From positions 89,776,001 through 89,840,000 of the forward strand of contig NC_043000.1 in NCBI RefSeq assembly GCF_006345805.1: a DNA stretch of 64,000 nucleotides, read 5' to 3'. This DNA is from Octopus sinensis. Its lineage: Eukaryota. The translations under genes and the position numbers were made by a program. Shown piece by piece: positions 1 to 64,000 of the stretch. The notes below the pieces were generated by a model that did no database searches, was not told where the DNA came from, and saw only the letters and a program-made list of their open reading frames with translations. Numbering within the stretch: position 1 is the stretch's first letter; each line of letters opens with the position of its first letter.

Positions 1-122
1 ATTATCATTATTACTATTATTATTATTATTATTATTATAATTATCATTATTATATTATTATTATTATATTATTACTATTATTATTATTATTATTATTACT
101 ATTATTATTATTATTATTATTA

Positions 123-170
<48 letters not shown>

Positions 171-196
171 TATTATATTATTATTATTATATTATA

Positions 197-227
<31 letters not shown>

Positions 228-454
228 TATTATTATTATTATTATACTATTATCATTATTATATTATTATTATTATTATTATTATCATTATTGTTATTGT
301 TATTACTATTATTATTACTATTTTCATATACACTCAACATATTAGACTCTTAGAAAAGGAAAGAATCCTAATATCGGGCTACAAGCAGGCTTAGATGCCA
401 TGAGCCCTCCTAAGTATCCTAGCTGTCTCTATATTATTATTATCATCATTATTA

Positions 455-547
<93 letters not shown>

Positions 548-625
548 CACTACTACTACAACTATTAAAACAACTACTACTGCTGCTGCTACAGTTATTG
601 TTATTGTTGTTGTTCTTGTTGTTGT
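1..625. repeat. (ATT)n/(ACT)n/(GTT)n microsatellite block, representative of the many simple repeats in the window
   Basis: Direct trinucleotide repeats; source of the poly-I/L/N ORFs. Confidence 0.98.
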
Positions 626-820
626 TAAAACGGTGAGCTGTCAGAATCGTTAGCACGCCGGGCAAAATGCTTGCCTGCATTTCGTTCAAATTCCGCCGAG
701 GTATTTTGCCCTTCATCCTTTCGGATTCGATGAATTAAGTACCAGTGAATCGCTGGGGTCGATATAATCGACTAGTCCCCTTTCTCAAAATTTCAGGAGT
801 TGTGCTTTTAGTAGAAAGGG
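626..820 (+). mobile_element. tRNA-derived SINE, family 1 (GGCGAGCTGGCAGAA head)
   Basis: Head GGTGAGCTGTCAGAATCGTTAGCACGCCGGGC, B-box GTTCAAATTCC, tail ...TAGTAGAAAGG; many copies in window. Confidence 0.85.
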
Positions 821-1097
821 CAATTGTTAAGAGCAATAGGTTCGAAGAATCATGAGAAATGCCTTGCAATCCTTTACGCTTTCTGTTCAAATCATGCCGT
901 GGTAAGCTTTGCTTTTCACCCTTTCGGAACCTGTCAAATGTACACCAGTCATGTACATGGGTCGCTAGTACCAATTACCACCCGCCCCTTAAAATTGCTG
1001 GCCTTCTGCATAAAATAGAAACAGCTATTATCATAGTTGTCGTATTCGGGAAAAATACACACATATACACACACACACACACATACACCCACACACG

Positions 1098-1139
<42 letters not shown>

Positions 1140-1295
1140 TATACCGGCATGTATGACGTAGGTATGTCTGCATACACAAGCCGACTTAAATATACACATA
1201 TGTATACATATAAATATATATAAGTGTATTTATTCACCTATTGAAATATATATGTGTATATATATGTATATATATATGTATATATATGTATATAT

Positions 1296-1355
<60 letters not shown>

Positions 1356-1559
1356 TATCCCCCACACCCCTACCGCCACACCACACACCACCACACCATA
1401 CACCACCACACCTCTCCACATACACACACACTCTCAGATACAAATCGCACACGCACCTTCGTTTTTGGATCACCAGTACTTTATTATCTCCCCTTCTTCC
1501 TAGCTCTCCCATATCAAACTATTTTTCCCAATCAGTTGCGATGATTGATCGCTAAATCC

Positions 1560-1722
1560 ACAAGCATTTTATTCGCTCTCTGTTTATTTTCTCACATTCC
1601 TTTCTTTTGAAGAGCATGGGTTCGAAACGTAAAAACGTTCTCACTTTCCCGAGCGTCAAACTAATACATCTGCTTATTGTTCATACACCTGTCTTCGTCT
1701 TTCGTTTTTCTGTAAATTTCAA
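1560..1722 (+). mobile_element. Hammerhead-bearing repeat family A, degenerate copy abutting (TA)n
   Basis: Matches reverse complement of 21246-21437 and 43719-43852; CTTTTGA-A-GAGC-ATGG-GTTC-GAAACGTA at 1604-1631. Confidence 0.7.
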
Positions 1723-1762
1723 CTATATATATATATAAGTATATATGTATATGTATGTATAT

Positions 1763-1809
<47 letters not shown>

Positions 1810-2074
1810 TATATGTATGTATGTATGTATGTATGCATGTATGTATGTATGTATATATCGCATCATCCCATAAATAATGCAGTTTTTTTATACTTATTTT
1901 ATTTTTAAAAGTTAAGATGAACAAAGTTTATTTTAAATTTAAAATATCCTCTCCTACATTTTGTACATCTTGTACATTTTGTACTCTTCCATCTCCCATC
2001 CGGTAGACGTGCAAGGCCCCTCTTCCAAAATTTACTTGTTCGTGACAAAAAATACTCCCCAAACACACACACAC

Positions 2075-2125
<51 letters not shown>

Positions 2126-2134
2126 ATATATAGA

Positions 2135-2207
<73 letters not shown>

Positions 2208-2263
2208 ATCCTTTTGGATTAACTGGTGCTAGAGTGAGCAATATAGTGACCACTCTCTATATT

Positions 2264-2302
<39 letters not shown>

Positions 2303-2328
2303 GCGTATGTATATACATGTATACCGAC

Positions 2329-2421
<93 letters not shown>

Positions 2422-2731
2422 TTGACTTATCTCCGTTTGATCGCTGTAGAATTTTTTTAAGTTTAATTTTTAATGCATGGCATATGTTTGATTATATAAA
2501 TGAATTTGTATATACGGCTGCATGTAGGAGCGTGTATATATAAAACACATACACACAAAATAACGAGTGTAATTATACGCAATATAAAACCCAAAAAGTA
2601 AAATTCAATTGTCACAAAGACATACATATATATATATATATATGTATTTATGTATGTATGTAGTTATACATATATATATAATATATATATATATACATAT
2701 ATATGTATATATATATATATTATATAATATA

Positions 2732-2786
<55 letters not shown>

Positions 2787-2891
2787 ACGTATAAATATAC
2801 ATATATGTTCATATATATATATTATTATATATATATAATATATTATATATATATATATATATATTATATAACGTATAAATATACATATATG

Positions 2892-2923
<32 letters not shown>

Positions 2924-2931
<8 letters not shown>

Positions 2932-3084
2932 GCAATTCAGTTTATGGTCGGTCATAAACCGACGAATGGTTTCTCATTCACAATGGGCTTCTTAGCCACG
3001 CTGACGTCACCACGGCTTAGGCCTTTGTAGATGCGAAACCATTGGTCACTCTATGACTGGAAATAAACTGAATTTCTTTTAATA
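2924..3084. repeat. 161-bp imperfect palindrome (fold-back/MITE-like)
   Basis: Arms TATTAAAAG/CTTTTAATA, AATTCAGTTTAT/ATAAACTGAATT, GTCATA/TATGAC, AATGGTTTC/GAAACCATT; centre TGACGTCA. Confidence 0.85.
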
Positions 3085-3139
3085 CAATACTGCTCTCTGT
3101 TTTAAAGTCAGCTTCATTTTCGGATATATGTTACACTGA

Positions 3140-3207
<68 letters not shown>

Positions 3208-3249
3208 TAGATACAGATATATATATATTATTTATTTATTTATTTAATT

Positions 3250-3420
3250 ATTTATATAAATAACGATAAGATCGTTACTTAAATATCGATCTTATCAAGC
3301 CGCCAGCATGGGAATAAAAACCTTCGAAGGTAATAATTATTATTAAAATTATAATTTAGCGTCTCTACGAAATACCACCACGCTGGAAATAGGAGCCAAA
3401 CTTGACTCGAAAACACATTA
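3250..3420. repeat. Unclassified interspersed repeat, second copy at about 33950-34120
   Basis: Shared CTTATCAAG..GCCAGCATGGGAATAAA..AAGGTAATAATT and CACCAC..GAAATAG motifs in both copies. Confidence 0.55.
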
Positions 3421-3487
3421 AATGTCCATACAGCACCATATATATATATATATATATAATATATATATATATATATAGAATATATAT

Positions 3488-3529
<42 letters not shown>

Positions 3530-3580
3530 ATATATATATATATAATATAATATATATATATATATATTATATGTATATAT

Positions 3581-3612
<32 letters not shown>

Positions 3613-3637
3613 GCTATATATATATATATGATGTATA

Positions 3638-3668
<31 letters not shown>

Positions 3669-5132
3669 ATATATATGTTATAAATATATACATATATATA
3701 ATACATATATATATATATAGACATATAGATATATTATATATGTTGAATATACATGTATATAAGTATGTATAATGTATGCATATATATATGCATATGAATT
3801 AATGTTTATATAATACATATAACTACAATCGTTTCCATCTACATGGGGTTGTTATTTTCAAGTATAATATATTATTCCAGGTTTTACTTTCGTATATCAA
3901 TGTTGTGTGATAACTGAACACTGCAATGGGTTAAACAACTCGATAATCTTACCCCTATTGCACACTTTTATTTAAATTAAAAGATGAAGTAAATATAGTT
4001 ATATATGCTTTGCATGCATCTATGTATACGATTTATACAATTTTATATATATCCATATAATTATAAGTAATATTGTGCATCAAGAAAATATTTATATTAA
4101 CCCTTTGTTTGTATTGCCTGTGATACACAGGACTTCCCTAGCATCCATGTACCAAATATATATCGCATCCCTAATTTTTACTGCCTTTTTTTTTTCAACT
4201 ATCAGAGTAACTTGGGACTTCTGAATTGAAGGCTTTATATTACACAGAACGTATGAAACAAGGGCTAACTATTTCTTTGAAAACAAGCATGGACCTTAAG
4301 ACAAACTTATGAACCCATTGGTCATGTAAAGGGCTAGTGGGTATAAGGCATTTGAAGTTAGAGATAAGAAGTTTGGGAGTGTATATGCGATCAAGAATGC
4401 AAGATGCCAGCTGTGCTTAACGTTTGAAGTATAACTGAAGAAAGGTAACTTCATTTTAATTGATACAGTGCTTACAAATGATGTATGAAATTTTATAAGA
4501 ATTCATGTGTCTTAATAGTTTTGTATAACTTATGTTTAATAAACTGTAACGGCAACCATAAAGAAAGTTCAAAAGAATTAAATTATGATAATAATAATAA
4601 CGTTAATAATAATAATTATTATTATTATTATTATCATTATGATAATAAAATTGTAGTTAGTAGTAGTAGTAGTAGTAGTAGTGGGGTGGTGTTGTGGTGG
4701 TGTGGTGGTGGTGGTGGTGGTGGTGTAGTAGTAGTAGTAAGTAGTAGTAGTAGTAGTAGTAGTAGTTGTGGTGGTGGTGTGTGGTGGTGGTGGTGGTAAG
4801 TAGTATAGTAGTAGTTAGTAGTAGTAGTAGTAGTAGTAGTAGTTATGATAGTATTAAAAATTTTATGAGCACATTGATATCAACGATAATACGAATACTG
4901 GATACAAGAGTGATACATTTAAAATTGTCAATACAAACGTTGGCGGCTCCACCTTCTATTGCTATTCACAGATAGATAGAGTGGCAATGATTATAACCAA
5001 GTGATAGTTGTACAATTAGTACCATATATATACATGTAGGTGTACATATATATGCAGAGAGGTAGGGGGTAGAGGGGGAGAGAGAGAGACAGATAAACAG
5101 ATAGATAAATAGATAGATAGATAGATAGATAT

Positions 5133-5192
<60 letters not shown>

Positions 5193-5198
5193 GTAGTA

Positions 5199-5269
<71 letters not shown>

Positions 5270-5362
5270 TGTATATAAGTATATATGCTTCATATATAAT
5301 CAATTTGTATATATGTATGCATGTATGTATGCATTAGAAATATATATATATATGTATACATA

Positions 5363-5399
<37 letters not shown>

Positions 5400-5434
5400 A
5401 TATATATATATGTATATATATATATGTATTATAG

Positions 5435-5486
<52 letters not shown>

Positions 5487-6073
5487 CCATATATATATGT
5501 ATGTATCTATATGTATGTATGATATATATAATATATATGTATGTATGTATAATATTTATATGTGTGCATATATATGTGCGTGTATGTATACACGTTGTGT
5601 GTGCGTATTTATGTCAGTATTTATAACGCACAAACGCGCGCGCACACGCACATACATACATGCATACACACACGCATACGCACAAGCCACATACATTATG
5701 TTTATATATAATACATATATATATATATATTCATATATAATATATATAAATATATATACATATATATATATAAATGTATATATACATATATGCATATATA
5801 TATATATAAATATATGCATATGTATGTAGTATTTATCTCTCTCTATATATATATGTGTGTGTGTGTATGACAGAAATAGAGACAAAGATATGCAGACTGA
5901 AGATGTATGCATGTGTGTTTTTATATGCATATACATACTTCTGTTAATGTGTGTGCATTTACGTGTGTATAAATATATATTTTACATGTATGTATGTATG
6001 TATGTATGTATGTATGTATGTATACGCATTTGTACAATTTTATATACATAAATGTGGTTAGTATTTGCGAATG

Positions 6074-6119
<46 letters not shown>

Positions 6120-6223
6120 TAAATATAAAAAATGTATATATACGTATACACACATATCTATATACAGATATATATATATGTGTGTATGTGTGTATACATG
6201 TATATATATATATAGTATGTACA

Positions 6224-6271
<48 letters not shown>

Positions 6272-6900
6272 TATATTATATATATATATCTATGTATGTA
6301 TGTGTGTGTGTATTTATTTGTGTCTCGGCGATTAAATCTATATCAATTTATAGTATGTAAGACTTTCCCTTCGTGTAACAGAAATGTGTAACAACCATAT
6401 TGTGAAGACATTTCTTTTGAAATGGGATACTCCATTGATATGTTCAACGAACTCTCCCTAACGGATACATTTTTCTCCGATTTAAAGAGACAAATTGTAT
6501 GATACATAACAAAGTTTGACTAGGGCATAACACAACAAAAATCTGCTATCTTGTGTTACCTACGTAGTTTCGCAACAAAATAAAAATTATTACGTGTTGC
6601 ATTCAGGTTTTTACTTAGTTTGAAGGATGACAATGGAAAATTGGCAAATGGTGGGAAGTCAACTTTATTACAAATGCCAGACAACAACTAACGTTATGTG
6701 TGCGTGTGTAGTTGTTTGCAATTATCCATATCTGTCTTATTATCAAACTATTATATCTCTCACTCACTCCTCTCTCTGTCGTTCTCACTCTCTTCATGTA
6801 CATAAGTATACATAAATCTTTATAGCTATACATGCATATATACGCCACTCTAAACAATCTATACATATATAGATGTACATACATATATAGATGTACATAC

Positions 6901-6931
<31 letters not shown>

Positions 6932-7152
6932 ATATATATATACACATAAATATATATATATATATGTATATATATATTATATATATGTATATATATATAT
7001 GTATATATATACATATATATACGTATATAATTATTATATATATATATGTATTTATATAAATATAGAAACATGTGTATAAATATATGTATATAAAATATAT
7101 ATATATACTGTATGTACGTGTACATGAACATATATATATGTATATGTGTATA

Positions 7153-7194
<42 letters not shown>

Positions 7195-7873
7195 ACGTTT
7201 AACTTCTTGTTTCATGTCATTGGACTATGCCCATCTGGAAAACCGTCAACAAATCGATTCCTTTTAAGTCTGGTACTTATTCTATATTATTACTGTTGTT
7301 GTTGTTGTTGTTGTTGTTGTGTGTGTGTGTGTGTCTGTGTGTGTGTGTGTGTCTGTGTGTGTGTGTCTGTGTGTGTATACTAGGGCACCTGCTCTTAGTG
7401 TTCAGGGAAACCTCGGACAGTGGGGTTCCTCGATTATCCCTAGAGGTCATCCTGTCTCAGGAGGGTTACATCTCTATTAACATTCTACTTTTCTTTTATT
7501 CATTTATATATTTATTTTGCTACTTATTTAATTATTGTATCATTTCATTGTATCTATGCCCCATACTTTATGTCTGTCTTTGTATTGTCCCCTCATCTTT
7601 CGCCCTGGTGGCAAATAAATGAAATTATTATTTCTATCATCCTCCCCGCCATTTCTTTTTTTATTTTTCCCCTTTGTATGCTATGCATATATCCCTTCTT
7701 TTTCACTGTATACCGTGTATACCTACTTTTTTTCATCATCTCATTATTATACGTAAATCCCCATACTTTATGTTTGTTTTTGTATTGTCCCCTTCAGCCT
7801 TCGCCCTTGTGGCAAAAAAATGAAATCATCATCATCATCATCATCATTATTATTACTATTATTATTATTATAA

Positions 7874-8090
7874 TTAAGACGGTGAGATGGTAGTCATTAG
7901 CACACTGGACAAAATGCTTAGCGGCATTTCGTTCGTTTTAACATTCTGAGATCAAATTCCACCGAGGTCGACTTCGCCTTTTATTCTTTTTGGGTCGATA
8001 AATTAAGTTTCGGTGAAACATTGGGGTCAATGTAATCGACTACTCCCCTTCCCACAAATTTTAGGCCTTGTGCCTCCAGTAGAAAGGATT
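7874..8090 (+). mobile_element. SINE family 1
   Basis: Same head, body and tail as 626-820; flanked by (ATT)n. Confidence 0.8.
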
Positions 8091-8117
8091 TTTTTTTCAT
8101 ATGCACACTACTACTAC

Positions 8118-8171
<54 letters not shown>

Positions 8172-8241
8172 CATCATATCATCATTATTATCATCATCAT
8201 CTTCATCATCATCATCATCATCATTATCATTATCATTATTA

Positions 8242-8301
<60 letters not shown>

Positions 8302-8303
8302 TT

Positions 8304-8352
<49 letters not shown>

Positions 8353-8724
8353 TATTATTATTATTATTATCATCATTATCACATTTCCTTGGGCTAGCAG
8401 AGCAGTTAGAACGACCGGCAAAAGGCTTAGTCACATTTCATACCAGGCCACTGAGGTTCACTTTTCCTGTCATCATTTCGGGATCGATAAAATATATATC
8501 AGTCAAGTACTATAGATGACGTAATCGACATATCCTCCCCTCAAATACTGCTGCTCTGCGTCAAAATTTGGAACTATTATTATTGTTGCTGTTGTTGTTG
8601 TTATTGTTATTGTTGTCGTTGCTGTTATTGTTTTGATATTATCATTATTATTATCATTATTATCATTATTATTACTACTACTACTACTACTACTATTGTA
8701 ATTATTACTGTTATTGTTATTATT

Positions 8725-8778
<54 letters not shown>

Positions 8779-8780
<2 letters not shown>

Positions 8781-9230
8781 AGGCGACGAGCTGGCAGAAT
8801 AGTTTTCCCGCCAAGCAAGATGTTTAGCGATATTTCGTCCATCTTTACGTTCTGGGTTGAAATACCGGCGAGGTTGACTTCGCCATTCATGTTTTCTGGG
8901 TCGATAAAGTAATTAAACGATAAAGTCGCTGTAAACGACTAGCCTCTCCTTCCGAAATGACTGGCTTTGTGTCAAAATTTGAAACCGTTTTAATTATTAT
9001 TCAAAGTAGCGAACTGGCAAAATGAGTGGTGCGTCGAACAAAATGTTTAGTAACCTTTCTCCTGCACTTTACCTTTTGTGTTCAAATCCCGCCAAGACCA
9101 ACTTTGCCTTTCAGCCTTTCGGATTCAGTAGAATAAAGTATTAGTCAATCACTGGTGTTGATTATATCGACTAACCCTCCCACCACCACCTAAAATTACT
9201 GGTCTTCTGTTTAAATTAGGAGCCATTATT
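8779..9230 (+). mobile_element. Two diverged SINE family 1 copies in tandem
   Basis: TAAGGCGACGAGCTGGCAGAA and TAGCGAACTGGCAAAA heads, each with body. Confidence 0.7.
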
Positions 9231-9620
9231 ACTACGAGAATTATTATTAGTGTTGACCAGGTGAGAGTGTAAGAAGGTGAGTTTCTGAGTGCGAGTATGG
9301 GTGAGGGAGTGAGTAACCGAGTGAGAATGTAATTAAGGCGAGTAGGAAGGACAAAGGAAAAAGAAAATAGAATATGTGAATGTGGTGTGTGGATGTGATG
9401 TATATGATGTTGGCTATATTACGTCATTGCGAATATCTGGGACGTAAAGAATTCGTGATGGGAGGGGAGAACGAGGCGGGAACAGAGAGAGCGAAAGCAA
9501 AAGCAAGAAAGTAAGAAAACAAAGAAACAAAGGAAGGAACTTAAGAACATAAGAAACGCATAAACATATATACAAACAAATGAAAATTCAAGTGAAAGAA
9601 AATCTGAATTATTATGTGAT

Positions 9621-9775
9621 ACATTATTTACATTATTTACATTCGACGGATATTTATCCTCATCTTGTTTGTTGTTAACAGAATGTTTCGGCCGATATAC
9701 CCTCCAGCTTTCTTCAGGTGTCTTGGGGAAATTTCGAACCTGGGTTCTCATTCCTAAGGTATTCTTCGATGTTAC

Positions 9776-9843
<68 letters not shown>

Positions 9844-10069
9844 CATCGTCATCATCATCATTATTATTATTATTATTGTTGTTGTTGTTGTTTTGTTGTT
9901 GTTGTTGTTGTTCTTGTTCTTGTTCTTGTTCTTGTTCTTGTTGTTCAGGTCACTGCTTGGAATCGAACTCGGAATCTTGGGGTTAGTAGCCCGCGCTCTT
10001 AACCACTACGCCATATGCCCGTGGGCATAATGTAAATAAAGTACATAATTCCTCATCTCTTAAATATAG
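9621..10069 (-). mobile_element. Composite element family D: inverted terminus + tRNA-like Pol III head + (AAT)n + hammerhead
   Basis: Minus strand: A-box TGGCGTAGTGG and B-box GAGTTCGATTCC (10017-9947), microsatellite, degenerate hammerhead 9722-9678; 10029-10069 matches the opposite terminus of the 45-kb copy. Confidence 0.75.
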
Positions 10070-10138
10070 TTTACAAACATTATCTGTGCATGCATATAGA
10101 AACTTAAATCCATACATACATAGATAGCAACATATATA

Positions 10139-10514
10139 CACTTGCGTCAGAAATTAATTAGCACTTCGCAAATTTCTACATTAAATAGGTTAAATCAATT
10201 AACCTATGAGCTGTTCAAAACGTCTTACGCGATGAGAAAACTTAGTATGGTGTGATTTCGGTCCTTGCGAGGCGCTACCTATATCTATTAAACAAAGGAA
10301 GTTTGTCTGCATCCGCACTCCAAGTTGGTGTTGCACTGCTATGTCAACATCATAAGGCTGTAGACTCTCAAACTGCTCTGCAAACAAAGTTACGTCATCG
10401 TTCTGCGCAACAGTGAACTCGCAACAAAGCAATAGTTCGAGATATGGCCACTAGGTGACAGCACATACCTTGAGTGAAGAGCAAATCAAGGGTGCTAATT
10501 AATTTCTGACGGTA

Positions 10515-10517
<3 letters not shown>
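10139..10517. mobile_element. Tc1/mariner-type MITE
   Basis: ~26-bp TIRs CACTTGCGTCAGAAATTAATTAGCAC / GTGCTAATTAATTTCTGACGGTAGTG, TA on both sides. Confidence 0.85.
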
Positions 10518-10551
<34 letters not shown>

Positions 10552-11029
10552 GCGGCCGATGCTGGCAGTGTGGCAGCTGTCGCCAGTCGCACCGCGTAGG
10601 CGACGTGGTCGATACTGCGATGCGGTTCGTCCGGCAAATAATCAGCAGCGCCACGCAGAAACAGCCTCGCTCTAGGTGACCGTCGCACCCCAAGGTGATC
10701 CGGACAACTGTAAGGGGTACGAACCGGTCACACACTACACAAAAGACAGCCACACTACAACTAAATTCTTCCTACAACAGCAAGTGACACAAAGGTCACT
10801 CACATATACACATATAAACAGCCAAAACCACACACACACACACACACAACTCATACATACACATACGCACACACGCCTGCTATTACACACACACTCACAC
10901 ACAGAGACCTGTGCGCAGGCACATACTCACACATACACACACATACTTCTTTCTCTTACACTTTCCTGTGTTAGAAAGAAGTTTTTTTCACCTATTCCCT
11001 TCCGGTCATTTCAAAATGTAGCCACATGT

Positions 11030-11215
11030 GAGCCGTTGGCTATTTTCTTCCTCCATCTTCCCTTCTTTTGGACTTTCCTCTATTTCCGAAGAAGAGCGTC
11101 TGCTTGAAATATTAAACCATCATTCTTTCCTTTTCTGAGCGTCTGCTAATACATTACATGTACCACATCCTCGCGTTGCTGTTGTTTTTTTGTGTTTGTT
11201 CCTTTTTGGATTTAC
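11030..11215 (+). mobile_element. Repeat family B with degenerate minimal hammerhead, abutting (TA)n
   Basis: CCGAAGA-A-GAGC-GTCT-GCTT-GAAATATT at 11086-11113. Confidence 0.5.
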
Positions 11216-11239
11216 TATATATATATATATATCATACGA

Positions 11240-11630
11240 TGATATGTTAACCTCGTGAAAAGATGGCTGTATCCAAGGAAATGTTGGTTGAATACCTAGT
11301 ATTGTTGGGGAATGAAATTCCCTTAAAACAATAGGTATATATTCAGTATGTAGTTTATATTCAGTTAAAAGAAAAAAGGAAAATGGAGTTAAGGAAGTTA
11401 ACACTTATTTATTATTAACAAGTTGGTCATCTTCGCTTCTTACAGCCGTTTCAATTAATACTCAATTATTTAATTACAAATTTGTACATTAAATTTGCAT
11501 TTATGGGACATTAGCATAATTTAATCAGAGAAAAAATAAAATTATTGAGTATTAATTGAAACGGCTGTAAGAAGCGAAGATGACCAATTTGTTAATAATA
11601 AATAATTGTTAACTTCCTTATTTCCATTTT
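11240..11630 (-). mobile_element. Hammerhead-bearing repeat family E with terminal inverted duplication
   Basis: 11240-11535 aligns to 61150-61445; 11544-11630 is an inverted copy of 11380-11466. Confidence 0.8.
11436..11533 (-). ncRNA. Type I hammerhead motif with long helix II, core mutated (CUGAUUA)
   Basis: TTTCT-CTGATTA-[AATTATGCT...AGTATTAATT]-GAA-ACGGCTGT-A-AGAAG on the minus strand. Confidence 0.65.
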
Positions 11631-11928
11631 CTTTGCTTTTAACTATATATCTATTCTTTTATATGTTTGTTTCAGCCTCGTGGCTGTGGCTATACATACA
11701 TACATACATACATACATACATACATACATACATACATACATACATACATACATACATACATACATACATACATACATGCATACATACATACATACATACA
11801 TACATACATACATACATACATACATACATACATACATTCATACAAAAGTTTGCATGCAGACATGCACAAGGACATTCACACATACAAGTAGTATTCTCAG
11901 ATATTTACTCAATATAACCTAATAATCT

Positions 11929-11974
<46 letters not shown>

Positions 11975-12105
11975 TACCATATCTAAAATGGGTTGAAATA
12001 TATAACTCTAAAATATCGACCAATTATTTCATATGGATACTCTACAGGACAACTACCAATTCAAGTTAAATTAAAAAATGCACCAACTAAAAATCAAAAA
12101 CAAAA

Positions 12106-12227
<122 letters not shown>

Positions 12228-12564
12228 GGGGGAGTCAGTAACTTCCAAGGGAGCGCAAGCCCTTGAGAAAAAGCAGGAATTTTTCTAATTATATTTGTTA
12301 TTCTCTTAACGAGAACATGATCAAATAATGAGAAGTTTATGAAAAATTGCAAAAGTATCGCCTAAAACCTTTAGTTATCTTATTCTACTATCTTAGTGCC
12401 GCTTACCATTTTCTGTACATACCATTACCATTTTCCCCTTGATATCCCTCAAAACCTACACAAATTTTCAATTTTAGCTTTAACATTTGCCTCTATTTTG
12501 TAATTTTTTCTTTGTTTTTTTTGTTTTTTTTTTGTTACAACCAGACTCAGGTTAAGAACCACTG
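12228..12564. mobile_element. Truncated hAT-type MITE, one end only
   Basis: Ends in GTTAAGAACCACTG, the reverse complement of the hAT-type TIR CAGTGGTTCTTAAC. Confidence 0.5.
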
Positions 12565-13169
12565 GTATAAAGCTAAGGTATTATTATAGTGTAGAGACAA
12601 AATTCCTTTTCAGTTAAATTTATTATAAATAAGTTTGATCCACAGTTTTCATATATAGGAAATATGTGATTCTTAAAAATCAAGAGACATACTGAAACAT
12701 AATCAAATCATTATAGTAACATACTAAGAAATATTAACTTAATTTTAAAAATTTAATACTATTTTTAAATTTTAGCAAGATGAAAAGCATTATTTAAAAA
12801 TAGGAAATAAAACAAAATGTATGTAATAGATCTTACTATTGCTCAATTTAATAAAGTCTCAAAAAAATTAAAACACATATTGGAAAAATAAAACATTTTA
12901 ACAATAAAACCAAAATTTTTAATATTAAATATTTATGTTAAAAATATAGTAACCTTTTTTGTAAGAAAAAAAATAATATAAAGCCAAATGTTAAACTAAA
13001 TTTCAGATTTAAATATTACTGAAAGTATTAGCTAAAACTAAAAGCTGTGCAAAATCTTTTCTTTTTAAAGCACTTTTCTTTTTATTTTCGTACAAATAAA
13101 TACAATATTTTATTGTACAAATTTTTTGTGTAACTTTACTCCAATCTTTTTGTTTTAATTTATTTCAGA

Positions 13170-15266
13170 ACGTATTACTCCAAACGTTCTAATTGGGCTA
13201 GCGTTCTAACTTGGCCCTTGGCATTACCTTACACGTACCTTATCTTTTGTTCATGTATTTGTGTTGTTCACTGCCCATCAAATAATTCGCAAAGAGTGCA
13301 AAGAAACGGAAGTATCTTGACGAATATATTCGATTTGCAGTCGTGTCCCTTCAAATGGGTGACAGAGAAGTCCTCTAGTGTGTGATAAGTTACAAAACTT
13401 TGAGCAATTATGGAATGCGACCCTCACGCTTGGAACGCTACTTGTGGACAACACATCTTGCTCTTGCAGATAAGCCCAAGGCATTCTTCGAAAAAAAAGG
13501 ATATTCCTTGAAGCAAGCTAAGTTGGACGGTAGTAGGGCATTTCGGCAACAAACTTCAATGATTGTTGAGCCTTCCAATGAGATCGCCATGTTGATTGCA
13601 AAGAGCAAGAAAAGCCATGACATCGGAAAGTCTCTCATAAAACCAAGTCGTCCACTCCGTGCAGCAGAACTCGTTCTGGGAAAAGGTAATGCAAACAAGC
13701 TTTCCTAGATTTCATTATCAAACGATACAGTCAAAGGAAGGATCGACGACTTGTTTCAAGTCATCAAATATCAAATTTTCGACTAAGTAAGAGGTTCTCC
13801 TGTTTTTGCCACCCAGTGTGATGAAACGACTGACATCGCTCAATGTTCTCAGCTACTGGTATATGTCAAGCAACTGTGTAAGACGAAATGTTGCTCTATC
13901 ACCCTATGGATAGCTGTATAACAGCAATAGCTATAGGGATTTGCTAGTAGGGGTGTACATTGATGGAGCTCCAGCCATGCTTGGTCTGCAGTCTGGATTC
14001 ATTACTAGGATAAAAGAAAAAAATCCATCTGTTGCAGGTACACACTGCATACTTCATCATGAAGCATCAGCATCCAGAATCTTACCTACGGAAATGAGAA
14101 ATGTCCTGAACGTGGCTATCAAGGTTGTCAACTTTCTTAAAGGTGGAGCCTTAAACAGTCGTCTTTTCAAATTGTTGTGTAAGGAAATGGAATCTGAACA
14201 TGAAGCATTGCTTTTTCATACGAACGTACACTGGTCAAAGGGGAACATGCTTGGACGGTTTTATGAACTACGAGAAGAAGTAGCAATATTTCTTGATTTG
14301 CTGCAGAAGGCAGATCTCCATGACAAGTTCCAGTCTGCAGGCTTTCAACAATCTCTAGCTTACCTGGTAGACATCTTCGAAGCGTTGAATGCTCTCGACC
14401 TTAAACTACAAGGGGAAAACATCAACATTCTCACGCACCACGACACCATCGAAACTTCATGGCCAAACTTGACCTCTGGAAATGTCGAATTCAGCAGGGA
14501 AATACAGTCAGTTTTAGTTACTTGGATTCTGCTCTCATTCACGGTAACCTTGATTCTGCATTAAAGAAACAAATAATCACTCATTTGACTTGAAAGCAGA
14601 ATTCATCAGATACTTCCCAGATATAGATGAAAAGCGTGGAACTTAGAAATTCATCAGGAACCCATTTCGATGTGAAGTGACTGATGTTTTGGATGAAGTG
14701 CAAGAGGAGTTCCTTGAGCTGAAGTTCAACTCCCCAGCTAAAGAAGACTTCAAAGAACTGGATCTTGAAACATTCTGGATCAAGTAAATTCCTCTTTACC
14801 CTCTGATCTCACATCAGGCAAGTTTAGCTATGTTTGGATCCACATATCTTTGTGAAACTGCATTTTCCATGCTCGTTGCTATCAAGACCAAGTACAGAAA
14901 CAGACTGAACGTTGAAAGGGCTTACCTTGTGTACTCTCCGACATTCAACCACCCATTCAAGATCTTGCAGCTAAGAAGCAGTGTCAAGTATCTCATTAAT
15001 AATGGGACTAATTCATATTCAATAAGAAAAAAACTTTTTTTATTAAGAAGCCGTGTCAAGTGTCTCATTTTTTTAATAATGTGATTATATATAAAATTAC
15101 ATATATTTTGTATAACGTGACTAATTCATATTCAATAAAAAGACTAAAAACATATTTTACATTTTATTTCAAATCTGGGAGGGAATTCTATTCATGGATG
15201 CAAGAGGAGCGTGAAGAGGACAAATTCCTAGAGGAGGCGTAGTACTAAAAAGATTAAGAACCATTG
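13170..15266 (+). mobile_element. Buster-family hAT transposon with disrupted transposase (ZBED5/SCAND3-like)
   Basis: Peptides MRPSRLERYL, QCDETTDIAQ, DGAPAM, THCILHHEA, FGSTYLCETAFS with stops and frameshifts; right TIR TTAAGAACCATTG. Confidence 0.9.
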
Positions 15267-15284
15267 GACTAAATTTATTCAATA

Positions 15285-15985
15285 GAATTGCCATTGTCTT
15301 CAACCACGGCCTCCAGACGACTTCGGAATCTCCTGCAACTCTTCTGGGCGGTCTCCTTGTTTAAGTCGGTGAATGCTACCATAATCTTTGCCTTCAGTTC
15401 ATCTTTGGTGTTACTAGGAGTTTTGTTGTTCTTTCTCTCAACTGCGCCCCATACATAATAATCAAGGTGGTTGCAGTCTGGGGAGTTAGCTTGTCAGCTA
15501 TTAGGGGTGATGTGGTCGCAGAAATTGTCTGACAACCATGATTGGGTTCTCCTGCTTGTGTGGCATGGTGCAGAATCCTGTTGCCAGACATAGAGTCTTC
15601 CAACAGTCACCCTCTTCATCCGAGGCAGTACTACCTCCTCCAGGCACTTGATGTAGACCTCCTTGTTGAGTGTGAGGCGGCGTGGGAAGATGAATGAAGG
15701 CATAATGTTGCTATCACTAGTGATCACTACAAACACCATGATGTTGACTGGATGTTCAATTTTTATCCTTCTCGGAACATGTCCTCAGATTGACACCCAA
15801 ACAGTGAAAAGTTTGAATTGGAGCTCCCTGTACGAATGCCCAGCAGTGCAGCATGTCGTTTCCAAATTTCTGGCAAAGTGAATTGCATCCGGGTGCAGTT
15901 TTTCTCACAGACGGTGTCCTAACCTAATCAACACCACAGAGGGATCGACGTAAACTCAAATAATAAACCGCGATAGGTGAACCAC
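15285..15985 (-). mobile_element. maT/DD37D-type mariner transposase fragment
   Basis: ORF 15494-15739 VWQQDSAPCHTSRRTQSWLSDNFCDH; same family as 44373-45251. Confidence 0.85.
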
Positions 15986-16149
15986 GATATGCCGGGGGAT
16001 TACTGTATATATATATATGCATATATGTGTGTGTATGTGTGTGTATACATATGTGTGAGTATGTGTGTGTGTATTACTGTTTGTTTTTATGTCATAATTA
16101 AAATAATTTTACATTAAATATTCAATACGTTAGTTAGAGTACTACTTTA

Positions 16150-17250
16150 TTATTCTTTAAGAATAATATTGTCAGTGACTTCGAAGTTTCCACCAGCTAA
16201 GCCGTCATCAATTTCTAATACATTTAAATTCATCTTCACTTTATATAGCTTCTGCTACGTTCAAATTTTGTAGGGTAGCCTGAGTTATGTTGAATGATAA
16301 TTAGACTGTGGTTGGTCGTGATGGTAAGATGGTATGCAGAATTTTTATTGATTAAATTTGGGGAAGGGCTAATTGTTAAATTTTTTCATGCATTTAGAGC
16401 TTTGTAATTAGGTGTGTATGGTTAGGTGTATCAAATTCAGGTCATAGGGGTTCACTGAGGAATGTAGTTACATTTGTCACATTTGTCACTTGGTTTTGGT
16501 TGTTGTTGTTGGTTTTATTTAGCCATTAAATAGGATCTTTTATCGTTTACTTGTTTCAGTCATTATACTGCGGTCATGATGGAGCATCGCCTTGAAAAAG
16601 TTCTAATCGAATGAATCGACCCCAGTATCTATTTATTTTAAGCCAGGTACTAAGTGTATCGGTCTCTTTTGCCGAACCGCTAATTTACGGGGATGTAAAT
16701 GCAACAACACCGGTTGTCAAGCGATGGTGGAGAACATCCTCAGACACAAATACATACAATCATATGTGTGTGTATGTATGTGTGTATGTATGCATGCATG
16801 CATGCATGTATGTATGTATGTATGTATGTATGTATGTATGTATGTATGTATGTATGACGGGCTTCTTTCAGTTTTCGTCTGCTTTAGTATATTCAGTTTT
16901 CGTCTGCCTTAGTATATTCGGATCGACCTGGCACTATACCTGAAAACTTTAGCCCAGGGTGTCACGTACTTGGGCTGAACCCGGAACGATGGAGTTGAGA
17001 AGGAGATTTTTTTTTTACCACACAACCTTTTCTTCTGAGAATATGAAGGTTACATTTTAGAGTCCAGTCTTGTGTTTTAACCCTTGTGATTAGGTGTATT
17101 TACTGGGTTTGTCAGCTTTTAGGGGATTGGTATTTAACAGCTTGTGTTCAATGAGTATACCATGTTAAACCAGGTTATGGGCCTTTTGTTCTCTCCTGAA
17201 GCAATGTTTTCGTTCTTGGCCGCAAAGTTCACTCATGTTACAACGAACCA
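16150..17250 (-). pseudogene. Very degenerate Penelope-like RT thumb fragments interrupted by a SINE
   Basis: Manual translation RPITWFNMVYSLN resembles the PLE WFNPPYS motif; NHSLIIIQHNSGYP resembles YIHxxSNHP; fragment order is jumbled. Confidence 0.35.
16540..17027 (-). mobile_element. tRNA-derived SINE, family 2
   Basis: Reverse complement of full copy 48502-48892. Confidence 0.8.
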
Positions 17251-18139
17251 CTTCGGTTTGTCAATCTGATCTTCCATAGTATTTTTTGAAATATACGTTT
17301 AAGTAACTATTTATAAAACTATAAAACATCACAGTTACATATATGTGAATACGTGTATGTGGGTATGAATATTTACACACATATATATATATTCGTGTGC
17401 GTCTATGAATGCGTGTGTCCGTGTCCAATGTGCAAGAGTATAGACTATCACTCAACAGGTTTGTTGATCCTGGTTTGGCGTCACTCCATTGTATAATGCA
17501 TATTATCAGCAAGTTTCAATAGCTAAAACTCAAAAAGCTTTCACGATCTGTCTGACATACATTTGAATTTGGTCAGTGTAAGTGTGTGTGTGAAGGTGGT
17601 ATTTCAGTGTTTGTTTGGTATTCTTTATACTATATACCTATTTTACATAGATACGTACTACATACACACATATATGCATACATATATATATATATATATG
17701 CGTGTGAGAGAGAGAGAGAGTGTGTGTGTATATGAGTGTGTGTATACACATGTATATGTATATATATACATATGTATACATACACATTAATATATATATA
17801 TACTAATATATTTATGCATATATATATATATAAACATATATTGTATATGCATATATATATATACACACATGTATATGTACATATATATATAATAAATATA
17901 TATATATATATATATTATATTCTATATATATATAATATTATAATATATATAATATATATATATAATATTATCATTAACGTGGGGGTATGTCCCTTGCAAT
18001 ATGACGATAAAGCACGACCACTGCCTATGGCTACCTGGTGTCATCCACAGTAATAGCACAAATGTCGCTGTATCTATATCAGGAATTCCTCTGTGTACGT
18101 TGAGTGTAGTAGAAACGATATAGACGGAAGATGAAGTAA

Positions 18140-18386
18140 ACGGGAAACTTTATTGATTCCTGGCTAGGAACAGGTTTATTTGCGGAGCTACAGATACAAA
18201 CCTGTTCCTAGTCATTTCTTCTCTAAGAACATACTCTAGTGAATCTGAACGGGGTACGTTGTTACCTCACTAGATGAGATGCTTTGCACCATAGGATGCA
18301 CCGAAATGAATTTATATTTTCCCAGCCGCGAGAGAACGAGACAGGGTGTGTGGAACTGATTGTCTGTGATCAATAAAGTTTCCCGT
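18140..18386. mobile_element. 247-bp element with 18-bp perfect TIRs and an internal hairpin
   Basis: ACGGGAAACTTTATTGAT (18140-18157) / ATCAATAAAGTTTCCCGT (18369-18386). Confidence 0.75.
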
Positions 18387-18402
18387 ATATATATATATAT
18401 AT

Positions 18403-18444
<42 letters not shown>

Positions 18445-18464
18445 TGTGTGTGTGTGTGTGTGTG

Positions 18465-18692
18465 TCAAGTAGTGCTCTGTGGTAAGAAGTTTGGTTCCCA
18501 ACCATATGGTTTCGGGTTAAGTCCAACAGTCAACCAAAGCCTTGTGAGTGGATTTCGTGCTCAGAAACTTATAGGAACTCATTGCATATCTGTGTGTATG
18601 TGTGGATATGTGTGTGTATGTGTGGATGTGTGTGAATTTGTGTATTTGTAAGAGAGAGAGAGAGAGTGAGAGAGTGACCGAGAGATTGTGTG

Positions 18693-18729
<37 letters not shown>

Positions 18730-18730
18730 G

Positions 18731-18800
<70 letters not shown>

Positions 18801-19087
18801 CCCATATGGTTCCGGGTTAAGTCCAACAGTCGACCAAAGCCTTGTGAGTGAATTTCGTGGTCAGAAATTTATAGGAACTCATTGCATATCTGTGTGTATG
18901 TGTGGATATGTGTGTGTATGTGTGGATGTGTGTGAGTTTGTGTATTTGTAAGAGAGAGAGAGAGAGTGACCGAGAGATTGTGTGTGTGTGTGTTGTGTGT
19001 TTGTGTGTGCGTGTGTGTGTGTGTGGTGTGTGTGTGTGTGTTTGCGTGTGTGTGTGTGTGTGTATGTGTGTGTTGTGTGTGTGTGTG

Positions 19088-19120
<33 letters not shown>
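18465..19120 (+). repeat. Local tandem duplication (~305-bp period) of a SINE family 2 head fragment plus microsatellites
   Basis: CCATATGGTT..GGGTTAAGTCCAACAGTC..GTGACCGAGAGATTG occurs twice. Confidence 0.85.
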
Positions 19121-19123
<3 letters not shown>

Positions 19124-19239
19124 GGTTCGTGCTTCATATATCTGAAAATGATCGGGTTTACACTTTGTGGGTCCTCAGGTGATTTTCAGGCTAATTTTGG
19201 CATGGAATCTACGATTGCAATGGCGGGGGGAGGCACGTA

Positions 19240-19558
19240 ATAGCAAATTCAAAACCTGGTGAGACTTTTGCCTTCGTGGTGCCCTCCTCTCTTTATCATT
19301 CTCGGTACATGTCCTCGGATTGTACTGATCTCAGATTAACACCCAAACACTCTGAAATGTTCGTACTTGAGCTTCCGGTGCGAATGCGAAACAGTACAGC
19401 ATGTCGTATCCGAATTTCTGGCAGAGTGAATTGTGTCATAGTATTGTTTTTTCTCACAGACAGTGCCCAGCTGTGTAGTTGACAAAATCGAAGACAAACA
19501 GTTGCGCATATGCAAAATTAAAAATATAAAACGGCGACAATTTACCCATTGCACCCTG
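19240..19558 (-). mobile_element. maT/DD37D element 5' end
   Basis: Terminal CAGGGTGCAATGGGTAAATTGTCGCC followed by TA; matches the 5' part of 44373-45251. Confidence 0.75.
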
Positions 19559-19563
19559 TATAT

Positions 19564-19616
<53 letters not shown>

Positions 19617-19620
19617 CATA

Positions 19621-19875
19621 TGTGGAGGCGCGTGGCTTAGTGGTTAGGATGTCAGCATCACGATCGTAAGATTGTGGTTTCGATTCCTGGACCGGGCGAC
19701 GCGTTATGTTCTGGAACAAAACGCTTCATTTCACGTTGCTCCAGTCCACTCAGCTGGCAAAAATGAGTAACGCTGCGATGGACTGGCGTCCCGTCCAACT
19801 GGGGAACACATACGCCATAGAAACCGCCGGGAAACCGGGTCCATGAGCCTGGCTAGGCTTTAACAGGGCACATTT
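19621..19875 (+). mobile_element. tRNA-derived CORE-like SINE, family 3
   Basis: A-box TGGCTTAGTGG, B-box GGTTTCGATTCC, CORE-like TTCACGTTGCTCCAGTCCACTCAGCTGG. Confidence 0.8.
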
Positions 19876-19947
19876 ATTTATTTTTATATACATATACATA
19901 CATATATATATATAATATATATAATATATATATTATATATATATATA

Positions 19948-20003
<56 letters not shown>

Positions 20004-20051
20004 CATATATATATAATATATATATAATATATATATACATATGTATATATG

Positions 20052-20083
<32 letters not shown>

Positions 20084-20113
20084 ATATATATATATATACA
20101 TATATATATAGAC

Positions 20114-20161
<48 letters not shown>

Positions 20162-20162
20162 G

Positions 20163-20254
<92 letters not shown>

Positions 20255-20286
20255 ATGTGTGTGTATATATATGTATATATATGTAT

Positions 20287-20382
<96 letters not shown>

Positions 20383-21245
20383 GAAAGCTTGTCGAACATG
20401 TACGCAATGAGAAACAATAATTATGACCAGTATTAATGGAAATGACGTAAAGCATGGAGGCATATTCGCAGATGACAATATATTCAATTATAAACATAAT
20501 CACTGTAAGTATCATAACGTTATATAATTATACGCACATGGTGACTACTAAGATTAATTAAACTAAATTACTGTTTTATGGTCTATTTTATAAACATAAA
20601 ACACTAACATTTAATTAAAACCGTTTTATAGTACATTTTATAATCATAAAAGATCTATCTGTAATAATATTTTCCTTGTTATTGCGCAGAGTAAAATGCT
20701 TAACTGTATTACGTTGTGAGTTGAAGTTCCACCGAGGTCGACTTTGCCTTTCATCCTTTCGAGGTCGGTAAAATAAGTGCCAGGTGAGTACAGATGTAAC
20801 CGATTTACCCCTAAAGCGATTTTGTAGTGTTGTACCAAAATTTGAAATCAACATTATTCTGCTTGTTCTTGCGGTTGTAGTTTTGCCAATAGGTTATCAG
20901 TGAAATCAGTGAACTAATAGAGAGAGAAAACATGAGAAAAAGAGAGAGTGAGAAGAAGTCCTACGTTATCCTGCGTTTGTATGACCCAAATGCAGACCCA
21001 ATTGAACTGTTTAAAATAATGAAACAACGTAATGAACATATATAAATTTACGCATTAAAAGATATATCCGTAGATAGTTAAATTAAGCAAATAGCTGGAG
21101 GTGTTACACTTTTATTTTTTTATGTGTTCCAGACCAAAGGCTCAGACTATGCTGATGAACCGGCACTATTAATTTTTTAAATTTTATTTTATTTTATTCA
21201 GTTTAAATGCTTATCGGTATTATTAGTGCAGCTATATATATATAT

Positions 21246-21437
21246 AGGGAGAATTCACAAAAAAAGCAAAAGACGAAGACGTGTGGTGTAGACAACAAAC
21301 AGATGTATTAGTATAACGCTCGGGAAGTGAAAAAGTCTTTAACGTTTCGAGCCTACGCTCTTCCACAGAAAGGAACACAGAAAGAAACAAGAGGAGGAAA
21401 TAAAGAATGTGTAGTGGTTAGAGATCTATCATAGCGA
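21246..21437 (-). mobile_element. Repeat family A with minimal hammerhead (CUGUGGA core)
   Basis: Minus 21372-21337: CTTT-CTGTGGA-A-GAGC-GTAG-GCTC-GAA-ACGT-T-AAAG; end abuts (TA)n. Confidence 0.75.
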
Positions 21438-21480
21438 AATATATATATATATAATATATATATATATACATATATATACA

Positions 21481-21514
<34 letters not shown>

Positions 21515-21567
21515 TATATATGCATATATATATACCACACTATATATAATTTCATCGGCAGAAGGAT

Positions 21568-21657
<90 letters not shown>

Positions 21658-22080
21658 CCAACAGATATGTAGATAAGGCGACATATTAATAGACATAGAA
21701 ATAGATAGTTGAACTGAAATGTAAGGGTATATTTAAAAGTACAGTTTTGATTAAATGACAGAATTTCAAAAGAAATGGTTGTGCTTAATATATCAATATG
21801 TTTTCAAATATGCTGACTAACACAGGTGGGATTTCCACAGGTCTCGCTAGTATCTTATAATTTCGGTAAACATTTGGGAATAAATTTATTAGAACCCGAA
21901 TAATTTCGATCATGATGCACTGGAAATATTATTTCGTAAATCCATTTTTTTTTTTTGTCACTTCAGTCTTGTCACGGAGATGAAAGTCGGCATGGCTGTA
22001 TTTTCGTTGCGTAGATGTTCTAACTTGTGCGTATACGTATGTGCGTGTATGTGTATATATGTATGTATGTGCATATATAT

Positions 22081-22127
<47 letters not shown>

Positions 22128-22249
22128 CATACATAGATACATTTATACTTACATATACACACACATATTTATATACACATATATACATACATATATACAC
22201 AACATATATATATGTATATACGTTAATTATGTATATATATATACATATA

Positions 22250-22291
<42 letters not shown>

Positions 22292-22298
22292 TTATATA

Positions 22299-22338
<40 letters not shown>

Positions 22339-22387
22339 TATATATGTATATATCGATATATATATATATATAATATATATATGTATA

Positions 22388-22420
<33 letters not shown>

Positions 22421-22701
22421 ACATATATAATATATATGCATATATATATTGTAAAGAGAATTAACAGAAAAGACTATGCAGCAGTTACAAAACATAACAA
22501 ATACTGTTGTAGCTTAATGCTTTAAAAGAATGGAAATAGTCTTAATGTTTTCGGATACTATTTCTTCATCAAACAAAATATTAAATGAGTGAGAAGAAAA
22601 AGTGATTGAGAAAGAAAAAAATTAAGCATCGACATGTCAGGTGCGAATGCGATTTTATAGAGAGAAGATAAGAAGGGGGAGATCGGATATATACCACACA
22701 C

Positions 22702-22765
<64 letters not shown>

Positions 22766-22780
22766 ATATATATATTTATT

Positions 22781-22831
<51 letters not shown>

Positions 22832-22939
22832 TCATATATAATATATATATATTATTTATATATATATATGCGATGTGTTGGTTGTAACAAACACACACAC
22901 CAGAACACAAACACACACATAAATACCGTATGTGTATAT

Positions 22940-23600
22940 ATAATTGTCTCGGATTTAGGCACATTGCCAGAATTTTGGTAGCAGGGCTATTTAGTCGATA
23001 CCGTCGACCCCACTACTTGATTGGTACTTGAATGACAGAATGGAAGACAAAGTTGATCTCAGCTAAATTTGAACTCAGAAGCTAAAGCACCGGAATAACT
23101 ACGGTAAAGCATCTTTCAAATGCACTAACGAATTTGCAAACTCACCACATTAAGCTAAACAAATATAATTCTTTCTGCTATAGGTGCAAGGCCTGAAATT
23201 TTGATGGCGAGGAACAAGTCGATTATTTCGGCGCCAGTGCTCGACTAATTTATCGACTCCGAAAGGGATGAAAATCAAAGACAATCTCGGCAAAATCTGA
23301 ACTATGGTCGTAAAGACGGACGAAATTCCCCTAAGCATTTTGTCCGGCGTGCCAACGATTCTGCCAGCTCGCTAGTCTTTAGCTAAAGAAAAATCTATGA
23401 TCCTTTCTTTTCTACTATAGGCACAAGACCTGAAATTTGGGTGGATGGAGAGGGTAATCGATTACATCGATCCCAGTGCTTGATTGGTACTTATTTTTAT
23501 CGTCACCTCACGAAATTTGAATTAAGAACATAAAGTGGGAAGAAATACCGTTGAGCATTTTGTCCAGCGTGTTAATGATTCTGTCGGCTCGATGCCTTAA
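22940..23600 (-). mobile_element. Three stacked SINE family 1 copies
   Basis: Repeated TTTGAACTCAGAAC and GGCACAAG.CCTGAAATTT motifs. Confidence 0.75.
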
Positions 23601-23699
23601 TTTAAACAGCTATAATAACAGCAGACATCATTTAGTCTGGTGCTCTAAGACTCTGTCAGCCTCTCCACGGGTCTTTAAACAGGGTTTTACTGTTTTTAT

Positions 23700-25790
23700 T
23701 TTCTCGAAAACCAACACTGAAAAATGATGTTTGGCAAAACTCAGGCTGGTTCCAGCAGAAAAATAGACTTAGTCCCAACATAGTGGACTTTGAAAAAAGC
23801 TTTTGGTCACGTGTCTTCAAACACTTTGGATTAATATGAGATAATTTAACATCAGCCTTACATTATTAAATGTTGTAAAGTCATAAAAATATGCAAAAAC
23901 TGATTTGAATTTCAAATTCTCAAGTAATTGTGTTGCAACAATAGTTGCTGTCAGATGAGTATGTATTTTTCACAGAGGTTTTTCAATGTTTCCTGAATAT
24001 ACAACAAGGAAATCCTTGAGTTGTTTTGAGGGCTTTTTCTTAAAGGAAATGTTAATACTATTGAGTTAATAAAACAAAATTAGTAACTTAGAGACCTAAC
24101 AATACGTATTGATACAATGCCATGAAAAGATAGAATAGAAATAAGTGCCGACAGAGAAAAGGTAAAATAATGAGAAGTAATAAAAGAAAAGGAAAGGAAC
24201 AGTGAATCCGGGTGATTGAAGCTCAAGCAAGCTGAAGTCTTTAGATATTTGGGAACAAGGTAGCGGAAGATATAAGATCAAAGTAAAAAATTAATGGATT
24301 GCAGCAGCAAAACAATTTTAACACACAATTCGACCGTATTTGGGGAAAAAAATAGTACAAATAAACACATAATTTCGTTTTATTGGCTGTTAGCTTGGGT
24401 AATTACTTACAAAAGCATATTGAAAACTGTTATTAATTAACTGTTAAAAATAGAGCTTGTAGTTGTTTTATTATTATTAGTTATTATTCGTGAAGATAAA
24501 TTGAAGCAGAGGACGGCAAACTTCTTAATATCGCTGACCTCTTCATGGAATCGTCGATAATTTATTGCTCCCCTAGCCATCATGTATTTTCTAAAATAAA
24601 TTTAAAAGTTAGATTAACCCTCTACCTATTCTATGCCACGTATGGTACACAGGGCATATTTCGCTGGCATCCGTTCGTCATATATATGATACACGTTCTC
24701 AAATGATTTCAACTACCAGAATAACTATGGACATATGAAAAGGAAGCTTTATACCACTCAGGAAATATATAACAAGGGCTAACTAAAAGTCTGAAGAAAC
24801 ATAAAAATGCTTTGGACAGCCAAAGCGTTTATAATAATTCAATTCAAAAACAATAATTCTTTCATTCTTTTGAATAGTTACCGCTTTTTTAATAAGAAAT
24901 ATTTTAAAGAAATTCAATGAAAATAATTAACGGAATCGATAAAGAGCAATAAAAATTCACATTGGTATATTCGGAATATTTGATGTGAAATATATTTTGG
25001 TGAATACTAGTTATTACATCGATACCTAGTTTGAAACCAATATTTTTTACCTTAAATTACCGTAGACTACCAGATTCAGGTCGTTGGTAATTCAGAACCT
25101 TAAATGCTCAGCGCCATTTCAAGTGTTTACCGACCCCCCTGGATAGCCACATAGGGCTATCCAAGTATTGACCCAGGGTCAATACTAACCACCTTGCCGA
25201 CCCCTGGTCCAGCTAATCGAAAGTGCTGTACGACTGGATATAGAAGTTTATTTTAAACCATTGTTATGTATTGTGCAATACTAGGGAAAGCCACGGTAGT
25301 GATGATTGGCAGGATAACAGTTCAGAGCAATAATTATGACTCCATCTGAACTTCATACGTAAGAATAATAAGCGTGGAGTGCTGGAAGTTAGAAAAATAT
25401 GGTGGTCATTGAAATGACGTTTCGAATTCCATTGAGAAATATATGGAACAAACGGTGTATTAGAAAAGAAATTGTTGAGATGGCGAACTAAGAAAGTTTT
25501 CAGTGAATTATGAAAAGGGAGAAAGTGAAGTAGTTTGATCGTATAACACGACACTGGGACATCCTTACTTTCATTAAATATGATCAAACAGAAAATACCT
25601 CCAGCCGGTGAAATAGTAATGCGAGGAGGACCGCGAAAGGGCGGAATGAGCAAAAACAAACAATAAACACAGATGAAGATGAAGGGAAACATAACGGTTA
25701 CTGATGACCGAGAAAGTGAGAAAGCAGGGGAGAGGGGATTGTGCATTTTTGCAGTGTACCTAAAGGGCCGCCTTAAGGTACGGATCTTCA
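23700..25790 (+). pseudogene. Highly degenerate RTE-type LINE reverse transcriptase
   Basis: Manual peptides VDFEKAFGHV (~23780), QGNP (~24005), MKREKVK*FDRITRH (~25510) resemble RTE RT motifs in the correct order. Confidence 0.5.
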
Positions 25791-25819
25791 TGAGGATTGA
25801 CTGACTTCCTCCTACGCAG

Positions 25820-25870
25820 AAATAATTTTAATTCTTTTGTGATAAGACATCCGGATGCCGATGTAGCTAC
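25820..25870 (+). other. Candidate 51-nt exon of an unidentified gene
   Basis: CTGACTTCCTCCTACGCAG acceptor, GTGAGTA donor; one open frame NNFNSFVIRHPDADVAT. Confidence 0.3.
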
Positions 25871-25907
25871 GTGAGTACAGGTGACTCGAAACAGTAGTGG
25901 AGGTGGT

Positions 25908-25972
<65 letters not shown>

Positions 25973-26682
25973 CAGCAGCAGTAGTAGCAGAAGGAGGAGG
26001 AGGAGGTCCTAATTGTTTTTCGTTGCTGCTGTCCGTTCATTCAAAGAGGTTATTTCAAGTGTGAAATTTAAACTGCTCTTTCTCATTAGCAAGTAAAGTG
26101 AAGTGGTGGTGGTGGTGGTGGTGGTGGCGGCGGTGGTGATGGTAGTGGTGGTGATGGTGGTGGTGGTGGTGGTGGTGAAAGGAGATTGTAGTGACGGTAG
26201 TTATCCAGGAGGTGATGTGTAGTGACGGTGTTAATGGTGTTGTTGTGGTGCTGATGCAATGATGACCACCGCTGAAGCGATGTGGGTGTGATGGGTGGTA
26301 GGGTGGGGGATCTTGTGACGGTGGTTATGCTGAAGGTGGTGTGTAATCGTGGTGCTAATAGTAGTGGTGGTGGTGGTGGTGGTGAAGACGGTAATAGTGG
26401 TAATGATGATGGTAACGGCTGTGGTCGTGGTGGTTGTCATGATTGACATGCAACGAGATAGCAAATTATTCAAGGAGACAGCACTGTATGCGCGCGCGCG
26501 TGTGTGTTTGTGTATCGGTCTGGAATGACAGAATCGTTACAGTGGACAAAACCACTCTGTGATATTCGGTTACGAACCACTTACATCCCCCTATATAATT
26601 ATATATAAATATATATATATGTGTGTGTGTGTGTGGTGTGTATGTATGTATATATATATATATATATAATATATATATATAT

Positions 26683-26715
<33 letters not shown>

Positions 26716-27320
26716 GTATATATATGGTGTATATATATATATATTATATATATATATAATGGTGTGTGTGGTGTGTGGTGTGTTGGTGTGTGTGTGTGTG
26801 TATCGCGTGACAACCGATGTTGGTATGTCTACGTCTCCGTAATTTAATTGTTCGGCAAGAGAGGCCGATAGAATAAGTACTGGGCTTACAAAGAATACGT
26901 CCAGGGGTCGATTTGTTCGACTTAAGGCGGTGTTCCAACATGGTCGCAGTCAAAAGATAGAAATAAGTAAACGAGTAAAAGAAAAAACAAAGCATTTATA
27001 AGATATTTAGTTACCGACTCTTGACTTACAACTGTACTTCTTAGTTAACTGTTATCTTCTAGTTTTGTGTATCTTCTAGTTTCTAATGTTTTGTTTAGTG
27101 CTGAATCATCGATATAACTGAAGGGCCTCAATAATCTCATGCATAAACCTACAGTATCTGCAGAGTTCTCATTAGTCCCTCACGAATACTTTCATTTTCT
27201 TTCATTTTTAACATTATACTCACAATAAAAAATGTAAAATAATTCTAATATCAAAATAATGTTAGAATAAATTATCTGGACAACTGATTTTATTGTACAC
27301 ACTTTTTTTCTCTAACGCAG

Positions 27321-27357
27321 ATCGGCATCCTTATGATTCACAGACGATTTATTATGG
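27321..27357 (+). other. Candidate 37-nt exon of an unidentified gene
   Basis: CTTTTTTTCTCTAACGCAG acceptor, GG|GTGAGTA donor; open frames RHPYDSQTIYY or IGILMIHRRFIM. Confidence 0.4.
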
Positions 27358-27559
27358 GTGAGTATGTCCCTACATCACTATAATTTTTCATACTTTCATC
27401 GTCAGGACTATTCATTCTATGGGTTGTATTGTATTCGGTATTGGCCACAACATATCTCATAGGAAGATATCGTGATGGCATCTTCAAACAGCTACGCATG
27501 GTGTGGGTTGAATGTGATAATTCCATAATGCGAGCCTCATTTATTACATCTAAGTGAGC

Positions 27560-29000
27560 CAATCAAGCATTGTTCAGATCCCATCAACAAAAGTATAAGT
27601 AATTCACTGCAAGTATAAACATCATCACTGAGAAAACTGTCTGAGTCATTTTTGTCAGCCTGATATTTTGTTGCTATTTTCTGGTCCTAGACTGCAAAAA
27701 CATACCCTTCAGAGTGAGAGCTAATATATCGGTTATTGATCTAAGTTACACTACTATATTTATCTATGTTGCATCGTCATTCTAAAGCTATTTGACATGA
27801 TAGCCATTCATAACCATCTCCTGAAAAGCAGATTGTCTGATGATCTGTTGCAGTAGAGCTATGAAACTCCCAGAAGAATATCTCTGGTCACTAAACAGGG
27901 TATTTTTTCTGAATAGTTCCTTTCCAGTTCTCATGATGTTATATTCCTCAAATGTGCAAAATTGGTCCATAGGTACACCTCTGACTTTGTTGGTTGGTAG
28001 ATTTTGTCGAATGATTAGGATTCTATTTGAATCGATATTAATATCTTGCTTAGATCAAGGCCCTGCTTCATACCATTCATTTTTTTACTTATACTTTCAG
28101 GTGTTTCAGAAAGATGTTTCAGTTTGATGTTTCTGTCTTCCTGTGAACCAATTAAGTATTGTTCGGATTCCACCAACAAATGTATAAGGAATTCACAGCA
28201 AGTATAAATATCATCACAGAGAGACTTGTCTCTTTGAAATATGTACTCCTACGATAGTTTATCACACCAGTGACAATACAACCACTTCCTGTATCTAACT
28301 TTATTCTCTCAAAGACACAAGAATCACCAAGTATTGAACTCCCAAAATGAGGCTAGGTTTTCTATAATCCTGATTATGATCTCTGGAACTTTAGAAAATC
28401 AAATAGTTTCCAGGATACACGAGTGGAGAACAGACCCGAATGCTTTTGTTATGAGGCAACCTGACCGGAACTAAGTTTCTCCAATGTCATTACACCTCTG
28501 ATACACCCTTTAATAATTTCTCCTCACATTCCTCAGTTTTTCATTTATCAGTAAATGTAGTGATGTTGTTACTATCACACTGAAGCAAGAGGAATCAGTT
28601 CAGACAGGCTGTCAATATTTCCTACATTAAATTCTAGCATGTAATTGATCCGTAATTCTTCGCCATGCTTATGAGCTTTTTTTCTTTTTTTCTTTTCTTT
28701 CTTTTTCAGCCAGACTTGTTTCAACCAATATCAGCCTTTTTGGTGCATTTATATCTCTACTGAAATCTTCCTTGTGAAAGTCAATAAAATACCCTCGAGA
28801 GGAGGTACATATATTTTTGTATCAATAGCCAGCAATCAAGTCTCTTCTTGGTGATTTTTTTTTTTATCCTGAAGTATTTCTCTTATAGTCTGTCTCAAAA
28901 ATATCACCATTGATTCGCCATAATTTTGATGCAATTCACAAACAATATTTCATCCAATTTCTTCCATCCCCACAACATCCTGGTCAAATTTCTGTCTTTC
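27560..29000 (-). pseudogene. Degenerate R4/Dong-like non-LTR retrotransposon RT
   Basis: Manual peptides KAFGSVLHSCILET, INYRR..IFQRD-SLSVMIFILAVNSL, HLLVESEQYLIGSQEDRNIKLKHL with frameshifts. Confidence 0.7.
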
Positions 29001-29859
29001 ACTCCAGATTTTTTTCTAAAATGATACTGCACCTTCCTAAGAAGGTGTTTCTGAACTTCATTTCTCTCATATCTTAGTAAACTCTGAATGATTTCACCGA
29101 ATTGCTAATTATTTTCCCTATAGCTTCTCTCTTCTGATGCCAGTGTTTCTCACTGACAGCTTTTAAAGCCAGCTTCAAAGTGATCAATTTATATTCAAAT
29201 TTATGTCATATTTTTTTACTTGGTGAGAATGTAGTTACACGTTTACATAACAAATACCGCCATTTAACTGATAGTCTTATATAGATCAACAGTCATTTTT
29301 CTTTCTTTCTTTCATATTTAAATCCATTATAGCATTTTTTGCTTTTGCTGTTGATCTTGTTCACTTCTTTCATAGTTCTTATATATTTCTATAGTAACTT
29401 TGCTTATCAGTTGTGGAAATTGCATATAAAGAGGCTTATATTTGCCAAAATGAAGGGACATTGCTTTGTTGTAAATATTACCTGTGTATTTTGCTAATCA
29501 CTGTTAACATCAAGTCAGTGGATTTTTTATCAATACTTGTCACGTGTAAATCTGTCTTTTGTGAGAGTATCACAAACAAATATTTTTTTCTAGGAACATT
29601 TCATTAGAAAACACATTTCAATGATTATATTCTTCACATTCCCAGCTCGTAATACACTTGTTGCTATAGCGTGGCTCTTACTATAACGACTGACAGATAA
29701 ATACAGGAGGTCAGCCCTACTGCAAGGTAACATAGTAACAGTCGGTACTAGGTCATGTATATATTATCATGTATATTCTACGTTTATATTCGTTTATTCA
29801 TATTCGTGTACCTTATATTTGAAAATTATTTCATCATCCCTTGTCTTGCCTTCAACAAA

Positions 29860-30145
29860 TATTACTGGTTGCAGCCACCCTTTTCACCCTGAGCAGCATT
29901 ACCTCCTCCAGGCACTTGATGTAGGTCTCCTTATTGAATCTGAGGTTGTACTGGAAGACGAATGGAGGCATAATGTCGCCATCACTAATGATCACTCCAA
30001 ACATCATTATGCTGACTGTGTCTGGTGCTGTTTTTCTCACAGACGGTGCTCAATTGACTCTACAATACTGTGTAGTCAACAAAATCAAAAACAGTGCGCA
30101 TGGGCAAAATAAAAAAATAAAATAGTGACAATTTACCCATCACAT
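29860..30145 (-). mobile_element. maT/DD37D internally deleted fragment
   Basis: ORF 29852-30040 IMMFGVIISDGDIMPPFVF..YIKCLEEV plus the family 5' end. Confidence 0.8.
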
Positions 30146-30404
30146 AAATATATACATATATGTGTGTGTGTAGTTGTATTTTTCATGTATGCATATATCT
30201 ATGTATAATATATATATATATATATATATGAATGTAGGTGTGTATGCATGTGCCTATATGTACTCATATATGTATATATGCATATATATATAAAGTAACG
30301 ATCATTTTCCAACCAAATGTGGCAAATAATATATATACATACACACACATATACAAACATATATATATATACAATATATATACATATATATATATATATT
30401 ATAT

Positions 30405-30464
<60 letters not shown>

Positions 30465-31021
30465 CAACACGCACACATATGTATTTAAACATATATATGT
30501 ATATCTGTGTATGTATGTATGCAGTTATGCATATGTTCTTTAGCTTTATTTTAAAAATTTCTTACCGACAGAAAAAGATTTTTCCAACCTAGCAACAAGG
30601 ATCTTTCATTGGAATCCAGACAACGTCAAACAGGGTTGTCATGTGTGTGACTATAGATGCGCGCACATGCCTGCGAGCGCACGCGCTTGTGTGTACCTGT
30701 ATATCTGCACGTCTGTATATGTGCATATGTATGTGTGCGAGTGCTTTTGTGGACCAGCATATTTGCATATACATATATATGTATATGGATGTGTGTGTTT
30801 TTGTGCTTAGGTATATATTTAAAATCTATATATATGCATGTGTACATATACATACACGCATAATTATGTGTATATATGTATATGTATGCATATGTGCATA
30901 TATATGTGCATGCATATGTATATATGCGTATGTGTATATATGTATATACATGTTTGTATATGCATATATAAATATGTATATATATATAAATATATATATA
31001 GAGAGAGAGTGTGTGTGTGTT

Positions 31022-31117
<96 letters not shown>

Positions 31118-31680
31118 TAAGCCCAAAGCTCACAACGTTCCATTCTGTTATCTGATCGTAGAGGCTCATTGCTGTAGCTGCTACTATTGTCGCTGTTGTT
31201 GTTATTGTTGTCATCGTTGTTGCTGCCGTTTCTGCCGCTGCCTTTGCTATTGTTGTTGTTGTTCTCGCTGTTGTTGCTGTTGTTAGCTTTTCTAGTAAGA
31301 CCTCTGTAATATTCAGAGCCACCACTGATCAGAAGTTGATTATGTTCAATGCTTTCGACCCAGTCGACAAGAACGTCGCCAGCTACCATCTCTACATAAT
31401 AACCATCCTAGTAACCGTCCCTTCGTGATAACCACCCTGTTGTGCAATGTCACATACCTAACTTGTTGATTTACCCATACAAAATATCCTATTTATTCAA
31501 GAATGATGCGTTCGTCTGCATATGCCTCTTCTGTTGATTAATTAATTCAACATATAATCGAGAAGATGGCTTTTGAGAATTGATGGGTCGCTGCCTCACT
31601 CTCTCTCACTCTCTCTCTTTCTCTCATTCTCTCTTTCTCTCTCTGTCTCTCTTTCTCATTCTCTCTCTCTCTCACTTACT

Positions 31681-31756
<76 letters not shown>

Positions 31757-31822
31757 GTTTTAACCATACTATCACATAAACCTTTTTTCTACATCTCAGG
31801 TAGTTCCTATGGTACCAACTGC

Positions 31823-32115
31823 TAAGGCGGGTAGCTTAGTGATTAGGGTATTCGACTCCCGATCGTAAAGTTGTGAGATCGATTTCTGGCGGCACATTGT
31901 GTCCCTGAGCAAGACACTTTATTTCACACTACTCTAGTCCAGTCAGCTGGCAAAAATAAGTTGTACTTATATTTCAAAGGTCCAGCCTTGTCACATCCTT
32001 GTTACATCACGCTGAATCTCCCTGAGAATTACGTTAAGGGTACCCGTATCTGTGGAGTGCTCAGCCACTTGCACGTTAATTTCATGTGGAACAGGCGTCG
32101 TTGTTACCATCGGGG
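31823..32115 (+). mobile_element. SINE family 3
   Basis: tRNA-like head and TGTGTCCCTGAGCAAGACACTT CORE-like segment. Confidence 0.8.
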
Positions 32116-32627
32116 TGTCAGTTAGTTAAGGTACCAAACAATGATTATACAACTGTAGGGGCTCAGGATTCTTTGGGCTCACGCCCAAAATATTTGATCT
32201 GCACTGCTACAATGTCCTCTAACCCCGACCGTTTTCAGCTCTTTCAACTTTGAGTATTGTAACCAAGGTCTTGTTTATCCACAGTTTGGTGTAACCAAAG
32301 CCTTCATTGAAGTTGTTTTACAGTTTAGCTTTCTGCTCTATATTTTACTATATTCATCATTCAGAACTAATTGGCAGACATCTCGATTTCCATTAATATT
32401 TATGCACTGAAAGCAGAAGGGAGCTATAAGATTACAATGATAGTTATATGTTAAATTTCATGCCTTCTTTCACATATCTCTAGACATATTACTGCGACGA
32501 AATGTTACAGTTTATTAAAAATCTATATTATTCACCAAAAACATATTTATATATATTTTTTTATATATACACACACACACACTCACATATATACATATGT
32601 GTATACATACATATATATATGTGTGTG

Positions 32628-32679
<52 letters not shown>

Positions 32680-32831
32680 ATATACATATAACGGGGATGA
32701 ACTGTAAGTGGATATCTAGTATGCTAGAAGATCCTCTATGGGTCTTACCACTAAGAAAAGAATGTTCTCAAGAAAATTTAGCAAACGCCAGAACGTTCAA
32801 TTGAACGTTTAATTTCATTTCAGCCTTATTA

Positions 32832-32863
<32 letters not shown>

Positions 32864-32912
32864 ATAATATATATATATATATATATATCAATTGCACTCC
32901 ATATTCGAGATA

Positions 32913-32984
32913 CCGACGAAGCTAAAGATGTTATTCATGCACTCAACTATGAGTTCACTACATCTTATAGCAGAAACAGCTCTA
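32913..32984 (+). ncRNA. Degenerate hammerhead with long helix II
   Basis: CCGACGA-A-GCTA-AAGATGT..ACTCA/TGAGT..ACATCTT-A-TAGC-A-GAA-ACAGCTCT-A; U4 mutated and helix I not recoverable. Confidence 0.45.
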
Positions 32985-33800
32985 AGCTAATGAAGTTCAG
33001 AAAATAATCGTTTATTCCTTTCTCATCATCTTTTCTTACACACACACACACGCGCGCGCGCGCGCGCACACATAGTAGATGGAGAGATAGTGGGATAAAT
33101 GTATATATGTGTCAGTGTGTATGTACGAATGTATGCATACACACACACACTCACAGACACACACAAACACATACACACACACACACCACACACAACACAT
33201 ACACATACATAGACACACACACACATACACACACACAAAAGATTCACAAAGCGTGCAAACCAGCAGGGGATTTAAGGGTTAGCCAAACATGAGATGGTTT
33301 GATAATATCCATATTCTCAGATGGTCACGCTTTGGAATCCAGCCGGAAAGCATAATGAGGGTTACTTTTGATAGGAGCCTATGGAGGAGGAGCCAGGTGT
33401 GTCTACCGCCACAGACCACCCAGGAATAATGGGCGGAGAAGTTGACTGAATGGACCTTCATCTTTTATCTTATCTTCATATTTTATCATTAGCCTGCGGC
33501 CATGCTGGGTATGGTTTTCAAGAGTTTATCGTCGAAAGAATTGACTTCGGTACTTATATTTTTAAAAGACTGTTACTATCGGTTTCTATTGCAAACCGGT
33601 AAGTTATGCAGAGGTAAACAGGCCAACACTGGTTATCAAACGGTGGTTACGGACAAGCAGACACAAAGAAACACACACACACAGACACACAAGAACACAC
33701 ACTCACATATTGTCCGTGTATATATACTGTTATGTGTTAGGACAGTAAAAAAATCTTGCAAACCAAGTAGACAAACGAAGAATATATATATATATAATAT

Positions 33801-33848
<48 letters not shown>

Positions 33849-33917
33849 ATATATAATATATATATATACCTACACACATATATATATATACATATGTATG
33901 TGTATATATAATATATA

Positions 33918-33954
<37 letters not shown>

Positions 33955-34172
33955 ATAATATCGATATTTAAATTTCGATATTATCAAGTGGCCAGCATGG
34001 GAATAAATAACATACAAAGGTAATAATTTTAACAACTATAAATAAGGGTGTCTGAGCGACACCACCATGCCGAAATAGCAGTCAAATCCCTGACTCTAAA
34101 AACCACCTTATGTGTTCATATCGCACCATGAGTTAAGACAGAGAGACAAAATTAACTAGCAAAAAGATATTA

Positions 34173-34375
34173 CTGAATAATTCAAGATCCTGGATTTGCT
34201 TCGAATAAGCTCTGCCTTCATCAGTTGAATATATCAGATAAGCACATAAATACGAATATATATACACAGAACACACGTTATACTCATAACGTTATACTTA
34301 TAACGTGTGTTCTGTGTATATATTTTGTATTTATGTGTCCATCTGATATATTCAGCTGATGAAGGCAGAGCTTAT
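34173..34375. repeat. 171-bp fold-back (34205-34375) overlapping a degenerate minus-strand hammerhead (34237-34173)
   Basis: Arms 34205-34282 and 34299-34375; CTGATGAAGGCAGAGCTT in both arms. Confidence 0.85.
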
Positions 34376-34406
34376 ATGTATGTATATATAATATATATAT
34401 ATGTAT

Positions 34407-34448
<42 letters not shown>

Positions 34449-34459
34449 ATATATTATAT

Positions 34460-34507
<48 letters not shown>

Positions 34508-34902
34508 ATATATATAATATTTATGTATATACTGCTATCATACCAGCTGCACTGCATTCCCTTCTTACTCTCCCTTCTCTTTCTTTTTCTTTCTTTCTTC
34601 GTCTTCTTCCTCTCCGCCACCTCCTTCCTAACTTTACCACTATTGCTGTTTAGAATAACACCTACGCAAATTTTATAAACAATACATTCAAAAAAGAAAT
34701 GTCAAGAATTCAATCACTACTACCAACCACAAGTCACTTTCAGGGTACTTGACCATTTAATATCCTACTACTATCATGGCACTCCCGCATTCTTCTTCTC
34801 CTTCTCCTTCTTTTTTTCTTCTTCTTCTCCTCCTCCTCCTCCTCCTTTTTCTTCTCCTTCTTCCCTGCCAAGAATTCACAATGACCTCGAAGCCACAAGA
34901 GT

Positions 34903-35148
34903 AAAGAAGAGAGACAGAGACAGAGACAGGCAGAAACAAGGAAAATGCCCCTTGTATTTGAATACTATGCAAATATTCTTTCAAAAAATTTTCTTTTAAT
35001 TTTTCCGAAATTTAATTGTTTTCCATACTTACAGTTGAAAAAGTCTCAGTGAGAAACTGGTACTGAAATGTTTTTATAAAATTATTTTAGCATTTTCTAG
35101 CTTGACTTTTTTCCATATATATCAACTCGTGTGTTCCTTTTCAACCTT
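34903..35148 (+). mobile_element. Repeat family C, second copy 53110-53362 on minus, with hammerhead remnant
   Basis: The two copies align; CAG-TTGAAAA-AG-TCTCA..GAAACTGGTA-CTG at 35032-35065. Confidence 0.65.
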
Positions 35149-35149
35149 C

Positions 35150-35195
<46 letters not shown>

Positions 35196-35200
<5 letters not shown>

Positions 35201-35989
35201 CGACCATGACTTTGAGGCTCAGTCTCAACGTATGGCTCACCACTTCACCCTACGTGGATACCCCCTCACCACTATCCACACCGCCCTTGCCAGAGCACGG
35301 TCCGTGGACCGTGTATCTGCTCTCTCTCCCCGAACCCGCCCTGTAGTCTCCCGCCTCCCGTTTCCCCTCACTTACCACCCCACGACCTACGTCTCCAAAC
35401 CGCACCATTCTTCGAGCTTTCGTCATCCTCCAGTCCGACCCGTCCACTTCACACCTCTTCCCTAACCGACCCCTCCCTCTCTTCAAACGAGCCCACAACC
35501 TTCGAGACCTTTTGGTCCATAGCTCCTTCCCTGACCCTACCTCCCAACCCGGCTCGTTCCCCTGCTCCCGCCCACGTTGCCCACTTGCCCTTACCTCTCC
35601 AACACCACCCGCCTCACTAGCACCCACCATCGACCCTATCCATCATCCACTCCTTCACCTGCACCTCCATCAATATTATCTATTGCATCTCTTTCTCTGC
35701 TCTCTCTGCAATTCCTTGTACATCGGACAAACGGGACGCCGCTTGGCTGACCGGTTCGCGGAACACCTTCGTGACATCCACCTTGCGAACGACACACCGG
35801 TCTCACGCCATTTCGCTTCCACCGTCACTCCTTGCAACACCTCTGTGTTCGGTTTGTCCATACACAGAGGCCATCCGGATTCCGTTTCCGCCGTGAACCA
35901 GGAATTAATCTTCTCTCTTCGCTCTTATACGCCATTTGGTCTCAACTCTCCCCCCTCCTCATCTAACCCCCCTCTCCCCCCTCCTCACC
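35196..35989 (+). mobile_element. 5'-truncated Penelope-like element: RT thumb, Cys linker, GIY-YIG endonuclease, frameshifted
   Basis: RGYPLTTIHTAL, GSFPCSRPRC, CSLCNSLYIGQTGRRLADRFAEHLRDI..PVSRHF; starts at (TA)n and runs into the gap. Confidence 0.9.
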
Positions 35990-36089
35990 NNNNNNNNNNN
36001 NNNNNNNNNNNNNNNNNNNNNNNNNNNNNNNNNNNNNNNNNNNNNNNNNNNNNNNNNNNNNNNNNNNNNNNNNNNNNNNNNNNNNNNNN
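35990..36089. other. Assembly gap (100 N)
   Basis: Run of N. Confidence 1.
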
Positions 36090-36256
36090 GTAGGTAGGTA
36101 GGTAGGTAGATAGATAGATAGATAGGTAGATAGATAGATATATAGGTAGGTAGGTAGGTAGGTAGGTAGATAGGTAGGTAGATAGATAGATAGATATATA
36201 GGTAGTAGGTAGGTAGGTAAGTAGGTAGATAGGTAGGTAGATACAGAGAGATATAA

Positions 36257-36299
<43 letters not shown>

Positions 36300-36306
36300 G
36301 GCAGGC

Positions 36307-36403
<97 letters not shown>

Positions 36404-36404
36404 T

Positions 36405-37068
36405 GTTTCTTTATTAGCCACACACGGCTGAACACAGAGGGGACAAATTACAAAGTAGAGCTTTTCTTTTTGGAGAGAAAAATAAGAAAAGAAAACGAAA
36501 AAATAAAAAGCGGGATATGTTTTTGATCAAAAGAGATCTGAAAAAAACGATCAATAGAGATCGTGTATCACAAAAATGTTATGATGTAAAGTGTAAAGGG
36601 GGAAGCAGATACGGTTTATCTGTGGAAAGAAAAGCCTACGGAAAAAAACCACGTTAACCTCGGTCAATAATGTCATATGTTAACACATTTATTTGCAAGT
36701 AAGTAACTCTCTGTTTTACATTTTTCCGGTTTCATAGGGTTATGCCCAAGGTGGCTTCGTTATTCATAGGTGCCATCCTTGCAACATCACCCATCCTTTT
36801 TTGAAACATTCGCTAGACAAAACTTGCCTCTCTACTCTCACTTTCCTTTTCCAGTGATACTTGAAGAAGTTGTTGAGAGATTGACCAGAGAGGAAAGTGT
36901 TTGTCTCTAATCCTTTCAGATGCGTCCACCAGATACATTCTTTCGCAACAGCCACAAGGATGATGAAAATAGCTCTTCCTTCCCGTTTGAAGGAAGGAGG
37001 CGTGACGATATTGACGATAGACTCGGCTGATAAACCGACTCGTCCTACACGTGACAGCAGTCGTTTAT
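36405..37068 (-). mobile_element. Tx1/L1-like LINE 3' fragment
   Basis: Aligns to 59086-59880; 3' end runs into (TATC)n. Confidence 0.85.
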
Positions 37069-37304
37069 GTACATACTAAGCCATACATATACATATACAT
37101 GTACATAGCTTAGTATAAATAGATATATCTATACTAAGCAATGCGGTTCCACACACACACAAACACTCGCACGCTCTCACACACACACACACACATATCG
37201 TGTATCAATTTCAGTTCAACAGTTGTGGCCATGCTGTGGTGCGCACCGCCATTGTCTTTGTTACATTTTCACTACTTGGATCCATGTCTGATATGTTGCT
37301 TTTC

Positions 37305-37545
37305 GTGAATGAGGGAGTTTTATATTACTGCCCTTGACTGCGTTTCCTGCGATGTAGGTTCATCTGGAACATTTGACAGGAGGATATCCAGTTTTGTCTT
37401 CAGGGCACCTACATCTACTCCATCCACGTCTTTCATGCTTATTGGGATGATGTTGAAGGGTTGTGTGTTCTTGAAGCTCTAGCTGATGCTATCTGGTCCT
37501 GTTGAAATATTTGGCACTAAGCAACGTCACCCTTTTCAGTGTGAT
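37305..37545 (-). mobile_element. CR1/L2-type LINE 3' fragment
   Basis: Manual peptide GVDVGALKTKLDILLSNVPDEPT, typical of a CR1-group RT C-terminus. Confidence 0.6.
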
Positions 37546-37597
37546 GAATAAATTTAACTGCAAAAAAGAAAGAGGATGAAACATAAGCTGCAATAAT

Positions 37598-38187
37598 TCA
37601 TCCTTTCTATTATAGGCACAAGGCCTGATATTTGGGGGAAGGGGGTCAGTCGATTACATCGACCCCAGTGCGTAACTGGTACTTATTTCATAGACCCCGA
37701 AAGGATGAAAGGCAAAGTCGACCTCGGGAAGATTTGAACTCAGAACGTAGCGGCAGACGAAATACCTATTTCTTTACTACCCACAAGGGGCTAAACACAG
37801 AGAGGACAAACAAGGACAGACAAACGGATTAAGTCGATTAGATCGACCTCAGTGCGTAACTGGTACTTAATTTAATCGACCCCGAAAGGATGAAAGGTAA
37901 AGTCGACCTCAGCGGAATGTGAACTCAGAACGTAGTGGCAGACGAAATACCTATTTCTTTACTACCCACAAGGGGCTAAACAGAGAGGGGGAGAACAAGG
38001 ACAGACAATCGGATTAAGTCGATTATATCGACCCCAGTGCGTAACTGGTACTTATTTAATCGATCCCGAAAGGTTGAAAGGCAAAGTCGACCTCGGCGGA
38101 ATTTGAACTCAGAACGTAGCAGCAGACGAAATACCGCAAAGCATTTTTACCCGGCGTGCTTAACGAGTCAGCCGGCTCGCCGCCTTA
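37598..38187 (-). mobile_element. SINE family 1 trimer with LINE-derived tails (~185-bp period)
   Basis: One head, three bodies, two CTCTGTGTTTAGCCCCTTGTGGGTAGTAAAGAAATAG tails. Confidence 0.85.
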
Positions 38188-39032
38188 GCAAAGAGCAAAG
38201 CAAACTGAAAGAGGCTTTTTTATACGAATATTATTTAGTATTAAAGAATCAGGAAGAAAACACACATTTATGTGTAGGAAAAAAGCAATGAAATTTTTGA
38301 ATGGCTTGCAGTTGAAGAGATAATTCATACATGCAACGCTAGCGAAGTCGACATTCAAATGAAAGGTTTACCTAAGTGCGCGCATGCGCATAAACTGTAG
38401 TCCGGTCATGAACACTTTCCACTCAGGCCGAAGATAAGTATATATATATATATTATTACTTTTTTTTTATTGCGCATGCATAAAATGAACATAATATCGG
38501 GAATCTTAGTGAAAAGAACTGATGTCGCTGTTATAGACATTCTATGTACTTGGCTGGTAGTGGGACCTCCCATGGGAAAGTAGAACACATCTACTTTCTT
38601 GATGGCTTGTTGCCAACTCAATGTGGCAGTCCCATGAAAGAGAATCTTTCTAATTTACTTTCTTGCCCCCTGTATGAAAAGGGGATTCCCCTCCAATTGT
38701 TGGTGATCCCCAGCAGATAGCCACTCATTGATTTTTTTTTAAGTTAAAACAAGGGTGAGACGCCTCATTTTTGGTTAATTGAGCAAGTAGAAATAACAGC
38801 CAAATCACCCTCAAATATAGTCTTATGTCTTTAAAAAAATCCTAGATGGTCACGGCGGAAATATTTTTGACTATTGGTCATCTAGATTAGGCATATCCTT
38901 GGGTTGACCAAGAGCAACTTAAGCCAAGTTTGATTTTCTTTATTAGTCAAAGAATTAGGAAATCTGTTGGCAGACAACTCCAGATAAGAATGCGAGGAGA
39001 ACTTTCTGGCCTGCAAGGTTATACGATCTGAA

Positions 39033-39064
<32 letters not shown>

Positions 39065-39069
39065 ATATA

Positions 39070-39165
39070 TACTAAGCAATAAGGGTTCAGCAACGAATTG
39101 CCTTACCACATAACACATTCGGTATGTGGTAAGGCAATTCGTTGCTGAACCCTTATTGCTTAGTA
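39070..39165. repeat. Perfect 43-bp inverted repeat with 10-nt loop at the array boundary
   Basis: 39070-39112 is the exact reverse complement of 39123-39165. Confidence 0.95.
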
Positions 39166-39472
39166 TTACTTAAATTTTCCTCAAATGAGGCTTTTACATG
39201 CCGAAGACTACTTGGTGTAATTGATAATTATTCCAAATTAATTTCACCCTTCATTATTACGGATAACCATATTTTATCTCAGTAGATGACTACAGCATCT
39301 TGTTTTGGCTACACGCGGTGGGAAGGGGCTGTTGACACAATCGTTTCATTCACAAATTTGAATTCGGTGATACTAGTTGAGGATTCTAGCTCGCTCTGAT
39401 ACTGAGTTGAGTTGGGGGGGGGGTTCCTAGTATCTCAAAATTCAATATATAATCATTTATGATTATAGTATT

Positions 39473-39577
39473 CCACGCTGAAGAGAAAAGAAGTTTCGGT
39501 AAGATAGAATTATTTAATATTTAATATTTTAATTCTTATGCTTTCCTAAAACTTGATTTCGAAACGTACGTCCGTGG
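39473..39577 (+). ncRNA. Type I hammerhead ribozyme, copy 1; predicted cleavage after C39572
   Basis: CCACG-CTGAAGA-[GAAA..TTTC long helix II]-GAA-ACGTACGT-C-CGTGG; all core nucleotides canonical. Confidence 0.85.
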
Positions 39578-40066
39578 TAACTTTAAAAATGTTTGATAGA
39601 TTGCGGTTAATTCATTCTCTCTTACCTGTTTGTGTCAGCCTTCCAATTGCTGTTTTTACTGAGATCTCCCTTTTAGTAGAAGAAATAGCTATACCTTTGA
39701 CTGCTATTTCTAATTTCGGTATGTGGTAGGCAATTCGTTGCTGAACCCTTATTGCTTAGTATTACTTAAATTTTCCTCAAATGAGGTTTTACATGCCGAA
39801 GACTACTTGGTGTAATTGATAATTATTCCAAATTAATTAATTTCACCCTTCATTATTACGGATAACCATATTTTATCTCAGTAGATGACTACAGCATCTT
39901 GTTTTGGCTACACGCGGGTGGGAAGGGGCTGTTGACACAATCGTTTCATTCACAAATTTGAATTCGGTGATACTAGTTGAGGATTCTAGCTCGCTCTGAT
40001 ACTGAGTTGAGTTGGTACCTCCTAGTATCTCAAAATTCAATATATAATCATTTATGATTATAGTAT

Positions 40067-40171
40067 TCCACGCTGAAGAGAAAGAAGTTTCGGTAAGATA
40101 GAAGTATTTAATATTTATATTTTAATTCGTATGCTTTCCTAAAACTTGATTTCGAAACGTACGTCCGTGGA
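40067..40171 (+). ncRNA. Type I hammerhead ribozyme, copy 2; predicted cleavage after C40165
   Basis: TCCACG-CTGAAGA..GAAACGTACGTC-CGTGGA. Confidence 0.85.
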
Positions 40172-40657
40172 TACTTAAAATGTTGATAAGAATTTTGCGG
40201 TTAATTCATTCTCTCTTACCTGTTTGTGTCGCCTTCCATTGCTGTTTTACTGAGATCTCCTTTTAGTAGAAGAATAGCTATAACCTTTGACTGCTATTTC
40301 TAAATTTCGGTATGTGGTAAGGCAATTCGTTGCTGAACCCTTATTGCTTAGTATTACTTAAATTTTCCTCAAATGAGGCTTTTACATGCCGAAGACTACT
40401 TGGTGTAATTGATAATTATTCCAAATTATTAATTTCACCCTTCATTATTACGGATAACCATATTTTATCTCATAGATGACTACAGCATCTTGTTTTGGCT
40501 ACACGCGGGTGGGAAGGGGCTGTTGACACAATCGTTTCATTCACAAATTTGAATTCGGTGATACTAGTTGAGGATTCTAGCTCGCTCTGATACTGAGTTG
40601 AGTTGGTACCTCCTAGTATCTCAAAATTCAATATATAATCATTTATGATTATAGTAT

Positions 40658-40766
40658 TCCACGCTGAAGAGAAAAGAAGTTTCGTAAGATAGAAGTATTT
40701 ATATTTAAATAATATTTTAATTCTTATGCTTTCCTAAAACTTGATTTCGAAACGTACGTCCGTGGA
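40658..40766 (+). ncRNA. Type I hammerhead ribozyme, copy 3; predicted cleavage after C40760
   Basis: TCCACG-CTGAAGA..GAAACGTACGTC-CGTGGA. Confidence 0.85.
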
Positions 40767-41056
40767 TAACTTTAAAAATGTTTGATAGATTGAGGTTAAT
40801 TCATTCTCCTTACCTGTTTGTGTCAGCCTTCCAATTGCTGTTTTAACTGAGATCTCTCCCTTTTTAGTAGAAGAAATAGCTATAACCCTTGACTGCTATT
40901 TCAAATTTCGGTATGTGGTAAGGCAATTCGTTGCTGAACCCTTATTGCTTAGTATTACTTAAATTTTCCTCAAATGAGGCTTTTACATGCCGAAGACTAC
41001 TTGGTGTAATTGATAATTATTCCAAATTAATTAATTTCACCCTTCATTATTACGGA

Positions 41057-41102
<46 letters not shown>

Positions 41103-41112
41103 AGAGAGAGAG

Positions 41113-41145
<33 letters not shown>

Positions 41146-41149
41146 AGAG

Positions 41150-41545
41150 AGATATTCCTTTCTACTATAGGCACAAGCCCTGAGATTTTGGGGCGGGGGT
41201 AAGTCGATTACATCGACACCAGTACTCAAATGGTACTTATTTTATCGACCCCAGAAAGGATGAAAGGCAAAATCGGCCTCAGCGGAATTTGAATTCAGAA
41301 CGTAAAGACAGACGACATGCCGCTAAGCATTTTGCCCTACATGCTAACCACTCTGCCGGTTCACCCCCTTATAAATATTGGTTTCAAATTTTAGTACAAG
41401 GCCAGCAGTTTCGGGGAGGGGTAAGTCGACCCCAATGATTAAATGGTATTTATTTTCTCGACCCAAAAAGGATGAAAAGTAAAGTCGACCTCAGCGGAAT
41501 TTGAACTCAAAACGTAAAAATCGGGCAAAATGCCGCTAAGCATTC
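41150..41545 (-). mobile_element. Two SINE family 1 copies
   Basis: Family body motifs repeated twice. Confidence 0.8.
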
Positions 41546-41884
41546 ATTAATCATTTCCCTCACACTCATTACATTTCGGTAAATAAAACCAAAGAGAATT
41601 TTGTGCATTATTCAAAACTTCAGTGTCAATCTTTTCACATTGGACTCGTGTTTTCTTTCAATTTTTCAAAACTTCTCGGACTTTATACATAGACAACGGA
41701 CTTAAGATGCCCTTAAACATATATATATATATATATTCCTTCTTTTTTCCGTTTCTCGCCGATTGTTTTCCGTACAACTAGAGCAGAGAAGCCCATTGTA
41801 TGCATTCCCAGATTACAGATGCAAATTCACAGATAAAATATGTATTTTAAAAATTAATAAATAAATAAATTCATGAATAGATGT

Positions 41885-42172
41885 TGTTTTCACAGCGATA
41901 ATGTTCTTCTCAGTACATGAGTCGTTCCAGTTAACACGATTTTTTGCACTACCTGTAGGCATGGTAAGCCTGGTATCATTTTCAAATAGGTTTCAGTGCC
42001 TTTTTTTATAATTCCTAGAGATCCTACAATCACTGGTACTGTAGTCGCCATGAGATGCCACATTTTTTCAATTTCTATTAGCAAGTCTTTATATTTACTG
42101 ATCTTGTCAAATTCTTTCGCCGCTATATTGTGATCGCAAGGAATACTCATGTCAATTAATAAGCACACCTTT
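41885..42172 (-). mobile_element. R4/Dong-like LINE 3' end (restriction-like endonuclease)
   Basis: ORF 41890-42168 CLLIDMSIP..KISKYKDL..VPVIVGSLG..HVLRRTL. Confidence 0.85.
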
Positions 42173-42199
42173 TTTTGTCTGATCTTTTATATTATTATT

Positions 42200-42598
42200 A
42201 TTATTCTATGTTTGACTTTTGCTTTACATTTGTACAAGTTGGCTCCAAGTCTCGCCCAGAGACCTCAAGAGACAACAAGTTGGAAGTTCATGTTGGTGTT
42301 ATGCCTAGGGTGCCATATATTACTAGTGAATGTTTAAGAAACCATAAGAAAATTATGTTTGTTTTAAAACTTGAGATTACATAGAAAGTATTTTGCTAGG
42401 ATATGAGCAGTTCCTATGAGCACTATCTTTTGAATTTCTGCCATTTTGGGGTTTCCTGGTATCTGAGCTAGGTAGCAATCAGCCCCTTTTGCTATCATTC
42501 CCAGAGCAGCTATGACAACAGGTATAGTTTTAGTCTTCTCAGGTTCCACATTTTGCTAATTTCTATTTCAAGATCTTTATATTTGCTCAGTTTTATTA
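42200..42598 (-). mobile_element. Second Dong-like family, 5'-truncated, within (ATT)n
   Basis: ORF TIPVVIAALG..GTAHIL plus a 3' UTR shared with 58281-58480. Confidence 0.8.
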
Positions 42599-42622
42599 TT
42601 ATTATTGTTATTATTATTATTA

Positions 42623-42678
<56 letters not shown>

Positions 42679-43138
42679 TAATATTTTTTTTTAATAAATC
42701 ATTTCTAGCTTCGTTTTTAAAAAGGAAATTGTTCTCGATATCTTAGAATTCAGTAATTAGCTGTAATTTTTATATTCGATATTCACAATGTCCGCTGACT
42801 TTCGACTTTAATGTATATACCACATGTTCAATAAAAGTTATAAATCTCATGTACCGAAAGCTCATGTACCGAAAGCTCATGTACCGAAATGCATTAAATT
42901 TAATGTCATGGAAGCAGAGATTATTCTGCCTATGTTAAGTCCCATTAAAACGAGAGGAGTGTGCGCATGCTTGTGTAATATTGCGTGTCTGTTGTGTGTC
43001 TAAGGATTAAACAAAATTTATGAAACGTTTGTATTTCGTGTGAGTGTGAGTAAATGCATTGTGTGAATGTGTAAATGTAAAGGCATAAATGAGTGCGTGT
43101 ATGTGTGTGTGTAATGTGGTGGTATGTATGTATTTATG

Positions 43139-43174
<36 letters not shown>

Positions 43175-43240
43175 TGACAGATAGGTTGAACATACACACA
43201 TGTGTGTATGTGTGTGAGGGGTGTGTATGTTTGTATGTAT

Positions 43241-43299
<59 letters not shown>

Positions 43300-43369
43300 T
43301 GGTTGAACATACACACACGTGTGTATGTGTGTGAGGCGTATATATATGTGTGTGTATGCGTGGATGCGA

Positions 43370-43560
43370 GTGGGTTAGTTGTTAGGATGTTGCACTCATG
43401 ATTGTTGAGATTGTGGTTTCAATTCTTGGACTGGGCAATGCATTGTGTTCTTGAGCAAAAAATTTCATTTCACGTTGCTCCAGTTCACTCAGCTAGCAAA
43501 AATGAGTAACCCTGAAACAGACTGGCATACCCCATGGCGGTCGGTGTTAGAGATATTTAT
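43370..43560 (+). mobile_element. SINE family 3
   Basis: tRNA-like head and TTGTGTTCTTGAGCAA..GCTCCAGTTCACTCAGC. Confidence 0.75.
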
Positions 43561-43662
43561 GTCAAAGAATACGTATGAGTCTATATCTCAGAAGACCGGT
43601 TTGTGCGTGTGTGCATGTATGATATATACATATTATACACACCTATATATATATATATATTA

Positions 43663-43718
<56 letters not shown>

Positions 43719-43722
<4 letters not shown>

Positions 43723-43852
43723 AGAGTTACGAAAACAACAAAAGACGAAGACAGGTGGTATACAAAACAAACAGATGTATTAGTATAACGTTCAGGAATA
43801 GAAAAAAGTCTTTTACGTTTCGAATCTACGCTCTTCTACAGGAAGGAACATA
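43719..43852 (-). mobile_element. Repeat family A with hammerhead remnant (CUGUAGA core)
   Basis: Minus: CTGTAGA-A-GAGC-GTAG-ATTC-GAA-ACGT-A-AAAG; abuts (TA)n. Confidence 0.7.
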
Positions 43853-43953
43853 CATTCATATTAATATTAGGTAAGTTATTTCCGAGTTCACAGGGGAGAG
43901 AAGTTCAATTTAGTGATACTAAAATGAATTACTCACTGTATTATATACATATA

Positions 43954-44290
43954 TATAGACAGGTTTAAGAGACAGAATCACCCTCAAGCAATTCAATCAT
44001 CATTGAATGACATTATCCACAATAGGTACAAATAGGACTAAATATTAAAATTATCATAATTAATACCTACAATTCTTATTCCAAATTATCAAAATTAATA
44101 CCTTCAATTCTTATTACAAATCATATACCTTACTACTTGAAGGTATTAATTTTAATAATTTGTAATAAGAATTGTAGGTATTAATTATGATAATTTTAAT
44201 ATTTAGTCCTATATGTACCTATTGTGGATAATGTCATTCAATGATGATTGAGTTGCTTAAGAGTGATTCTGTCTCTTAAACCTATCTATA
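43954..44290. repeat. 337-bp fold-back with ~154-bp arms
   Basis: 43954-44107 is the near-perfect reverse complement of 44137-44290. Confidence 0.92.
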
Positions 44291-44321
44291 TACACATTCA
44301 TATAGAGACACACACACATAG

Positions 44322-44372
<51 letters not shown>

Positions 44373-45251
44373 CAGGTAAATTGCTGCCATTTGATACTTT
44401 TAATTTCGCGCATGCGCATTGTTTCTTTTTTATTTTGACGACTACACAGTATATAGTAGGCTCAATTGGGCACCATCTGTGAGAAAAACAGTACCATGAC
44501 GCAATTCACTCAGCCAGAAATTTGGAAACGACATGCTGTACTACTAGGCATTCGCGCCGGAACCTCCAATGTGAACATTTCAAAGTTTTGGGTGTCAATC
44601 TGAGAACAATGCTATCTGGAGACATGTACCGAGAGTGATAATGATCAAACATCCAATGAACATCATGGTATTTGGATTGATCACTAGTGATGGTGACATT
44701 ATGCCTCCATTCATCTTCTCACACGGCCTCAGACTCAACACGGAGGCTACATCAAGTGCCTGGAGGAAGTAGTACTGCCCTGGATCAAGCGGGTGACTGC
44801 TAGAAGACTCTATGTCTGGCAACAGGACTCTGCACCATGCCACGCATGCAGGAGGACCCAGTCATGGCTATCAGACAATTTCTGTGACCACATCATCTCT
44901 AACATCTGGCCTGCTGACTCTCCAGACTGCGAACCCCTTGATTATTATGTGTGAGACGTAATTGAGCGAGAGACCAACAAAACTCCTTGTAACACTAAAG
45001 ATGAAGTGAAGACAAGGATAATGGCAGCATTCACCAACTTAAACAAGGAGACCGTCCAGAAGAGTTGCAGGAGAATCCGAAGTCGTCTGAAGGCCGTGAT
45101 TGAAGCCAATTGCGATTTTATTGAATAAATTTACTCTTCAGTATTTCAAGATATTTTTATGTAATTTTGGTAAATACATCTGCTAAAATGAGATGTCAGT
45201 GTTATTTTTATTTTTGGGTAATTTGGATGACAGTTTATTCACCGCACCCTG
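44373..45251 (+). mobile_element. maT/DD37D mariner, internally deleted, both ends present
   Basis: WQQDSAPCH..SPDCEPLDY motif; right end CACCGCACCCTG|TA, eroded left end TA|CAGGTAAATTG. Confidence 0.85.
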
Positions 45252-45255
45252 TATG

Positions 45256-45294
<39 letters not shown>

Positions 45295-45361
45295 CGCAAA
45301 AGTCACACGCCACCCTAATCACACAAAAAAAATGTTTATATAAGAGATAGAATAATGAATA

Positions 45362-45585
45362 CAGTTGTATATTTTATAATATAACATATTTACTAACGAT
45401 AACATCGAAAAATACCTTAGGAATGAGAACCCAGGTTCGAAATTTCTCCAAGACACCTGATGAAGGCTGGAGGGTATATCAGCCGAAACGTTGTGTTAAC
45501 AACAAACAAGATGAGGACAAATATCCGTCAAATGTAAATAATGTAAATAATGTACATAATTCCTCATCTCTTAAATATAGAACTG
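45362..45585 (+). mobile_element. Family D element, internally deleted, with intact hammerhead and TA-flanked inverted ends
   Basis: TA|CAGTTGTATATTT ... AAATATAGAACTG|TA; body matches the reverse complement of 9621-9775. Confidence 0.75.
45452..45497 (+). ncRNA. Minimal type I hammerhead (dimer type); predicted cleavage after T45492
   Basis: GACAC-CTGATGA-A-GGCTG/CAGCC-GAA-ACGT-T-GTGTT; helix III reduced to the palindrome ACGT. Confidence 0.75.
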
Positions 45586-45758
45586 TATTAACAACTTCTC
45601 TTCCATGCTTTCTAAAATAAGAAATAATCATCATTTTTATGAACATTTATCACATTTACTTACAAAAAAATAACAAACTTGAAGATGTTGTGGCAAAGTG
45701 TTATTTTACTGGTGTGTGACTTTTGCGCCACGTTGTACATGTCTGTGTGTGTAAAGAA

Positions 45759-45820
<62 letters not shown>

Positions 45821-45841
45821 GGATGGATGGATGGATGGATG

Positions 45842-45877
<36 letters not shown>

Positions 45878-46197
45878 TAGATACACACACACACACACAC
45901 ATATGTATATTCACGTGTGTGTCTGTGTGTGTGTATGTATGTATGTGTAAAGAAATAGATAGATAGACAGATAGACAGACAGACAGATAGATAGATACAC
46001 ACACATATGTATATTCACGTGTGTGTATGTGTGCATGTGTGTGAGTGTAAAGAAATAGATAGATAGATAGATAGATAGATAGAAAATAGACAGACACACA
46101 ACTAGAAAGATACACACACATATGTATATTCACGTGTGTGTGTGTGTGTGCAAAGAAATAGATAGAGAGAGAGAGAGAGAAAGAGGGAGAGAGAGAC

Positions 46198-46290
<93 letters not shown>

Positions 46291-46764
46291 CAGATAGATA
46301 GATAGATACACACATATATATATTCACGTGTGCGTGTGTGTGTGTGTATGTGTGTGTGTGTGTGTGTGCGTGTATGCATGCGTGTATGTATTTTTAAGCT
46401 GGCAAAATATTTTTGCGTATGGCTTTTCTGCGGTCCAGGCTTTTTTTTCGTAAACAGTTCATTTTATTTTTATCAATGCCTGCTGCAGACCCCGAGTACT
46501 TTACTCACGGCACATGACCTACGTATATGCAAATACATATTCAAGTATTACAGCAACTTGGTGGCAGACACCATTTCTTACGTTATTCATTGATGTCGTT
46601 CATCGGTTTGTTCCGCCTAGATTTCTCATTCATTCATTCATTCATCCTTCCGTTCATTCATTCATTCATGCTGAAAAAGAAAGACTGCGCATCATCCGTG
46701 CACTCTTATCTGCGCATGTATCTCCTCTTTCTTTCCCTCCCTTCTTCTCTCATATTCTGTCACC

Positions 46765-46816
<52 letters not shown>

Positions 46817-47339
46817 TTCTTTCTCTCCTGCCTTCCATCCCTCTTTTCGCCTTCTTTCCCTCCCTCTCTCGCTCTTCTCTTTCTCTCCCTCCCTCTTTCT
46901 ATCTCCCCCTCCCACACACATACACAACCTGCTCATTCTTACAATGCACATATGTCTCCTCTCTCTCCCTTTTTGTCTCTGTCCCGCTCTCTATCTCTCT
47001 CTCTCTGTCTCCTCTCTCTCTCTCTTTCTCTCTCTCTCTTCTTTCTCTCTCTCTCGCTCGCTTTCTCACTTTCACACACTAATACGCAGACGCACATACA
47101 CAACCTGCTCGTCCTTACACTGTTATTTACACACCTCTCTCCCTCACACACAGACATACTTTCTCTCTTTCTGTCTGTCTCCCTTTCACTCTCCCTCTTT
47201 CTCTCGCCTCCTTTTCTCTTCCTCTCCTTTCTCTCTCTCCCTTTATCTTTGTCTCTCTATCTCACTCTCCTCTTTCTCACACACACATGTACACAATCTG
47301 CTCATCCTTACACCCTAATCTACACATATATATCCTCCC

Positions 47340-47700
47340 TCTTTCTCTTTCCCCCCTTATCTTTGTCTCTCTCTCCTCTCTCTCTCTTCTCTCTCTCCCC
47401 CTCATCTTTGTCTCTCTCTTCTCTCTCTCTCTCTCCCCTCATCTTTGTCTCTCTCTCCCCTTATCTTTGTCTCTCTCTCTCCCCTTATCTTTGTCTCTCT
47501 CTCCTCTCTCTCTCTCCCCTCATCTTTGTCTCTCTCTCCTCTCTCTCTCCCCTCCTCTTTGTCTCCCTCTCCCCTTATCTTTGTCTCTCTCTCCTCTCTC
47601 TCTCTCCCCTTATCTTTGTCTCTCTCTCCTCTCTCTCTCCCCTTATCTTTGTCTCTCTCTCCTCTCTCTCTCTCCTTATCTTTGTCTCTCTCTCCTGCAC
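47340..47700. repeat. CT-rich minisatellite (CTCTCCCCTTATCTTTGTCTCTCT unit)
   Basis: Roughly a dozen variant copies of the unit. Confidence 0.9.
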
Positions 47701-47860
47701 GCACATGCGCACGCGCACATACACAATTTGTTCTTATCTATACATATATCACTTCGCTCACCACTTTGTTCTTTGTCTCTCTCTCTTTTCCCTTCACTTT
47801 CTCTCTTCCTCTCTTTCTCATTATCTTTTTCTCATTCTATCTATCTAGAAAGCCAGTTAG

Positions 47861-47915
<55 letters not shown>

Positions 47916-48501
47916 GCACGCACGCACACACTCATACACACAACATGCTGATGGCTCATCTCCATCCAGCATGAGTTTTCAGCCACTGCAAATCCATCCT
48001 AATACTCTCTATTACTGAATATTCATTACTAAAGGACAGAGGTCCAATAAAAAAAAAACAGCCATAAATATTGTCACGTAAACAACACGAGCGCTTGGCA
48101 ACAAAAATAACAATGACCACAACCACCACGACAGTGGCGGCGACGGTGGCGGCGGTGACGATGACGACAACGTAGGCGAGCAAGAACGCCCACCCACCCC
48201 TCGCCATCCCTTGCCAAAAACAAAATTGTGTCAGGAACAATGGAATCAAAGAAAACATTTTTCAGAGACGTGTAAAACGAATGGGTAGAAGGATGAGATG
48301 TGGTGAAAGAAAGATGAAACAGCGAGAACGAAATGGTAAGAGGTATGAGGTAGTGTTCGGTCTGACATTGATGAACAGCAACAGCAAAAATGACAATAAC
48401 AGTAACAACAATGATAATAATGTTTTTCTACTAAAGGCATGGGTGGGGAGACTAGTTCATTACATCGACCTCATTGCGTAACTGGTAAATAATTTATCAT
48501 A

Positions 48502-48638
48502 GGTGCAGGAGTGGCTGTGTAGTAAGTAGCTTGCTTACCAACCACATGGTTCCGGGATCAGTCCCACAGCGTGGCACCTTGGGCAAGTGTCTTCTGTGAG
48601 TGGATTTGGTAGACGGAAACTGAAAGAAGCCCGTCGTA

Positions 48639-48683
<45 letters not shown>

Positions 48684-48892
48684 ATACATTTGTGTGTCTG
48701 TGTTTGTCCCCCCAACATCGCTTGACAACCGATGCTTGTGTGCTTACGTCCCCGTAACTTAGCGGTTCGGCAAAAGAGACGATAGAATAAGTACTAGGCT
48801 TACAAGGAATAAGTCCTGGAGTCCATTTGCTCGACTAAAAGCGGTGCTCCAGCATGGTCGCGGTCAAATGACTGAAACAAGTAAAAGAGTAA
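48502..48892 (+). mobile_element. Full-length tRNA-derived SINE, family 2
   Basis: Head GGAGTGGCTGTGTAGTAAG..GGTTCCGGGATCAGTCCC, CORE-like CTTGGGCAAGTGTCTT, internal (TA)/(TG)n, tail GTAAAAGAG. Confidence 0.88.
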
Positions 48893-49400
48893 CCCCGAAA
48901 GAATGAAAGGCAAAGTCGACCTCGGCGGAATTTGAACCCAGAATGTAAAGACGGGCAAAAAATGCCGCTAAGCATTTTGCCCGGCATGCAAACGATTCTG
49001 CCAGCTCACTGTCTTAACAATAATGATAATAATCCTTTCTGCTATAGGCACAAGGCCTGAAATTTTGGAGAGGGAGCCGGCGATCATATCGACCCCAGTA
49101 CGTAACGGCTACTTATTTTACCGAAACCGAAAGGATGAAAGGCAAAGTCGACGTCGGCGAAATTTGAAATCAGAACATAAAGACGAACGAAATACTGCTA
49201 AGTGTTTTGCCCAGTGTGCTAACGATTCTGCCAGCTCACTTGCCTCAGAAAGAAGATATGCAAACGTATGCTACAACAATAATGATCCTTTCTACTAAAG
49301 ACACTGATCCTTAATTTATCGACCCCGAAAGGATAAAAGCAAAGTCGACCTCGGCGGAATTTGAACTCAAAGCATAGAGGTAGATGAAATGCCGCTAGGC
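48893..49400 (-). mobile_element. Three SINE family 1 copies
   Basis: Repeated GGCAAAGTCGAC.TCGGCG.AATTTGAA motif. Confidence 0.8.
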
Positions 49401-49401
49401 G

Positions 49402-49995
49402 TAAGACGGCGAGCTGGCAAAACGTTAGCACGCTGGGCGAAATGCGTAGCCGTATTTCGTCTGCCGCTACGTTCTGAGTTCAAATTCCGCCGAGGTCGAC
49501 TTTGCTTTTCATCCTTTCGGGGTCGATAAATTAAGTACCAGTTACGCACTGAGGTCGATATAATCGACTTAATCCGTCTGTTCTTCTTTGTCTCCTCTGT
49601 GTTTAGCCCCTTATGGGTAGTAAAGAAATAGTTATTTCGTCTGCCGCTACGTTCTGAGTTCAAATTCCGCCGGGGTCGACTTTGCCTTTCATCCTTTCGA
49701 GGTCGATTAAATAAGTACCAGTTAAGCACAGGGGTCGATATAATCGATTTAATCCGTTTGTCTGTCTTTGTTTGTCCTCTCTGTGTTTAGCCCCTTGTGG
49801 GTAGTAAAGAAATAGGTACTTCCTCTGCCGTTACATTTTGAGTTAAAATTCCGCCGAGGTCGACTTTGCCATTCATCCTTTCAGGGTCGATAAATTAAGT
49901 ACCAGTTACGCACTGGGATAGGTGTAATCGACTTAATCCCTTTGTCAGTCCTTGTTTGTCCCCTCTGTGTTTAGCCCCTTGTGGGCAATAATTTT
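49402..49995 (+). mobile_element. SINE family 1 trimer with LINE-derived tails (~180-184-bp period)
   Basis: One head then three body+tail units. Confidence 0.88.
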
Positions 49996-50159
49996 TTTTT
50001 TAAGAAAATAAGAAAATGCCGCCAAGCATTTCGTCCGGCATGCTAACGATTCTGCCAGTTGGCTGCCTTACAAATAACGATAAGGACAACGGCTTCAGTT
50101 CAAATCACAAAATAGAAGACAAATAAATTGTAAACGCAGCATTGAGAATAACTTTTATA

Positions 50160-50345
50160 TCTTTTATATTCATATTTGCTTCAGTCATTGGAGTGTAGCT
50201 ATGCTGGGGCAGCACCTGGAAAGGTTTAGCCGAACAAATCGACAGTCGGTGCATAGTACTTATTCTGTCGGTTGTCTTTCGATGAACCGCTATGTTACGT
50301 ATAGGTAAACAAACCAACACCGGTTGTCAAGCGATGGTTGGGAGA
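50160..50345 (-). mobile_element. SINE family 2, 3' part
   Basis: TCAGTCATT..GCTATGCTGG..CGGTTGTCAAGCGATG. Confidence 0.75.
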
Positions 50346-50400
50346 CAAACAAAATCGCAAACACATACACACACACGCACTCCTACACGTGTATGTATAG

Positions 50401-50466
<66 letters not shown>

Positions 50467-50542
50467 CATATATACGTATATATATATATATATATATATC
50501 ATTAATAATAAGGATATGTATACATGAATATATATGTTTATG

Positions 50543-50599
<57 letters not shown>

Positions 50600-50602
<3 letters not shown>

Positions 50603-51245
50603 CAGAAATTTGATCTGCTGCGCTAAATGCCCTAATTGTCAGGAACTATACATTGGCGAGACAGGGAATGCATTATTGGAACGCTCACGAGTTCACAGAC
50701 AACAAATCCGGAACACTAATGTTCGCCAAATTTCATTGAACGAACACTAGAAATTTGTGGTGAGAAAATGTTTATAATTTTCCCTTTCCACACACTATAT
50801 GACACAAGCGAAGTTGGAAGAAAGATAAAGGAAAAGCGTTTCATTAAAATGTTCGAACCTGTTCTGAACGGTGGATTAAAAAATATCTTTAACATATAGA
50901 TATAAACAAATTACAGAAGACTCCCACTGATTGAAATAAAAGCGATCGAAACCGACTAAGTTTACTCACTCGTAAAACCATTACATGTAAACCGCAAGCT
51001 AATTGGTTTAGATAAAGCGAGATCTATGCCAGTAATATCGGTGCGCATGACCAAACGTGACGTTTAACCTGCATGCTTATCGGTCAACCGTATTCGAAAA
51101 ATTCAGCTTGTCGGAGCCTTCTAAAAGGTATAAAAAGGAAGAAGTCAGTAATTTTCCTACAGTTGTCAAGAATCCAACTCAACTGTCAGTCAATACATTT
51201 TGAAATCTGATTATTCCTACGAAAGTATGAAAGCGCTAATTGAAC
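50600..51245 (+). mobile_element. Penelope-like element 3' end: GIY-YIG remnant and hammerhead remnants
   Basis: Manual peptide [40 protein letters not shown]; CTGATTA..TAC-GAAA-GTA-T-GAA-AGCGCT-A at 51207-51238. Confidence 0.8.
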
Positions 51246-51372
51246 TTTATGAATATTACTAAAGATTTTTGTTTTTAATGTTTAACACACTTCAACACTA
51301 AAAAAAAAAAATTTAATGCAATGATAAAAAAACTTGCAAACCAAACCATGTTGTAACTTTATTCAACTAATA

Positions 51373-52962
51373 CAGGGGTCGCCAAAGGAGATCCGAGGGA
51401 TCCCCTAAGAGTCGGCGAGGAATTACAGGGGTTCGATGATAGCCAAGGAGTCGAATGGGGTTCAGCGTGCAAAAGACCAGCTCGCCCAGATGAACTGCTT
51501 CAAATACTTAGCGCCATGAAACGTGGGAATACATAAATTTTCACGGCAGCGAGAAGTCTGTTCTTACTAACGTTCGAAGCCTTATGCCGTAATCTGTATC
51601 GTACCGTAAGTCCTTGAGTATAGTCCGCCCTTGAGTATAATACGCAGGGGATTTTTAGGGGGCTGTACTTCTGAAAAACCTAAACCTTGTGTATAATACG
51701 CACCCCTTCTCTAACTTGAGTCGTACGTAATTGAGCCAGCAGCACCTAGTCAAACAAACACTTCCGCGCATGCGTAATACAATAATGGTGATGTTCTTAA
51801 CTGTTATATGGGAATGTAAATATGTTTGCAAATTGTTTTTGTTACATGTTATTCTGTGATCTGAATACGTTTATTTTAATAAATGTTACTTACTGTAAGT
51901 TATGGATGATTCTTTTACGACTTCATTGCTTTCAGGCTTAGCTTAAGGTATTTTCGCGCCCGAAATCACAAAATGCGTCTGAATAAACATTGCCGGACAG
52001 CAAATAGGGACTCGGACATTGCTTAAAAAATATTTTTCATTTTTAACCTCGTATATAGTACGCACCAGGGATTTTGACCTTTAAATTTTGGGGGAAATGT
52101 GGATTATACTCGAGGATTTACAGTAATCGAAGATTCAGAGGTGTGATTGAAGGGATGTGGACTGTCGAGTGTTTGCTTATGGAAATTACTATGCCTGCTA
52201 AGGGAGATAAGATATTAAATACATATCCCATAAACGTTTTTATTAGTAAGTCATTGTTGGTGTAGGATTTGTGACGCTGGAATGGTGATGACTTGAACGC
52301 TACGCCGTCCTTCGTGCTGTGGTTGTCTCTCTATTACAAAGTGCCTGATTTCAGTGTCGATACTGCGGCGAAAACCTTTCTGAGATCAGACGTCGGAGTG
52401 ACTATTGGTGCAATACGAAAACAAGTGAAAGGTACCCACACCTTAAAGCGGCAGCTGAGCTTCTGGCATTTCCCAGCTCTCACATAGTGGAAGTTGGCTT
52501 CAGCCATGCAAATGCAATCCTCAGCAAACAGAGAAATCACCTGAACCTGGAGGAACGAGACGATTTGAGACTGAAACTGGCCTACATCCAGCTTGATATT
52601 AATGCCTTGATTCAGGATCATCATGCTAATCCTTCACATTAATGTTGTCAATTTCAGTAAAAGATATTCCTGCAACATGATGCGTTTTTCACATTTTCTA
52701 AGCGTGAAGACAATGTCATAAAAATTGAAAGTTTAATACTGTATACTCATACACGTAGTTTCAAATGTAAAAGTGTGTCATCTTCAATAGAATTTCTAAA
52801 TTTGTCGTACATGTATATTTTAGGTAACATTTTAATTGCGAGCATCCGTACCCAATACGCATTTAAGACATGGTACGGTAAGGTAGGGTATTAGGATGGT
52901 CGTCGATGCGGAAGGAGAAGTGATAAAGAGGGTCGATGATCGAAAAAGTTTGGTGACCCCTG
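51373..52962 (+). mobile_element. Non-autonomous Buster-type hAT element with 8-bp TSD
   Basis: TIRs CAGGGGTCGCCAA / TTGGTGACCCCTG; TSD AACTAATA on both sides; transposase C-terminus FPSSHIVEVGFS..DLRLKL at about 52430-52640. Confidence 0.92.
51604..52123. mobile_element. pogo/Tc1-type MITE nested in the hAT element
   Basis: TA|CCGTAAGTCCTTGAGTATA ... TATACTCGAGGATTTACAG|TA. Confidence 0.8.
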
Positions 52963-53387
52963 AACTAATATATTTATATTCATCTTTACACATTTACACA
53001 AATTCATATATGTGTGTGTGTGTGTGTGTGGTGTGTGTGTGTGTATGTGTGTGTATATATATATATATGTGTATATATATATATATATATAATATATATA
53101 TATATATATGGTTAAAAAGGAACACACGAGTTGATATATATATGGGGAAAAAGTCAAGGTAGAAAATGCTAAAATAATTTTATAAAAAGCATTTTTAGTA
53201 GCGGTTTCGGATATTGAAACTTTTTCAACTTTAAGTATGGAAAACAATTAAATTTTGGAAAAATTAAATAAAAAGCTTTTTAAAAGAATATTTACATAGT
53301 ATTCGAATACAAGGGGCATTTTCCTTGTTTCTGTCTGTCTCCGTCTCTCTTGTTTACTCTTGCGGGTTCTTTTATAAGCATATATAC

Positions 53388-53449
<62 letters not shown>

Positions 53450-53450
<1 letters not shown>

Positions 53451-53618
53451 ACGGGTTTCTTTAAGTTTCCGTCTACCAAATCCACTTACAAGGCTTTGGT
53501 CGGCCCGAGGATATAGTAGAAGATACTTGCCCAAGGTACAACACAGTGGGACTGAACTCGGAATCATGTGGTTGGTAAGCAAACTGCTTACCACTCAGCC
53601 ACATATACATACGTGTGT

Positions 53619-53653
<35 letters not shown>

Positions 53654-53790
53654 ATGCAATGTGCCTCCACATAATTTCCGTCTACTAAATTCACTCACAA
53701 GAGGTTATGATACAAAATGCTTGCCCAAGATGACATGCCACTCACTAGGACTGAACCCGAAACCACATAATTGCAAAGCGAGCTTTTAAA
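53450..53790 (-). mobile_element. Two SINE family 2 heads
   Basis: CTACCAAATCCACTTACAAGGCTTTGGTCGG..CTTGCCCAAGG..GGACTGAAC motifs twice. Confidence 0.75.
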
Positions 53791-54083
53791 ACAGCGCTCC
53801 AAAACCTGAACCTACCAAACCGACCACATTTTTTTTTTTCTTTTTGATGGTTTGTTTGTTTTCGAGCCAACGTGATTGCTCGAAGTTCAAGAAATAACAA
53901 TCAGTTGTTTATACAATTTAAAAAAAAACGGAAGTGAATTTGATCGTAAATATCTAATGTTATTCGCTATGGCGGATGAATTGGTATTTGCATGTCCTAT
54001 GCTTTCGCTAATTGTTGTTAAGTGCAGGACTAACCGCAAACTGACACGGAATTTTTCTTTGACTTCACACGATTGATCTACTT

Positions 54084-54343
54084 CAGTGCTTCTCAGTCGG
54101 AGTCCATATGAACCTTGGGGGCCCACATAAGATTTTTTTTGTTAGAATTCATATGCAATGAAATCGGTTATATTTCTACAATATACAAAATATTCTAACA
54201 ATTTTTTTTTTAAATACACTTCTAAATAGTATACAAGTATAAAAATATAACAGGATTTTTAGAACACCGATTAGTTATGAGTGTCCACCTGAGTAAAATA
54301 GGAATTAAGGGGTTCCATGGGCAAAAAATGGTTGAAAACACAG
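54084..54343. mobile_element. hAT-type MITE
   Basis: CAGTGCTTCTCA ... TTGAAAACACAG ends; partial TSD ATCTA(CTT/GCA). Confidence 0.5.
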
Positions 54344-54949
54344 ATCTAGCAGAACTTTCAAGATGTAAAAGCTGATGAGGGGTTGCAGCAGTTAGCACTT
54401 TCTACATCATCCTTGACAATCGACTGCATCGTGCTTTCGTTAATTTTCAATTTGCCTCTGTAGTTACAAGTAGGTATAGAAACCGTCTCAGCACTCTCCC
54501 TTTCTCTCCTCTTCTCTCTCTCCTCTTTCTCTCTCAATTTCTCTCCTCTCTCTTTCTCTCTCTTTCTCCTCCTCTCTATTTTTCTCTTTCTTTCTCTCTC
54601 ATCTATCTCTTTCTCTCCCTTTGTTCTTCCTCTTCTCTCTCTTCTCGCTCTTCTCCCTCTCTCTCTGTCTATTTATCTCTATCTCTCTCAATCTATCTTT
54701 CTTTCTTTCTCTTGTTCCTTCTCTCTTTTTCTCTCCTTCTTTCTCTCTCTCTCTCTCTCTTTCTCTCACTCCCCCTCTCTGTCAACTTATAAAATGTAAG
54801 AGTTTCTTTTTTGCCACACCCTGTATATATGAGGGGTTTCCTTCAATTTCCATCAACCAAATTCCTTCTCAAGGAAACTATAGTAAAAAAAAAAGCATTT
54901 GTCCAAGGTGATGCGTTTTATTGTTACCAGTAATGATATAAGTGTGAAT

Positions 54950-55190
54950 GTATGTGGCTTAGTGGTTAAAGCATTGCACTCATGATCGTAAGATTGTAGT
55001 TTCGATTCCTGGACTGTGTGATGCGTTGTGTTCTTGAGCAAAACACTTGCTTTCACTTTGCTCCAGGTTCCTCAAGTGGCAAAAATGAGTAATCCTGAAA
55101 TTGACAGGCATCCCCGACGAGAGAGAGAATTTATATCCACCACAGAACCCGGAAAACCAGCCTTGCGGGTTTAAAGCTCGGAAAGAATCT
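54950..55190 (+). mobile_element. SINE family 3
   Basis: TGGCTTAGTGG, GTTTCGATTCC, GTGTTCTTGAGCAAAACACTT. Confidence 0.8.
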
Positions 55191-55849
55191 TTAGTCCTTT
55201 TTTGTCTTTATATATATATATATATATATATATATTCTAGACATAAATACTGTAATGAAGGACCACATTGGATAGTGTTCTGATTATTTTTTAAACAGAG
55301 GTGATGGCTGGAAGGCCTTCGACCGTGGGTCTTCTCTATCACTGGTAATCGGTCTGCAAGAAATAGCAGCTATTTACCATTAAATTATATCCTACATTAG
55401 ATTATGTAATCCGAGCTACATGTTTCTTGAGAAAATACGACAGTATAGTCATGGCTTAAAATATTTTGATCAAAGGTGTGCTTAATTAGTGCCGACTTGA
55501 GGCCAAACAACACAATTAGACATGAAATAATGCTACAGTTTACTCCTCTTATCTGGTACTCAGATAATCAGAACTCTCAAGCAACTGTCATCCAGAAAAC
55601 TAAAAGATGTGTTATTAATTAGAGTCATGAGATTTTGTGCTAATTTGTGATAATTAATTGCCATTAAAAGAAAGTCAGTTTCTGCTGTATCTAAAATAGA
55701 CCTCTGCTTCTCAAAGTACAGTGTTTTATTGTATTATAATTACAGTACTTGCATTTCATTAAGTAAGTAAAAATTGATTTTAACTTAAACTATATTTTTA
55801 TATCTTTCTATTTCATTTCTGTTATATTGAGAATATCAATAATAATTCT

Positions 55850-56250
55850 TTGCTCCTTTTCGAACCATGCCTGGCTCATCAAGGCCGGTTTCCCGGTTTC
55901 CTTGGCGTATAGGTTCCCCACCTAGACGGGACGCCGGTCCGTCGCAGGTGAGCTGCAAGATGCAGGAGGAAAGAGTGAGAGAAAGTTGTGGCGAAAGAGT
56001 CAGCAGAAGTTCGCCATTACCTTCTGCGGGAGCCGCGTGGAGCTTAGGTGAGCTGCAAGATGCAGGAGGAAAGAGTGAGAGAAAGTTGTGGCGAAAGAGT
56101 CAGCAGAAGTTCGCCATTACCTTCTGCCGGAGCCGCATGGAGCTTAGGTGTTTCGCTCATAAACACCTGAGATTCGAGGTCTGAGATTCGAACCCACGAT
56201 CCCTCGACTGCGAGTCCGCTGCTCTAACCACTAGGTAATGTGCCTCCACC
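55850..56250 (-). mobile_element. tRNA-headed SINE with internal 100-bp tandem duplication
   Basis: Head GTGGAGGCACATTACCTAGTGG..GGGTTCGAATCTC; duplicated 55946-56045 / 56046-56145. Confidence 0.8.
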
Positions 56251-56503
56251 ACATCAATAATAATAGTGATGTATAAATTTCAAGGTGTTATGGTAATTCA
56301 AAAAGTGATTATCAGATATCCGACAAAACACCGGTTCCAGTGATGTCCTAATTTTCACGCAATACACTGCGACTAATGTATCTACAAAGCAACTATATAT
56401 CACTGACATTTACGTGTGTGTGCGCGCGCGAGTCTGTGTGTGTGTGTATTTGCCTGTGTGTCTATGTAGATAGAGAGACGGACCGACAGACAGACAGACA
56501 AGG

Positions 56504-56571
<68 letters not shown>

Positions 56572-56604
56572 GATGGATGGATAGATAGATAGATAGATAG
56601 ATAG

Positions 56605-56643
<39 letters not shown>

Positions 56644-56662
56644 GATAGATAGATAGATAGAG

Positions 56663-56698
<36 letters not shown>

Positions 56699-56720
56699 GG
56701 ATAGATAGATAGATAGATAG

Positions 56721-56797
<77 letters not shown>

Positions 56798-56999
56798 TGA
56801 CTTACTTCCTTCACTTTCCGTCTGCTAAATCGACTGAAAAGACTTTAGTTGACCCTGGAAAATAATAGAAGATATTTGCCAAAGATTCCATGTAGTGGAA
56901 CTCGACCCAAAACCATCTGGTTGAGAAGCAAACATCTTGACACACAGTCACTATATAATATGTGGATACCGGCCTGTAATTTGCCTACCGTATTGCTGT

Positions 57000-57510
57000 T
57001 TTCGATGTTTTTCAATCACTGCAGTATCCTATCCATTGTGCAGCTATTCGTGTATGACATTCACCAAATCTTTTGATCCAGTAGCCTTGAACTTCATCTA
57101 GTCCTGGGGCCTTCCAGTTGCTCTTTTTTTTTTTTTCTTTTTTTTTTTGGTGGGGTGCTAATTTCCTTCACTCCCCTAACTGAAATGACTAGTTCTGCCT
57201 GTTTTGGACAGACTATTGTTTGTTTCAGTTCTTGCAACCATTCAGCATCCTTCTTGTGCTCCTTTTCTTTGCTCCAGATGTCACTCCAAAACTTTTGACT
57301 TTCATTGTTATCTGGTTTCAACTTTTCATCTGTACACTCTCCATTTATTTCTTTGTAGAATCTCTTCTGATCTACTCTGAATAACCTATTCTGCTGGTAA
57401 CCCTTCATTCTTTGGTCGCATCTTACTATTTTTGCTTTCTTTGCAATGAGGCGCTGTTTCTGTTCAGTGCCCTGTGTTTTTGTTCGCTTTTAAGCTCCCA
57501 CTTTTCTTTA
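57000..57510 (-). mobile_element. Dong/R4-like LINE fragment upstream of the RT core
   Basis: ORF 57094-57408 QQNRLFRVDQKRFY..FWSDIW..AEWL. Confidence 0.8.
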
Positions 57511-57548
57511 TTATTATCATTATCATTATTGTTATTATTAATATTATT

Positions 57549-57605
<57 letters not shown>

Positions 57606-57608
<3 letters not shown>

Positions 57609-58045
57609 TAGTTTTAGTTTTATTTTTATAGCGTGCTTTCACTTCACTACCGAGCGCAGCTCTGTGTGCCTTGGGTATGTGCTGTGATTTGTTGTGATGC
57701 TCTGATGGTTATTGTATGGAAAGTGTTCTGCGTAGGATGTGTGCAGTGCCTAGTAGTGCAATTTTCTGTATGTTATATGTGTTTGTAAGTCCTGGTGTTT
57801 TTGTTATGTATTTGTCTGAATATTTTTTTATCATGCCTAATGCACCTACTATGATAGGAATTGTTTCTGTTTTCAGATTCCACATTCTAGTTACCTCTAT
57901 TTCCAGGTCTTTGTATTTTGAGAGTTTCTCCATTTCTTTTAGAGACACGTTGTCATCTGCCGGTACTGATACATCAATTAGAAAGCATTTTTTTCTTCAT
58001 GGTCTCTGACAACTATATCTGGTCTGTTGGCCTTAATTTCTCTAT
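57606..58045 (-). mobile_element. Dong/R4-like LINE 3' end within (ATT)n
   Basis: ORF 57709-57948 EKLSKYKDLEIEVTRMW..IPIIVGALG..GTAHILRRTL; (ATT)n on both sides. Confidence 0.88.
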
Positions 58046-58048
58046 CTA

Positions 58049-58085
<37 letters not shown>

Positions 58086-58123
58086 GTATTATTATTATAT
58101 TATTATTATTATTATTATTATTG

Positions 58124-58167
<44 letters not shown>

Positions 58168-58184
58168 TATTATTATTATTATTA

Positions 58185-58216
<32 letters not shown>

Positions 58217-58280
58217 ATTATTATTATTATTATTTATTATCATTATTATTATTATATTATTATTATTATTATTACTATTA

Positions 58281-58480
58281 TTTGTTTGGCATTTGCTTTG
58301 TATTTGCACAAGTTGACTCCAAGTCTCACCCAGAGACCTCATGAGACAACAAGTTAGAAGTTCAAGTTGGTGCTATGAAACTGGTGCCATATTTTTCATT
58401 TTGCACAAAGTATTGTTCTAGAGAATACCTGTGAAAATATAAGAAAATTAGAAGATTGTTCTAAAAGTAATTTGATTATC
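58281..58480 (-). mobile_element. Dong-like 3' UTR fragment
   Basis: Aligns to 42210-42400; adjoins (ATT)n. Confidence 0.7.
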
Positions 58481-58769
58481 AAGATGACAGTAAAAGGTGC
58501 TTTCCATTATATACGTTTAAAAGTATTTTGATACTGTTTACAGATTAAGATATTTTGAGAATTACATAGATTAACAACGACAACAACAACAACAACAACA
58601 ACAATAATGATGATGGTGATTTCTTTTACTTTTAAATAACAATAAGAAGGAAAGTAAGAATAAAAAAGTATAGCATAATAGATAATACTGCGTAAAAAAT
58701 ATTACATGGGTGATACATTCGAACAAATATGTCGGATACACAAATGAGCTAGATAAGAGATATACAAAT

Positions 58770-58990
58770 ACAATATTCGTTTCAAATTTTGGCACAAGGC
58801 CAGCAATTTCGGGGGAGAGGACTAGTTGATTACATCGACCCCAGTGCTCAACTGGTATTTATTTTATTGACACTGAAATGATAAAAGGCAAAGTCGATCC
58901 CGACGGAATTTGAACTCAGAACGTAGAGACGGACGAAATGCCTCTAAGCATTTTAACAGACGTACTAAAGATTCTTCCTGCTCACCGCCC
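58770..58990 (-). mobile_element. SINE family 1
   Basis: Family motifs. Confidence 0.8.
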
Positions 58991-59085
58991 TAAATATGCA
59001 AATACATTACAATATATGAACATTTGTATATGTGTGCGTGTATGTGTGTGCGCGTGTATGTATTTATATATAGATAAATAGATAA

Positions 59086-61047
59086 GTTTCTTTATTGGCC
59101 ACACAGGGCTGCACACAGATGGGACAAGTTACAAGGTAGAGCTTTTCTTTTGGGGGATGAAGAGAACAAAAAACAAAAGAAAAAAAAAAGGGGTGGCGTA
59201 GGTTTTCGATCAAGAGGGATCGTAAACGGGAAGAAAAGAACAAAAAAAATTTGAATAAAATAAAAGGAATAAAAAGAAAAAAAAGAAAAGGAAAAGGAAC
59301 AAAAGGAAAGAGAAATGAAAAAAGAAGAAAAAAGGGGAAAAAGGGGGAAGAGGAAAAAAACGATCAATAGGGATCGTGTATCACAGTGTTATGATATATG
59401 GTGTAAAGGGGAAAGCAAGTAAGGTTTATCCGTGGGAAGAAAAGCCTACGAAAAAGACCACGGTAACCTTGGTCAATATTGTTATATGTTACCACATTTG
59501 TTTCCAAGTGGGTAACCCTCTGTTTTCAATTTCTGGGTTCATAGGATTATGCTCAAGGTGGCTTCGTCATTCATACGTGCCATCCTTGCTACATTCACCC
59601 ATCTTTTTTTAAAACATTCGCTAGACAAAACTTGCCTCTCTACTCTCACTTTCCTTTTCAAGTGGTACTTGAAGAAGTTGATGAGAGATTGACCAGAGAG
59701 GAAAGTGTTTGTCTCCAATCCTTTCAGACGCGTCCACCAGATACATTCTTTCGCCATAGCCACAAGGATGATGAAAATAGCTCTTCCTTCCCGTTTGAAG
59801 GAAGGAGGCGTGACAATATTGACGATAGACTCAGCTGACAAACCGACTCGTCCCACACGTGACAGCAGTTGTTCGACATAAGCCACAGGTCGGAAATTGT
59901 TGGACACTGCACGAGTGCGTGCAGAACGGTTTCGTCGCTCTGACCGCATCTCGGGCAGGTCGGCCCCGTGTTTCTCGAGCCGTGTCTGTAGAGCTTATCC
60001 CGAACGGGTAGCGCTTCTCGGTAGCACTGCCAGGCCAGGGATCTCTGGAAGTTGTCCATGGGCCCTGGCCCGAAAGTCGTCCTGAACAGGCGGGTCAGGT
60101 ACTCCTCGTCGACGTCCAGGTTCGCCCCGAGCTCGTCGTCGTACCTCCCCTCCACTAATCCCCTATAGAATGCTTTGGTTGTGTTGAAGTCACTCAAGGT
60201 CGACCCGGGACGGCAGAGTTGCTTGAGAGCAACGCGACACTCGCGGTGCCAATCGCCCTTCCTCGGCCTCTTTTTGATCCACGACTGCAGTTCGGTCATG
60301 GAGACGAGCTGCGGGAAAGCGTGCCTCACAAACGGCGACCACACCTGTTCACCGTCGTCTACATAGAGCCAGAGATGTCGCAGTCTCAGCGCGTGTCTGC
60401 GCATCATCAACCACGGCATGCCCAGCCCTCCTTTTAACGGGTGTTGACAGCAAATGGATCGTCTGACCATCGGGACGCATCCTTTCCACAAGAAGCGAAA
60501 GAGAATGCATTCTAGTTTGGTGATGGTAGGGTCGGGACAAGGTACGACGGTCAGGCGGTAGTAGATGACGGACGCGATGTACGTGTTCGCCACCTCCGCC
60601 CGACCTTTTAGGGACAGTTTCCTCTCGGCCATTGCCGGGCGAGAGTGACCACCCTACTCGTTATCTCGTTCCAGTTCTTCTCCACTTGGAGGTCCGGACC
60701 AAACCAGACCCCGAACAACTCAACCGGGCCGTCGGTCCAGCGTCCCACGACGGAGGCGCTGGTGGACGGCATGGGCTTGCTTCTCCAGGTGCCTAGTCGC
60801 AAGCCCACTGACTTTTCCGGTTGATTTTCGCTCCTGTCACCGCTTCGTAGTTTTTCAGTGTCTCGCCGACCTGCTCGATGTGCTCGTGGCTAGACACTAT
60901 GACGGTGACGTCGTCCGCGTATGCAGACACGCTCGTCCCGCATCCCAGTTCTCGCGAGATGCCCCTCAAAGTTGCCAGCTTCCGCAATAATGGCTCGAGA
61001 GTCAATACGTATAGAAGCGACGAGAGGGGGCATCCCTGACGGACCGA
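59086..61047 (-). mobile_element. 5'-truncated Tx1/L1-clade LINE (RT, thumb, CCHC finger, 3' UTR), frameshifted
   Basis: RQGCPLS, SAYADDVTV, GGLGMP, WQCYREALPV, CPRCGQSDETVLHALVQCP; 5' end at (GATA)n. Confidence 0.93.
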
Positions 61048-61048
61048 A

Positions 61049-61133
<85 letters not shown>

Positions 61134-61149
61134 GAGTGAGAGAGAGAGG

Positions 61150-61445
61150 GATATGTTAACCTCATAAAGGGATGGTTACATCCAACGGAATGCTGGTTCG
61201 ATATCTAGTATTATTGGGGAATGAAATTCCCTTAAAACTATTGGTATATATTAAGCATATAGTTCATATCCAGTTAAATGAAGGAAAGAAAATAGAGAGT
61301 AGAAAGTTAATAATTATTTATTAATTACAAATTGGTAGTCTTTACTTCTTACAGCCGTTTCCATTAATACTCAAGAATTTATTTACAAATTTGTGCATTA
61401 AATTTGCATTAATATGCTGTGAGCATAATTTCATCAGAGAAAAAA
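61150..61445 (-). mobile_element. Repeat family E
   Basis: Aligns to 11240-11535. Confidence 0.8.
61345..61442 (-). ncRNA. Type I hammerhead with long helix II and intact catalytic core
   Basis: TTTCT-CTGATGA-[~69 nt]-GAA-ACGGCTGT-A-AGAAG; base of helix II has an A-G mismatch in this copy. Confidence 0.7.
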
Positions 61446-61717
61446 GATATACATTAAGATGTTACATGTCGACCTATCAGTTCAAACCAGCAGATTAAAT
61501 ATGGCGATTTATTATTTTGATATTATAATGTGCGGGTGAAGGATTGACGGATTGATTAGAATGTAATGATGAACAAAGGAAAAATATAAAATCAAATAAG
61601 GTAAAATAGAAATAAATGAAGAAAAATTAAAATAAATAAGATAAATGTATAGTGAGTGAAAAGAATAAAAATATTCATTTATAAGATATAAGAGTATAAA
61701 ACATACACACGCACATA

Positions 61718-62300
61718 TACTCTTTTACTCTTTTACTTGTTTCAGTCATTTGACTGTGGTCATGCTGGAGCACCGCCTTTAATCGAACAAATCGAACCCA
61801 GGACTTATTCTTTGTAAGACTAGTACTTATTCTATCGGTTACTTTTGCCAAACCGCTAAGTTACACACCAGCATCGGTTGTCAAACATATACACACACAT
61901 ACATACATATATATATGGCCCAGTGGTTAGGGCAGCGGACTCGCGGTCATAGGATCGCGGTTTCGATTCCCAGACCGGGCGTTGTGAGTGTTTATTGAGC
62001 GAAAACACCTAAAACCTCCACGAGGCTCCGGCAGGGGATGGTGGTAATCCCTGCTGTACTCTTTCACCACCACTTTCTCTCACTCTTACTTCCTGTTTCT
62101 GTTGTACCTGTATTTCAAGGGGCCGGCCTTGTCACTCTCTGTGTCACGCTGAATATCCCCGAGAACTACGTTAAGGGTGCACGTGTCTGTGGAGTGCTCA
62201 GCCACTTACACGTTAATTTCACGAGCAGGCTGTTCCGTTGATTCAGATCAACCGGAGCCCTCATCGTCGTAACCGACGGAGTGCTTCCATATATATATAG

Positions 62301-62374
<74 letters not shown>

Positions 62375-62550
62375 ATATATACATATATACGACGGGATTC
62401 TTTCAGTTTCAGTCTAGCAAATCCACTCACAAGGCTTTGGTCGGCCTGTGGCTATAGTAGAAGACACTTGCCCAAGGTCCCACGCAGTGGGACTAAACCC
62501 GGAACCATGCGGTTCGTAAGCAAGCTACTTACCACACACCCACTCCTACG
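61718..62550. mobile_element. SINE family 2 (minus; tail 61718-61885, head 62390-62550) interrupted by a plus-strand tRNA-headed SINE (61915-62288)
   Basis: The family 2 halves flank GGCCCAGTGGTTAGGGCAGCGGACTCG..GTTTCGATTCCC. Confidence 0.8.
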
Positions 62551-62585
<35 letters not shown>

Positions 62586-62851
62586 CGTACCCATCACACC
62601 TATTAAAAAAATTAATATAGATCCATTTTAGTCAATCAGTGCCTATTGGTTGAAGAAATGTTGAATTAGTATGTATACGTAATAGCGTCTCTTGAAAGAA
62701 ATATATCTATTCTTAACGATTTTATGAAAATGTGTGAGACTGTGCATATTTTTTTTATATCATAGGCCAACAATAGCCATAGGGTGTTTATACGTACATA
62801 AGAATATGATTACACTTACATGCATACATGTGTTCATATATATATATATAT

Positions 62852-63399
62852 GGTGGCTGCCCCCTCGTTATCGAGTATGGCCATTGCACGAAGTTTAACC
62901 AATGTTGTTATCGTGCAATGCCTGTGCAAGAAGTTTTTTTTTAAATGAGGAAAGGTTGTGCACTGATTCAATCCCACTCACTAAGCAACAGCAGCCATAA
63001 TCCGAAAAGAAGAACAAATCAACATCATCGGTAACCACTGAGCGCAGGTTTTATGTTGGAGTTATCCCAGTTACCTGAGTTACCTTCTCCTAGAAGGATG
63101 CCCTAACAAAGGCTAGGAGTCCTTCACTCCTAATGGTTTAACCGCGCGATCGGGTATTCAGTCCGATTATTTCTATGTCCCCACGCATGATACAGTCTTA
63201 AGACATTTATTGGATGGCCGCTGACTCTCAAGAGTTCCTCCGGCCTTTGACGGGTTTTGTTTTTCATCCCGCAAGGTGTCCAATAAACACCCTCCTCACC
63301 AAGCAAGCTTGGTGGGGTTGCCGGTTTAGTCGCCAACGACCCGACCATGCAACAGGTTGTACTGGGTTACATGTTACCAGTAGCACTCGAAAGTGACCT

Positions 63400-63402
<3 letters not shown>
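62852..63402 (-). mobile_element. Non-coding repeat resembling an RTE-type LINE 5' UTR, flanked by (TA)n
   Basis: GC-richer and hairpin-rich, with a CTAGGAGAAGG motif; classification is inference only. Confidence 0.35.
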
Positions 63403-63439
<37 letters not shown>

Positions 63440-63442
<3 letters not shown>

Positions 63443-63772
63443 GGTAAAGACCCCCTTCGGTCATGAATGACCATGGGATTGCACCTAGAAAGTTACCCTC
63501 CTAGACACAAGTCCGGGCAAGGTTGTTTATGGAAGCCCAGCAGTCGCCCATGCATACCGGCCTCCCCTCTCCACGCCACCAGTGTTATCCAAGGGAAAGA
63601 CAAAGGTCGATACAGCTTGGCACCAGTGACGTCGCAACTCATTTCTACAGCTGAGTGAACTGGAGCAACGTGAAATAAAGTGCCTTGCTCAAGAACACAA
63701 CACGCAGCCCGGTCCGGGATTCGAGCTCACAACCTCACGATCGTAAGCTCGACGCTCTAACCACTGAGCCAA
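63440..63772 (-). mobile_element. SINE family 3 variant
   Basis: Head GGCTCAGTGGTTAGAGCGTCG..CTCGAATCCC and CORE-like GTGTTCTTGAGCAAGGCACTT. Confidence 0.8.
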
Positions 63773-63828
63773 TACATACATGCATACATACATACATACA
63801 TACATACATACATACATACATACATACA

Positions 63829-63859
<31 letters not shown>

Positions 63860-64000
63860 GTGCATGTATGTGTATGTATTTATGTATACTGTCCTTCATT
63901 TGTTAGTGGTATCATGCATGTTCTCTTGTAATGCAGCATGGTTTTCTGCTCTTTTGTAGAGAACGATCTCAGGTCCATCCAGCCGTAATTTTGCATATAA

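What the first reader, a model, noticed from the sequence alone, without database searches (positions are those of the whole stretch)
39070..41060. Retrozyme-like tandem array: one intact hammerhead per ~595-bp unit, predicting a self-processing (circular) RNA
Seen: 3.25 near-identical non-coding units, each with CCACG-CUGAAGA-helix II-GAA-ACGUACGU-C-CGUGG; predicted cleavage sites at 39572, 40165 and 40760 are 593 and 595 nt apart. Known: tandem units carrying type I hammerheads with a palindromic helix III define metazoan non-LTR retrozymes, newt satellite 2 and PLE pseudo-LTRs; multimeric transcripts self-cleave to monomers that can circularise. Inferred: an octopus non-autonomous ribozyme retroelement producing a ~595-nt RNA and borrowing PLE reverse transcriptase. 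I know of no description of this family but cannot check. Caveat: unit differences are mostly small indels, so copy number may be distorted by long-read error.
Basis: partly seen in the sequence, partly recalled or inferred. Interest (0 to 1): 0.93.

Follow-up and report, generated by a model that had tools for sequence, protein, structure and literature searches.

The report
Hammerhead-ribozyme tandem repeat (octopod retrozyme)
A roughly 2-kb stretch holds 3.25 head-to-tail copies of a 599-bp non-coding unit, each with one complete hammerhead self-cleaving RNA motif; it looks like a cephalopod example of the already known animal "retrozyme" elements, so it is a sound but fairly ordinary find.

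Summary
Window 39118-41060 holds 3.25 head-to-tail copies of a ~599-bp non-coding unit. Each full repeat carries a type I hammerhead on the + strand, and cleavage is predicted after C39572, C40165 and C40760.

- **Motif.** All core positions match the hammerhead consensus. Helix I has 5-6 bp. Helix III is a 2-bp stem within the 8-nt palindrome ACGUACGU. Helix II is unusually long at 74-78 nt.
- **Chance.** A strict descriptor finds only these three sites in 64 kb, against 0.017 expected.
- **Rfam.** Hammerhead_1 aligns over its full length as the best family for each copy, but scores only 18.8-21.8 bits against a gathering score of 34.
- **Folding.** Two copies are predicted to pair into a double hammerhead. 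The + strand monomer is far more structured than shuffles (z about -5.2 and -5.5) and than its complement (z -2.4).
- **Insertion site.** The insert sits inside a (TA)n microsatellite and starts with a 44-nt perfect foldback, features reminiscent of Penelope-like element (PLE) insertions.

My best reading is a non-LTR retrozyme-type element of an octopod genome. Self-cleavage, circular RNA, mobilisation and copy number are untested, and no relatives could be retrieved. I rate it a new member of a known kind, of moderate interest.

The parts
39033..39071 (.). Left flank: (AT)n microsatellite, the presumed target site
   Evidence: TRF row 39033-39071; sequence
39069..39112 (-). 44-nt inverted copy of unit coordinates about 152-195. 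It forms a perfect foldback with 39123-39166 across a 10-nt spacer (39113-39122), of which ACACA (39113-39117) matches nothing in the unit.
   Evidence: the repeat finder I1-I3, 100% complementary; blastn minus-strand hit at 100% over 44 nt
39118..39572 (+). 5'-truncated first unit, from unit coordinate about 147 to the first cleavage site
   Evidence: blastn q141-595 matches 39118-39572 at 95.5%; alignment A1
39472..39578 (+). Hammerhead copy 1: helix I CCACG/CGUGG (5 bp), CUGAAGA, 76-nt helix II, GAA, ACGUACGU, C17 = 39572
   Evidence: Descriptor hit; Rfam RF00163 positions 1-45/45, 18.8 bits; MFE shows helix I and helix II
39573..40165 (+). Full unit 1, cleavage site to cleavage site, 593 nt
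   Evidence: fold z-score -5.5
40067..40171 (+). Hammerhead copy 2: helix I 6 bp, 74-nt helix II, C17 = 40165
   Evidence: Descriptor hit; Rfam RF00163 positions 1-45/45, 21.8 bits. The MFE of the isolated motif is an alternative fold.
40166..40760 (+). Full unit 2, cleavage site to cleavage site, 595 nt
   Evidence: fold z-score -5.2, and the MFE contains helix I and helix II of the hammerhead
40658..40766 (+). Hammerhead copy 3: helix I 6 bp, 78-nt helix II, C17 = 40760
   Evidence: Descriptor hit; Rfam RF00163 positions 1-45/45, 21.4 bits; MFE shows helix I and helix II
40761..41060 (+). 3' partial unit (unit coordinates 1-300). Its end at ...TTACGGATAAC is the presumed start point of reverse transcription.
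   Evidence: blastn q1-298; alignment A1 shows homology ending at 41060
41061..41103 (.). Right flank: (TA)n microsatellite, followed by (AG)n at 41103-41152
   Evidence: TRF rows; sequence

Best explanation
This is one insertion of a non-autonomous, non-coding retroelement of the animal non-LTR retrozyme type, in an octopod genome. The proposed mechanism follows, with each step marked as shown or inferred.

1. **Transcription (inferred).** The + strand of such a tandem array is transcribed into a multimeric RNA.
2. **Hammerhead folding (shown computationally only).** Each unit folds into a type I hammerhead. The monomer has only a 2-bp helix III capped by GUAC. Because ACGUACGU is a perfect palindrome, two neighbouring ribozymes pair into a double hammerhead with an 8-bp helix III.
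3. **Cleavage (inferred).** The RNA is cut 3' of the GUC at C17, giving monomers of about 593-599 nt.
[quoted passage not shown] The result is a highly self-paired circular RNA.
5. **Reverse transcription (inferred).** A reverse transcriptase/endonuclease of an autonomous PLE nicks AT-rich or (TA)n DNA. It then copies either the circle (rolling-circle) or an uncleaved multimer by target-primed reverse transcription.
6. **The product (shown).** The result is a head-to-tail, 5'-truncated 3.25-mer lying inside a (TA)n tract.
7. **The left-end foldback (inferred).** I read the 44-nt foldback as a snap-back or template switch of the cDNA at the end of synthesis.
For: - **Motif.** All core positions are consensus in all three copies: C3 U4 G5 A6 G8 A9, G10.1-C11.1, G12 A13 A14, A15.1-U16.1 and C17.
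- **Chance.** Only 0.017 strict descriptor hits are expected per 64 kb.
- **Rfam.** Hammerhead_1 is the best-scoring family for each motif. It aligns over the full model, and the only large departure is a 70-74-nt insertion in stem II.
- **Folding.** MFE folds of copies 1 and 3 give helix I plus helix II. Cofolding two motifs gives the trans ACGUACGU helix III at -53.4 kcal/mol, against -41.0 for the two monomers.
- **Strand asymmetry.** The + strand monomers fold with z = -5.2 and -5.5, while the complement gives z = -2.4 and about 36 kcal/mol less stability.
- **Composition and coding.** There is no ORF over 58 aa and GC is 34%.
- **Insertion context.** Both flanks are (TA)n, yet such tracts cover only 5% of the window.
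- **Literature on PLE insertions.** They are partial tandems, often with an inverted copy at the 5' end, and are biased to microsatellites, (TA)n for Naiads (10.1101/2021.04.23.441226). A purified PLE protein cleaves AT-rich DNA and extends both strands (PMC11167929).
- **Literature on retrozymes and hosts.** Retrozymes are described as tandem type I hammerhead repeats in many phyla, including molluscs, with PLEs as the likely mobilisers (PMC7229834; 10.64898/2026.07.22.740005). Octopus genomes hold PLE families.
Against: - All three copies fall below Rfam's gathering score (18.8-21.8 against 34 bits) and are invisible in normal scans.
- The 74-78-nt helix II is atypical, and there is no evidence for the loop 1/loop 2 tertiary contacts that make natural hammerheads fast.
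- The isolated copy 2 prefers an alternative fold.
- Only one locus is seen. No relative could be retrieved from any collection, so family status, mobility, covariation and expression are all unverified.
- The inverted piece (unit coordinates 152-195) does not share the 3' end of the direct array (coordinate 300). It is therefore not the canonical inverted 5'-truncated PLE copy.
- Landing in (TA)n has about a 5% chance expectation, which is suggestive only.
- No PLE open reading frame lies in the window.
Confidence: 0.75

Rival explanations
1. This is an ordinary local tandem duplication or satellite whose hammerhead-like motif is a chance match or a dead relic. There would be no self-cleavage, no circular RNA and no retrotransposition.
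For: - All copies score below Rfam's gathering score.
- The long helix II is unlike canonical animal hammerheads, which have a 4-bp helix II (PMC4209133).
- Only one locus was seen, and no homologues were found elsewhere.
- A multi-gigabase genome would contain hundreds of chance strict-descriptor hits at 0.017 per 64 kb.
Against: - The chance of such a motif inside one given 599-bp unit is about 1.6e-4.
- The perfect 8-nt palindromic helix III, the full-length alignment to the Rfam model, the strand-specific excess of RNA structure and the (TA)n/foldback insertion signature are all unexplained by chance.
Confidence: 0.1
2. This is not an independent retrozyme family. It would be an internally deleted or heavily truncated partial tandem of an autonomous PLE, in effect an array of its pseudo-LTR/UTR region. 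The hammerhead would play the still unclear role it has in PLEs rather than producing circular RNA.
For: - PLE pseudo-LTRs carry type I or minimal hammerheads that act as dimers (PMC4209133).
- PLE insertions are tandem or inverted and favour microsatellites.
- For the anole PLE, hammerhead cleavage was not needed for insertion in vitro, and no transcripts ending at the cleavage site were seen.
- Retrozymes are phylogenetically nested among pseudo-LTRs.
Against: - The unit is only 599 bp and has no trace of an RT or GIY-YIG reading frame.
- Full units repeat head to tail with nothing between them.
- No PLE ORF lies in the window.
- This rival differs from the best explanation mostly in name and in whether a circular RNA is made.
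Confidence: 0.1
3. The copy number, the foldback, or both are artefacts of a noisy long-read assembly. The true locus would hold a different number of units, possibly one.
For: - Differences between units are dominated by 1-nt homopolymer indels: 29 indel events against 6 substitutions.
- The window contains a 100-N scaffold gap at 35990-36089.
- Complex PLE-type insertions are known to cause assembly problems.
Against: - Assemblers usually collapse tandem repeats rather than expand them.
- The units differ from each other at several places, including a G10 run present only in the first unit, so distinct copies were read.
- The motif itself does not depend on copy number.
Confidence: 0.05

Closest known systems
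Metazoan non-LTR retrozymes (coral, mussel, axolotl; Cervera & de la Pena 2020, PMC7229834), including newt satellite 2
   Same: [quoted passage not shown]
- One type I hammerhead per unit, on one strand only.
- No LTR and no ORF, with low GC.
- A short helix III capped by a palindromic tetraloop, implying action as a dimer.
- A highly self-paired monomer RNA in which the hammerhead can still form.
- Small arrays are typical: 75% of families have at most 7 units.
   Different: - The 599-bp unit is above the 170-400 nt of the 2020 paper, though inside the 51-972 bp range of the 2026 preprint.
- Helix II is 74-78 nt instead of about 4 bp plus a loop, so the motif misses the Rfam threshold.
- No expression, circularity or copy-number data exist for this element.
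- I found no cephalopod example in the searchable literature.
Pseudo-LTR hammerheads and insertion architecture of Penelope-like elements (Cervera & de la Pena 2014, PMC4209133; Craig et al. 2021; Frangieh et al. 2024, PMC11167929)
   Same: - Hammerheads that need dimerisation.
- Partial tandem insertions that are 5'-truncated.
- An inverted segment at the 5' end.
- A preference for AT-rich or microsatellite targets.
   Different: - There is no RT/GIY-YIG ORF.
- The hammerhead has a proper 2-bp helix III rather than the minimal motif.
- The inverted piece is only 44 nt long and does not share the 3' terminus of the direct copies.
- No recognisable 30-40-bp tail can be defined from a single locus.
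Plant LTR retrozymes (PMC4918200)
   Same: Non-autonomous elements whose hammerhead-processed RNA circularises and whose circular RNA is of similar size (600-1000 nt).
   Different: The plant elements have type III hammerheads inside LTRs, a PBS and PPT, 4-bp target-site duplications, and are mobilised by Gypsy elements. None of this is present here.
Rfam RF00163 Hammerhead_1
   Same: The alignment covers the full model (1-45/45) with every core position and the ACG..CGU helix III matched.
   Different: The score is 18.8-21.8 bits against a gathering score of 34, because 70-74 nt are inserted where the model expects about 10 nt in stem II.

Membership tests
Hammerhead ribozyme, type I | Conserved catalytic core: C3 U4 G5 A6 N7 G8 A9, G12 A13 A14, the A15.1-U16.1 pair and H17 | tested here: met
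   All positions are consensus in all three copies; N7 = A and H17 = C within a GUC triplet.
Hammerhead ribozyme, type I | A three-helix junction with helix I open and helices II and III closed | tested here: met
   Helix I is 5-6 bp and formed by distal strands. Helix II is a closed imperfect hairpin of 74-78 nt that starts with G10.1-C11.1. Helix III is AC/GU capped by GUAC. MFE folds of copies 1 and 3 show helices I and II; copy 2 prefers an alternative fold.
Hammerhead ribozyme, type I | Score at or above the curated Rfam gathering score for RF00163 (34 bits) | tested here: not met
   There is no hit at gathering score or at E<=10 on 2.4 kb. Scanned alone, the motifs score 18.8, 21.8 and 21.4 bits. 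The deficit sits in the 70-74-nt stem II insertion.
Hammerhead ribozyme, type I | Site-specific self-cleavage 3' of H17 | not testable with these tools
   This needs in vitro transcription of monomer and dimer constructs with core mutants as controls.
Dimeric (double) hammerhead of the newt, PLE and retrozyme kind | A short helix III with a palindromic stem-loop, so that two motifs form one extended helix III | tested here: met
   ACGUACGU is a perfect palindrome with a duplex energy of -9.8 kcal/mol. The cofold MFE of two motifs contains the 8-bp trans helix, at -53.4 against -41.0 kcal/mol.
Metazoan non-LTR retrozyme | Tandem head-to-tail repeats of tens to hundreds of bp, each with one type I hammerhead | tested here: met
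   There are 3.25 units of about 599 bp with three hammerheads 593 and 595 nt apart. This is within the reported 51-972 bp range.
Metazoan non-LTR retrozyme | Non-coding, no LTR/PBS/PPT, GC below 50% | tested here: met
   The longest ORF is 58 aa. GC is 34-35%. There are no terminal direct repeats other than the units themselves.
Metazoan non-LTR retrozyme | A monomer RNA that is highly self-paired | tested here: met
   The z-scores are -5.2 and -5.5 on the + strand against -2.4 on the complement. In the circular fold, 63-66% of bases are paired.
Metazoan non-LTR retrozyme | Expressed as linear and circular monomeric RNA | not testable with these tools
   No transcriptome data are reachable. 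A protein-space search with the longest consensus frame, which would also have reached gene calls from public read assemblies, found nothing.
Metazoan non-LTR retrozyme | A dispersed multi-copy family, as evidence of mobility | not testable with these tools
   Only one locus lies in the 64 kb. No eukaryotic genome collection can be searched by DNA. Pattern scans of metagenome and prokaryote collections gave only one chance bacterial locus.
Metazoan non-LTR retrozyme | Co-existence with autonomous PLEs in the host genome | not tested
   No PLE ORF lies in the window. The literature reports Penelope-like and Naiad families in Octopus species.
PLE-mediated insertion | A partial tandem with an inverted copy at the 5' end, inserted in an AT-rich or microsatellite target | tested here: inconclusive
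   The tandem and the (TA)n flanks are present, and (TA)n covers 5% of the window. The inverted piece is only 44 nt long and ends 105 nt short of the direct 3' terminus, so it is a foldback rather than the canonical inverted truncated copy. A target-site duplication cannot be read inside a microsatellite.

The most novel reading that the evidence does not exclude
Two readings are not excluded by my evidence.

1. The hammerhead could be a distinct structural subclass. About 70 nt are inserted beyond a 4-bp helix II, so an internal loop sits exactly where loop 2 normally contacts helix I. Such ribozymes would be missed systematically by Rfam-based surveys, and animal retrozymes would then be under-counted.
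2. The element could be mobilised by a (TA)n-targeting PLE such as a Naiad. That clade is present in Octopus species and itself lacks hammerheads. This would show that ribozyme-bearing parasites are not tied to ribozyme-bearing PLE clades.
Probability: 0.15. Interest if true: 0.55.

Novelty: new member of a known kind. Interest (0 to 1): 0.35.

Why it matters
If confirmed, this adds cephalopods to the animals that encode hammerhead-processed circular RNAs. It also gives a clean, apparently young insertion with both junctions readable: a (TA)n target, a 3' end 300 nt after the cleavage site, and a 5' foldback. That could inform the poorly understood integration step of retrozymes and Penelope-like elements.

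It also shows that a hammerhead with a long helix II escapes standard Rfam annotation.

It does not change the picture of what retrozymes are. Tandem type I hammerhead repeats are already described as widespread in metazoa, including molluscs.

Tried and rejected
- **Rfam at gathering score on the whole window and at E<=10 on 38900-41300.** No hammerhead was reported. The only notable hits were mir-299/MIR4208-type matches to the perfect foldback, which I reject as a hairpin artefact. The hammerhead appeared only when each motif was scanned alone.
- **Exact look-up of ten spurious ORF translations of the array in the 15-billion-protein collection.** None is present.
- **Homology search with the 80-aa longest frame of the consensus.** There was no candidate, so no related contigs could be fished from public assemblies.
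- **Metagenome pattern CTGANGAGAAA-N50-80-TTTCGAAACGTACGTC.** No matches.
- **Looser pattern CTGANGA-N60-90-GAAACGTACGTCCGTGG in metagenomes and prokaryote genomes.** It gave four contigs. The two I read (L002, and L004 from a Verrucomicrobiota MAG) carry the same GC-rich bacterial locus, with no helix I or II complementarity. All four matches span 97 nt. I count this as one chance event and reject it.
- **A SINE-like Pol III origin, as in Schistosoma Sm-alpha.** There is no tRNA-like sequence at 36500-43500 and no B-box match inside the array.
- **A PLE partner in the window.** Pfam scans of 20 ORF fragments found only a LINE remnant (RVT_1 and zf-RVT at 59.7-61.2 kb) and a weak hAT signal.
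- **A minus-strand ribozyme, which would point to a viroid-like or HDV-like agent.** There were no descriptor or Rfam hits on the minus strand of the array.
- **The inverted 44-mer as a canonical inverted 5'-truncated PLE copy.** Rejected, because its outer end (unit coordinate 195) does not coincide with the direct 3' end (coordinate 300).
Full report
**1. The observation**

The region was read directly. From 39118 to 41060 there are 3.24 head-to-tail copies of a unit whose majority consensus is 599 bp. The layout is:
- a 5'-truncated unit at 39118-39572;
- two full units measured between predicted cleavage sites, 39573-40165 (593 nt) and 40166-40760 (595 nt);
- a 3' partial unit at 40761-41060.

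blastn of one unit against the whole window finds the family only here. Each of the three repeats contains CCACG-CUGAAGA-(74-78 nt)-GAA-ACGUACGU-C followed by CGUGG.

**2. Is the hammerhead more than chance?**

I wrote a type I descriptor with these requirements: helix I >=5 bp, CUGANGA, helix II >=4 bp from its base and up to 120 nt long, GAA, an A15.1...U16.1 helix III of >=2 bp, H17, and the helix I partner strand.
- On both strands of the window it returns exactly the three array copies.
- In 300 dinucleotide-preserving shuffles of the window it returns 0.017 hits per 64 kb. That is about 1.6e-4 for one 599-bp unit.
- The three copies are one evolutionary event, so this is the relevant figure.

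Rfam gave nothing at gathering score and nothing at E<=10 on 2.4 kb. When each motif was scanned alone, RF00163 Hammerhead_1 was the best of 4227 families each time.
- It aligned over the whole model (1-45/45) at 18.8, 21.8 and 21.4 bits. The gathering score is 34.
- The alignments match the six core-proximal helix I columns, CUGAnGA, the base of stem II, CGAAACG..CGUC and the 3' strand of helix I.
- The one big departure is 70-74 nt where the model expects about 10 nt in stem II.

So the core is canonical and the curated threshold is failed because of a long helix II.

**3. Structure**

- **Single motifs.** Folded alone, copies 1 and 3 give helix I plus a long imperfect helix II, with the core and ACGUACGU unpaired. 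Copy 2 prefers an alternative fold.
- **Helix II.** It starts with four pairs (GAAA/UUUC), then a small internal loop, then AAGUUU/AAACUU and an AU-rich distal hairpin. The internal loop therefore sits where loop 2 lies in canonical animal hammerheads, which have a 4-bp helix II and a 6-bp helix I (PMC4209133).
- **Helix III.** As a monomer it is 2 bp capped by GUAC. ACGUACGU is a perfect palindrome with a duplex energy of -9.8 kcal/mol. Cofolding two motifs gives the classical double hammerhead with an 8-bp helix III, at -53.4 against -41.0 kcal/mol for the two separate monomers.
- **Precedent.** This matches the architecture described for newt, axolotl and other metazoan type I hammerheads, which cleave poorly as monomers and well as dimers (PMC7229834; PMC4209133; PMC3088659).

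**4. The RNA as a whole**

The cleavage-to-cleavage monomers fold with z = -5.2 and -5.5 against shuffles. The reverse complement gives only z = -2.4 and is about 36 kcal/mol less stable.
- The excess structure is therefore specific to the strand that carries the ribozyme.
- In the circular fold, 63-66% of bases are paired. In unit 2, helices I and II of the hammerhead are part of the global MFE.
- Most metazoan retrozyme circles are likewise predicted to leave the ribozyme free to form.

There is no ORF over 58 aa in the array, and the longest stop-to-stop frame of the consensus is 80 aa. GC is 34-35%. No ribozyme is detected on the minus strand, which argues against a viroid-like or HDV-like replicon.

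**5. Boundaries and insertion context**

- **3' end.** The array ends at 41060 (...TTACGGATAAC), 300 nt after the last cleavage site, and runs straight into (TA)n at 41061-41103.
- **5' end.** On the left, (AT)n at 39033-39071 abuts a 44-nt segment (39069-39112). That segment is a 100% reverse complement of 39123-39166, with a 10-nt spacer between the arms.
- **Target.** The element therefore lies inside a (TA)n tract. Such tracts make up 5% of the window, so this is suggestive rather than proof.

The literature on PLE insertions fits much of this:
- They are highly 5'-truncated partial tandems, often with an inverted 5'-truncated copy at the 5' end and a 30-40-bp tail.
- They show strong microsatellite bias, (TA)n for Naiads and possibly for Neptune (10.1101/2021.04.23.441226).
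- A purified anole PLE protein cleaves AT-rich DNA, extends both strands, and initiates reverse transcription internally on its RNA (PMC11167929).

The locus resembles this architecture in its tandem form, its target and its inverted 5' segment, but not in detail. The inverted piece covers unit coordinates 152-195, while the direct array ends at coordinate 300. It is therefore a foldback at the point where cDNA synthesis stopped (coordinate about 147), not an inverted copy sharing the 3' end. I interpret it as a snap-back or template switch; that is inference.

**6. Quality of the copies**

Against the consensus there are 6 substitutions and 29 indel events, 18 of them in homopolymer context, over 1971 nt.
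- Real divergence would be dominated by substitutions.
- This is the error profile of a long-read assembly, and the window also has a 100-N gap.
- The true copies are probably about 99.7% identical.
- That fits either a young insertion or rolling-circle copying of one template.

**7. Host and partners**

A LINE remnant lies at 59.7-61.2 kb on the minus strand, with RVT_1 and zf-RVT domains. Its nearest named homologues are in Argonauta hians and Octopus sinensis, so an octopod origin is plausible. No PLE ORF lies in the window. Published work reports Naiad PLEs in Octopus species and 31 Penelope-like families in O. vulgaris, without any mention of ribozymes.

**8. Relatives elsewhere**

None could be obtained. 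No eukaryotic DNA collection is searchable here.
- The exact look-up of the array's spurious ORFs found nothing.
- The homology search with the longest consensus frame found nothing.
- Pattern scans of metagenomes and prokaryote genomes gave nothing or one chance bacterial locus.

Covariation, family size and expression therefore remain untested.

**9. Comparison with what is known, and verdict**

The element meets every sequence-testable criterion of a metazoan non-LTR retrozyme:
- a tandem array;
- one type I hammerhead per unit;
- no coding capacity and no LTRs;
- low GC;
- a self-paired RNA;
- a dimer-type helix III.

It fits reported unit lengths of 51-972 bp and typical array sizes. It fails the Rfam gathering score because of its long helix II. 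Expression, circularity and mobility could not be tested. I found no description of a cephalopod retrozyme in the searchable literature.

I file it as a new member of a known kind, with a mildly unusual ribozyme variant and a nicely readable insertion site. Interest is 0.35. Confidence in the retrozyme-type explanation is 0.75. My rough, untested estimates for its steps are about 0.9 that the motif is a genuine hammerhead, about 0.65 that it cleaves as a dimer, and about 0.5-0.6 for circular RNA and PLE mobilisation.

Noticed in passing
window 39088-39147 (within the foldback 39069-39166): The perfect 44-bp foldback at the left edge of the array scores 44-45 bits on Rfam mir-299 on both strands (gathering score 67), and also hits MIR4208. 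This reflects a perfect hairpin, not a miRNA gene. If transcribed, it would nonetheless be a long dsRNA hairpin.
   Followed up: partly
window 59724-61155, minus strand: A LINE remnant: an RVT_1 fragment (60796-61155) and a 302-aa ORF with zf-RVT (59724-60632). The nearest named homologues are in Argonauta hians (58%) and Octopus sinensis (46%). Closer ones (73-86%) lie on short JGI/ENA metagenome contigs and on one contig labelled as a Herbaspirillum MAG, which probably means host DNA in those data sets.
   Followed up: partly
window 41893-42186 (-) and 57712-57996 (-): Two paralogous open frames share a motif (ID.S.P.D.N...KE..K.SKYKDL.IE...MW.L...T.P.IVG.LG) but have no Pfam match. One lies only about 830 bp to the right of the array. 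They are probably remnants of an unidentified transposable-element protein.
   Followed up: partly
window 15497-15784 (-) and 44697-44951 (+): Two frames share KCLEEVVLP..KRVT. Neither has a Pfam hit at E<=0.1. They are probably decayed transposase fragments.
   Followed up: partly
window 13379-15081 (+): Open frames with only a weak match to the hAT dimerisation domain (E = 0.094). This may be a decayed hAT transposon.
   Followed up: partly
window 37648-38135, 41150-41500 and 49452-49985: SINE-like units of about 185 bp occur in short tandem arrays (2.6 and 2.9 copies). The two arrays are in opposite orientations, and further copies flank the right side of the hammerhead array.
   Followed up: no
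window 35990-36089: A run of 100 N, which is a scaffold gap. Together with the indel-dominated differences between units, this indicates a scaffolded long-read assembly of limited base accuracy.
   Followed up: partly
window 52446-52524, minus strand: One further hammerhead-like match appears only under the loosest descriptor (helix I 4 bp, helix II 3 bp, helix III 1 bp). That is at chance level, with 0.15 expected per 64 kb.
   Followed up: partly
L001-L004 (JGI metagenome contigs and JBEEIB010000194.1, a Verrucomicrobiota MAG): The loose pattern CTGANGA-N60-90-GAAACGTACGTCCGTGG matched four contigs, each over 97 nt. The two I read (L002 and L004) carry the same GC-rich bacterial locus, with no helix I or II complementarity. 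This is a chance match, not a ribozyme.
   Followed up: yes
whole window: The window is extremely rich in microsatellites. (TA)n tracts alone cover about 5% of it, alongside many (AGAT)n, (TG)n and (TAT)n arrays.
   Followed up: partly
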